Of a stretch of 64,000 nt of DNA, positions 1 to 64,000 are shown in pieces. Source of the DNA: Oikopleura dioica. Lineage: Eukaryota > Animalia > Chordata. The translations under genes were made by a program, and so were the position numbers. The stretch is taken from assembly GCA_907165135.1 (NCBI GenBank), contig OU015569.1, positions 3,844,001-3,908,000 on the forward strand. The letters run 5' to 3'. How positions within the stretch are numbered: position 1 is the stretch's first letter; each line of letters starts with the position of its first letter. The notes beneath the pieces were generated by a model. The model saw only the letters and a program-made list of their open reading frames with translations. It was not told where the DNA came from and did no database searches.

Positions 1-103
1 AAAGCGCCACTCCCAATTTCAGCGCGCTCCAGCACGGGCTCTCGGCATTTCGGTAAATTCTCAAAAGAAACAAAACAAAGCTTTATCTCCCCCTCCATTT
101 CAG

Positions 104-656
104 AGTTGGTAATATTTCTAGTGACTCTGATCACGTGACAGATAGTGGCAAAGGCGAGTCGGAGCAAGAGTCCGCTTCTTACACGGACGCTCGCTTCTCG
201 CCCCACAATCTTGCTTCGCACAACGGCCACACTCTCAAATCAGTGCTCAGTAAAGCGCAGTATGGTCCTAGATGTGTCCGAGAGTGTGGAATATACGGCC
301 ACTCAGGTACTCGACCGGTCATCGTTGAACCCAACTAACTGTATGCTTCAGATACTTGCTGGCTAAGTACTATTACTTCTCAGGGCTTGAGTCAGCATTT
401 GCCTGATTTTATCTACATTTCACAGAGTCAGTTGACCCAAGGCCAGATGATCGAGAAGAACGGTTCATACAGAGACCTTTCCCGATTCGAAGTTGACCTG
501 ACACCAATTTACTCTCCTTCCGAGGCAGAGCCGGGAACAGAATGCAGACAAACGCCGCTTGGGACGGCTATTGATGCTCCCTACTCGCCTGAGAACATGC
601 AAAAAGTTAACCGCAAAATGCAGCGCAAAACCCCTTCCATTGAACATTACTGCTAA
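104..656 (+). CDS. 3' exons of a delta-protocadherin (cytoplasmic tail); gene begins upstream of the window
   Basis: Exon 104-306 encodes DSGKGESEQ and CVRECGIYGHS. Removing GT-AG intron 307-351 (45 nt) gives GHSDTCW, matching the CM1/CM2 motifs of delta-protocadherins (DSGxGxS; C..EC..xGHSDxCW). The frame stays open to TAA at 654-656. Confidence 0.8.
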
Positions 657-1245
657 TTTATATTGCACTCCACCTCATTCGCATTAGACCCTGAAATAAT
701 AAATCATATCTTCCTTCCACATTATCACCATTTACACACGGACAATAAAAAAGTTATTATAAAGTTCAATCGAAGAATTTTCACCTTTTTTGGATCCGAA
801 TTGTGCGACTTCCAAAGAGATTATCTATAAAAGCCCTTTTGAAATGGCACGAAAGATTATTCACATAGCTCGATCCTTTGCAAGTGCAACTGAGTTGAAA
901 GTTTCAACTTGAAACGGCTATCATCGCCGATCGCGATTATTCGAAGTCTTCGTCTTCGCCTATCCGCGAATGGATTTCATTGCGTTTCTTCTTTCGAAAT
1001 CTTCAAAACGAGCACATTTATTCACATCTTGGAATTGAGAAAACCAAAGAGAAAATTTGAAAAAACAGATTTTAATCTATCATAAAAATCAATCTAAAGT
1101 TAGTCTGTTTATCGGGGAATAATCTTTGCTCTTGAACTAGGGAAAACTCGACGGGTGATCGCTCTAACGCCCTCTTTCGGATGATCATACAGGGCTATAA
1201 ATTTTTCTTGAAATTCTTTGTGCTTCAAATCAATTTTTTGTAGCC

Positions 1246-2025
1246 ATGCCCCGTAAGAAATCAACCACAACTGCAACTCGCCGTAAGAAATCAACCACAA
1301 CTGCAATTCGCTGTGATGAAATTACGATGATTCCAGCGGATCTCAACAAAATCACCAAGAAACGTGAAGAGGTCAAAGAAAATAGAATACGACAATCCAT
1401 TCTAGCTAAACTACAATGTGATCTTTTTGACAGTAAAAAAGAGGTAAGCAATACAAATTTGAATTTTCTTCTAAATGTTTTCTAGGTCGGAGTCTTGAGG
1501 GAAGAAAACAGAAAGCTTCAAGCGGAAATGGAAGCGAAGGATCGAGAACGGGAGAAATCTACCAACGAATTGAAGGAGGCTGAGCACCTCGGTGAGGAGA
1601 ATCGACATCTTCGGATGGAGATTGAACAAAACAAGGGAGTTCTCTCCTCGGCCCAATCAGAGATTCAAAAACTGAAAGAATCCATCATCGACCTGCAGGA
1701 AGAAAATAAATTGAATAAAGACCAGATCAGAAACGAGCAAAAGAAGTCGTCGAAACTTCAGAGGGAAGTATTCCAATGGAAGGAGCGCTTCAATATTGCT
1801 GTCGACTCGAACCGACTTGGTAGTGATTTGGTTAGTACTTAATTTCCGAAAGCGCTCGAATTCTATTAAAATTTTTAGATTACAGGACAAAAAAATCGAA
1901 TCTACCAATTGAAAAAAGAAGCTGAGAAGAACAAACGTCAGATGTATATATTGAGAAATTATGTTACTGAACTGAAACGTAAAAATGATATTTTTCACAC
2001 TGCCAATAATCGCATTTACCAATAA
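1246..2025 (+). CDS. Small three-exon coiled-coil protein of unknown family
   Basis: Exons 1246-1443, 1486-1830 and 1879-2025 join in frame through GT-AG introns of 42 and 48 nt. The product is E/K/Q/L-rich and heptad-like; no family recognised. Confidence 0.7.
1252..1311 (+). repeat. 30-bp tandem duplication inside coding exon
   Basis: CGTAAGAAATCAACCACAACTGCAA(C/T)TCGC occurs twice, encoding RKKSTTTATR / RKKSTTTAIR. Confidence 0.9.
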
Positions 2026-2152
2026 AATTACAAAAGTGCCAAAAGTTTATTTGTTTGTTCTTATAAATTATAAGTTATAATAAAGAATTCAAATGGAGAG
2101 AAAAGTCACTTTACGATCTGACTCACCTAAATCCGTAAGTTTCCTTTCGAAA

Positions 2153-2979
2153 CTACTTTTTATCTTCGCCAAGAATTTTCTGAGCTCTTTTGTTAGCACT
2201 ATCGACTCTAAGCTCATTTTGTTCTGCCTTCGAATTGATTCTGTCAATTTGAGTATTTTGTGCCTCGATCGTATCGCCCATATCAAGAGCCATATTCTTT
2301 AATCCACTCAGCATCCCGGATACCTAAAAATGGGCTTAGGCCAATTTTTAGCTAGTCTAACCATATTCAGGTTCTGTTCCATCTCATCTTCCCGTTCATC
2401 TCCCACAACTTTGTTGATCATAGCCTTGTTTCCATGATTTGATGCTGTTTGACCGGGACGGCTGTTGTACTGGCTCGATGACGTTGGTTGCTCATTGACT
2501 ACCTCGTTTGAATTCTGAAGGAACATTTTTCAATCCTGAAATCATAGAAGAGAATCCGCACCTTGTTCCAGGTTGATGAGTATTTATCATTTGCCTCAAA
2601 GTCAACGGGTTTTTTGCACTGAAAGCATCCACAACATTTCTCGAGGGCAGTAAGATGTTTTTCGGCTTCCTTCATTTCATTATTGACATTGTCCATGCCC
2701 TCTTCAATCCTGTTGAGTTGCTCTCCCTGCTCATTTAGCATAATCATCGTATTTTGACCGGTCTCCTCAGTCTCGTACAAATTTTGCATCATTCTCCGAG
2801 TAGCATTTAAACTCTATTAAAGGATTGATCTGTCTCCGAATAAAGCTGCCCTTCGCGATTTTCCATGAAAATATATCTTTCCTTTCCTCGTCAACCATTG
2901 CATGTGCCTGGACGTTTCTCTGCGTTTCCTCATCAACTCCGAAATCGGGACCACTTCCGAAGTCCCCCTGTCCGCTCAT
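2153..2979 (-). CDS. SNAP25: SNAP-25 family t-SNARE (Qb+Qc SNARE motifs, Cys-rich linker)
   Basis: Spliced product has VDESLNATRRM...EQGEQLNRIEEGMD, the palmitoylation cluster EKCCGCFQC, and DEREDEMEQNL...LKNMALDMG...IDRI. Four exons; intron 1 (2814-2886) is GA-AG; stop TAG at 2153-2155. Confidence 0.92.
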
Positions 2980-3340
2980 TTTCTCTATTTTAATCTTATC
3001 CACACGAGAATGAGAATCAAGACCGACTTTTCTGTAAGACCTTTCCTGTTCACACTAGTGCGTTGTGCAAACTCGAGAAAATAAACTTGAGGAAATATAC
3101 TCTCATTTTGATTTTTACGAAGATAGAAGTTACTTTGCCTCGGTAAATTTGAAACCTTCTTTTTGCAAGACTATTGAGGTATGTGCTTTTAGTGAGAATT
3201 TCATCAGTTTATCCATCCAAACATCTAGCTTTGAGACGATTTGAATGAATACTAATAGAGTTCTTCGTTTGATAGTTTATTGATTTTTGACCGTTTCCAT
3301 TCAAAATTCAAACTGCACAAGATGGAAGTTTTGTGTACAT

Positions 3341-6300
3341 TTACTTTCTTCTGTTTTTCTTTCCCTTCTGAGCTCCTCTCTTCGCGCCTTTTACAATATT
3401 TTTCAAGCCAGGAACTGCGCCTCCACTGTGTTTTTTCCTATAAATTTCCTTCGTTTAAACTATCGAGGAATAAGTGGATCACCTCTTATTAAGCATATCT
3501 TTTCTAAGGGGAAGATACGAGTAGGGATCGTGTTTGTTCTTTCGTTTGACATCTCCCTTTGCTTTCTTCGACTGATAAACCTCTCCGCCTCCCATTGAAC
3601 TATCCTGTTCTCTCTTCTTCCCTTTAGTTCCTCGTTCGCTCATTTCGGACATCGCGATCTTACATCATAAACTCTCGTTTCGTAATTTAAGTTACCTTTT
3701 GATCGGACATTCGAATATTCTCAGGAAGGCCTTCTTCATCGTCGGAAGAGAGCATATCCATATCCTCCTTTTTATTCTTCTTTTCTCGTACAATAATTCG
3801 GCCATCAGGAGCAGAGCCGATTTCATCATCGCTATCGTTTGATTTTTCTTTGCGTTGTCCTAAATCAAAAATAGGCAACATGTCGACTTTGGTTAACTCA
3901 CTTTTACTCCTGACGTGGGCGGACGAGACCGCGGCGTGCGCAGCGGACAGATCTACGACTTCTCCGTCCTCAGTTTCCATCAGCTGATCGGTAAACTTCT
4001 TAGACTTGCTCTTTTTCTGCTTTGGCTCATCGTCATCGTCCTCTGAGTCTGTGTCGTTGATCAAATCATCAAGATTTTGGTCAGCGTCTCGGTATTCTTC
4101 GTCATCTGATTCCTCGTTTGCTTCTTGTTCTGCTCTTCGTCGCTCATTTCTTGCTCGGATTTTCTTAGCGTTCGCCAGCATTTTTGCTATATTGTAATTG
4201 GCAAGATTTATGGCTAATACTGAAATTTACCAAGAGGAGAGCCATCAGGAATAAATTTGACGACAATTTCGAAACCAAACTTCTTGATGAGTCTTTCGAG
4301 AAGTCGTCTGACTTTCACTCGGAATGGATTCCTCGTCTCTTTCTTCCAATTAACCACGGCAGTGACAATCTTCTCCACATGGACGGCTAGAGTGTCCTTG
4401 TCGAGAATTTTCGTCAGTGTGATCAAGAATGAGACGGTAGCCTGTCAAAGATCCTCAAACTAAACCTTTCGGACTGTTCTGAACTTGATTATGAGGGCCT
4501 TTCCTTAAGAATTTCTCTCGCATTGGAATCCATGAGGAGAAGAACATTGTCGAGAACCATCTCGTGAATTTCAGGGGGTATTTCTCGGCGGAACTCGTGT
4601 AGAGAAATATTGAGAACATTGAGTGTGCAGGCAACTGTCAACGGGTTGCCAGTCAAGCCTTAGATTGAGGATCAGAAATGAGTGCAGACTTGATTAGATT
4701 ACCTTGTAGTACAGTCTGCATGTACGGCAAAATGGCACCTTCTTCCCCACTGGCAACGTATCTGGCGGCTATCTTCGTAAGCACAGTATAGGCAAGAGCT
4801 CGAGTGATTGCGTTCTTGTCCTTTGTGCACAAAACAAGCTCAGAAATAAGAGCGTTGAGTGTGTCCATATCCAGCGCGGGAAGCATAATTTCGAGCAGCT
4901 GAATTCGAGGCTTTCGCGCGTTGGCTGCAACAGAACCGAGGGTCGACATGAATCCCTTGATAATAGCATCTTCATTCTCTAAATCATATTGTCAGTTACT
5001 GTTTCATATTGAGTTGAGAGCACCTTTCATGATCTTTTTGCAGATCTTATTGTTGGTCGAAGCAATTTGCTCGAGTACTCTCCACGCCTTTTTCTGGAGC
5101 AAAGCTGAATCGTTACGCGCCATCGCTAGCCCTTCCGCAAACGCGGTATTTACCATCTCCTCATGAAGCCACGGGGTAACTAGGATGGCGATATCCCAGT
5201 AGAGTGGTCGTAGGGACTCTTCGGGTTCGTTTTGCGCCTTATCTTGAGCCACTTTATAGTAGAACGCTAACTTTTCTTTGGGAGTGATCTTCACCCACTC
5301 TTTCGCCGCTGACATTGCGTTCGCAGAGAAATCCTAGAGGATTATAGTTTTACTATCTGAAATGAGTAAGTACCCTTGATCGATAAAGTTCCAACATCGT
5401 CTTCATATAATTAGCGCCGAATTTGCCCAGGTTGAGTCTGTACATCACCGGAACATTATCGTGGTAAATATTGTTCACAATCTTCCTCAAACCGCTGAGA
5501 ATAAACGGCTTGATTTGATGGTGATACTCGTCCGGACTCGTTAGAATACCATCAAGTCCCTATTCTGATTTGAAAAGTTTAGCTCTTTAGATAAAAATAA
5601 AATGACAAACAATAATTTTTCAAAATCAGTTCCTTGGCATTTGCAGGTTTCAAAAGATCGTGAGGACCGTCGCATGGTTTTTGACAGAATTCTGGGAAAA
5701 GGGCCCAAAGTTCTTTGTGCAGGGTGAAGTATGGAGCTGCTTGGAATTTGTCAAGCGCTCTTGCGGCGGTAATAATTTTGGTCGCTAGTGTAGCAATCTT
5801 CTTGAAGAAGGTGTCGAGATAAACGTTATGCCTGGAAAAGAGTGATTATGCAAGGTTAAACAAGGAGCGTTTACCTCAATTTTGATTCCAAAATCGGAAT
5901 TATCCATTTGTAGGGTAGCTCACCATCTGTTTCTGGATTTCCTGAAATGTCGATCGGGAGGGCGGTGAGGAACGCTTCTGGACCGATGCAGGAAAGAATC
6001 GATCCAGCACAATTATCGAGAGCGATCTTGTGGCTGAAGAGCGGATTCAATCTCAACTGGGCGAGGAGTTTGAGAGGAGACGCAAGGAACTCCAATACAG
6101 CCTTGTTACGTACTTCTCGCATATTCAAAGAGACGTAAAACGACGATAGCGCATCCAAAGTACAGTCCATCACGCTTGAATACTGGAATTGAAGGCCGTT
6201 AACGAGTTGTTTGAGAATCAAGTCTCCGGGAGCATTTTCTTTGAGGTCTAATTCTGTCAAATGTTTGGCGACTTCAGAAAGGATCTTCTGCATTGTTGAA

Positions 6301-7988
6301 CCGACGGCAGCTCCATTGTCTGGCTCATCAAGAAGAGTGTAGCAGTTCTCGATTGCGTTGGGCAAGTGAGAAATCGCCATTCGTGGGTTGTTCGATGTGG
6401 CGAGACAGAAACAGCACGAGAAGACGACTTCGAGCCAAGAGGAGCAAACAGATACGTCGCGCGAACAGGGCTTTACTTCCTTCAGCGCCGACAAAAGCTT
6501 CCCAATTAAATCTGTGGGGATGCCTTCGAGCTGCATCGATGTCAGCTTTGCTCGAAGCTGATCCACGTCTTCTGCGCCTTCTTCAATGCCGCCTAGGACG
6601 GCCTTCTGCGCTTGTCTTACAATGCCTCGCAGATACTCGTTGATTGTTCGCAGCGCTTGAACTCGCACCATTTGTGACTGAAGATTGAGCAGCTTCAAAC
6701 AGGCTTGGCACAGCTCTTTTTGCTGCTGCAGGGGAAACATGTAAATCGTTGCCCGGAAGAATGTCAACAACTGAAGCGTGTGCGTTTCTTTCTGCGCCTT
6801 CTGTAGTTCAGCAAGGGAGAAACGCGCGATCTCCTCGACGCAGGAGTGCGCGATGCCAGGAGTATGGATAAGAAGAGCGGCGCCTTTCTGAGCAGCCTTT
6901 CGCACTTTCGGCTTTGGGTGCAAGACGAACGCCAGCAGAGCCTGGAGAGCCGACTTATGAGTGGTTATCCAAGGTCAATAGTGGTACGATTTTAGAATTT
7001 ATTATTATTGAAAAGCGTTTTGATGGAATGATGATTTTATTTGAAGCAAAGAGGTTTGAAGAGCGACGAGTGTTAGTCTGTGTTAGGAGAGGCATCCCAC
7101 AGACGGCTTACTATCTTTTTCAATAAGCAATCCGTGGTTTACCTATCTAACAACAGCCTAGTAAAGCGCAGAAGACTTCCAGGAACTCTCTAAGAACGGA
7201 ATTTCGGCAAAATAAAGATGATGGTAACCAATGTTCCTTTGTATCTTGGTTACTCCACGATTCATACGTGGTTCCTCTTTTGAGAGTGGTGCCAAGACAA
7301 GAGACAAGGCTTTTCATAAGCGCGGTGGAATTGTATCCCTTCACCAACAGTGACATGAACATCTGGACGAGGGAGGAGAAGTTCTTGTTAATGACTCCTG
7401 GAGCAACTTTGCGCAGATTGAGGGAGAAGAGATGCGAGACTGCAGCAAGTGTCTCTTCCTCCGACACTTGCGTAAGTGTAGTCGATAAAACTGAGAAGTA
7501 GGCGGCCTCCGACTCGTCTTTCAAGCCTTTTCTCTAATAACCTCGGTGATCGCCGCCAATACCGCCACTACTTCTTTGTGTTTTTCGGGATTCTTCTCCC
7601 AGTGAGCCTTCACTCTGTTGAAGGTCATGTTCGTACAGTCAGTCACTCCGGAGACGAAGGTTCGGAAAGAAGCTCCGGAGATTTCAGACTTGAGGTCCAA
7701 CTCGTCAAGAAGATCGTCATCTTCTTCTCTAAATTGACAATGAGTAGAAATGATTTCAGATAAGAGCAGAGAATACCTTGGAACGGCCCCAGTCATTCTG
7801 TCAAGAATGCGAAGATTATCAGCCGTGAGGCCAGTCGCCCCGGAAGATCCATCCTGGAACTTCTTGAGACCCTTGCGAGCGAGTGCCGAGCTTCGGTGTT
7901 TCGTGGTGCCGGGATTGCTCTGCGAACTCGAGGACCATCGATTCACTTTTTTGGCAGCGCCCGATTTCAACTTCCCGGCTCTAACCAT
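3341..7988 (-). CDS. RRP12: RRP12-like ribosome biogenesis HEAT-repeat protein (about 11 exons; one apparent frameshift at ~7530)
   Basis: N-terminus MVRAGKLKSGAAKKVNRW..SNP, DCTNMTF..VLAAITEVIR, HPKPKVRKAAQ, QKKAWRVLEQI, KKFGFEIV and C-terminus KKAKGDVKRKNKHDPYSYLPL..KGAKRG all resemble RRP12/NUC173 family motifs. Confidence 0.9.
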
Positions 7989-8470
7989 TCTATTTCAGTT
8001 ACATTTAAATTAGTAAAAACATTATAGCAACTAATTGAAATCGAAAAAAATTAATAAGAAGAGAAAACTTTCGACCCGGATTGATGAAGTTAAGAGTAGA
8101 GTCGAAAACGCAGTAGTCTCTCTTATTACAGGAGTTGCTTTGAGTTGAACGAGTCTCTCTATCTTGGGCACGGTGGAGGGGCGTGAGTAATCGTCGATGA
8201 GTAAGGAGCAGCACTTACGGCCAATCAGCGACTACCTGCGCGCCACACGTGGAGTAGAAACGAAACCAAATTCTTCACCGAGAATTCAAACGTTAGATTT
8301 TTCGAATAGAGAAATTGAAGATTTTTCTCTCTATCATCAAATTCAAACTTATTTAGAGAAAAAAGCTTACTGAGAGAATTTAATGTGTCGTTTTTCTTCA
8401 TCACTATCCTTTGATTTCTAATGAAGAAATAAAAATCCAAATTTTATAAAATTCAGACCAGAATCGGATC
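7989..8470. promoter_or_regulatory. Probable bidirectional promoter between RRP12 and RPL27A
   Basis: Head-to-head ATGs about 480 nt apart. Central GC-richer patch has GGGGCGTG (8178-8185), CCAAT (8221-8225) and CACGTG (8246-8251). Motif function is inferred. Confidence 0.5.
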
Positions 8471-9053
8471 ATGGTGACTCGAAACAAGAAGACCAGAAAG
8501 ATGCGTGGCCACATCTCCCATGGCCAGGGTCGAATTGGCAAGCACCGAAAGGGTGGTGACCGAGGTGGTCGAGGTCTTGCTGGTGGTCAGCACCACCACC
8601 GAATCAACTTCGACAAGTACCATCCCGGTTACTTCGGTAAAGTCGGTATGCGACACTTCCATTTGTTGCGAAACCCCAAGTACTGCAAGTGAGTTTTGTT
8701 TTATCGGTTTTACCGCCCGCTGCGAGGATCCTTTCGTTTCCTTTGTCAGATCATTTCTTGATCGACCAGAGCAGTACAGGGCCTGTGAGTCGATAATCCC
8801 AATTTTATTTTCTTCATTTAGCTCGATCAACTTGGACAAGCTCTGGTCGTTGGTGCCTGAGGAGGAGCGCGTCGCTGCCGCCAAGAACACCGCCACTGCC
8901 CCAGTGATCGATGTCACCAAGCGAGGCTTCTTCAAGGTCCTCGGCAAGGGTCGACTCCCCAACCAGCCCGTCATCGTCAAGGCCCGATTCTTCTCTCGCT
9001 CCGCTGAGGACAAGATCAAGGCTGCCGGTGGTGTCTGCGTCGCTGTTGCGTAG
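8471..9053 (+). CDS. RPL27A: 60S ribosomal protein L27a (uL15)
   Basis: [20 protein letters not shown]...[24 protein letters not shown]; GT-AG intron 8689-8821; then INLDKLWSL...[30 protein letters not shown]. Confidence 0.97.
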
Positions 9054-9095
9054 ATATTTGGACCCTTCTTTTAAAAAACTTTCCCTCTTGTCAAG

Positions 9096-9179
9096 AATAA
9101 AATCGAGATAAAGGACGAACTTGCGTTTTTCTTTATTTATTTTGAGTATGCAGCGCATTGACCGTTGGTATCTTTTCAG
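9096..9179 (+). promoter_or_regulatory. Poly(A) signal followed by U-rich tract and candidate SL trans-splice acceptor
   Basis: AATAAA 9096-9101, T-rich tract ~9126-9143, unpaired TTTTCAG 9173-9179 lying 13 nt before the helicase ATG at 9193. Confidence 0.55.
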
Positions 9180-9192
9180 AGTTGCTTGCGTC

Positions 9193-12100
9193 ATGAGCGG
9201 GCAGTTCGGTGAGACCGACGAATCTGACCCAAAAGCGGTTGATCGTTTTTATGGCGAAATCGAGCGCTTTATCGAAATCAAGAGGCAGGACTATCTCTTC
9301 GAGGGGAGCATGCTCCCAAATGAGGGCGACGATCTGCTTCTCTTTACAAAAACTTATCGCAAGGTGACCTCGTTGAAGGCACAGTCCGGTTATAGCGCAG
9401 TTTCGTTAGAGGATTCTCTAGGCAAAATCATGGACGGAATTAACAAACTTGCGAAGGACGTAGATGAGTTTGAGAACATACCGGCTCCTTCTAAAATCGG
9501 TAATGAAATCATTCAGCCTCAAGAATACGTACAGTCTTTAGTAAAGAATCCTAGGCAATAGTTAAAATCTCTTAAGGCCAAAGAAATTCACATGAAGATA
9601 TTGTGTCGGGGAGTTCGGCTACAATCGCCAAGCCTGTAGTTGATGAACGAGGAGCGAACAATGAGCGTGACCCTGAGTTCCAAGACTCTCAGCAAAGCGA
9701 GAAAGCTTTCGAAGATGATTTCCCAAGTCAAGATGGACCATCCTCGCCTTCCAGAAACATAGGTTTCCGAGAAAGCGTCGGAGCAAGACTTTCCGAAATA
9801 GAGGATGCATCGCAACAAAGTGCTGCTTCTCAAAATAGCTTCCACAGCCAGCAGCCATCTACCTCAGCCCAAGCGATTGCTTCGTTGTCGCTCTGTAACG
9901 ATGAGTCCACCGATCAGAAAAAAGACAAAGCCAAGGACGCAGAGGATCAATTGTCTGATTTCTCTGACGATTTCGAGTTGTGGCAGGGGAAATCTTCTCG
10001 ATCTCCCAATCCAGATATTGTCAAAACTGAGCCAGATACTATCACAGTTGACTCACAGGCATCAACTCAGTTCAACCAGCATCAACCAGTTGATCCTAAT
10101 GCTCCAATAATTATCGACTCAGACGATGATGATGGATACGTCCCTCCAGTACGCCATAACAATGATGACGATTTTGATCTTCAAATAATCGACGATAGCG
10201 ATGGAGGAAGCGCGCCGAAGAAGAGAAAAAGTCCCCCAAAAACTCCAAGAGAAGCACAAGCCCTTTCAGACGAGGACGAAGATTTTCTTAGAATTCTCGA
10301 ATTATCGAAAATAACGGCTGCGGAAGATGAGCGACGTCGCTCAACCCAGAGTCGAGTTACTGCCTCATCACAGAATTCAACCCAGAGTCTGCCCAGCACA
10401 GGAAAGAAAAGAACGAAGACGAAAAATTTCAAGAGAACAGTGATCGAGAGCTCGGAAGATAGCGAGGACGAGGGACCTCGCCGAAAGTCGACTGGGAAGA
10501 GAAAGCGGAGTGCTCTTAGCTCAGACGACGAATCGCAGGGCGGCGAGGAAAACCGCGGCTCAGATTCTGGCAGCTCACTTGGAAGAATGCTGGAGGATCT
10601 CAACAGCGACGACGAGAATGAAAGGCGAACGAAGAAGAAGCCATCGCCGAAAAAGAAAGCGAGGGTAGATAGCAAGAAAAAGAACACCTTCGTGGAGAGT
10701 CAGACTGCTGCCGACGAAATTGATGACGAAGAAGATGAATTTGACAGTGAGATGGACGATTTTATCGATGACTCGGAATTGCCGGGTACCCAATCGACTG
10801 TTGGAGATTATGTCAGTGACGAAGATATGCCGAGTACATCTGCTCGTTCTTCAAAGGCATACTCAAATTCCGACAATAAAACTCATGTAGCCGAGCGAAA
10901 ACAAGATAGAAAACCGAGAGAATCTACTCTGAAGAAAGATCCGCCAAAGAAGCAGAAAGAAAATCCTCTGAAGAAGAAACATACTCCTTTGAAGAAGAAA
11001 GAACAAGACGGTGATCAGCCGTCAACCTCTCGAGAACACAAAATGCCAGTTCGCGGTACCAACCTGGATGAAACGTTCGATCCAGCTGAGCCAGATTCAG
11101 GAAGCAATCCGGATCCGTTTTGTAAAGGCCATCGAGAGGAGGATTTAACATTAGCTGGTACTGTTGAAGCAAGAATGGAGTTGCACCGGATCTTCGGCTA
11201 TGACTACTTTCGACCGAGTCAATGGAAGCTGATCGAAGGTGTCTGTAGAGGCCAGGATCAGCTTGGCATCATGGCAACTGGCTACGGGAAGAGTATTTGC
11301 TTTCAAATGCCAAGTATTCTTCTGAAGAAGTTAGTTCTCTGTATTTCGCCGCTCGTCTCGTTGATGAAAGATCAAACTATGAAGCTGGAATCCATCGGAG
11401 TACGTGCTGGTTTCTTTGGGAGTGGCGCAACGGCTGCCGATAAACGAAAAACGGAAATGCTTATTGATTCACAACAACTTCGCGTTTTATATGTGACTCC
11501 GGAGTACTGCATAAACAATATGCAGCGTATTATCGACATCCACCGCAGACATCCAATTTGCTGCTTCGCCATCGACGAATGTCACTGCGTCTCGTCATGG
11601 GGTCACGATTTCCGACTAGTCTATCGTGACCTCTACAGACTCCGTGAAATCGACCGCAGTATCCCCTATCTAGCGATGACGGCCACCGCGACACCAAGAA
11701 TCCGTGATGACATTATAAAAAATTTGCGCCTGATAAATGCAAGTTCCCCTCTCAACTTTTATATCTTAAATTTATTCTAGCCTCAACGAGTTGTCACATC
11801 ATTCGATCGATCCAACATAACTTTCTTCGTTCGACGAAAGACTGATGAAGACAACATCATTCCAGACCTAATGGCTACGGGTTGCTTAATCTCAGCAAGA
11901 ACAGACCGATATGGTGGCGTTTCAATCCACGACCCTAGCTCTAAGAATCTCCAGTTCGCTGCATGCACGATCATTTACGTGCGAAGAGTAGATCTCGTAG
12001 ATATGTTGTGCAAAGAGATTGGACGATACGTTGGCTATCATAGAATCGGGGGTTATCATGCGCGCCTTTCCGAGAAAAGAAAACGGGAGACGCATGAAGG

Positions 12101-14147
12101 GTTCCTTAATGGTAGCATTCATTGCGTTGTTGCCACGATAGCCTTCGGTATGGGAGTAGATAAGCCAAATGTCCGATACGTTATTCACAATGAGCCACCG
12201 GGACAACCAGAAGCATACTATCAGGTAATGCAAAATAATGCACATCTTCGATGTCTGCGATAGACTATGTTTTTTATAAATGAGTCTCAAAATTTGATTT
12301 TAGGAGGTCGGACGTGCTGGTCGTGATGGAAAACAAAGTGAAGCGCATCTCTTAGTTGGCAGAAGAGGCATCTCGAGTATGTTTTACCACGCTTCGCAAG
12401 AAACGGTTCCAGAACGAGCCGAACTTGCACGCTCAAATGCTCGAAAAATGAAACAGTACATTGAAACGAATGAATGCCGACGAATGCCCCTGCTCCTTCA
12501 TTTCGACGCTGAGGCGAAATCTATGGTACAAGGAACAGCAGACTGCTGTGACAACTGCAGAGGTGGCAATGCTCCGAACTTTTTCGCTCCTAAAGAAGAA
12601 GCGAATTTCGCTTCAGACTCCGCTATCGTCTTTGATGCCATCGATGATTTCAGTGATCCACAAGCTCGAACCATGCTTGTTCTTCATTTGAAGGGTTCAA
12701 AGGCGAAGGAACTGAAAGTTGAGATGCATTCAAGGCCTGCCTACGGCAAAGGTTAGTCAGACAATATTGGCCAAACATAAACCTGATATTTAGGAAAAGG
12801 AAAGAGCTCTGATTACTGGAAGGAGCTCATAAATGGACTCGTCGCTGGAGACTACTTGACTGAGAGCACGGTTTTTAATAGTATGGGTTATTCGGCTGCA
12901 AAGCTGAAGATCGCGCCAAAAGCCCGCTCGTGGTACGCGAAGTACAAGAAAGACCGCCTTGGAGTAGAGCTCCTTCTACCGCAAACTGAGAAGCTTGTTG
13001 GAGTTAGATCTGTGAACGCGCCTGGTCCCTCTAAACCTCAACCGGTCGAAGCCGCAAAGAAGGAGGAGCTTCCGGAAATGTGCGTCGCTGGTCTTGATCA
13101 CAAGTGGCTTGAACGCTTCATGAAGGGTCCTTGGCAAGAACCAGAGCCAGTCGTTATTAAAGACACAAAAGAGGAAAAGAATAAATGTAAAATACTTTTC
13201 AATGCCATTTTGGCACTGAATAAAAAACGAGGACTCCAAATGGCTTTGAAGCAAACCCATCTTCATGAACTATGCTTAAAACGACCGTCAAGTGTAGAGA
13301 GTTGCGCAGAGGTGCCAAACTTTACCCGAATCCTGGCTGACTCAGTTCCTGAAATACTAGCTAAGATCAAAGAATTCTGCGAGGAGCACACTCTGCGCAT
13401 GGATACTCATAGGCGATCGATGAGTGCCGCCCAGAAAAAAGCGAATGAGTTTCCCGAGCTTGAAGATAAGCAAAAGCCACTTGAAGGTAAGTTTTTTCCT
13501 CAATTAACGAAACTTTAAATATCAATTTAGGTCATGATAGAGATGTATCGGACTATCTCAAGGTCGGCATGACGCTGGCAGACATTCAAAGGGACCTTGG
13601 AATGTCAGACGCGGTGCTCGCGAAAAAACTTTGCACGATCGTAGACAGAGGATATCCAGTGGATGCGGCCAAGTTCCAGATCACGATCGATGATGTCAAA
13701 AAGCTGGAAAAACTAATTAGAGATAATGGAAACGTTATTCCGTCTTCTTCTAAAATCAGTGAGTCGTACCCTTTTTGAATGATACTATTCCCTTATTTAG
13801 GCAAATCGTTTCCGAACATCAACATCCACTTCATTCCATTGCTGATGACGTTTATGAAACTTCGCTTTGGACTTTGTTCCATTTTCCCTCAAGACACGCA
13901 AGACTACCAAAACAGACGGAGCCAAGCAATACGGGCTCACACTGCCGCTTCAAATCGCCCAGGACTCACGAATTACAATTCGACAATACCCCCTGCATTG
14001 TGAGTCTTCAACACAAGAAAAAAACTACCTATCAACGTTTCTTCCAGGCCCAAATTTTCTCCGATGAAGAAGCCGAAAAAAACCTACAGGAAAAAAGCTT
14101 CAGCTAGAGGACGAAGAAAATTTCGAAAAGTTCAAAAGAAATATTAA
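9193..14147 (+). CDS. WRN: WRN-type RecQ DNA helicase (helicase core, RQC, HRDC-like, C-terminal HTH and basic NLS-like tail)
   Basis: FGYDYFRPSQ, MATGYGKSICFQ (WRN-type motif I), DECH, TATA, VATIAFGMGVDK, YYQ|EVGRAGRDG, RQC zinc motif CRR...CCDNC. GC-AG intron 11739-11780. Last exon PKFSPMKKPKK...RKVQKKY* ends at 14147. Confidence 0.85.
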
Positions 14148-15053
14148 AAAAGAAATAACTGTAAATATGCATTCCAGAGCTGACCGTCCTTGTTCTACCC
14201 GCAAAACGAACCATTTCTCATAAACAGTAATTTCGTTTTATCTCACGTTTAAATTATAATTTAATTAAAAGCAGCGAGAAGTATTCCTTTTGCGCGTATA
14301 AAAATAGCTTGAAGTTCACAACATTCACTGCCTTCTGTTCTCGTTAATAAACTTGAGACAAAGGAAACCCGCCTTAAACTTGTGTACATTGATCGTCCAA
14401 AAGACTTTTGGTACAATGTGCACATGTATTGTTTGCATGGACTGCCTTAATCTTGCATTCATTCATCGTACTCCGCTATTTGTTCGACTAACTCGTGAGT
14501 CACATTTGTCTGCTGTTGATTTTGCATCCCGTTGATAAAAAGTCTGATTTAGACTGTCGAACTAGGATGGATTCCAATAAGAGCACTTTCATTAAACGCA
14601 GAGGAAATTGAAAGTTATAATTTAAAACACCACATTCAACGAGCAATTGTAAGTTTGATTTGTCCCTATTTCGAGTTCGGATACATTAAAATTAGAAAGT
14701 CGACATTTATGATTGCCAAAAGCGCTGTAATGAAACCTTTAATTAGCATTTGCCAATGAAAGAGATTAATTTGCGATCTGAGGGTGATAAACTTCTCAAA
14801 GGCTAGCGCGTTTTTCAACTTCAATAGTAAAACGTTAAGCGTGAATAAGGCCCGCGAGACAATAGATTCCCTGCGGGGAAGGAGAGCAGGGATATTTAGG
14901 CTGAACCCTTTTACTCAGATTTTTCGTCCCAAGAGAAATTAATGCTCTTTTCCGCGGCCGCTCAAGACTTTATTTTATCAAGGTTATCATCTTTTGTCTT
15001 CAGTTTATAAAATATTCTTGGTAGTAAATCAGTTTTAAGTTTCAAACAAAGCA

Positions 15054-16273
15054 ATGTTCGCAACGAAAAGCACTGAATTCAAAATCCTCGGCGGCGGTCT
15101 TCGCCGTCCAGGCAAAGTTCTTCAACAAAGTTGGGATAAAAATTGGTATCCCGTTTGCGACAACTTCGAAGATGAAGAAAGCCGTAATCTATTCGGCGAT
15201 ATGGTTTGCCAACAAATTGGTTTCGCAAAAGAACTCTCGAAGCCTGCCAGAGAGTTTGAAAAAGATAGTTGTCCGCAATGCTGGAGGGACTTCGACATCG
15301 TTGGTATTTCATGTTCGAACGACGGGAATGTAAAAGTAATACAACAATTATATGGCTTTATGAGTGAGTTAATCAATTCAGTGCGATTATAAATATAGTC
15401 ATTTCTCCGGCTCCGGCACGTGCATAAAGGGCAAGTCGGATTTGTACATTCAATGCAAGAAGCCGCTATCGCTAAATGGTGAGTGGACGCCCTGGTCAGA
15501 ATGGACTTACTGCGACGAAACGGGCAGCGACTACTTCAAGCAACGAAGCAGAACTTGCTACGACGATGGAAAACGCGCAATATGTCCAGAAGGAGAAAGC
15601 GACTTCGAATTAAAACCAGGTGAGACTCTCCTGCCTGTTTCCAAAAGAAAACATGACTTAGACTGTCTCTGCGAAAAAGCAAACGAAATCGCAGACTACA
15701 ACAAAGATTATTACTCGGATAGTAGTTCCTCTTCTTACGACTATAGTTACGGGTCTCCTTCCGGCTCAAGCGATATAAAGGCTTCTTCTCCTGACGACAT
15801 GTCATTGTACTCGTCCAGCTATGACTACTACCGCCGTAAGCGACGCGCTGCTTCAGCTCCATTTGTAAAGAGTGGATATGCAATCAAATTTTCCTCTCGT
15901 AATTTTACCTGTCAGAACGAATCAGTTGTGTATCCAATCGCAGCCTTCATTTTGTAAAAATTACAACTTCCAAAACCTCTATTCTTCAAAAGCAGATCAA
16001 TCTTCCGAATCTCCGCCCTTCGTCGTCCGCAAGCCAGATGCAGATATTTTCACTCAGAAAACGCCAATCCTCGAGTCGGATAGCGATCCTCCTGTTGTCA
16101 CAGTTGAGCTCTCTGACTCAGTCACATTCCCTGCTTTCTCAGATTCGAAGCCTGAGACAGCCGCTTTTGGCAGCCAGACTATGATATTAATCGGTGTTGC
16201 CGTGCTTGGCTGCTTGATTCTTCTCGTGATTGCTTTAGTCAAACGAAGAAAGACATCTAACAACAGGAAATGA
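15054..16273 (+). CDS. Type I membrane protein with SRCR-like and TSP1 domains (5' end uncertain; possible extra exon to 16441)
   Basis: WYPVCD...DMVCQQIGF (SRCR-like), GEWTPWSEWTYC...QRSRTC (TSP1), RRKRR site, hydrophobic MILIGVAVLGCLILLVIALV followed by KRRK stop-transfer. Confidence 0.7.
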
Positions 16274-17011
16274 TAACGAATAAAACCGTCGTCTTATTTA
16301 GTTTTTAATTAACCAGAATTCACTTACCAGAGTCTTGTTAAACTCGTTTATCTATCCCAAAGCAGTGGAAACACACTCGACGACGAAAGAAAGGTGCCTG
16401 AATCGATTGGGCTTATACAGCCCAAAACTGCTGCGCACTAAACAACAACCCAAAGCCAAATAATCCCTGACTGTCCTAATTCTCATTCTATTCAAGTTCC
16501 TTCCAAAGCAAAACTGATCTTTAATCTCCGCGCCTTCATAATTGAACCTCTTATAAACAGATTCCGAAATAAATCAAGCTAATTCAAAAAGCCACTTCCA
16601 TAATTTTCGTCATCCGAAAATGATGTTGTGCAACAAGTCGTGTTTGCTTTTAGGGTTTTATTTTTGATCAAACGCACAGGTGAAAATTTAAAATCAGGAT
16701 AGATCTATCGACAAAAATGTAGATTTTGGAAGAATAAGGGGTTGAATTTTACGGAAGGCATTGAATTTGTGTGGCAGTTTTGTCTATTTTTGAAGAAGTG
16801 AATAAATATACATGTTTGATAGAAACGAACGAATAGAAAGGAATTTTCGAAAACTAAAATTAATAAAAATGAAAACAGAATGAAGAGAATAACTGCGGTT
16901 TATTGGTAGTGCGTGGGGTAGATTGTTGAAAACTGGGGGAAGATTTGAGACTGATTTTGGATGAAAAGTACTAATGTTAATGAACCCTTTTTTGGAAAAT
17001 AATATAAGTGT

Positions 17012-18805
17012 TCAACTTTTTATCCATAACTGAGAATGCGAAAAGTGTGGACCTAGAAGAGCCATGGCAGGGTTCATCATCTGGTAAGCAGCAATAGGTT
17101 CCTGCATCGATGCTTGCGGTGTGGATGTGCTCGGGCCGGCGTCTTTTTCTGTTCATGGTGGTAAAAAAACGATTTTTTATTAATAAAAAATCTTATCGCC
17201 GCTTTATTTTACCGCCCTTGAGATAAATTTGAGCTTTCACCGACTTCTACAAAGTTTATTTTAGTCGGACCAACTAAAAATATCACTACCTGATCCGATT
17301 TCTGACGCGGTGCGCTGTCTCTTCCTTCCAGCGTTGAGCCGACGGTTTCGTGTTTGAATTCCGTCTTTTTTCATTGTGATCGGCCTGTTCACCTTGAAAG
17401 AACAACGACTAGCTATACATCGTTAATTAAATCGAATACCCCGTGAAGTTTTTGGTAAAGGCCACATGCGTTGCAAACAGCGTCGCCGCTAGTGGTTCGC
17501 CGCCAGAGAGTGGTCTGGGTCGTATTGCAGTTGGTGCACTTGGCACCTGTTCGTTTACTCGTCGTCTACAATTTCACTTAACTTTATACATCAAAATCAA
17601 CTTACAACTCGTTTCTTCGGCTTGATCAATGGTCTGTTGCAGCCATTGACCTTGTGGTAGAGACCGCAAGCGTTGCATAGGTAGTTTCCGTTCGTGTCGC
17701 GGCGCCATAAAGGCGTTGTCGTTGCAGCGCAGTTCACGCACTGCCTTTTCGCTACGTCAATATCGGTAACGGTTTTTTTGTTTTTGAGGCGCATATTTAT
17801 CATTCAAGACTTACGATGCTCAGTGGTTTTTCTGCGCTTGGCAGGTTGAGTAATTTGCGAGTCCATTTGTGGATACTCTCGCATCGGAGGGTAATGCGGA
17901 AAGTTGATAGCGTTGCTGATATTTTGAGGAGTCAAGCTCTGGTGATCGATGTTTTGAATGTGGGAGGAAGGTACTGGGTGCAAGTGGATTTGCGAAGTAG
18001 ATGCTCTGTCGGCGGAAGAAGAACCTGGCGTCGATTCGACGAAGCCAGCAGGATGGAGGTGGAAGTTGAAGCCGGGCGACTGCTCGAATCGAGCCACGTG
18101 AGCCATCTGCGAGGCATCGGTGAAGTTACAGTAGTGGCTCAACGGAAGGGTAAAGTGTGATTGTTCGAATGTTACTGTCTTTCATATGCTAATAACTCGT
18201 TTCGAGTGCAATGTGTAAACTAAACGATTGTTTCTGTGAAGCAATTCCTGAGGTGGGTTGCTGTTTTGTGGGTTCCATATTTCTGTGACTTGTTCAGTCT
18301 TGACCGATTCAGATGGCTCAGGCTGCGATGGAGCTTGGAGATTCTGGACGGCGGGCGGATTGGGAGAGGAAGTGGCCAGATGGTAAGCGCCTTCTTGAGG
18401 AGGAGAGGCAGGATCGAGATCGAGCTGCGACGTTGAGGGAATACGATTTCTATCAACAGATTGAACTGAGCTGATCGGTGATCCCATGGAGATCCCACTA
18501 TCGTGATGACCGACATTCACTTGGCCAGATTGGAGAAGTGAAGAAGCGGGAATCATCGAGGGGCCAGCACTGTCGGCTGGCTCCACCTTCGTCCATGCTT
18601 GCGGCCAGATCGGTAGTTGGGAAGACTCTGAATCTTTCAAGTAGTTGCGAAGAGAATATTTCAAGGTTCTTCTGTATAAGAGATCTTTCTTACCCACGGG
18701 TTGAAGCATAACAATCGGCGTTGCTGGGTAAATGTTATGGACTGCGGGTTCTTCCGTTTTTACTAGCTCAGCCATGGACGAGCTCGGAACGTTGTTCTCT
18801 TCCAT
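17012..18805 (-). CDS. GATA1/2/3: GATA1/2/3-class zinc-finger transcription factor
   Basis: Two CX2C-X17-CX2C fingers: [25 protein letters not shown] and [25 protein letters not shown]. Basic tail [16 protein letters not shown] resembles the GATA1/2/3 class. GT-AG exon chain ends at TGA 17012-17014; start codon uncertain. Confidence 0.9.
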
Positions 18806-20187
18806 GATTTTTTCGTCTTCACGGAAAATCTCTTTTTTTCTCTTTTTCTCTGCGTTAGGAGTGGGTTCTCTAGTGAGGAAAGCGTTTTTGAGTTGCGAAT
18901 GAGGCGAAAGGCGCGTAAAAAACGGCTGATAGCCGCTGGATCGAAAAAATAACTTTTGCCAACGGAAAAATCAAAGAGCACTCCAATAACACCGACTCCT
19001 CTTTTCAAGTCCATATTTTCGAAGTGATAAACTTGCTCAGAATCGCGCAAGTCGACTAACGCACTAAAGAATTTCACGAGTCGAAGATCAAGAACTTCTA
19101 TATCAACCGACTGGTATCAAAAGCTCTCGCGCTCGAGGATTTTATTATCCCTGCGGCGTTTTCCTTTAAAAAAACTCTGGACATGAAAGGATCATTTATT
19201 CTCCACTCATGCACTCACATGATCATTTTTAGAAAATCTGAAGTAATTTCTTTATCACAGGAAGTCACTAGCCAATACCGGACGAGGAAGGGAAAATATG
19301 GTCACAGGAAATTCATGGCATCAGTCGTAGAACAATTCTGCTAACGAAAATGCAATTATGCATTTCCTGGTGACAGTGATTACTTGCGGTCTGTTTTTTC
19401 ATGCTTCCTCTATAAATAGAGCATCCCACGGCAAGATGTGATGCAAACAATGTAATATTACTTATCTAAGACATGAAATATTTATTCCATACAAGTTTAC
19501 AAAATGCGCAAATTAATAATGGATTTGGAATTGCCCGAAGTGTGAGCAAAATATTCGTAATTACAATTAAAAGACTAATTCTAATTAAAAATATTTTCAT
19601 CATTGCTTTTACGTTTTTGATTTAACAGCACATGAAGCTCCAACGAGAAAAAATATACAACAAACCAGGGCGGAAAATATGTTACAAAAGTGACGAAAAA
19701 TGAAAGGTAGATTTCAGAGCTCACGAAAAGAATTTATGGCAAAATAAAGTTGTGCAAATCGAATGGAAAGAAAATGGGCAAAAACGGCTCTTTTTACGAA
19801 AATTGGCTAATATGTACAATTAATGGGGCGCGATGATGAAAAATATTATCGCGCGTTTTGTCGGACATTTTTAGAAAGTATTTTCTCGACTTATTATTTA
19901 CAGGTTTTTCCGTTCCGGCTATACGGCTAGTACGATATCAATACTGAAGGCAAAAGAAAAGCTTGGAATAGAGAGTATTTGGTTAGAAACGTAACGATGA
20001 GAATCGAAATCATCGATGAGGCCTTCGGCCCGTTAGTAGATTTAGGAAAATAGGTAGCAAATCCATTAAAAATTGCGATCTTAAGTGTTTAACAGTAAAT
20101 TGAGATTGAAGATTTTTTAGCCCAGGTCGAGCTCAACCGGTTGTTTTTTTGAGGGTCGTTGCGTCGTCAGTAGATTGATTTTTCTTT

Positions 20188-23100
20188 CTATGGATTGTTC
20201 TGTATCGTGTCATGAATCCAACTCAAGTAGTTGGATGTTCGGGTGTACACGCCAGGCGAGTCGACTTCCGCACATTCGTAGCCCCAAGAAATGATTCCGG
20301 GGAGATAAAATGAGCCATCTAAATAAGTTTGTTGAGGTGACCTTGACATTGTCAGTCTATGCTTATCCTACCTTCTCGCTGACACATGAGCGGTCCTCCA
20401 GAGTCGCCGTTGCAGGCGTCCACGCCGCCTTCCTTGAAGCCAGCGCAGATCATGTCTTCCGAAATACTCGAATAATCTTTTTTTCGTCGGCATTCCTCAT
20501 TTGAAATGATCGGAATCTCTGCATGTTGCAAGAACTCTGGCTGATCTCCTTGTCGTGCTAGAATGGGCCGTTCAATCACTGCTGTTGAGTAACGACTTAC
20601 TGTGAATTCCCCAGCCGGCGATGGTGCATTTGTCTCCTGGCTTCGGCGAGTCGAAGCGATTTTCTGGCAAGCAGATGAAGTTAATATCGCGAGTTGGCTA
20701 TTTCGGGGTTCACGGAGAAATGATAATTACTAATGCCGCATCTGGAGCGAATTAGTCGACAAATATTTAGAGTAATGAATCGGACGCGGGAAAAAACGCT
20801 AAAAATGGGGAGCGCTGATTTTGTCAATGATCAACCCAGGGTCTGTAGAATGCTGTCGAGCTTTAGCATCATCAAATCATTTCTCGGAATATCGTCCGAG
20901 TGGTAGGAGTAGTCATGCATCACAGCCAAAGTAACGCCGATCCCAGGAGCCAGTTCCCACTGCGAATCTTCTCCGGCCACAACTTTCCAACTTTCTCCTG
21001 GCGACGTGTTGTTTTTGATGTTCTTTTCGTAACTTAATCAATTCTAGTAAGTGACCATTTCTTGGAGCAACGTAGTTTTCAGTATTGATGATACGTGTAC
21101 TTTGATACTATAAATTTCGAGGTCGCAAAAAGTTCAAGTTGGGCATAAACACGAGAATAAGATTTTACTGCTTCATGGTTATGGGAAATTCGTTTTCACT
21201 ATTCTACGCACGTTTAAACTAAGAGTGCTGTGAATAGACCTAGATATAGACCAACATAATTCTCTTGTCATCTCCAAACAAGGAGTCGCTAATGCAATAA
21301 GCTTTAAATTGAGGACTATTATCTAATTCAAAGAAGAACATCTAATCCTTTAAAAATATAAAACGAGTTATTATCGATTAATACTGCCAAACTCGCATAA
21401 TAATATAAGGCTTACCCGCAATGAGCAGCTGTGAGTACCCATTGTGGCGCGATAAGGACTCCAGCACAAGTGTACTTCCAGTTAACTTATCGGGAGATTG
21501 AAACGGTCACTTAATCATAATTTCCCTTATCTGACCTTCTATCGGCACTTTCTAGTGCAAGAGGACTTCAAGAGTTAGAAATGCTAAACTTTTCCGCTGG
21601 AAAAAAACTATGAATGAGCTTAAGAACGTTTTCTAGAGCCATTAATGAAGGCAAATACATCCTCTTTGTAACTTTGCAAGACCACGAAAAATTAAACACG
21701 CGCCAATTTCCGTTTCATTATTTAATCCGGCCGGTTGCACTTGTAAAATTCTTCAGAAGAGCTCAATTCTTGACCTCGCTCAATCAAGCACCCGTCCCTT
21801 TAATCATCACTACCCAAGGAAATTGCTGTTGGCTCATTACACGTTGGCCACCGATGATTCTAGTGTCCGGTTCGTCGTCTTTTGTGTCAGGCCCCAGTTC
21901 GGACCCATCGTCTTCTGTGATTCGAATTTTGACCTTATTTGCGTCTTCTTGGACCTTGTTGATCCGACCTGCTTCAAGAATGTCGATCAAATGATCAAGC
22001 GAAATGTCGGATAACTTTCCGCTGCGCTGGGCTAGAGCTCTTTCATTTTTCTCGGCTTTCTCGAAAAGCGGGGCTCTTGAAATGAGTGGAATATACGGGG
22101 TTGTCCGAGTCGGAACTGCTCGTCGGGCCCGGTGTTGATAGTTACTCCACATATTGATGAATATGTCGTTTGTCGTCGGCATCGGAGCGTCTCGAGACCA
22201 AGAAGACCTGCCACAGCTCCAGTTTGATTGAATCTCACATTTTTTACCAGCATATCGTCCAGTGCACACACATTCGGTCTTCTGTGGCCAGCCTAGATTA
22301 GTTTTGCATAGATTTACCCTTGGACACTTTTTAGTTGTTTTGAGAAAACAGAAATGAATTTCCTTAGGTAATAATGAGACACGCTACAAACAAAGTCCCG
22401 CTGTAGTAAAAATACTTGCGCGTAAAGTAGAGTTATCAAATAGGGAGGGTACTAATAGAACTAACCTTTTTGTATGCAGCGGCCTCCGTTTTGACAGGTG
22501 TTTTGGGATACATCGCAGTCGTTGTAATAGCTTGCGGGGCTCATTTTATTATTCAACTCTACATTTATTCGAGGCCGCTCTTTAATCAAATTTGAACATT
22601 TAATATAACAGATAAAGCTGAAATTTAGAAAGTGCGTTCTATTCAAGAGCCCAATCAAAGTCCCTGCGTTCCATCGTTCGGATTGTAACAGCATCCCAGT
22701 TGATCACAGTCGTCCTTTGTGGTTACATTCATTCCACATTCTATTGGCTCCTGAGGCAACTTGCACAGTAGATCAGGAAGCTCAGGAGATATCCTTGTGC
22801 TCGGCGAATTGTTTTCAGAATACTCAGCTATAGTATCGTCCCCTGTTGATTTTTCTTGTTTGTTGTCTTCGCGAAGAGTTCGGACATTTAAATTCATGAT
22901 TAGGGACTTATTAGTGTTCTTGACATTCGAATTAAAACTCTGTCTTTCGCCGGTGGATCGGCAATCTTGACGCAGGAAGGCAGCTCTGAATCCCAAACTT
23001 GTCCATTCTGGCAGTAGCGCATATTGCGCCCTTCTAGCCGGTATCCTTTGCCACACGAATATTTACAAGAGTACGAGTCGAAGGGATACTGGGTCGACAC

Positions 23101-24088
23101 CATACATCGTGGTCTATTAATAACGAAAATTAATAACCAATAATGCTAATTAGATTCGCCTCAAACTCGTTCGACGAAAATAGCCGCAAGAAATATTTTA
23201 TGAGAAAAAAAAACGTTGGGGATGTCCGTTTTTGACCATGACCGGGAGTAATTATTTAATTTTTACTTGATTGACAGATAAAACGTACGTTACATCCCTA
23301 ATGGAATTATTATCGTGAAGAAGTACTTAATGGAAGTGTATTTAGCAACGGGTACGTGGAACATCTCCCATCACTGGAACTTTCCGGCTGTCAAGTCTAG
23401 CTTGACAGACTGTGACGTCAAGCTCGGAACCGCTACCGGAACGCGGCCGTATAAATCATGTTCGAACTTTTTTTAATTTTAAATAATTCAACTGTTGATA
23501 GACCCTCGGAAAACATGAAATATTGTGTATTTTTGTTCGATACCTGAGTCCATTTTCAGGTGTTTCTGTTGGACAGCCACAGATGACAGTAGCTCCTTGA
23601 CGCCATCTATTGCAGACATGACCCGTTTTGCTGAAGTCCACCTTAGAGGCACAGTCGTCTAGGCTGTTTTCGTTGCCCTTGCAGCCTACATGATTGTAGA
23701 AGACGGGCAAGTCGTCGGCTGGACCGAACTCGGGCCGTGACAGTGCAATAACTCTGTCCACGTGATAGCCAAGTTGTCTACATACAACTTTATAATGGTC
23801 AACTTCATGTATATTCATTTATAGCGCTTGGCATTTCGATTGGCATCTGCTCAAAATCCAAGTGCACCACCCTCCATTTCAAGGGTAATTTTTCAAGCTA
23901 CTGCAGAACTCAAACGTTTTGTTAACCATTTCCTTGTGCATCATCACGATCCCATTGGAATCCGCAAACAGTGCCCCACTGGCCATTCTGGGCAACTTCG
24001 ACGCGGCCCATATAGTCCAATGTAGAGCCTTTTAATCTGATAGTTCCATCGGGCAAGCCTTCCGCCGAGTCCGATATCGAATCGTTTG
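20188..24088 (-). CDS. Mosaic trypsin-like serine protease: SRCR - CCP/sushi - trefoil - EGF - S1 peptidase (5' end not found)
   Basis: Activation site R-IIGG; catalytic [13 protein letters not shown] and [10 protein letters not shown] (Asp in S1 pocket); [25 protein letters not shown] (SRCR); [11 protein letters not shown]...C.NG.W (CCP); trefoil Cys spacing; CQNGGRC (EGF). Stop TAG at 20188-20190. Confidence 0.88.
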
Positions 24089-24789
24089 CTTAAGTTCTCG
24101 GCTTTAGTAAAAAATTATTAACACAAAGTCGATAAAGATTATTTAAAAATGAAAGAAACCCGTGCAGAACTAGTCTATCACCGTGCAGAATTCAATTTTA
24201 AAGAAAGAACTTGCTATCTTTAAAGAAGCTAACCACTGATTAGCCCACAGAACTCCTATCTTTGAACCTCAGATCATTTCTTTTAAGAAAAAGGAAAGAA
24301 AATTTGGCAGAACTAGTAATTGCTTCGGTGACCGATCGGAACAAACCTAGATTGATGCGTCAAGAAGATATTTTGTAAATAAAAATAAAGCTCTTGAAAT
24401 TGGGGCTTTTGAATTCTTGAGGTTTCAAAGCTACCAGCAGCGAATATTATGCAAAAGTGGCGGTTCATCGAAGCGAACAAAATAACTCACCCTAGCCACC
24501 ATATCCACCACGAATTATGCTACGCCGATTGTTGCTGCCCACCGATACGTGGCAAGAAAATACTATTATTGCAAACAAGTCGATTGGTTCAAAATGTATT
24601 TGTATTTTCCCTCGTTGTAAAAATTAAAGGGGTGGTTTGACAAGCTTATGCCTCAAGATTAGATAATAGCGCGTAATTATGGAAAGAAAGAGCTACTTGG
24701 GCCCGCTCTCAAGAATCTAAATAATGCTTCTCATCGACCAAATCAAATTGCGAGCGGCGGTGTTTACTCTTCGCAAAATTTAGAATCTC

Positions 24790-25135
24790 TCACTGACTTT
24801 GGTCATATTTTAGCAAATAGGTTTTACCGTTTTTTGATTCCGCTGCATGTTCTTTGTCGACATCTGGTAGTTTAAATTGAGAAGTGTTTATGATGAGACG
24901 ATTCTGAGGCAGTAACCGCGAGTTGCCCAGCTTCTTCAGCGTCTTGTGATCTGGAGGGATGTAGGGCACTTCCCAGCTAATCTTACCTAAAAACCGTAAC
25001 ATGAAAGGTGTTTCTATGGAAAATCGTGTTTCTGTGTTTGATATGAACCTATGTGCCCAACTCCATAAGGGCGTCTTCGTATGCTTCGTGCTCCGCGAGC
25101 TCGTCGTTCATCAGCTTAAATTCATTGTTTATAGC
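24790..25135 (-). CDS. Probable internal exons of an unidentified gene (possibly the protease 5' part)
   Basis: Open frames LAINNEFKLMNDELAEHEAYEDALMEL and KISWEVPYIPPDHK...LLKYDQ are joinable through a GC-AG intron; no family recognised. Confidence 0.3.
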
Positions 25136-26438
25136 CAAACTAACTGGTTAAATCATATAAAAGAATTATTGCCTACATCTAAATACAAAATCTAAAATTT
25201 GCGGAGCTTTCGATAGTGGTCTAAAATAGAGCAGTTTGTTTTTTGCAAGGGTAGAATCCATTTAAGAGTTTATTTTTAAATGTTTTGGCAATTAGAATGA
25301 GCTAGTCTAGCGATAACTTTGAGTGGTCAATAAATCAAGCAGCGAATTTATAATTGTCGAACGAAAATGGATTGAAGTTGTTTACCTGATGTGGATGGAA
25401 ACGTGTGTAATCTCGGATTGATAAGGGTTGACTGAGGAACTTGAGAATGGAGATTGCCGGAGTATAAAGGAATGCGCGCGAATCATGTGACGCAAATTCA
25501 ACCCTTTCTAAAGCATAAGTTTTAGCGCGTTTTCGCCTGACAGTATAATCGCCACTTGTCCCTTTCTATTTGAGCGATTACTCTAAGAGCCTCATCTCGC
25601 TTCCCAGAGTACCATTTTGGGAAAACGTTACGCCACCTTAAGGGCATCCACTCGCAATTTTGTTTTTTCAGTGAATGCTTCAAGATTCACAAAACTATTT
25701 TCCCTTCGATAGACGGAGCAGAAAATAGCTGTTCCAGGGATTTAACGAAATTGCATGATAAGGGTCGAACTATGAAATTACGGGATCTTGGAGGAAAACG
25801 AAATTACACAACATGACTTTTGCATATCTCTAAGGAGACTAAGCTCGAAACTCAAAAATTGATAGAACTTATTGGATTTGCATATTCGACGAATAAAACC
25901 CATCGAATAAGCCTTTCTCGAACTATTGTCAGTTACAATTCAACAATGATATTAGATGATGTAAATCTTGTAGACAGCGACGCTTCATGGATGAGCTGGA
26001 ATTTGACCGTTTGAATTTGAACTGATCACATTTTAACGAGTGGAAAATAATCTCTGCGTTGATGGCCAGAAAATATACAAAAATTGACAGCCGTGTCTAA
26101 TTAGCTGCTTATTGAGACCGTAAAGATCTAAATGTTAAATAAACATATTCTATCGATCAATAGATGCGCACTCTAAGGAAGTTGTGAAGGATCACTTTCT
26201 GTGGCTTCCTCCGCTGCTCTAGAAGATGAGCAGTGAGCGGATGGAAGCCACTTTGCATAACCACCCAGTCACTATCTAAATCTGATTGACTGATTAATTC
26301 GCGCCCAAGACCGCAGTTACCAAAGTCAATTTGACAAAAGCAGATAAAATTAGTCGCCCATTTCTAATTTTTCAAAGGGCAAAAACATAAAGATTTATCG
26401 GAGAGAAAGAAAGGGATAGCTTCTACAGGCCTGGACTA

Positions 26439-26626
26439 ATTTTGAGTCGCGATAGGCGACGTCATAGCAGCGCCTCAGCCAGCTATCGAGAATTCCTATC
26501 ATCTGGCCCACAAATCAGAAGGCTCACATTTGCGCGCGTTTTAAACTTCATCCTTGGGCCGGACGATAGGAATTCTTGATAGCTGGCTAAAGCGCTGCTA
26601 TGACGTCGCCTATCGCGACTCAAAAT
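26439..26626. mobile_element. 188-bp foldback/MITE-like element
   Basis: Arms 26439-26510 and 26555-26626 are inverted copies; the outer 35 nt are perfectly complementary; 44-nt spacer; no clear TSD. Confidence 0.8.
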
Positions 26627-28470
26627 CCCTTATCAGGCGCAAAGAGCCACTGTGGGCATGTGACGCGTATCTTACCTTGAGAAATGAATACTAAAGCGGC
26701 AAGTTATTGAAGAGCTCCTTTTGCGATGTATTCTAAAAGGCAGGCGATACAAACCTATTGCTGCGGTGTAAAATCTGTTTCTCAGCTGAGCGACCGGTGA
26801 ACCGCTCGATTCATAAACGGTTTATCGGTAATGCTACAGTAACGGTTGTGTAAACTCGTTGGGTGCGCCACACGTCCCGCTTGCATCTGTGCTTATCGCG
26901 AAAATAGTGTGACAGATTCCGGAGTGGGTTAGATTGATGTTGTGATTATGGCATAATCGAAATGTAATTAATTGGGATAGAAACGGGCAGATGGCGCAAT
27001 CCCTAACTCTGTTTAGACTTTAAGAGAGTCACCGTTTATAAATCAAGCAGTTTGAGTGTAAACAATCATTCACCGAAAGCGATCGCTTTCTTCCGGATCT
27101 TTCTAAGAAATGTCCGGAAATACTTTTCCCTGAAACAGCGCGTGAAAAACTTTTCATCCAGTCCTTTGTACAACTTAGCGCCATTGAGGCCAAAAATCAG
27201 TGTGCTAACCAGTAGGTAGCATTTGAGCATATTATTTTGGAGCAGTTGTATTCTATGTAAGTTCTTCTATGTGCTCACAGAAGGAAAATTTATTAGTTAT
27301 GTTTCTTGGAGAGACGATTCGTAGCAGAACCTTCGCAGTTTCTAGGCCTCTTACTCTCTATTTCAAAAGTCTCTTATGTTTCTCTTAGAGTTTTTAAGGT
27401 TTTAGTAAAAAATTAACGGAATCTGTCACAAGTTGCTATCCGAAGTTTATTTAAGATTCAAGTACAATGGAAAAAAATGCCATATCAATCTCTATTGGTA
27501 GGAGCGTGGGAGCAAGAATTTTCGCGCAACAGCGAGCGCCGCCTATCGCGATGCCGCGCCGCTCAGAGGGCGCTTTAGAGCAAAATTACATTCAAAAAAT
27601 TATAGAAATAAGAAAAGAGATTGGGCGATGGTCAGTCTCTCTCTTCTGGAAGATCAATTTCTCCATGATTATCAAAGCAGAAGAAGTCAACCATCATGGC
27701 ACGACTTCCAAGAACAGATCATTAATGGAGTTGCTATTTAGACGCGGAACAAGCTCTTGCTACCAGAAACTGCTCGTCTCCTTCGAATCCATTTTGTTCG
27801 CACGATGTTCATGTACACTGTGACTCCGTGTTGCTTCAATTTAACTCGACCAATTATTGGTTTTGACAAGTTACACAAAATAAGATAATAAGAACGTAGA
27901 ATTTCACTCTTATGTAGCTCACGATCGTCAATTTCTTGTGTCCGGGACGGCTCAATTCTAAAAAAAAAGCGCAAGAAAGAAGGCTTGCGCGAAGACGAAA
28001 TGAAGACATCTGAGTTGAATGAAAAAATTGCAATAAAATTGCGGCGCGCATCGGCCCCTCTGAGCGGGACACCTTCTAAATTTGGGAATCTTGGCCGAAC
28101 TTGGCTCTTTGAAATAACTCGATCAAGTAAAAATTCAATTCAAAATTGAAAAAACGGAAAGTCGATTATCCATCGACCGCAGCGTGAACCACTGCAACAA
28201 CGAATTTGTTATATTCATGTTTAATGCGAATTTTCGATCGCCGGCAAAATCTCGGCATCGGCCTTTTTGAGGCTGCAAACGTGTGGAAGGCTTGTTGAGC
28301 ACTTAATTTAAATGAGACGAGGCTCAAATAATCCAGCTAAACTCGATGAGCGCTAGAAGCTTAGAGCGAATTAAATTTCCCATTGTCAATCCTTTTTAGC
28401 TCGAACGGCCTTCTCGGCCCAGTTTGATGTCATTTTCGACACTGAAATTCTCCAATAAATAATTAAACTA

Positions 28471-28628
28471 GGATCGGCAACCTGTGTAGAAGACCTGACT
28501 CGGGTTCTAAAGAGTTAAAATAGAAAGCCGCGAAGCGGCTTCGCAAAATGGCCTTTTCAATTTCTTATAAAATATTTCTTATAACTCTTCAGAACCTGAG
28601 TCAGGTTTTCTATTCAGATTGCCGAGCC
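28471..28628. mobile_element. 158-bp inverted-repeat element with internal GAA mini-hairpin
   Basis: 47-nt arms (28471-28517, 28582-28628) match 40/47; the spacer contains AAGCCGC-GAA-GCGGCTT at 28525-28541. Confidence 0.7.
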
Positions 28629-31600
28629 CAATAATGAAATATTCTTGTTGCTATGTAACACAGCGTTTAAAAGGAGCGACAAGGGATTATCCACGTTTGA
28701 AAGGCTAATTTACAAACAAAAGTGTCTAAGCGAAAATTAGATATCTTCTCTGCACCTTGCGATTTGCATAATATCAGAATAACTGAATTTAAGTTATCCC
28801 TTTGTGTTGGCTGACACTTGGCGAGAGTGTTTACGATTTATGTCTCTTCGTTTGGAATAACTATTCTTTGCTTAGTTTTTTTGATAATCGCTGCAACGCG
28901 ATTACGCGCTGTAACACTTCTAGCGCGATTTACCATTCCATCCGCAGCAAATCTTTTATGCATTTTGAGTACATAATTTGTCGCGGCGCTAAGACAATCC
29001 GGATATCATTTGTCGCATTGCAAAACACGTGCACAAACACGTCTTGTTCATCAAACAACTGCAATCGAATTCCCACTATTCAACACGTTTTGCCACATGC
29101 CGCCTTAATGCCGCATTACAATTTCCATATTAGCGAAGAATCGGAACCCGCTTTCTCAAGAATCGCTTCCGAGCTAATCTCATTTTTTGGGGTACCGACG
29201 ATTTTCAGAATAAAAAGACGTTTTTGATAATTGAAGATTTTAAATTGGAGAATTTTCGTTTTGGAAAAATCGTCGTTTTTCTGAATCGTCCTTATTTAAA
29301 ATTGCGCTATTTTTCAATTTAGAGGAAAGTACAACGAGTGTCTCTTACAACATGGCGAAAATGTCGTACGCTGTCGGGAATGCAGCGTCGAGTAGGTATC
29401 TAGTTATTTTGAAGGGTCGACGCCCCAGACGGAAATGTCGAAAAGAGTTGGCAGGGGAGATTGACCTCTCGGTTGGAGAAGACGATTCCGGATTCCAAGA
29501 AAAAAGCACGGCGACGGTGAGAAAACTCAGCTGCGCAGCACTCCAAAATCTCGACACATTTCAAGTCCAGCGACGCAATCAGTCCGACTCACCCTCCTTC
29601 GGAGCAGGCTCAAATCTGTTCTTGTTGGAAATTTTTGAAGCGACAAAGATGCGACAGGTGAAAAAATGCACACGTTGCTTGTCCACATCACGTGTCGAGG
29701 AAGCACTTTGTTTTCGCAGTTCTAGCTCTGCGTCAAACTATTTCCGCCCGGTTATGTATAGTCTCTCGCCGGTGAGATAATATATTATCTGGTGAGAAGC
29801 GACTGCAGCGGACAGAGTTAAGCTCGGATATTCGCCTCGTTTGCCACTTTTCAAACAATTTGGAGTCGATCGTTCTAAACTTTTTTGATTCAGAGTTTTG
29901 GCTCGGAATTCCAAGTAGCGGAAATTCTAGAGCCCGGCCTTAGAGATATCCCCTGCCTCTGGAGATGCGAAAAGCCACTTGTTAATTAGGGCGAAATTAT
30001 ATAAGTGGCTGTGGGTCTTTAACTTCAAACGTGAAATGATTTTAGCTTGCAGGTGCATCTAAAAGCAATTTCGAATCTCGGCCAAAAGCGCTGTGAAATC
30101 TTAATTTCACTTTAAAACTCGCCCTTTATATAAAACCATCAAAGAACACGTTTCCAACTGTAAGCTCGCGCCGGCGAATGTTTTCGTCATTATTGCCGAG
30201 CAGTATTTTTGATAAAGACTACACGTGTTCGATGAGCACTTTCTTGTAAATTATTTAGACTCAGCGTGGTTGACTTCACCTGGCCGGCCCTATTAACATT
30301 CAAAGTGAAAATTCTTTTGGTCAATAGCCTATAAGCCGGCGACATTGCATGATTCTCCACGGTTATGTTTTCTCCCTAAATTGCCGCGACCAATCCACGA
30401 GAAATTTACTCAACTCAGCCGACATTCCAACTTCGTCTCAAATTTGCAAATGGCCATCAGGTCTGGGAAAAGGATGCTTATAGGGCCATGGCGTTGATTC
30501 TTGACTTGGCACTTGGCTTCTGTTTTGACAATAGCATTTGCCTGCTCATGGAATATAGAATATGCTCAAGAGAACAAATATGCTACGCATAGCGTTTTCG
30601 CCCGAATAAGAAACACTTTTGTCGTGCAGCTAATGTTGTACTTCGGAATAAAAACGACTGAGGTTCAAATGTTCTGACACGAGAAACAATCTCAGATCTT
30701 GAATTGTTGTACTGCTCCGACATGAATTCTGCGGCCATTTATTATCAAACGAAAATGATGAGTTAATATTTTTTGGAAGTGGATTTTAATAGAACCCTTT
30801 CGCCGCCCGAAGTAAACGCTAAAATGCCGTAGGCTCGGGTGAATCCGGCTTAGGCGCACAGGTTTCCTGTATATTATTCTATCTGATGATGGAAATCCCA
30901 CAAAGGCCAACTGCTTTACATCCTAAAACAGAGAAATCGGTGTGTGTTTATTCTTCTGGAACCGAAACTAGTCCTTTGCGGTTGTCAATTACAATCTTAA
31001 TCATGCTAGCGCCAATCTGCCCTTGTTGTACCTAAGTGGACTGATCAAATAAACTCTGGAACGCGCTCGTAATTCAAGAAAAAGAAACAGAGTAATTGGA
31101 GAGTGCTGCAAAGAGCTTAATTCCATCGTGCTGGACATGCCGTGAACCTAATTCTCCCAACGCGGCACCTATCGCTCACTGTTTGCTCAATCAAGCTTGC
31201 TTCTACGAAGAGGCGGACAGAGTTGCGTAGTTATAAAAGAAGGTCAGTTCCATGAATGAATGGTTACGTCGAGGCCGCCAATCAAGAGCATTCCCAAAGC
31301 TCGTAATCTCATAAATCCAGACGCCTGAGGTTAATTTGCGATAACAGGAACTACTAGAAACGTTTGCAAATACCGCCACAGTACGGTTTCACGACTGATT
31401 TGAATTTAAATAACTGATAAAAATTGTTACGGAAAATAATTGAGCGAGCATCTGATCGTTTTCTTGATCCGGTGATATGCGCGTGTGTTGTCTATTGAGC
31501 CTACTTATAGCTCAACGAGCAATTAACCTCACAAGATAAAGACGATCATTCTTATCGTTTAGGTTACTTTACAAGAGCGTGCCTTTCTCTCTTTCTTCCT

Positions 31601-31770
31601 AATGAAACAATATAATTAGCAAGTTCTTGCTTCATTTTCTATCTCGTGTTCTTATCACGCATCTCTTCCGCCTTGCTAGAAAATCAACTCTAACTTCTTC
31701 GAAAACATGTCTCGACCCCAGATCCTGTATTCAAAAATATTGTGTAATTTTTACTAATGCGTGTATTTTG

Positions 31771-32921
31771 CTACGGCGACTTTGCATCTAATAGCGAAAT
31801 TTCCTCGAAGGCGAAAGACCCAGCACCTGCGTACTCTGCTCTTACACGATTTTGATTTATCTCTCGAATACGTTCTGTGAACCGCAAATTAAAGCAACGT
31901 GCCAACGCGATCGCCTCTCGCTTCGATTCATTAAGTAATTCAAACTTGAGCGCTTTAGAAAGAAATACTTCATTGAATTTTACCATTTTCAAGGGGAAAA
32001 ATTTCAATTTCAATAGCGAAATTATAAAAAATCGACGTTTAAATTTATTTGATGTGTTCAGAGTTGAGTTTAGCCCTTTTTTAGAAATGTCTGATTGAGT
32101 TTGTCATGTCGACCAAGGCTAGGAACTGAGATTGAGGAGATTGAGGAGAGAGATCGTCGACGGGAATCCAGCTTAGGCTTCAACTCCACTTCTCGCAAAT
32201 AAGGCGCCATATCTTCATCGAGCGTATCAAGAGTGGTGATTTTTGGAGGAAAGAGAGCTTTTACATTTAATTCTTAAATAAAGTTCAAATATATTGCATT
32301 GATGTATGATTATCTTAACATAAATAGACTTAAAGTCATAAATTATGCGCATATTATGAACTTAGCGATTGTGGAAAAATATTTTCTCCTTTCAGTTTCT
32401 TCGGCTTGAATGGAGTTGTCGTCAATTAGGTCAAATTTAACATCAAGGAGTTTATGAAAGAAAATTTTTCTTTCCAAATCATCTCTTTTTTCTTTTATTT
32501 GCGAATTAGAATCAAGAATTTCGGATAATATCTTGCTCAATTGTTCGCGTTTATTTTTTTCTTCGGCATAGAGGACCTTAAGGTCGCCCTTGATGGCTTC
32601 GACATCTTGTATGAACCTTCTCTTCGCTATATCTGTGAGCTCTTCTTCGTATTGTTCGAGTTTTTCTCGTGATTCTAGTTGTTCCTTTCCTTGGCTAGTT
32701 TCAAAACAACTTATTTATGCAACAAAATAAAAAATAAAGCTTGTTATATAGCTATGTATAAGTATTCTTAAGCCAATTTCCTTCCCCACAGTGTCCAATT
32801 CTTCATCAGTTTTACGTTTAATTTCCTCAAGCTCTCGTGCTCTCTTGTCCAGGTCTTTAGATCGCTGTTTTTCCTCGTCTCGAAGTTGTCGGAGTCTTTT
32901 CTCTTCGTCGGACAAACTCAT
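31771..32921 (-). CDS. Multi-exon coiled-coil protein of unknown family (3' end uncertain)
   Basis: ATG at 32921 (MSLSDEEKRLRQLRDEEK...), then open exon-like frames EQLESREKLEQYEEELTD...LERKIF, LFPPKITTLDTLDEDMAPY... and FELLNESKREAIALARCF, separated by AT-rich intron-like gaps. Confidence 0.5.
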
Positions 32922-35317
32922 TTTTTGACAAATTTCAACTGAATCAAAATGAACGAGAGGTCATTCAGCGAGCGATCATTATCATTTCTCGGTTGCAGTT
33001 AGATGGCAGTAGCTGATTTACTGATTTAATTGCGAATGAATGGAGTTTTGCAATTATTTACGCGTCCCTTCCATTGGGTTAAAAAAGCAGCGGAGAGGAA
33101 TTTCGAGCAAAAATGTAAGGCTTCTAAAGTGCGTTTATCCGATGGAAGAAATTCCCGCCAGTGAGAGGCAGCTCCTGATAGCACATAGTTTGGAAATAGT
33201 TTTTAATTACCAGAAAACGATGCGCAATACGTGGCCGGGCATCGCCATTCGAAAGTTGGATTACACGCGGATTTTCGTTGTTGAGTAATTTTGCATGCAT
33301 ATTTCCGCAGGGAAAAGAATCCGCATCGAAATACAAGCAACAAGGATAAAACATCAAACGTGTAAAAATGGTAATTTGAAAATTCGCCAGTTCTGCACCT
33401 GAGAGCGGGCCACTGCGGTGCGACGTGGATACCGTAAAATTTCTTTACGAAAATCTTGAAAATTATTCGCCGACCGCAAAAAAATTTCACTCCCGCTGGC
33501 TGAAAATTTAAAGAAATACCGTTTAGAGCGTATTTGTAATTACTAATTATATTTGCAAGGACCTCTTCCCCTTCAGAATTGTCAAGCTACCTTCCGCCAG
33601 TCGCTTCCGAAGCGATACGAATGCGAATTGACGGATTAACTTAGAGAGAACAATTGATCCGACGGAAAGCACCATCGGATGGTCCAACCGAAATCGCCTT
33701 TCCTCTAGCAAGTAACATTTATTTTGGAAAATAATCGCAACAGTTACATCCTACACAAAGTTTCTTTATCTATCTGGCAAGCTTAACGGCTGACTCCGGA
33801 AGAAGCAATTTCAGGTTTGAATGCATTGTTTCCCAACTCCGGCTCGAGCAAACGAGCTCATGTAATCGCTAGAAATGCTTCATTGAAATTTATTTTGATG
33901 AGCTTGATGGATCACCTTGAAAACTCGAAACTGGGTGAGCCACTCAGTTTATGCTTATCACTTAAAAAGGCGAAAACTGGAGCTTGAATTTTAAATGGTT
34001 CAGTTTTCTGGAGATTCGTTTATAACTTGAAAAAAATAGAATCAATGATTCGAGGTCAATAGAGTTTTCACGTGGTCTTGTCCGATTTTCTCGTTTTTGC
34101 AGAAGAAGCGGTTGACCCAACATGCCACAGAATAGCCACAAGTTCAACTAAAAAGGTTTCCGTCTGTTTCTAGTTCATTCGCCTTGAAGATAGTTAGGAA
34201 AACATATTTGCGTGAACGGTGTGATGATCGCATACTGTCAAGATACTGTCGATGCGCCCAAATACTGAAGACAGTAGAGAGTTATCAATAACTACCTAGA
34301 ATCGATACTGGCTCGAATAGAGCAACCAAACGAAAGAAGAAGCCGAGTGTCGCCGGGCGAGTCTCAGTTCCTCTTATCGCCACTTATGTTGGTCTCAATT
34401 TGACGATAGAATGATCTTCCGCAATTGGCGACTATTTGCAGCGCAAACTTTCCATCGACCATACTTTTCTCGAGAGCGATAGGATATCGTTCTGATAGTA
34501 AGGAATACTTTGATCTGACGTCGTTCCGAATTATTAACGGAAGCTCATTCTGAATAATCAGAATCAGTTTGTCAGTCCAGATTCCGTTCGTTCCTGGTAA
34601 CACTGCTTACACTTGTGAAGAGCTACTTGGACGAATTATCATACTGCTGAAGATTGCATTCATGTTAATCAAATTCTAGCTTTTTTTTTCTTCGCGTTTC
34701 GAAGATAATAACTAGGCAGAGCGCCAGAAAATTGGATTGAGTTCTTTTTAAATCTGAATCTTTTCCGCAGCTGAGCTATGACATTTCTTACAGGAGCATG
34801 TTTGCCATGCTTTCACAAGAATTCCTTTGAGTCTAAATTTTAAGAAGAGTTTTGCAGTTAACTCCATCGAATTTACCTAGGCTCACTAAAAAAGACAGCC
34901 CAGGAATGGTTACTTTCCCACAGATGCTTCTATAGAACGACAGGCATCTGTAATTATTTTGGGATAGAACTTGTCATCTTAAATTAAAGAAAAAAAGTTT
35001 TGATCGCCATGTTGCAAAGTTAGTAACGCTGAATTCATTGAATCCATTGACAATGGATCTATTTTTTCTTCTTCGAAGATGATTTTGATGATGGTGTTTG
35101 CACTTTTATTATTATTATCGTAATTGTTCTTCTTTTTCACCCGTTGTCAAGGAAAGAAAAGAACTTTCGTTTTTCTTTTGGTGGCGCTCTTCAAACAAGC
35201 AAGGGAAGGAATCGAAGTTTACAGAGAATACAGTAGCACAGAGCACACTTCAATCTCCTTCTGAACCAGTAGTTCCATACACAGTTAAAGAAGCGATAAC
35301 TTAAGACATTCGAGAAT

Positions 35318-37227
35318 ATGAGCAGAGATGTTACCCCGAGGGGCCCTGTCGAAGCCATGGAAAAAGGTTTAAAAGAAGTTCTAAATGGCTAACATTTTTG
35401 ATCGAGGGTTTTAGATAAACCGCGTTGTGTTTGTAGAATTTAAACTAAGAGAGGAATTTTAGGTCCTGGCCCAGCGAGATACTTGCTTCCGCCTGCAATC
35501 GGCGCCTCTGACCATGATCCCAGGAACTTGTTGACTTCTAATCTTCAAATTTTTATGAAAAAGGAAGATTTTTTCAACATTATGGAGAAAAGTCAAAGCA
35601 CCTCAGTATTCAATGGGTGCTGCATTGAATCGTAATCCCAACAACAGTTTTCCCGGGCCTGCACACTACAGAGTTGACGTGCAGCTGACTCGTATTGGAA
35701 AGGATGGAACGCCGAAATACTCAATCGCTGCAAGGTAACCTTCAGAAATCCAGAACTAAGAAAAATAGAAACTTCGAAATCAAAGAATAACTAAAAAAGA
35801 GACATCCTCAAATCAATATGTTTCAAAGCGGAGCAAAGTTCAACAGTGTCATTATCGTAATTTATGGACAAGAAGCCAACTTCGGCGCTTAGGAGAATCA
35901 CTAGAGCAAACACGGCAGAGCCAATGTTTTGAAAAGTCGATTATAATGAAGTGTAAGCGATTAAATTTCAATCCAGACTGATTTCATCATTTTCCTTGGC
36001 ATTTTTTTTTCAGGAAGAAATCAATTTTCGACTTGTAGAACTTGCAAAATTAAATTTTATTTGAAGACATCAAGAGCGCGTTTTCGCCAAAATGTAGAAT
36101 CGTCTGCACGCGTTTCTCAAAAATGCTAACTTGGCTTTGAAGAGATCGGCATTGTCAACGATAAGTGGCAGAGCGGCGAGCTGAATAGCTGCAAGTTCCG
36201 TCGCGAACACACCTCCCACTGTATTAGCCCAGGGATTTTCATTATCCGGGAAGCCAATTTCCTCTTCGTATTTGTCACTTCAGACAGTTCTAAAGTAGCA
36301 CCACAAACAATTCTTTTGATGTTTATTTTGAACACATCGGAAAGTCTCGAATACATGATCTGAGATAAGAATGTAAATGATAAAGTAAAACTGTAACTGG
36401 CCAAATGACGTTTTTCAAAAACAAAAAATTTAGGGCGAAAGACCGCAAAACCGAAATAACACCCGGCGCTGGTGCATACAACACAGAGAATATTTGGCCA
36501 CAAGGTATGAGTCGACAAGGTTTGTCAAACGACTGAAACTCAATCGTTTCTAGGAGAGAGGAAACGTCCTTCGTATTCAATGGCGAGTAGAACCAGATAC
36601 ACACAGAAAGAAAAGGTGCCAGGGCCGAATCAGTACTCCCTGCCGAAGCTAATTGGACCAGATATTCGAGATTCAAAGAGAAGGTATGACAAACTATCAT
36701 GCCATTTAATCATCTTCGAAATTATAGGGGCGGACCTTCGTATTCGATGTCTACGCGACTTAGTCTTGGCAGTTTTGCTGAGGACCTGGCGAAAACTCCT
36801 GGTCCTGCTCGTTACGGGCCGCCAAACAACGACTCTTTCTTGAAACGCAATCCACAGGGACAGTGTTTTCTTTCAGATAAACCGCGCGCCACAACAATAG
36901 CTGCTTTATAAGTTTGAGCGAGAAAACTGATCTTCTAGAATTCAGCTTGCTCCGCCCATTTTCATATTTGTCAGATAAAAAGAACACTGAAAAAGTACAC
37001 TCTTCAAGGAAGATCTAAACTACCATCTGATAAAACTCGAAAACCTGGTCCAGGTATTGCAAAAAGAAAATATTATAAAATAAAATTGCGCAAAAAGAAA
37101 ATAGTTCGCTAAGTAGCGTTTTTCAGGGAGCCATTCGCCTGAAAAGGTGACAGCAACGAGGCGTTCGGCACCTTCATTTCACTTTGGTCGTCGGCATTCA
37201 GAATACACGCGAATCTTGATGATTTAA
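35318..37227 (+). CDS. ODF3: ODF3/SHIPPO-1 (CIMAP1)-family PGP-repeat axonemal protein
   Basis: PRGP..M..PGPARYLLPP..G...HDPRKVKAPQYS, GKDGTPKYSI, TPGAGAY, PGPNQYSLP, GSFAEDLAKTPGPARY, DKTRKPGPGSHSPEKV, FGRRHSEY are colinear with ODF3 as remembered; stop at 37225-37227. Confidence 0.85.
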
Positions 37228-37737
37228 ATGCCCAGACAAAATACTTTCACGCAACACTACACGTATTTCTACAAGCATAGTCGTTTATTAGTTATGTAAA
37301 ATTAAACATTCTTTAATGCATCTTCTCGATTCTTGTCTTGCAGGATTTTACAAAGTGTCTCTCAAAACGGACCGTGTCTTTAGAAATAGAAATGCTTTCC
37401 CTAAAATCTTGAGAAAAAATCAAAATGAAAAAATGCTCAAAATTTTATATGAGGTTGTTTCCTCTATGATATTAAATTTTATTATACAGTATTTTTATTT
37501 TGTCAAGGCAAATTAGATTTAGACTTGTTATTGACCAGTTGGCGGAGTATGTGCTTGGTGTCGGTAAGGGTTGTATCTGGAGGAGGATTCACCAGAGACA
37601 AAATGTTACTGACAGGAGCTCGTCCCTGTCTGGCCGTTTTGGCGGCGGCAAACGATATTCAGCTGTGGCAGTGTGTGAAGGGCCTTTCTCTTAATGAGTG
37701 TTCGGGGACGATGAAATCAAGGAAGAGAACCTTTCTG

Positions 37738-40700
37738 TTAGACATCTGTTTCGCTTGGCAATTCTAGCCCTTGGTTTGTTCGGTTGTCCCTTATTCTTCC
37801 ACGAATAAACGGCTCTCCGTCAAGGTCGATTCCATCAGATAAAGAGGTATTTTCGGGTCCATTTTTGTTGAAGAAAGGAAACCAATTTGGACAAGAAGGC
37901 ATCTTCATTGTCGTATTATGAACTTGAGTATCCTTAAATGCGATTGAAACGTTGCCACTTATTCGAGTATGACCTGGTCGACTTCCGTTTCTCTATGATA
38001 GAAGTAATTGAAGTTCGAAACGATGACCGGCACTGGAAGTGCAATTCCCAAGACACCGGTGATAGCGCACAGGGCGCCAACGAATTTGCCCGCAACGGTT
38101 ACGGGACGCATGTCACCATAGCCAACAGTGGTCATCGTCACGACTGCCCACCAAAACGCATCAGGAATCGAATTAAACTGCGATTTTGGATCGACGGAAT
38201 CTACTTCAGCGAAGTAAACAGCCTGGAAATAAGTTCCGTAAATATTCTTTTTTTTAGTCTTACCGAAGAAAACAAAATAACTCCAATAAAAAGGAAGAAT
38301 ATTAGCAGACCAAGCTCTCTCATGGAGGCCTTGAGCGTTTGTCCAAGAATTTGGAGACCTTTTGAGTGCCTCGATAATTTGAAAATTCTAAAAACGCGGA
38401 CGAGCCTCACTACGCGCAGAATCGCCAGTGACATCGACTTGTTCGTGTCTTCTTCTTGTTCAAAGTTGTCCTTGTTCTTATCCATTTCTTTCGAGTCCTC
38501 GTCGCGGGTTGCCAGGGTGATGAAATAGGGCAAAATCGCCACGATATCGATGATATTCATGATATCCTTGACGAACATCTGGAAAACAAAATTTCAGCTA
38601 ATTTAAAAGCCATCTGACGGGACACTTTCAATAATCAAAACTGAAGACAAGTTTTGAGTTAAATGGAAAAATTGGACGAAAATGGAGCTTAGTCTTGAGA
38701 CGGATTACCAGGTTCGTGAGGACTAGGTTCGTGTGACTAGGTTCGTGGGTGCCATGTCGGAAAAAATGGTTCATGTGACTAGGTTCGTGGAATCTTGATT
38801 TTTATATGTATTTTTTGTATCTTCAGCATTTTAGGGCAGTAAGGGAAATGGGTTGATGAGTAGGTTCGTGTGACTAGGTTCGTGAAATTTTAAATAGAAA
38901 AAATTTTGGGGCAGTAAAGGAAACGGGTTGATGACTAGGTTCGTGGGACTAGGTTCGTGAAGACCTGGTTCGTGAAGACCAGGTGAGTTAAACTAGGTTC
39001 GTGAAATTTGGACTTTTATATGTTTATTTTATTTTTTGTTTGTTAGAGTTAGGCTTTAAATAAAACAATGTGAGAGCCTAGCGGCTTATACGGGGGGGGA
39101 AACTCATTTGGGATAAAATCCTTCATTTTGCTTGCTCAAAAACCCACGAACCTAGTCCCACGAACCCTTTCCATGTTCAATATTTTCTATTTAAAAACTC
39201 ACGAACCTAGTCCCACGAACCAAGTCATCAACCCTTTTCCCTTACTGCCCAAAAATTTTTACCATTTAAAAACTCTCGAACCTAGTCCCACGAACTTAGT
39301 CATCAACCCATTTCCCTTACTGACCCGAAATTCTTACTTTTTAAAAACTCTCGAACCAAGTCCCACGAACCAAGTCATCAACCCTTTTCCCTTACTGCCC
39401 AAAAATTTTTACCATTTAAAAACTCTCGAACCTAGTCCCACGAACCTAGTCATCAACCCATTTCCCTTACTGTCCCTAAATTTTATTTTTTAAAAAGTCA
39501 CGAACCTAGTCCCACGAACTTAGTCATCATGCCTTTTTCCTTACTGCCCCAAAATAAAGGCCGATTTCAATACTCTGGCAGAACCCACCACGAACCTAGT
39601 CCCACGAACCTAGTCCTCACGAACTTAGTCGTCATTCCCCTTAGTCTTTGAGATGCACCAAGGTTGACAAAACATCAAGATGAAAATTTTAACTTACCGC
39701 TTTGGATGGACAAGAGGCGAATCGGACCATCACTTCGAAGGAAAACCAGATGATACAGAATGTTTCGATCAACCAAAAAGGATTATCTGCAAGATTGCGT
39801 TTGTGACACTAAGATGGCAAATTATCTAGACGCCCGAGCACTTACGCAAGATTCTTTTCTAATTCAATCACTTCGCATTTACTGCTGTTGCTTTTAATAC
39901 GGCACTTACTGTTACGCCTGAGGTTAGTTTGTTGGTGAGGTTTGAAATAGTTTTTTCTACGGCCGCCTCTCTCGTGACGCGACTTGATTCTTTGCCAGAA
40001 GTGCCACAATTATCTCCGTCGCCCTTGTCTTCCCCGCAACAGCAACAGCATTTTGGGGGTTCTGGTACTTTCTCCATGTTGACTACAGAGTTGTTGATAT
40101 CGCGACACTAGAGATTCAATAAGATCAGAAAGTATTGCCGGAAGCTTACCTCGTACTGGTTGATCGTGGCGGAGAAGTCGGGCAGCGTTTCAAGACAAAA
40201 GGATACTATCGAGAGCAGAATCACGGAGACAGATATTACAGCAATGATACGAGCCCATAAAGAAGACTCTGGATATTCGAATAAGAGCCAAAGCTGCCTC
40301 TGCAGTTTTTGCACCGGCAGAGGCTAAATTACGCTGAGTCAAGCGAAACTTTACTGATTGTACCTTTGCTTCTTCTTTGATGTATCCTTCGTCTTCTTTA
40401 TACTTTTCCATTGCTGACTCGCCAAGGTCATAAAATTTGATCTCTTCCGTGAAAACGTCGATAGGCACATTTACAGGTCTCCTTAATCGACCTCCGGATT
40501 GATAATAATAAAGAATTGCATCGAAGGATGGGCGATTACGGTCGAAAAAGTACTCTTTTCTTTGAGGGTCCGAGGGTGGGTTCAACAACTGTCTTTTTTC
40601 GCAGAGCTAGAGCTAGAATTAGTTGAACCCGTAAAGCATAATAATCTTGTCTTCGTTCTGCGCACCCGAGAAGGCTTTTTGGAAAGTTTGATAGGGTCGA

Positions 40701-41289
40701 TAGTTGCGTCTCAAACCGCAAACCGGAGACATTTATTATGATTCTTTCGTTTTCCAGCTCTGGAACTCGATCTAAAGTTGTAATTAGAGATTGAACTGTT
40801 TCACGATCTTTTGCTCGATGGATCGATTCAACAGAATCAAATAAATAATTTAAATTTCAGAATAAAATGAAACAGAGACCCAGAGTACGGGACTGCTCCC
40901 CTGGGAAAGGCGTTAGTTTCGCATACCACAGGACATGCCATCAATTTTGCATCTCCAGTAGAGTAACTAATAAAACTACCAAAAGTCTTTACTCACCTCT
41001 ACATAGCTCTCTTTCAATTATTGATAATGCTTTATTGAAATATTAGTGATAATATATTACCGTTGTAATGTGGTGAATTTGGACTCGATTCATCATGGCG
41101 CTGATTTGTTTCTCGCGTTGCTAGTCTGTTCGTCGGTCCTGTCCTGAAATTAAAAGAGGGTTAATCAAAACGTTTTTTTTCTTGAGTGCAACTTTGCATT
41201 GGAGTTGGATTTTCTCACTGCTTGATTCGGTGACAACAAATAGTTCCTATTCACAGGGAACTGCTTTCCCGAAGACTCTCTCCCAAGTT
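37738..41289 (-). CDS. KCNA: Kv1/Shaker voltage-gated K+ channel (N-terminal exons uncertain)
   Basis: T1 [16 protein letters not shown]...[22 protein letters not shown]; S1 after LLFEYPESS; S4 [22 protein letters not shown]; pore TMTTVGYGD; S6 PVPVIVSNF; C-terminal PDZ ligand ETDV* (stop 37738-37740). Confidence 0.95.
38697..39639 (-). mobile_element. Foldback-family copy A (943 bp) in Kv1 intron 38579-39697
   Basis: Arrays of GACTAGGTTCGTG / CACGAACCTAGTC in opposite orientation on the two arms; flanked by direct repeat (C)TTAGTCTT at 38688-38696 and 39640-39648. Confidence 0.85.
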
Positions 41290-41352
41290 CTAAGCCACTT
41301 GCTCAGCTCAAAATTGTTCAAGCTAATTTTTAAGGTTCATGAAAAATCTTAA

Positions 41353-41738
41353 GGGGGTAGGAACAGCTTTTTTCCGAAAAAGGCGATTTTTGACCGGCGC
41401 TACAGACAAGAGAATCTTACATTTTCAAATTATCTCTTCAGGTTTAGATAGATACATCTTAAATCTAGGAACATCTCTCTCGAAATTTGTTTTAGTCATC
41501 AAATTTTTGAGTAAACGGGCTCAGAAGCAGCTCATCTCTTCGAAATTCTCGATTTTCGCAAATTTTTAAACACGTATATCTCGAGTCCCCTGATAGTTAA
41601 ACAAATTTCATTCACATTTTTGTGAAGCTCAACCCTTTTTCTGGGAACATTTATGAGGAAATTCCGTGAACACAAATAAATCTTATGTTTTCTTTTATGT
41701 AGCTGCAGTCCAAAATCGAGGAAGCTATTTCTACCCCC
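41353..41738. mobile_element. 386-bp MITE with TTAA target duplication
   Basis: TTAA at 41349-41352 and 41739-41742; TIR GGGGGTAG(G/A)AA(C/T)AGCTT, 15/17 match. Confidence 0.8.
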
Positions 41739-42730
41739 TTAAATGATCTAGCCCCTTTCTCTGTTCTGAGCGGATTCCTGTTCTCTCTGGTCAAACTATT
41801 CTTGGCAAATTTAAAGGCTATTGCCGGCGAATAGAGCGTCATCTCATCTCCGCAGCTGATTTTAACTAGGGCTTCTGTCGTGTGGCCCGGACTGTGTTCA
41901 GCAGAATATCAGAACACGTTTTTAATCCATTTCAAATCTTCTCATCTATCTGTAGAAAAAAGGACGACAATTGATAGTGAAGCGAACTATATCTATCACT
42001 GTTGTCTGCGCGAAGGATGAAAGTTTTATTTTGTTCAGAAATAAAAGAATATACATATTTTCTGCTCCTTGTTAGATTTCCCTCAAAAATTCTCTAGCGA
42101 ACTTAAAGTCCTTCTATTAAAAATCTTCGTCGAACTATCACTCCTCTCTTTTTTCTTCTCAAATGAAAAAAAAACAATATTTTACTTTTCAAAGAAAGTT
42201 TTTCGATTTGTTTTTTTTTAGTACGGCGGCGTACAGTGCGCCCGGATTTTTAAGTTCCACCCAAGTTAGGTGAGTTAATGCATGGCGCTCTTAATCAGCC
42301 ATCTGCTTGATTAGAATAACTAGTCAACGGATTTTGAGATCTGAACACACCCAAAGGTCCTATACCCTGTTTATCAATTCACTTAAGCCATTAATTAATA
42401 CCCTTCTTTGCCCAAAGCCCGAATTAATTAAAATCTGAGGATCGGAAAATGATTTGGGCTTTTATTTTCTGCAAAAGCTCACAAAAAAAAGAAAGGGCTT
42501 GGACAATCGTCTAATAAGTTTCAGTTGATTTTTTGATTCATGAATTATAAGGAAAAACGCTGGAATAGTTTCTTCTTTGATTTCAAGAACTAGACTCTGT
42601 CAAGGATTTTCTAAAAATGCCGGTTATTGACGCGCAAATCAAATATGCTGACAGTGTAGTTCATGATGTTTTTTTGAAATGAGCTGCTTTAAAATATAAT
42701 AGGATGAAGAAAAACAAAGCGTCTACTTTT

Positions 42731-43204
42731 GGGAATTACGACTTAGTTCGTGAGGACTAGGTTCGTGGGACTAGGTTCGTGGTGGGTTCTGCCAGAGTAT
42801 TGAAATCGGGCTATATTTTAGGGCAGCAAGGGAAATGGGTTGATGACTAGGTTCGTGGGACTAGGTTCGTGAGTTTTTAAATGGTAAAAATTTTCGGGCA
42901 GTAAAGGAAATGGGTTGATGACTTGGTTCGTGGGACTAGGTTTGTGAGTTTTTAAAAAGTAAAGATTTAACAAGGAAAAGGTTCGTGGGACTAGGTTCGT
43001 GGGTTTTTGAACAAGCAAAATGTAGGACTTTATATCCCAAATGTCTAAAATAGTCTTCACGAACCTAGTCCCACGAACCTAGTCATCAACCCATTTCCCT
43101 TACTGCCCGAAAATGCTGAAGATACAAAAAAATACATATAAATGTTCAAATTCCACGAACCTAGTCCCACGAACCTAGTCCTCACGAACCTGGTCATCGG
43201 TCTC
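42731..43204 (+). mobile_element. Foldback-family copy B (474 bp)
   Basis: Ends GGGAATTACGAC...GGTCATCGGTCTC; 8-bp TSD CTACTTTT at 42723-42730 and 43205-43212. Confidence 0.88.
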
Positions 43205-45120
43205 CTACTTTTCGATAAACTACGAGATCGTGTATAATAATTTTTCAATTCGAAACTCACATGCAATTCAGACGGTTGCTTTGAAAAGAAGGAAGTAAAC
43301 AGTCATTCTCTGTTTTAGCGCATTTGTTCGGGTAAAATTATTCATTGAGCACAAGAGGCGTGAAATAGTAGCTACTGTGCATCTCCTTTGATAGGTGAAA
43401 ATACTCTGATTTATTAGCGAGCACATTCTATTGTTCCCCGCTGACCAGGTCGATTTTAAGCATTATATCGACTTAACAATTAGAGAGAAAGGTTAAACCT
43501 GCATAGCCATGTCTAGATAGATAACAGAACATAAATCAAAAGCCCTTAATTTACAGTGCTTTCTGATATTTGGCTCTTATAAAAAGTTGCGACAGTAGAC
43601 GGCTTATTCAGTATATTTCAGGGAGTACCTTTTGGCTACGAGTGGAGTCGTATAAGCGTGCTTTGTTATGTGATCATCCCCGTTAGCAATCTGGCTAATC
43701 TCGTTTCCCGGCTGAGGCGTCTGCGTTCTCATTGTGGATCCCCATTTCGGTGATTTCTAATTAGCCCGTTGCTACTTTTTCGAAATTCCGAAATTTTCGA
43801 TCCTAGCCCGGGCTGTTTGTCAATTTCAACCAAATTTTGGTATTTCGAGTTTGTCTTCAGAAAACCCAGCTTAAAACCCTGCTTTTAGCTGACATATCGT
43901 CCTTCTCAAAGAGGAACACTCTTTCTACTTGAATATTAATTTGGAAATAAATTTAAACAACATGTCCTTCGTACTCTTTTTGGCAGTCACTGGTATATTA
44001 TTGATCATCCAGTGATTTCTCCAAACCAGCCGACAATCTCTAGCGCCATGAAGCCAAAAATTAACGGACTTTTTTATTTCTTGAGCGCTTAGCTTTTAAA
44101 GTCAAGAAAAATTTTGCTCCGAAAAAGTCAGCGTCTCGAGTGACAGTATTCGACGCGATGCGACAGAAGCAGGGTCGATAGACAACAAGAAAAAAAGGAA
44201 AAAAGCCGCTAGTTGAAAAACGTGTGATCTCTTTCTCTGTGGCGGCGCTATGTCTTTTCCAGCGTACTGTCAATAAGTGACGTACTATCGCCACAGGAAA
44301 AATAAATCATAACGCTTTAATCGCCACCTGGAGAGGGAGGAAGAAAACTAATCAACTGCCATAAAATCATTCTCCTTTAATAAGCCTTTCTTGCATCTAA
44401 GGTCGCGGTTAATCAAAAAGGGTTCAAAAAGATCTGTTCTATGCAGGAACGTAATCGCGGCGAAGATAGTTACGAAGAAAACTATTTTTATGATTGTAAA
44501 ATGTTCATTAAAACAATTGTGGGTATAAGTAAGCGGGTGCATTGCTAACACATCAAAGTAGGGTGAAAATCTCCACTAGAGAATACAATTGTCGGGATTT
44601 GAAAAAAAAATCAGAAAATTTTTTCTGTTTTTTATCTGTTCTAAAAAATGGTTAATTTTTTTGCCTTATCCAATATTATTATGGTTGCCTTCACTTCCAA
44701 CAGAAAATTCTAATTTCAAACATAGAGTAAATTTTTCGCAAAGCTATTATAGTTCATTTTTACAAGAATCCAAAAAAGAAATCTTCGCAAAGATGACTTA
44801 CTCTGCCATTCAGAAGAGAGAGATTTCCGAATTTGTGATTCAAGAGTCTTCAAAAAGCTTCTTCAGGAGAGGATTCCATTCTCTGATGATGGATGAAGCT
44901 CCCTACAAGTGACGACCGTTAGCTGAGAGAGCTACTTGGGCGAGGATTTTCACCCGGGAGCAGCCATAGTTGAAATAGGCAAGTACTTGCCCACTACCAC
45001 TCTTAGTAGGTCGACAAGGCCAATTACAGAATCTTCGATTGTCCTCAATTTGCGCAATAAAATGATTAAAATTACTATCAGAAATGGCCGGAAAAAATAT
45101 AAATTTTCGGCCTTCGAACA

Positions 45121-45378
45121 GCCATAACTCACGTGATACTCTTTGAAACCAGATGATTCAAGTATCAATGGAAAGCTCAGATTCTGAGGATTGGGGGAAA
45201 GCAAAAATTTTTCCGAAAAATCGGTTTTTGCTGATTGGCCAAAAAATTAAAATATTAATTTTCGTCATTCAGAATCGATTTTTTTCAAATTTCTTTTCTT
45301 TCCCCCAATCCTCAGAAGCTGAGCTTTCTAAAAATATATCAATCACGTGATTTCATCATCTGTCACGTGAGATATGGC
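45121..45378. repeat. Nested inverted repeat (degenerate MITE/foldback)
   Basis: Inner arms 45171-45201 / 45298-45328 match 30/31; outer arms 45121-45136 / 45363-45378 match 15/16. Confidence 0.7.
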
Positions 45379-48210
45379 AGTTCGTAGAAAATTCTTGAAA
45401 ATGGCCTCAGAATCGCCCCAGGCTATGAAAAAAAGTTTTTTCCAGGTGTTTTCTAGAGTTTAGACGATGACAAAAACGGTCAAGATAATGATTTATCCCC
45501 AAGCTGAAATTTTTGTCAAAATTGAAAATTTATATTTTTTCCGACCAATATATTTTCGAATTAGAATCAAGCTTCAAGAAATCAAATTCGATAATTTAAT
45601 ACTGATCTTAAACTGTCATTATAACTGCTGGACGTCTTAGGGAAGCGTGCGTGCCCAAGCTCGCATACGCAAAAGGCAAGTTCAATACCAAAGTATTTTC
45701 CTCTTGCGGCGGCTATTACCGGCGATGACCACGTTATGTAATTAGCCGTTTTTCTTGCAAAATTAATTTTTGCAAAGCCGCCCTGAGAGTACTACAGCTG
45801 AAACGGAGCAAATAACTTTGTTCTTTTCGGCTACGGCTTTATCATTTGACTCAATTGTAGCGTAACGGCTTCAGTAATTAATATTAACTGCATCTTTAGC
45901 AGCGGAAAATAATTGACCCAAACTGCCTCCACCGTCAATTCGAGCGTTATTCGAGTTCTACGCCTCCCTCCGATCTATCGCTTCTACTGCGACTTAAATT
46001 ATTCAAAAAATCACTTCCTTAATGTAGAAATCATTCCTCCAATCAACGAGGAAGCAGACAGCTTTTGCAAAAATGACAATAGAGTTTAGCTATATCGCTT
46101 GTCTTCCAAGAAAAACTATGTGACAGCTCATTTTTCTTTCATAAGAATATATGCTCCGGGCAAATGTGAGAGCACTTTCTTTTAGATTTTTATATCATTG
46201 CGTTTCTCTTTTAATCTTCGCATTAATTGCTAAGTAAGGGGATAATGATCTGTGGACGATTATAATTTATGAACATTGGCACTTGAAAAGCGTGTCACTA
46301 AAGATGCATGTGTATAGTAGCCATGGAGGGGACAAATAAATTTCGCTTTATTGTCTCCTCTCTGCGTGAGGATCAATAGCTGTGATGTGCGTACGACGGG
46401 GCTGCGTACGCGCCGGGCGTAAAGTAGTTAGCACGGGCTGTGTCGCTAGAAAGCGCGTAGACTTACGTTTGCGAGGAGTTTTGCGCCTCGTGCTGGGCGC
46501 AACGTCGAGGCAGACGCTGCTTTGCGCTCGCAGACGAGCTAAACATCCTTCACACATTCCGTGGTTCACTCATGCTCCGCACTCATTCTCCGCATACTCT
46601 TTCTCTCTTCTCCTCGTTGATTTCTCCACTTTCTCTCTGGTGGGCGGCGTTCTTTCTCTCCTTTCTGCTCCTCTCCCGCCTGCCGGGCCACTATCCGATA
46701 ATATTGTCTATGTTCGTGCTCTTTCCTCCTATCTCGACGTTACCGACGGCGACGGCGATCGCGGCGAGGACGCTGGCGTTAGACGAATGAAAAACGAAAT
46801 AGCGTTGCTCGTCCGACTCGTCAGCCAGAAGTGGTAGAAATCAATAGTGCAATGTTGTGTACCCTTTCTACGCTCTGAGTCCAACTCTCATTAATACTTT
46901 ATCATGAAGTGCACCCGGTGGACGGCGAGTTGCCAGCCCACGCTACTCGCGGACCTGATCAAGGGTCAGATCAATTCAAATGCAATCAAGAGAGACTAAA
47001 ATGCAACATTAAAAGCTTAAGGAAACCAAAACACCCCCAACAACCCGCCCAGCCCTTCGCTCTCCTTTTTTCACCGCCTCGCCAGACCTAGAAGCTATTC
47101 AGATGCAGCATCTCACATTTAACATGCAACGCGTTCCCCTTTTCATCATTTTTATGAACGCTTTCAATACACGCTCAATTTTTGAAGGAACTTCTATCAG
47201 TTTGAGCCGTTTAATGAATTCACACCCGACAAGGACTCATTGCATTTTAACACCATTAATAATGCTCTATTATTATTCATTACTTGATACGCGCGTACTT
47301 CTAAATTAAAGAATTATGACTTCCGTACTGCATCTCATGATTATCCGAAAATCCCAAGGGAATTCTTCTATTAGAGCACAGTTATGGTCATTGCTAAAAT
47401 TCATTTTTCATAACGTAATGAATTTTATTGAGTGTAACTTATATTTTCAATCTAAGAGCTTTTCAATTTGACAATTTTATACTCAAAATTCATGATAATT
47501 ATTGTCTTTTCTCGTCTTATTGAAATTTCCTGATCCTCTGAAAACTTAAACGTCGCTGTTACCTCTCTATTCCAAGAAGTTTGTGCAGTTTTTTCTGATT
47601 TCTCTGCTGTAAGATAGCGGGGTGACAGTAGTTGAGCGTTCCGAAGGACGCATTCATCTCATCCCCTTTTCCGAGTCTGTCTTTTCCGAGCCTAGTTAGT
47701 CTGCCTGGCCCTATCTATCTCCGTTGACTGATCATTTGAGCAACTGCTCCAAATCGCTGCCCGTATTGATGAATAGTCAAAAATACCACAAATCTTTAAT
47801 CAATTTTTTAATTAAATAATTAGGTTAATTAAATAGGGCCGACGTCTACAATTCCCATTTTATTTTATTTTTAAGAGTGCGCAATAAACTACTCACTACA
47901 GGCTGTAAAATTGTATAAGCTATGAGTGGGATCTATTTTTGACCAGCGAAATTGCAATTGATTGTGAAGAAACGAAAGAAACAGTACCTGGTGTGAGTGG
48001 ACGATTTTCCTGATTGAAATGTTCCATAATCCTCGCTATCTGCTTTCGTCTTCACAGTCAGGGGCGAAAACTTCCTTCTGAATGAATTTATTAACCTGGA
48101 AGGTAACAAGATTATTCTCAAAATTAATTCATCTTGTTTATATACAATTGTAGGCCTTTTCTAGTCCAGACACATATTTTCTGCGGTAAGTGGTTTCTGG
48201 GATTTTTTAT

Positions 48211-48891
48211 GAGAATGACGACTAGGTTCGTGAGGACTAGGTTTGTGTGACTATATTCGAGGTGGGTTCTGCCAGAGTATTGAAATCGGCCTATATTTTT
48301 GGGCAATAAGGGAAATGGGTTGCTGACTAGGTTCGTGTGACTAGGTTCGTGAAATTTTAAATAGAAAAAATTGGGGCAGTAAGGGAAACGGGTTGATGAC
48401 AAGGTTCGTGTGACTATGTTCGTGAAATTTTAGATAGAAAAATTTTGGGGCAGTAAAGGAAACGGTGCTGACTAGGTTCGAGGGTTTTTGAACAAGCAAA
48501 ATGTAGGATTCTATATCCTAAATGAGTTCCCACCCCCAACCCCCTATAAGCCGCTAGGCTCTCACATTGTTAAAGCCTAACCCTAACATACAAAAATAAA
48601 ATAAACATATCAAAATCCAAATTCCACGAACCTTGTCTCACGAACTTGGTCTTCACGAACCTAGTCTTCACGAACCTAGTCCCACGAACCTTGTCTTCAC
48701 GAACCTAGTCTTCACGAACCTAGTCATCAACTCATTTTCCTTTCTGCCCCAAAATTTTTACTATTTAAAATTCCACGAACCTAGTCATCAAGGCATTTCC
48801 CTTACTGCCCCAAAATGTTGAAGATGCAAAAAATACATAAAAAAATCAAAATTTCACGAACCTAGTCCTCACGAACCTGGTCATCGGTCTC
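48211..48891 (+). mobile_element. Foldback-family copy C (681 bp)
   Basis: Ends GAGAATGACGAC...GGTCATCGGTCTC; flanks TTTTTTAT / TTTTTAT (7-8 bp TSD); central core shared with copy A. Confidence 0.85.
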
Positions 48892-51148
48892 TTTTTATCG
48901 GAAAAATTAGAAGCATCGATAATTCTTGGTAAGAAAATTTTACCAAGAAAACAAGAAAAAGGGAAAATCATGTTTGTAACTTGGTGAACCCATAGCAGGT
49001 CGCAGTGCCATGGAGTGCCCGCAAATGCAGTATTTAAAAGGTCGCAGCTTGAAATGATATGAATCATATCATATGATTTAGGATGGCCCCTAAAACCAAT
49101 CAAAGCGCAGATTTATATAATACGTAATAATTAATAAATATTATAAAAAACGATTTAAATTTTCCTACAGCATCCATGATATATTGGACGTGTCTGTCCG
49201 CTGGCGATCAACAATTTTCTGATAGTCTTTTCTTCCTTTGCCCGAATGAAAATCAGCAAGTATTTGATAGATACAAGTTATTTCCTTTGAGAGAAAAGCT
49301 AACTCAAATGGCGTTAGTATTAGCGGAAGTTTAAAAATTAATATTTCGATAGAATTTTTTCTCTGTGAATAAGAGTGACAATTAGGAGAGTATTAAGACT
49401 TGTTCATAAATAATTTGATATTTCTTTCGGCTTTAGTTGAAGTGCCGAGGGAGACGCCGCCCCGAGTAGCGCCAACAGAAGCGCCTGTCTTTGTGGTCAC
49501 CCTTCTAAACTAATAGTTTTCTTCTATGATTTCGCTTTGCCGAAATGACAAAATTATTTCTTCTCGAAATTGTTGTTTCTCGGCAAAAGCATAGATTTGC
49601 TCTTTAGCTCTCATGACCACAAAAATAAGTGTTGGTGACCAAGTCCTACACCGGCCATGGTGAATTGAACGAAATCCTATCCCAGGTATATGACATCGAC
49701 ACTTAGTGTCTGATCGCTGTCACTGTTACATGAAAAATAAATGACCACTTACGCAGACCTCATCTTTATCTACTATATATGGTTGATATCAATTAGTCAT
49801 ACGCAACTTTGTTCATAGTAAGCAAAACGTAGTAAAACAAAAATATTAATGTATAAATTGTTTGTTTATTCAAACTTGACTTGACGCATTTTTTCTGATC
49901 ACAGCGTGATTGAAATCGAATCGAAATCAGCGAGCATATAATCCCGACTTACCCGTTCGATATTATATCATGATCGAAGGATTTCGGCTTGCAGTCTTTG
50001 AATGCATCCTAAAACATATTACTCTCTTCGTTTTTCCTCTCTAATTTTACTTTGTTTTGCTTTTGAATAAGTTGATAGTCATCGTGAAAATTTTTGAATT
50101 TCTTGGAGACAAAACTTCGCAGTGATCCTTTAACGAGCTTCAGCTTTAGGAAAATTTCGACTTTTAAGAAATTTAGTTGTTTAATAATTGATTGGGACCC
50201 TGAACTCGACACACATTTCAAATTATTTCTGTTCATTGACATTCACACGAAAACGCAGCTCTGCGCCCATTTTGATTAAAAATTCATTTTTGATGAACTC
50301 GCTTAATGTGAAAAATGGGGGACTCCATTTAAAGCTGAGTCATATCGGGCTCTCGATTGAGCATTGCAGAATTAAGGAAATAGCATGATTATTTGTCGAG
50401 AATCATCTACTAACGATATAGAAAGAATATTCACACATGATGTTGCTGATCACTGTTCCTGTAATTGTTCGCACTTGAGCAAAGTACATTCATCCGCTTC
50501 CACTGACACTTCTCTTCTCTCTCTCTTTTTCTTTTCGTTACGTTTCTCTAAGTTATCAATGAGGCGAGCTCATTCAAGAAGCTCGCTGTAGTATTTGGCA
50601 TTATTCTCCATTAACCATTTAGATGTGCCACTCGAGAAAAAAGAGAAATAATTAAACATTAATTTCTTCCAATAAATAAACTTGCCCAGTCGAGAAAAGC
50701 GTAAAAATGGCTTCTCCGCCGAGCACCAGATGGCGTCCTGACGCTGTGCGCTGTGACTGAGTTTGTTGCCTGCAATGTCAGCGGCAGGCGGAAAAACTGA
50801 CTAATTGACAAGACACATAGAATAGTAAATAGAATCTGTATAATGTAATGTATTCTAATTTGTTTAACACTTGATTCGGATGGAGAGCGACTAACAATCA
50901 TAGTCGTTACAGAAATTGCAGAAGTTTAATACGATAACTATTCAAAGCGTTAAAATTCTCTTAAATAAAATGTAAAATCGAGAAACAGCGATAGAGATAG
51001 TTTGTTGGATCAAAAGTAGAATCCTTGTTCTCAGGCTTGAAGTAAATACAGGGGTCGAATGTAGATACGTACAGGTAATTACAAAGTCAGCTTCACAAAA
51101 TAAACGGTGAAAGGGTTCTTTCAAATGATTATTTTTTCTAAAGTGTTT

Positions 51149-54100
51149 TTAATTGAGGTTAAGGCACACGTCTCCGGGCAGGAGAGAAATCGAGGCAAAT
51201 AGGCGATTCTTCCACATTTCCGAGCTTTCCCCAGACAGTGCAGTGGACTCATCTCGAATGACATCCCACTTTTCAATGGGATATGTTTCGCGGTATCCAA
51301 AGAAGAGGTAAACTACAAATATGTCTTATGTCGGCAGTTGATATTTAGGTCTCTACCTGATCCGCCTATTCCTATAGATAGATGTTGCTTCCTAGGCATT
51401 TTAAGGCGATTAGCCATCAGCTGCCAGTAGCTGCTACCAGCGGCAAGGCGATAAACCCTGTCACTAGCACGTGATTCCATGGTGCCACCAAAGACGAGAA
51501 TGTCGCCGCCTACAACTGAAGCTGTTGAATCAGTTATTCCGCCATTGGGGAAGGTTGGACCCGCTCTCCATCTAAACACAATTATTGATTGCTTAGGATT
51601 TTTAGTCCGACTAACCTTCCATCTTGAAGGATTTCAACAGATGAACTTGTTCTTCTTGACCCCTCCGCACCACCAATCATGACCAATCCACGCTCAGGGA
51701 CGCTTACCATGGAGCCCTTGAGGTGGTTGTGGTCTAAGTCCGTTCGCCTGGTAAAGCGCTCGCCGTCGAAGCTGAATAATTACGGTTATTTGCGTTTTTC
51801 GTAGTTTGAGGGTGACCTGTCACATCGCTGGGGCTTGTGATACGCGGAGCAAATCCAGATTTCGCCATCGTGCTCAACGCACTGATGCTGCATGAGCTCG
51901 ATTTCGCTGCGAACAGATAGTGGATCACTTATGTGACAGTCACTGCCGCTTACTTTGCAGGGCTCGCGCAACTGACCCGGATACTATTTGAGATAAAAGC
52001 GTCCTTCAAAGAATGATCAAGCGAAAGATCAAGTCACCCGAAAAACAACGGTCAACTGTTTTTTCTTGGAATAAGATTATAACATGTTTTCTCAAATCGA
52101 AATGTATAAGTTGCGCTCGCTTTCCTTTGCGTACATCATATCGCGTGTAGTACCCTCCGATAACGAAGACCGCGTTGTCCAAGGCTGCTGTACAATGCAT
52201 CGCCAACTTTGGGAGCCTCAATGAGCTTCGCTGGAGTGCACTAAGATCGGTAGAGATGGAATTATCTGACGCGTCGAAGATAGTCATGTGTTGCATGAAA
52301 GATCCTCGGCCGCCAAGAAGCATAACTCGATCACCGAAGCAGTTATGCGTTCCACAAACTGCAACTTCTTCTGGCTTCCCATCGCAATCATTTTCACTCA
52401 TGCCCTCAAGAATCGCTGAACAAATTATTTAAATCAAACTCGACTGGGATTATGTTTTTACCTCTAGTTCTTTGAGTAATTCCAGTTCCACATGACTTGG
52501 TACAAGGCGACCAGGCACTCCATTCTCCCCAACAGCTGCAGGAACCGAGATTGCAGACTTTCTTCTGGACGTCGGATTTTTTGTGACGAGTCTAATTTTT
52601 GTTTTTATGATGATACTTTCTGTATATTTACCATGATGCCGTTTCCACAGGTAACGGAGCATTTTGACCAAGATGACCACTCATCGGCCGCAGACTCAAC
52701 ATTATCAAAGGGACCTGGCCGAGAAGCTCCAGCAAAGAATGGACCGCTGTGCCCGAGTGAGACCTAGACGTTTATTTTATGTAAGATTTGTAAGAGCTAC
52801 TCTCTAAATCACGAATAACAACCTTGCTGATCTGTGAACCGAGGTCGTCGACTCGCACGTCAATTCGTTTGATTTTTTCCTTCAAACTGTCGAAAGAGAA
52901 CTCGTTTGTCAAATTAAACAGCTTGTACGCATGTTCTATCATGGGCTACTATTTCGTCCGGACTTATTTAAAATGTAAATTTAGTGATTGAGAAATATTA
53001 AATGCTTGCGTCTCGGGGATTGTTTTTGTTATTTAATAAACTGCCCGATAATTCATTTATAGCCCAAAGCGATATTCTTCATCCTCGAGTCGAGCTTTCC
53101 AATCGGCTCCATCACATCGGGAATTAGTTTGTCGATTTCAAGCTTTATTCCATCGATTTGCGTCTAAAAGCTTTCATGAACCGATCCGTATGAAGTATAT
53201 TACTAACTCCAGAAGATGGAGTTATTTTGCATTCCGTTCCAAGACTTTCGGATTTGTCTGACTTACTTTTTCCTCAGTCTCGAGTCTCTCCATTTGCAGT
53301 TTAAGAGTAGTGACTGAATCCAGGACCTCGGCCAGATACTCCCGACTAGTGATGTTGCCTGTTAAATCATCTACTTCGTTGACAAGCTGGTCGATTTGAT
53401 ATTCCATTCGCTCGATTTTCTCTCCTAGATTGTGTCCTTGTTCTGTCTCAGACTGATCGTAATCATCGGAAATGGAATCGTCAAAGCCGTTACTCTTGGC
53501 ATAGCTCTCAATAAGTTTCAAAGTAGAGTCGATCTTCGAGTTGAACTCGCTTGTTAGCGCTGCGATCTGCTCGTTATTGATAATTTTAATCTCCTGCAGG
53601 TCCCGGCCGACTTCTGATTTGATCTGACAGAGTTAAACCAGTGCGTTGTGTTACTTATGTAAACAAGATCTTTAACCTTCCTGGTCAGCATTATTAAAAG
53701 CGTCTGCATTCGACTCTTTCAATAAATCCGTGAAATCGCTGGAGAGTTTGTCTAGTTGCGTCGATAATGTCGCCTGAACGTCATGGCGAAGGTCATGCAA
53801 ATCCTGCAAGAGCTGATCCATTCGGACGTATTCATCGAACTCAATAGCTTCGTCCGTTGCTGACATGGAGTTTCTGCTTGAACTTTGAAGAGCCGTGATT
53901 TGTTGCTCGTTTGTCTCCACACGCGTCGCAAGAACATCACGCATCTCAAAAAGATCAGAAATGGACTTTCCTATCTTGTCGAAGTCATCAACGATCGAGA
54001 TAAGTTTCGTCGTCCAGCTTCGAATCTCCCGGCGGAAATTTTCAAGTGAGTTTGTATTAGAAATAACTGAAAATAAATTTCAAGAAAAAAGTGATTCTTG

Positions 54101-57100
54101 GTCGGATATTTGACAAGGCAATTATCGGCCCTTTTTTACATTTTGACCTTCGAGGATATTAATATATATTACCTTTATCGTTCAATCTGTTAAATCTGTT
54201 TTGGCAGTCTTCACCTTGTGTAGTAACAAGGGCATTCAGTTCTGCAATTCGATCAGCGCGAGAATCCTCATTTCCTGATTCCAAGCGTATAACTGTCTGA
54301 TTGACGTGGAATAGTTGAGCAGAAATAGATTCGCGGAAGAGGTCAACGCCTCGGCGGAGGGTTTCGAACGAGGTCGAACACTGTCGGTTTAGTTTATCTA
54401 CATCGCCGTCGAGATTGTAAAGAAGTGTTCTCAAGTCGGTCGAGTTCACTTTTGCGGAACGTATGTCATCTTGAAGATCTCGAATAGTACTTTTCATAGC
54501 TTTTTAGACATAAATATTAGATTGTTGTTAAATAGAATCAAGCTATTTTATCAATTCATGTTTTTCGATTAAAAAGCCTGGCTTATGATTTGGTTGTTGG
54601 CAACTGAGTCGCTCCTTGTTGATTTCAAACTTGAAATTAGTTCTTCTAATTCTTTGAATTGACCGTTGTGAGATTCAACTTTAGAATTGAGGTCGATCGT
54701 CAATCGCGCCTGGCGATCAATTTCTGAAGAAAGCCTAGCAAATTCATCTTGCTCAGTATCGGCCAACTTAACGACGAAGTTATTGATTTCAATCAAAATC
54801 AAATAAATTGGTATACCTTGGCACGCAAGCTGTTTACAACAGTGACGAGACGAGCTTGTTGTTGAATAAGATCCTCGGTCTTCTCATGGACCATTTTCTT
54901 GAGCTGTGCGGAAGTCAGGTCGTTGCTTTCCTGCACTGCTCGTATTTTTTCCTCGAGTCGGGCAGTTCTTGACAGCTTCTCCGTGATTTCATCTATTTTC
55001 TCGTCCATCTCATCAGTGTCTTGTTCCAGTGCCAGTTGCGTCGCCACAATTTTCGTCTCCATAGCTGATCTGAGTTGAGCTAGTTTGAGCTCAACATTAA
55101 ATGTGGCTTAACAAGGGGCGACTTTTTTTAATCTTTGACGTGCAAAATGAGAACTTTGTTATTATTTGGTCCCTTGCCTAGATCTTTCATTTGCTTGTAA
55201 ATTGTCTCAAAGTCGTCGTACTTCCAGAATGTCTTATCAAGCGTATTTGACTTAATTAAACTGATCAAATTAGGCCAGTCGAATGCAGATACCTTTAAGT
55301 ACTCGACTTTCGCGGAAAGCTGTCCAATTTCGCTGGTGGTATGGGCTAACCTGTCCGACTGTTCTGAGGTAGTCTGCGTCAAAGTGTCTATTAGAGAGTT
55401 AATCTGCATGTGGGTTTTTTAGTCCAACAACGTTCGGCATCAACCCGAGAGCTCATGCTACTCTCAGTTTGTGAATATAAATGCATTTATCACGCTACGG
55501 ACTTTCTAACATTTATGAGAGCTAATGCATAATTAAACCCACTCCTTCAAAACTGCAGCATTCAGCCGTTCTTCGTAAGTTCCAGCTTGACGAGTGGCGA
55601 CTAAAGTGAGTGAGTCTAGATCAGACCGCAACGAATTCATCTTCGAAGAAACATCATTCTCACGGCGAACTGCATCCACGATAGAGCTCTGGACAGTTCG
55701 GGCTAGCGCAGTAGTGTTCTGCTTAATTTCATCATTTCGCTCCATGAAGATACTTTCTAGACGCGACAGTTCCTCCTGCAGATCTTGAATTTCCGTTTTG
55801 ATATTATCCGATAATATTGACGTTCTATTTGCAAAAATCTTCAGTAAAGTTTCGCTTCCCCGCTCATCATTAAGGTTCTTTTGTAGTTCGTCCATTTTAT
55901 CCTGCACTTTTTGTTCCAAACGGAAATCGGCAATGTCGCGAGCGTTTTTGAGTCCCTCGAATTCTTGACGCAGTCTTCGGACAGAAGAGTCAACGTTTTC
56001 TTTGAAGACGATTTCTAACGATTTCACTCGGTCGAGCTCTTGTTCGGCATCAGCGACAAGCTCTTTGAGCTTTCTGACTTCATTTTGTATCACCAGTTCC
56101 TTAGTTTCCAGTGTTTTCAATTTAGCATGCAGATATTCATGCACATGTGTTTTCGCAGATTTTGTAAATGCATCAAATGAGTTTTCCATTCTGAGCACCT
56201 TTTCAGTGAGCGCGCCCTGCTTGTCCGTTGTTTCCGAAAGCGCCAAGACTAGCTTTGAAATTCCTTCACTGAAATCATCCAGCTTTCCATTGAGTAATGC
56301 CTTGTTCATGGTAAGAGTTGCTAAAGTACCATTGAATCGGTTGAGCATCATTCGATGACCATCCATCATGTCGTCAACTCGAGCAAGTTTTTCCTGGTTG
56401 TCTTCTCGCGCTTCTAACTGCGCGTTTTCCAAGCTCAACACTCGAGTGCTCAATCGGCTGAAATCGCCGGACTGGTACATTTTTTGAAGTTCTGCTCTTG
56501 TACTTTCGGACACTGTTTTGAGCTGGTTCCTCACATCATTGTTGAGCATAATAAATTCGAGTTCTATTTTTTCACTTGCTGAGCAATGCTCGCCGACAGC
56601 TTCGATTCCGTTATTGACAGGGAGTTGGTCAGTTTTTTCAAGTCTGTCTCATACTCCGTCTTCAGCTCAAGAATCTTTTGCTTTGCATCAGAAAGAGACG
56701 AAAGGACCGTTGAATTCGACAAAGAAACAACTCGCTCGATCTTGGCCAGTTGTGCAACGAACTCCTCTCCATTTGTCATCGTTTCCATGCTCTTGTAAAG
56801 GGAGTTGAACTTTTCTTTCATCGCGTCAAGATCATTCTTATTCTGTCCTGCCACAAGTTTCAAGTTGCTCAAATTTTCATGAACTGTCATCTTGATATCA
56901 GCCAAATCGTTCGAAAGAGAAGTTGAATCTTCCGTCAATGCTTCTATTTTGACGCCCTGGTTTGTCAAATAATCATCATGACTGTCGATTTTCTTCCTCA
57001 TGTCTTCAGTCTTCGAAGCTAATAACAGGGCTCAAAATAAGTTCAAATAAAAAGTTTGTTTCTAAGTTTTTTCAAATCATACGATTGCTGTGTCAAGTCA

Positions 57101-60100
57101 GAAATCAATGAATCATTAATGAAGATTCACAACGTAGACATTTCTAACGACAAAATGCATGATTCTTGGACGGAAGCCATCCAAATAATGGGAATGACGA
57201 CTAAGTTCGTGAGGACTAGGTTCGTGGGACTAGGTTCGTGGTGGGTTCTGCCAGAGTATTTAAATCGGGCTATATCGGGCACGAACCTAGTCCCACGAAC
57301 CTAGTCATCAACCCATTTCCTTCAATGACCGAAAATGGTGAAGATACAAAAAAATACATATAAAAATCCAAATTCCACGAACCTAGTCACACGAACCTAG
57401 TCCTCACGAACCTGGTCATCCATCTCCAAATAATTAAATGAGTACATTCATAAATATTTAAGCCCTAGCAATCGAAGTGTAGTCTTCTATAATATCATCA
57501 AAAAGCTTTCGGTTTTCACCGGCTTTTTTCTGAATCGCCGTCACATCACCATCAAGCCGTTTTAAAATCTCAAAGTGCTTGGTCTTCCATTCGAGAATTT
57601 CTGGCTTTATGCGATTTTCAAGTATTGACAGTTTCAAGTCCACGTTTTGATCCGACTCGTCAACGGCCTTCTTCAATTTGTCGACGCGTTCCTTGACCCA
57701 CGTTGTCTCCCTAGAGTACGTCTCGTTCAGATATTTGACACTGCTCTCGATGGTGAAGATGTTCGTCAAGAAGTTTTCTGTTGAAGTTTCAAATTTACGC
57801 ATCAAATTTGCTTGCGATTCGGACACTTCTAAGAACCGCCGGTTGAAATTTGCCGTTTGTTCGCCAATGGCGACTTCCAGTGAATAGATTTTGTCTTTGT
57901 TGTTATCGACAGTTTTGAGTTTCAAAGACTGTGAGTTTTGAGCTGCTTTCACATCTTCAATCTTATGACCAAACTCAACGATAGATGCTGCGTTTTTCGA
58001 GTAGTTTTCGAGGTTGAGTTTTAGCTGCTTGTGATTCTCGAGGAGTTTGCCTTCCGTGTATTGAACACTCTTTTGCAGTTTTCCTAAGTCATTATGCATG
58101 TTGAGAATATCATCTTCAATGGAAGAAATACGTTGTTGCATGGCTTGATTTGTCTGCTTATATTTTCTAAAAACACCGGCGATCTTGTGAATCTGGTCCA
58201 AGAGTTTTCTAGTGTTATTGGGAGGAGACTCACGTCTCTTCCTTCTTCGGTAAGTTGGCGGATCACCCCTGATTGATAATTCATCCAAGTAATCTTGATC
58301 GTCCAGAACTGTGTAGCTGTCGTAGGCTGAATTTGAATTTTTCAGACGAATAAAAAACTAACTTACTAGAATCACTACTCATATTGTCGCTAGAGTCGTC
58401 AAGACTGGCAACTAACTGAGTCGCCAAAGTTTCAAATGAAGTCGACCAAACACCTTCAAGCTGTTGCAACCGTTCATGGAAAACATCCATATCTTCGGTC
58501 AGGTAAGCAATTTGTTGGATAATTTGTTTGTTCTCATCGATTATAATAGAGGAGTTCTTGGAGACATTTCCGTCAACGAGTTTCAACGCATCCTCGTTTT
58601 GTTTCGCCTGGATTCCAAGCATGAGAATATCTTCCTTGATTTTGTCGAGGGTCTCCACTAGCTCTTTTTCCTGCTTATCCTTCTCATTTTTGACCAGATC
58701 GATTTCCTGCCCAATGGAAGCAGTAGCCTTTTCCCAGTTACGAACCGAGGAAGTAATCTCAGATATTATTTCTTTATTTTGGATTGTCTGTGCTGAGTTC
58801 GCATCGACCTCATTTTCAATTTTGTGATTCTCTTCTCTTATTTGAGTAATTTTGTCTTCAATATCTTCAATTTTTTCGGGAAGATTTAAAAAGTCATTTT
58901 CGATAGACGTTATTCGCGAGTTGATTGACATGTGGAAGTTCCTATTGGCTTCCATCGAGTTCGAAAAGATAGCTTCATTATTGCGCGTTCTTTCCCCAAG
59001 TGCAGTCACAGTTGAGTTGAGCAGTGCTTCTCCGCGTAAAATGCTTTGAACTGAAAGCTCAATTTTCTCAATTTCTGCGACAAGAAGCTGTTCTAAGGCT
59101 GAATGTTTCCCCGCTTGATGATTGATAGGAACGATGAGTTTGTCGTGCAGAATTTGTGTTCGCTTCTCCAGCTCATCCGAGTTGACCTTGGTGAGTTTTT
59201 CAATCTCGTTCGACTTATTTGCAAGCTTGAAGACGAGCGCCAGGGTGCTCGTGGAGTCCTCTTGTATTTTTTTAATATCACTTGCTAAAAAGCCCAACTC
59301 TTTCGCGTGTTCAAGGCTTTTTCCTTCGGATGCTGCGAGTCTCTGTCCCTGCCTGTCCACTTTGTGAAGAAGCTGTCCGAATTTCTTGTCTACGTACTCG
59401 CTGTTATCTGTTTGCCCGCGTAATGTCTGCTCCATATTAGAGTTGATCTGCTCTTGTAACTGAGCCACTCGTCCTGATATAATATTCATACTGTTTTGAT
59501 GTGTTCTATCGACTTGGGTGACATTAGTCGCTAAATTTAGCACCCTTGATTCGACCGATCTGATGCTCTTGAATAATTGCTCGGACTGTGGTCGGAGATC
59601 GTCATCAAGTTCTGTGAGTTCGATTCGTAGATCTTCGTAATTGTCAGTCAGTTTCATAATGATTTGACGCTGCTGCATCATTTGCTTTCGCTCCATAGCA
59701 TGAGAATCAATCAGTCCGGAAACATCACTCTTCAGAGTAACCAAACTACTCTCTATTTGAGTAACCACTGATTTGCGCTCTCGTAAGTAATCCTCAAATT
59801 TAACACTTTTGCTGCTCATTCTATCAATACTTTCTTGGTGTCGATCATATAATTCCTTATTCATTTCCAGCTTTTCAGTTATTTCGGCCGTCTTCTGAGA
59901 AACTATCGAAAGCGCTTGCTCCGCTCGATTGGATGCATCCAAGAGTTTTGAATCCAAATTAGAAACTGATGTTTTCAGGCTTTCGTAGTCCGTCGTTTGC
60001 CGGCTATTTACTCTTGCCACGTGGTCTTCTATGACCGCTAGCTTGTCTTCTAGATTTTTCTGTCCGACTTGCTGCTGTAGAATTTTAGTTTCAAGCAGGG

Positions 60101-63100
60101 AGCGAAGCTCAGATGCTGTCATGCTTGTCGTATTGACCTTGCGCAAGTTCTCGGACAGAATGTTCATCTTGGTGGACATTTCCCCGCTCAGTGATTCCTT
60201 GAGATATTGAATTTTGCTGCTCAACGAGTGCGACATTTGTGTCTTCATGACATTAATCGAGTTGTTAAATGTTGTCAGGTCATCTTCAATCAAAAACGAC
60301 ATGTCAATCAGCTGACCTTCTAGTTTGTCCTGCTCTTCTTTGATATCGGCGACTTTTGCAGATAGGTTGGCTGTCGTACTTGCCGTCTTCTCAAGCTCGT
60401 CGATTCGTTCAGACATTATTTCAATCGAGTCCTCAGAAGAAGCTATTCCATCATCAATTTTACGCTCGATATCGATGAGTGACGACTTCAGCAACTCAGA
60501 AGCATGCTCATATTTCGATGCTCTTGAAGCCAAGTCGTCCGTCAAAAACGTTATTGTCTCTGTTTGAGTTTTTGCTTCTTGAACTGCTGATGATATCTTC
60601 GATATATCATTTCTTCGGGATATGAGCTGAGTTCTAAAAGCTTCTAGCTCAGACTCAATTCCATCGGCTTTGATCGATAAAGCGGACAAGTCAGACTCGC
60701 GGGCTTTATCCATCATCTCGTGGCGCACTTCTGAAATGTCTGCTTCCAAATGACTCCTTGTTGAATTCAGATTTTCTTCAAACGATCTGCTCTTTACATC
60801 TATTTCTTTGGCCAGATAAGTCTTTAACTCGTCTTCAACGTTAGATGATCTCCTCTCGGAATCATCAACACGCTGGATGATTTCTTCATTCGTTCTTGAA
60901 ATCTCATCCGTAATTTTAATAAGCTCATTGAACTTCTTTGAGATTGTACTTTCTGCAGGCCTACTTCGCTCGACTTCATCAAGGCGTTCCCCAAGTATGA
61001 TTTGTTGTTCCTCGCAAGAATCTATTCTGGGTGAGAATGCCTCTCTCATTTTATCCATCACTCCATTCAATTGAAGATCAAAACTTTGATCCTTCATCGA
61101 GTTAGATTCAGTTAAATTCTTCTTCAATTGGGCGAAATTTGAAGTTAAAACGTTCACAATGTCGTGATCTGTTTTCATCATTTTCTTGATTTCATCAACG
61201 TGATTATCCAGAGAATTAAACTTTTGAGACAAGTTAGTAAGCTCGAGTTGGTCAACTTGAGGAACGACAACAGGTTGTTTATTGACCAGTCTTTCTATAG
61301 TCTTCTGGGTCTTGTTAAATCGTTTTTGAATTGAAGAAGAAAGTAGCTCGTAATTGCGAATAGATTCAGACAGCGTTTCAATCATTGAAGTTGAATTATT
61401 TAAACCATTTTTCGAAGCGAGGATTTCTTTTTCTTGTTTTTCGAATTCCTTCGTCAAGTCTGATATTTGTTTGGCGGTTCCACTCATTGCCTGTTCAACG
61501 ACTGTAATTCGGAGATTCGATTTCATTGAGCGTTCGGTTGCATTTGAGCTTAATTCACGGAGCTGCTCCCCTGCCAATGTAAACGAATCTATTAGTTTAG
61601 CAATGGCAACATTGTGTTCCTGTATAATCCCCTTCTGATCTTCTATGCTCATGGCATTGAGATTGATGAGTAAAAGGTTCTCCCGCGCCATCGCAGTGAT
61701 ATTCTCCATTGATGGACCAAGTTCATCAGCTATTTCACTCTGGGAATCTTTTTCTTTCGGAAGTTGAGATTCATTATTTTCGACTTTTTCTGTTAGCATT
61801 TTCAGCTTCTCGTCTATATCGGTAAGGCGTCCTTCGACTTCTTCTTGAACATCTTGCGGTGGATTCATCAAAATCATCATTCTAACATAGTTTAGATCAG
61901 CTGCCAAACTGTCGGTTAGATTAGTAAATTGTCCAGCAAGAAATCTTAGATTTGCTGTCCACTTTGACTCCAACTGCTCGATTTCGGATGATGATGCATA
62001 AGTTTTTGTCACAAGCTCGATTTCCTCGACTTGCTCAGCTTCCAAAGCTTTTTCTTCCTTGGGCGTCTTTTGGTTCATTGAAATCAAGGAAGAGTTCAGC
62101 GAGTCGATACGATCGTTCACGCGCTCCAGCTCTAGTACGTCAAGTTCAATTGGTGCGGAGGGAATATCTGCTACAATTTCTTCGAAACGACCATCGATGT
62201 CGTTGACAAGCTTAGTAAGAGCCGTCCGGACGTCCTCGACGATAATATTATCTTCGTTTTCAAGAGATTGGAGTTTTGCACTTACATCGGGGGTCACAAA
62301 ATTCTAGTATTGTTTATTCATATATAATTTTATATCATTATAAAATTGGGCTAATTGAATGAAGATTGTGACCCTTTTCAAAAGAAATAAATTTCTCCGT
62401 ATTGACTTCCAGGTCACTTTGAATGTCCTCAACTCTCTGGGATGTGACACGTTGGTAGGCCATGACTTCTTGACGAGTTGCAGAGAGCTCCCTCAGCGTA
62501 CTTTGTTCCGCTTCAAGAGGTGCGATTCTCAATTCCAGCTGCTGAAGGCGTGTTCTAAAATCAGTACTGTCGGTTTCTCCTCCTTTCGATGGCTGTGAAT
62601 TCCTGTATTCAGATTCAGATTTTAACGCCCTTTATGATTGTTCCACAATAGAAAATCTACATCTTTCGTCAAACAGCTAAAATTTGACAGCTAAAATTAG
62701 AAGTCTGGCAAATTATGATGGCCTCTCTGTGTCAGTTGAAAGAGTCAGAATGAATTGACCTTTGATACAGATGCACAAGAGCGTTAATTGCTATGACCGT
62801 TTGCACTGATGACCGAAGACGTGACTAACGCCGAAAATGTAGAACAAATCCTGAGTTCACGCTTGAACTGATCGAGTTGAGGCTGAAGTGCGTTCTTGAT
62901 TCGTCGCCTTATCGAAGGATGTCCATGAATCTTCGGTGCGTAGTCCATTCGTATACTTCGAATTTCAGCTTCTAATCGTCTGTAATTATAATGCGCCGTT
63001 GATATCTTCGTATTCATAGTTGAAAGTTGAATGTTGATATCCCGGATTTGATTACTCTCTTTGCTCAAAATTACCGTTGTCGTTTAATGGTAAATTTAAG

Positions 63101-63289
63101 TACTTTAATCTTTTTATCTTTTATAGAAATAAATCATTTATAATTTTTAAAGCGGAAAGAAACAACTTCGAGCGCATTCCTTAATTCTGCGGCAGAGAAC
63201 GGCGTTTCAGCTGCAACGGCACTCGTATAATTTAAGATCCCTAACGTCAGCGCTACAATCCATTCTCGCCGCCGCTTTCGCGTCTGCAT
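51149..63289 (-). CDS. Giant predicted secreted protein: signal peptide, ~2,700-aa coiled coil, 2 TSP1 repeats, C-terminal kelch-like propeller (some junctions uncertain)
   Basis: ATG 63289 MQTRKRRREWIVALTLGILNYTSAVAA; ~3.9-kb heptad-rich exon 62303-58374; a chain of further coiled-coil exons; WSSWSKCSVTCGNG and WSAWSPCTKSCGTG..QRTR; GG-containing blades (VMLLGG, VFVIGG, LVMIGG, ILVFGG); stop TAA at 51149-51151. Confidence 0.7.
57190..57426 (+). mobile_element. Foldback-family copy D (237 bp, internally deleted) inside an intron of the giant gene
   Basis: Ends GGGAATGACGAC...GGTCATCCATCTC; 8-bp TSD CAAATAAT at 57182-57189 and 57427-57434. Confidence 0.88.
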
Positions 63290-64000
63290 TTTTATAAAAT
63301 AACTGATTTTCTTCTTCGTAAATCTCTTTCTTTTCTCGCTCGATTCTTCCGTTGGTTTTCACTCTTCTCAAATGCACGATTTCGTCTCTCAGAGCGAAGT
63401 AAGCCTCAATTAGGTTTTAAAAAGTAGCATAAAGAGGGCCGCCGGATTGTTAAATTCGCCACTTGGGGATGTACGTCCACGGAAAAATCAGAAATTGATA
63501 GAGTAAATAAACCCAAATTGGAGATTTTGGGAAAACTGCTCAGCGAGAAGTACCAAGGTAGGATGACGCTAAATCACCCGCCGAACGGGATCACAAAGGC
63601 CCTCACGTTAAAAAGGGGTCATCCAAAGGCACAAAGACCGTTTTATCCCCCATTATGTGGTGTATCTCCTTAAGGTGCGCCACACAATCGTGCGATAAAC
63701 CTTTTATTCACATCATCGTAAACACTCGAACATTCGTACATTTGCTCTTTAACTTTGATGTGCACACTTTTGATCAAGCGGCACTCTGTTTGATATGGGC
63801 AAACGACACACCCGAAAAATCTTCAATTCAACCCTTGTTCCTTAATCATGCCTTTTTATGCTGTCTCCTAAAAGTATATGTAACATATGCCTGCTTCGAC
63901 AAAACTCTTGCAAGAAAAAAAATGAATAGTTTCAGTCATGTAACTGACTGAAAACTTCTTTAGAGTGGAACTAGCTATGTTTTATTTTATTGAATAGAAT

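Follow-up and report, generated by a model that had tools for sequence, protein, structure and literature searches.

The minus strand of the window, a 64,000-nt stretch of Oikopleura dioica contig OU015569.1, raises the question of whether a single gene between 63289 and 51149 encodes one giant secreted protein. The initial annotation had linked about ten apparently separate minus-strand open reading frames by short introns into a ~3,400-aa product, running from a signal-peptide-like exon through a long heptad-like rod into two TSP1 repeats and a kelch-like propeller. The explanation that we favour, with moderate confidence, is a 22-exon single gene encoding a ~3,300-aa secreted rod with two TSP1 repeats and a six-bladed kelch head. 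The window comes from Okinawan O. dioica, and the locus lies in the X-specific region.

Gene structure and public annotation

The stop-free segments on the minus strand between 63358 and 51152 are real, among them a single open stretch of 1,340 codons (62303-58284). The segments that join in frame from 63289 to 51149 number 22, so that the linkage proposed earlier holds while the count of about ten does not. The joined model translates into 3,315 aa and ends with the TAA at 51151-51149; alternative junctions give about 3,260-3,330 aa, which keeps the giant frame at a slightly smaller size than first estimated. Its introns comprise 17 GT-AG, 3 GC-AG and 1 GA-AG, 20 of them measuring 40-200 nt and one 501 nt. 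Database searches were run exon by exon or with database homologues, and the joined model was used for local statistics only.

Exon 1 (63167-63289) opens with the ATG at 63289. Because an in-frame stop lies 23 codons 5′ of this ATG and a Rab-like GTPase gene follows upstream, we take it as the 5′ end; the gene neighbours are this GTPase and a beta-tubulin, with no further coding sequence upstream. Exon 1 ends at a weak donor, either GTTGTT (63166) or GTTTCT (63163); the splice sites between exons 1 and 2 are weak in general, and the exact junction given here is a prediction. The helical rod begins in exon 2 (62830-63056; donor GTTAGT at 62829) and continues through exon 3 (62407-62629) and the 3,937-nt exon 4 (58367-62303; about 1,312 rod codons, GTAAGT donor at 58366). 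In exon 5 (57520-58326), a non-heptad linker with PPTYRRRKRRESPP, a furin-like site, precedes further rod. Beyond the 501-nt intron of the working model (57019-57519), which contains a foldback MITE at 57196-57420, the rod resumes in exon 6 (56576-57018) and exon 7 (55539-56522; 328 codons). It then extends across 52820-55403 through exons 8-11 (55178-55403, 54817-55106, 54583-54766 and 54173-54499) and exons 12-15 (53677-54066, 53267-53613, 53064-53163 and 52820-52935). Weak GC donors occur at three junctions of exons 8-15; alternatives exist, and all of them keep the frame. A break suspected at ~53000 proved to be only a junction with weak splice sites.

Publicly, the locus is only half annotated. 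The 1,659-aa model g14367 (P0001), an AUGUSTUS prediction with RNA-seq hints, spans only 62948-57461 and places the gene end at the TAA at 57458. It is 99% identical to exon 4, starts at the internal Met 62948 and lacks exon 1. In exon 2 its donor is of the GA-AG type and lies at 62850, where our model has GTTAGT at 62829; in exon 3 it takes an earlier donor (GTACGC at 62501) with an acceptor at 62252, the frame being kept under both choices. In our best explanation, g14367 is then a truncated piece of a single larger gene.

One gene or two at the junction of exons 5 and 6

The possible break that had been flagged at 57019-57465 is a real uncertainty. Exon 5 has three candidate 3′ ends: the canonical donor G/GTGAAA (57519), a GG donor that may lie at 57465, and the annotated stop TAA at 57460-57458. 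The first is the only canonical phase-1 donor upstream of exon 6, and it is not conserved in the related lineage whose contigs served for the junction comparison. The heptad register across the junction fits about equally with three donor choices. The exact splice in our model is a prediction.

The other side of the junction is clearer, as comparison with the related lineage shows exon 6, from 57018 onward, to behave as an internal coding exon. Its TAG acceptor is kept, and right from its start the differences between the lineages fall mainly at third codon positions (10, 5 and 27 at positions one to three over the first 44 codons). The ATG at 57001 of the window reads ATT in the related lineage, where an in-frame TAA stands just upstream of the acceptor and no ATG precedes codon 43, the first one being out of frame. 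The exon 5 tail is unusual in another way: its last 16 codons carry third-position changes in 2/16 cases versus 72/120 just upstream, and the next ~12 nt are likewise conserved, with an in-frame stop three codons past the conserved tail in the related lineage. Altogether, 60 nt around the junction are conserved at synonymous sites, compared with a synonymous divergence of about 60% elsewhere between the lineages. Because the tail is conserved even at synonymous sites, we suggest an RNA-level signal, for example a regulated non-canonical donor. The species reportedly uses GG-AG introns. Our gene model already includes GA-AG introns, which are common in O. dioica (PMC7072748), and 11% of its introns are non-canonical (PMC8008620).

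Two adjacent genes would be an unlikely arrangement, in which a coiled-coil-only upstream gene ends at the TAA at 57458 and a downstream gene of ~1,500 aa (coiled coil, two TSP1 repeats and kelch) begins either with a short 5′ exon that has escaped recognition or with a trans-splice onto the acceptor at 57019. Such a split is consistent with the RNA-seq-hinted model that stops at 57458, with the unconserved canonical donor, with a stop that in both lineages comes 0-3 codons after the conserved tail, and with the distance from annotated stop to acceptor, which is 441 nt in the window and >300 nt in the relative against a median O. dioica intron of 49 nt (PMC8008620). However, translation of exon 6 from its first codon fits poorly with a gene start in a relative that lacks a usable early ATG. 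We found no credible signal-peptide first exon in the gap at 57019-57519: peptides from possible first exons there would be 1-26 residues long, and none outside the transposon has a signal peptide, the lack of which would not be credible in a protein with TSP1 repeats. Nor does a plain gene end explain the synonymous-site conservation of the tail. We consider it probable that 63289-51149 is one gene, as had been claimed, with exon 6 speaking for that claim and the public split and the unconserved donor at 57519 against it.

TSP1 repeats and kelch head

Exon 16 (52632-52763) encodes the end of the rod and the N-half of TSP1 repeat 1 (WSSWSKCSVTCG; TSP_1 E 6.8e-8), and exon 17 (52462-52591) the short C-half of repeat 1 followed by the N-half of repeat 2 (WGEWSAWSPCTKSCGTG; E 1.6e-7). 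Both expected repeats pass the Pfam cut-off of 21.6 for TSP_1 (PF00090), with 33.0 bits on 52608-52763 and 31.8 bits on 52409-52591, scores that represent the two N-halves. Judged against the family hallmarks (WxxW, CSxTCG, RxR layers and six cysteines), both count as TSP1 repeats; repeat 1 is a short variant with two cysteines fewer than the homologue P0003, and repeat 2 extends into exon 18, where three more of its cysteines align to P0003.

Exon 18 (52125-52415), whose GA-AG donor at 52124 was placed from homologues, carries the C-half of TSP1 repeat 2 and kelch blades 1-2. Blades 3 to 6 follow on exons 19 (51817-51952), 20 (51616-51771), 21 (51357-51571) and 22 (51149-51312, with the stop codon). 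Kelch_1 scores 21.4 bits on 51316-51633 against a cut-off of 20.1, which agrees with the propeller of GG blades ending at 51149 that had been described. Six GG blades are defined by homology: the head exons are 36-39% identical to the homologue P0018 across all blades in tblastn, which was used to align the exon fragments since MAFFT set the blades in the wrong register. P0018 itself reaches 55.6 bits with Kelch_1 (E 3.6e-15, three stretches) and exceeds the cut-offs of Kelch_6, Kelch_2 and Kelch_4. With profile scores above threshold for the family motif, which measures 44-56 aa and carries a GG doublet, the head belongs to the kelch repeats (PF01344 and its clan). Kelch proteins in the PDB are also matched by the head sequence. 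The head exon is single-copy in the genome, and six cysteines are conserved in the head.

An AF2 model of P0018 residues 36-314, standing in for the joined window exons and built on an alignment padded with generic kelch proteins, gave a pLDDT of 84 and a pTM of 0.85; a first head model from a seven-sequence family alignment was discarded (pLDDT 37.6). In Foldseek, the P0018 model matched the kelch domains of Keap1, KLHL17 and PfK13 (TM 0.86-0.88, E about 1e-17), and the modelled head is thus predicted to be a closed six-bladed kelch propeller. An ESM Atlas search with P0018 returned generic kelch clusters only, all below 0.9.

Coiled-coil rod

The rod comprises 2,885 aa, somewhat more than the ~2,700 first described, and is as poor in cysteine (4/2,885, 0.1%) and proline (29/2,885, 1.0%) as had been noted; glycine makes up 2.3%. 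Its hydrophobic periodicity gives windowed Fourier power at 3.5-3.6 residues (z = 20-25 versus shuffles), and 43% of 28-residue windows show a strong a/d pattern versus 4.5% in shuffles, L, I, V, F and M together filling 60-65% of a and d positions. The a/d pattern extends over long stretches with few helix breakers, as in long coiled coils. Register-constant heptad runs reach 100-160 aa, with shifts mostly of +1 and +4. The earlier length estimate of ~400 nm presupposes a single unbroken coiled coil, but the register changes about 35 times and non-heptad linkers occur. Both core positions, a and d, hold a mixture of L, I and V, a composition that hints at a trimer or higher oligomer.

No internal repeats were found in the rod (0 tile pairs at E <= 1e-3), nor tandem repeats in the exons. 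Exon 5 yielded no homologues (164-523 aa range), and a first metagenome scan with exon 6 gave no match. BTB and BACK domains gave no match in the rod segments scanned (ten at 63358-54572 and the final rod exon, all but the four at 54503-53056) or in the C-terminal exons. A two-copy fold of the 161-aa rod segment 60252-60734 scored 0.00 and carries no weight either way.

N-terminus and predicted secretion

From the ATG at 63289, the predicted N-terminus begins with a basic RKRRR, followed by the hydrophobic run WIVALTLGIL and AVA/AE, much as the signal-peptide-like exon had been described. Secretion is most likely, judged from this segment. The TSP1 repeats carry WxxW and CxxS/TCG motifs, which in TSP1 are used for modification in the ER. 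N-glycosylation sequons, counted as a further sign of secretion, showed no enrichment (32 observed versus 28.8 expected). It had been remarked that kelch propellers are mostly intracellular; this is so in general, and extracellular examples exist in attractin/MEGF8 and galactose oxidase.

The same N-terminal segment could instead act in a single gene as an uncleaved signal anchor, making the product a type II cell-surface stalk with kelch heads far from the membrane, and cleavage at RRRKRR could then free its distal half; the basic flank before an 18-19-residue mostly apolar stretch and the position of this furin-like, proline-flanked motif in a non-heptad linker fit the idea, but no more than 10 residues form a truly hydrophobic core, and a good AxA motif for cleavage comes right after them, which makes an anchor quite unlikely.

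Possible function and significance

In the secreted single-gene reading, the ~3,300-aa protein would enter the secretory pathway via its N-terminal signal peptide (or a signal anchor). Identical chains would associate along about 2,900 residues of acidic, non-repetitive alpha-helix with a heptad pattern, and the resulting coiled-coil rod would be segmented and measure up to a few hundred nm. The two TSP1 repeats and the cysteine-bearing six-bladed kelch domain at the C-terminal end of the rod would let the putative oligomer display a cluster of propeller heads as binding modules, in what we infer to be a structural or adhesive extracellular role. A fuller version, which we advance only tentatively, has a larvacean-restricted homo-oligomeric rod that spans ~2,900 residues, measures up to ~400 nm and bears a disulfide-bonded, lectin-like or matrix-binding kelch cluster, with a structural use, for example in the house, and a deeply conserved non-canonical splice.

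More specifically, the product might be a filter-house component, an unrecognised oikosin from the oikoplastic epithelium, although we regard this as distinctly improbable. It is predicted to be secreted and fibrous and is limited to apparently appendicularian sequences, and house proteins are described as largely lineage-specific in the oikosin proteome paper (PMC3390340). However, that paper mentions neither kelch nor coiled coil, and oik23, the only oikosin bearing TSP1, has CCP domains instead (PMC3390340). An abundant house protein of 3,300 aa should moreover give peptides, as long as the database searched contained its gene models.

If a single gene is indeed present, public annotation lacks the complete ~10-kb coding sequence of a protein that ranks among the largest in this very compact chordate genome. 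It would combine known modules (giant coiled coil, TSP1 and extracellular kelch) in an arrangement so far unseen, offer a concrete candidate constituent of long fibres in the extracellular structures of larvaceans, and represent a natural case of an extracellular kelch propeller on an oligomeric stalk. Should the ~2,900-residue rod also be read correctly, no longer extracellular coiled coil would be known from animals. The junction of exons 5 and 6 lends itself well to a test of non-canonical splicing in O. dioica.

Relatives and comparison with known systems

The coiled-coil-TSP1-TSP1-kelch tail recurs in relatives from marine metagenomes and in one Tara metatranscriptome contig, and these relatives are confined to what look like appendicularian sequences. 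In P0003, a single ORF holds a coiled-coil tail, two complete TSP1 repeats (TSP_1 E 7.8e-20) and the beginning of the kelch domain; the Tara contig reads TSP1-TSP1-kelch-stop without interruption. Purifying selection on the predicted gene is evident from sequence comparison. The whole architecture (coiled coil, two TSP1 repeats and kelch) occurs in no public protein of the databases searched, in keeping with the earlier impression that it belongs to no named family.

Like the product predicted here, the olfactomedin-domain proteins (myocilin, noelins and gliomedin) are extracellular, with a signal peptide, an N-terminal oligomerising coiled coil and a C-terminal beta-propeller. Their head is a five-bladed OLF domain and their coiled coil measures about 100-200 aa, whereas here a six-bladed kelch head follows a rod about 15 times longer, with two TSP1 repeats in between; the exons and homologues searched showed no Pfam match to OLF (PF02191), which sets the protein outside this family. 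Thrombospondins and COMP resemble the predicted product as secreted, multi-headed "bouquets" with a coiled-coil oligomeriser, TSP1 repeats and a globular C-terminal head. They differ in their ~40-aa coiled coil, EGF and type 3 repeats and L-lectin-like C-terminal domain; EGF repeats, type 3 calcium-binding repeats and the TSP C-terminal domain had no Pfam match on the exons or on P0003 and P0018, and the protein is not a member of the thrombospondin family proper.

For the head alone, BTB-kelch proteins (Keap1, KLHL2/3/12/17 and Plasmodium K13) are the closest solved folds and sequence matches (rmsd ~2.2 Å, 14-20% identity). These are cytosolic ubiquitin-ligase adaptors with BTB/BACK domains, whereas the protein described here combines six conserved head cysteines and a predicted secretory context with no BTB found in the segments scanned, and thus falls outside the KLHL family. 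Attractin and MEGF8 are animal proteins with an extracellular kelch-type propeller, but there it is joined to CUB, EGF, PSI, C-type lectin and laminin-EGF domains and to a membrane anchor, and a long coiled coil is absent; the match to Beta-prop_ATRN-LZTR1 stays far under its cut-off (23 versus 50 bits). Finally, the laminin long arm and EMILIN/multimerin share the plan of matrix proteins with long coiled-coil rods and globular ends, but their rods measure about 600 aa or less, laminin is heterotrimeric, and their heads are LG and gC1q domains.

Gene model and its surroundings

Stop-free segments of uniformly A-rich coding composition follow one another on the minus strand (63358-51152), and 22 exons can be joined in frame to give 9,948 nt (3,315 codons) with a terminal TAA at 51151-51149. 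The initial annotation had linked about ten ORFs into one frame; the frame linkage held, and the number of ORFs proved an undercount. The introns of this working model comprise 17 GT-AG, three GC-AG and one GA-AG; 20 are 40-200 nt long and one measures 501 nt. Given that several junctions offer alternative splice sites that likewise keep the frame, the product length is best stated as about 3,260-3,330 aa.

With 99% identity, the largest open exon (58284-62303, minus strand) matches the public O. dioica model Oidioi.mRNA.OKI2018_I69.XSR.g14367.t1 (P0001; NCBI protein, 1,659 aa). That model splices from 62850 (a GA-AG intron) and from 62501 (GTACGC). The window thus belongs to Okinawan-type O. 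dioica and lies in the X-specific region. Over two large exons, tblastn against the published OKI2018_I69 individual gave 98.6-99.0% identity, indicating a close but not identical source. GA-AG introns were seen twice in the candidate gene, at 62850 and 52124; the latter donor is a predicted one, placed from homologues and from the point at which the O. dioica fragments P0016 and P0017 diverge. Further upstream, the same strand carries exons of a Rab-like small GTPase with GEAGVGK and NKTDL motifs (64562-65175, minus strand) and of beta-tubulin (65834-66987, minus strand), so that the 5' end of the candidate gene lies between 63289 and ~64160. Only AT-rich sequence was found 3' of the stop codon.

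Exon 1 starts at ATG 63289, the first ATG past an in-frame stop. Its product has RKRRR as a basic stretch, a hydrophobic core of 10 residues and the motif AVA|AE, which are the features of a putative cleavable signal peptide.

Coiled-coil rod and TSP1 repeats

Periodicity, register, composition and repeat statistics were computed on the joined 22-exon model, and single exons or database homologues were used for database searches. Across the rod (residues ~27-2911) Cys occurs 4 times and Pro 29 times (1.0%), Gly makes up 2.3%, and the net charge is about -131. Its hydrophobic periodicity peaks at 3.5-3.6 residues (z = 20-25 versus shuffles), stays level along the whole rod and falls off in the head; a strong a/d pattern occurs in 43% of 28-residue windows compared with 4.5% in shuffles. 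A simple register model gives constant-register runs of 100-160 aa; most of the breaks between them are skips or stutters, with shifts of +1 and +4, and a few are non-heptad linkers. Similar L/I/V mixes occupy the a and d positions; by the usual rules, such mixes hint that the rod would form a trimer or higher oligomer and not a dimer. No internal repeats were found in the rod, and its Pfam matches were exclusively coiled-coil-like and below threshold. The main non-heptad linker, near residue ~1530, contains the multibasic, proline-flanked PPTYRRRKRRESPP (58200-58240), which looks like a proprotein-convertase (furin-like) site and could split the protein in two.

Both TSP1 repeats scored above Pfam cut-offs, are interrupted by an intron each and retain the WxxW and CxxS/TCG motifs, targets of modification in the ER. 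In P0003, a homologue from the marine datasets described below, the repeat corresponding to repeat 1 is longer.

Kelch head and its homologues

The head exon (52009-52428, 140 aa) is single-copy in the genome, and only a handful of true relatives exist among 1.84 billion representative proteins. The near ones are O. dioica-like fragments (P0002, P0015-17; 93% identical), and the distant ones are three proteins from marine metagenomes or metatranscriptomes: P0003 (45%), P0004/P0018 (36%) and P0009. In P0003 a single ORF runs from the coiled-coil end through two complete TSP1 repeats into the propeller, as far as the third blade. The 1,067-nt contig encoding P0018, from Tara Oceans run ERR1719394, reads uninterrupted through TSP1-TSP1-propeller-stop; as we take this run to be a metatranscriptome, the module appears to be expressed, with the same ending as in the window.

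P0018 matched Kelch_1 (E = 3.6e-15) and several further kelch profiles above cut-offs and, among solved kelch domains, the designed SAKe6 proteins (2.5e-13), KLHL2/3 (~1e-8) and Keap1 by sequence. With P0018 and P0003 aligned to the window by tblastn, exons 18-22 resolve into six GG blades, and the splice junctions are fixed. An AF2 head model from 19 sequences (pLDDT 84, pTM 0.85) superposed on the kelch domains of Keap1, KLHL17, KLHL3 and Plasmodium K13 with TM 0.86-0.88, its alignment being padded with generic kelch proteins and the model thus biased to the kelch fold; the sequence evidence is independent of it. A run with seven sequences failed and was discarded. Six cysteines common to the window head, P0018 and P0003 would be compatible with disulfide bonds of an extracellular domain.

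A probable single gene across the exon 5/exon 6 junction

We consider it probable that exons 5 (57520-58326 in the working model) and 6 (56576-57018) belong to one gene. The junction was compared with two contigs of a related lineage with ~75% protein identity to the window. On the donor side, G|GTGAAA at 57519 is the only canonical phase-1 donor for exon 5 in the window and is not conserved in the related contig L011. The 16 codons after 57519 are nearly invariant, third positions differing at 2/16 versus 72/120 just upstream; a further ~12 nt are likewise conserved, and the relative's stop follows three codons later. The pattern at this conserved exon-5 end resembles constraint acting on the RNA around an unusual donor. 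The sole G-initial phase-1 site common to both lineages, A|GGGCT at 57465, would make a GG-AG intron. Such introns are reportedly used in O. dioica. The candidate gene has at least two GA-AG introns, a type frequent in this species (PMC7072748).

Overall, ~60 nt at 57450-57510, from the exon 5 end to just past the in-frame stop, are nearly identical across lineages, with ~60% divergence at third positions elsewhere, a pattern suggestive of an RNA-level element for splicing control or 3'-end formation. An alternative 3' end yielding a short isoform is possible.

Two separate genes seem unlikely. This reading draws on P0001, which starts at an internal Met and stops at TAA 57460-57458, in an annotation made by AUGUSTUS with RNA-seq hints (PMC8008620). 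From that TAA to the acceptor at 57019 the gap spans 441 nt. Exon 6, in contrast, speaks for the single gene. Its TAG acceptor is kept in the related lineage (L007/L008), and similarity collapses upstream of it. Over the first 44 codons after it, differences by codon position number 10, 5 and 27 with zero indels, so the stretch is translated from its first codon. ATG 57001 of the window is ATT in the relative, which has an in-frame TAA two codons before the acceptor and its first ATG out of frame. Because of this conserved acceptor, translation pattern and ATG/TAA arrangement, exon 6 is coding and internal rather than a first exon. A TSP1-bearing protein requires a signal peptide; a separate downstream gene would carry TSP1, yet no plausible signal-peptide first exon was found in the gap.

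The gap also holds a 225-bp foldback MITE (57196-57420), in which the 13-14-nt unit CACGAACCTAGTC and its complement are repeated in tandem. The unit has 57 matches in the window versus 0.04 expected, and further copies of the element lie at about 38720-39630, 42755-43195 and 48220-48882. A ~25-nt motif, AACCCTnGCGGGnAAAGTGACC, occurs at two places in the relative's gene copy (L007:560-600 and L011:1150-1190), each in a separate intron or gap, and may be another small repeat family.

Selection, novelty and proposed mechanism

In both rod halves, divergence from the related lineage is biased to third codon positions, and conservation reaches 93% in the head exon versus ~75% in the rod. This is a functional gene whose head is more constrained than its rod. 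Among representative proteins, none combined the head exon with a long N-terminal part, and the rod search returned no other matching protein of 737-2,345 aa; on these exon-wise and homologue-based searches, public protein sets thus appear to lack the full architecture, and only half of the locus is annotated. The novelty lies in the combination of modules, which are themselves known.

The protein would be secreted or N-terminally anchored, with the rod driving parallel oligomerization into a segmented fibre of up to a few hundred nm. The TSP1-kelch heads would gather at one fibre end and bind a ligand, be it matrix, glycan or cell surface. We found no support for the role in the larvacean house raised in the initial annotation. 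The protein qualifies for neither the olfactomedin nor the thrombospondin family, but the architecture would work like the 'bouquets' of each, in a far larger protein.
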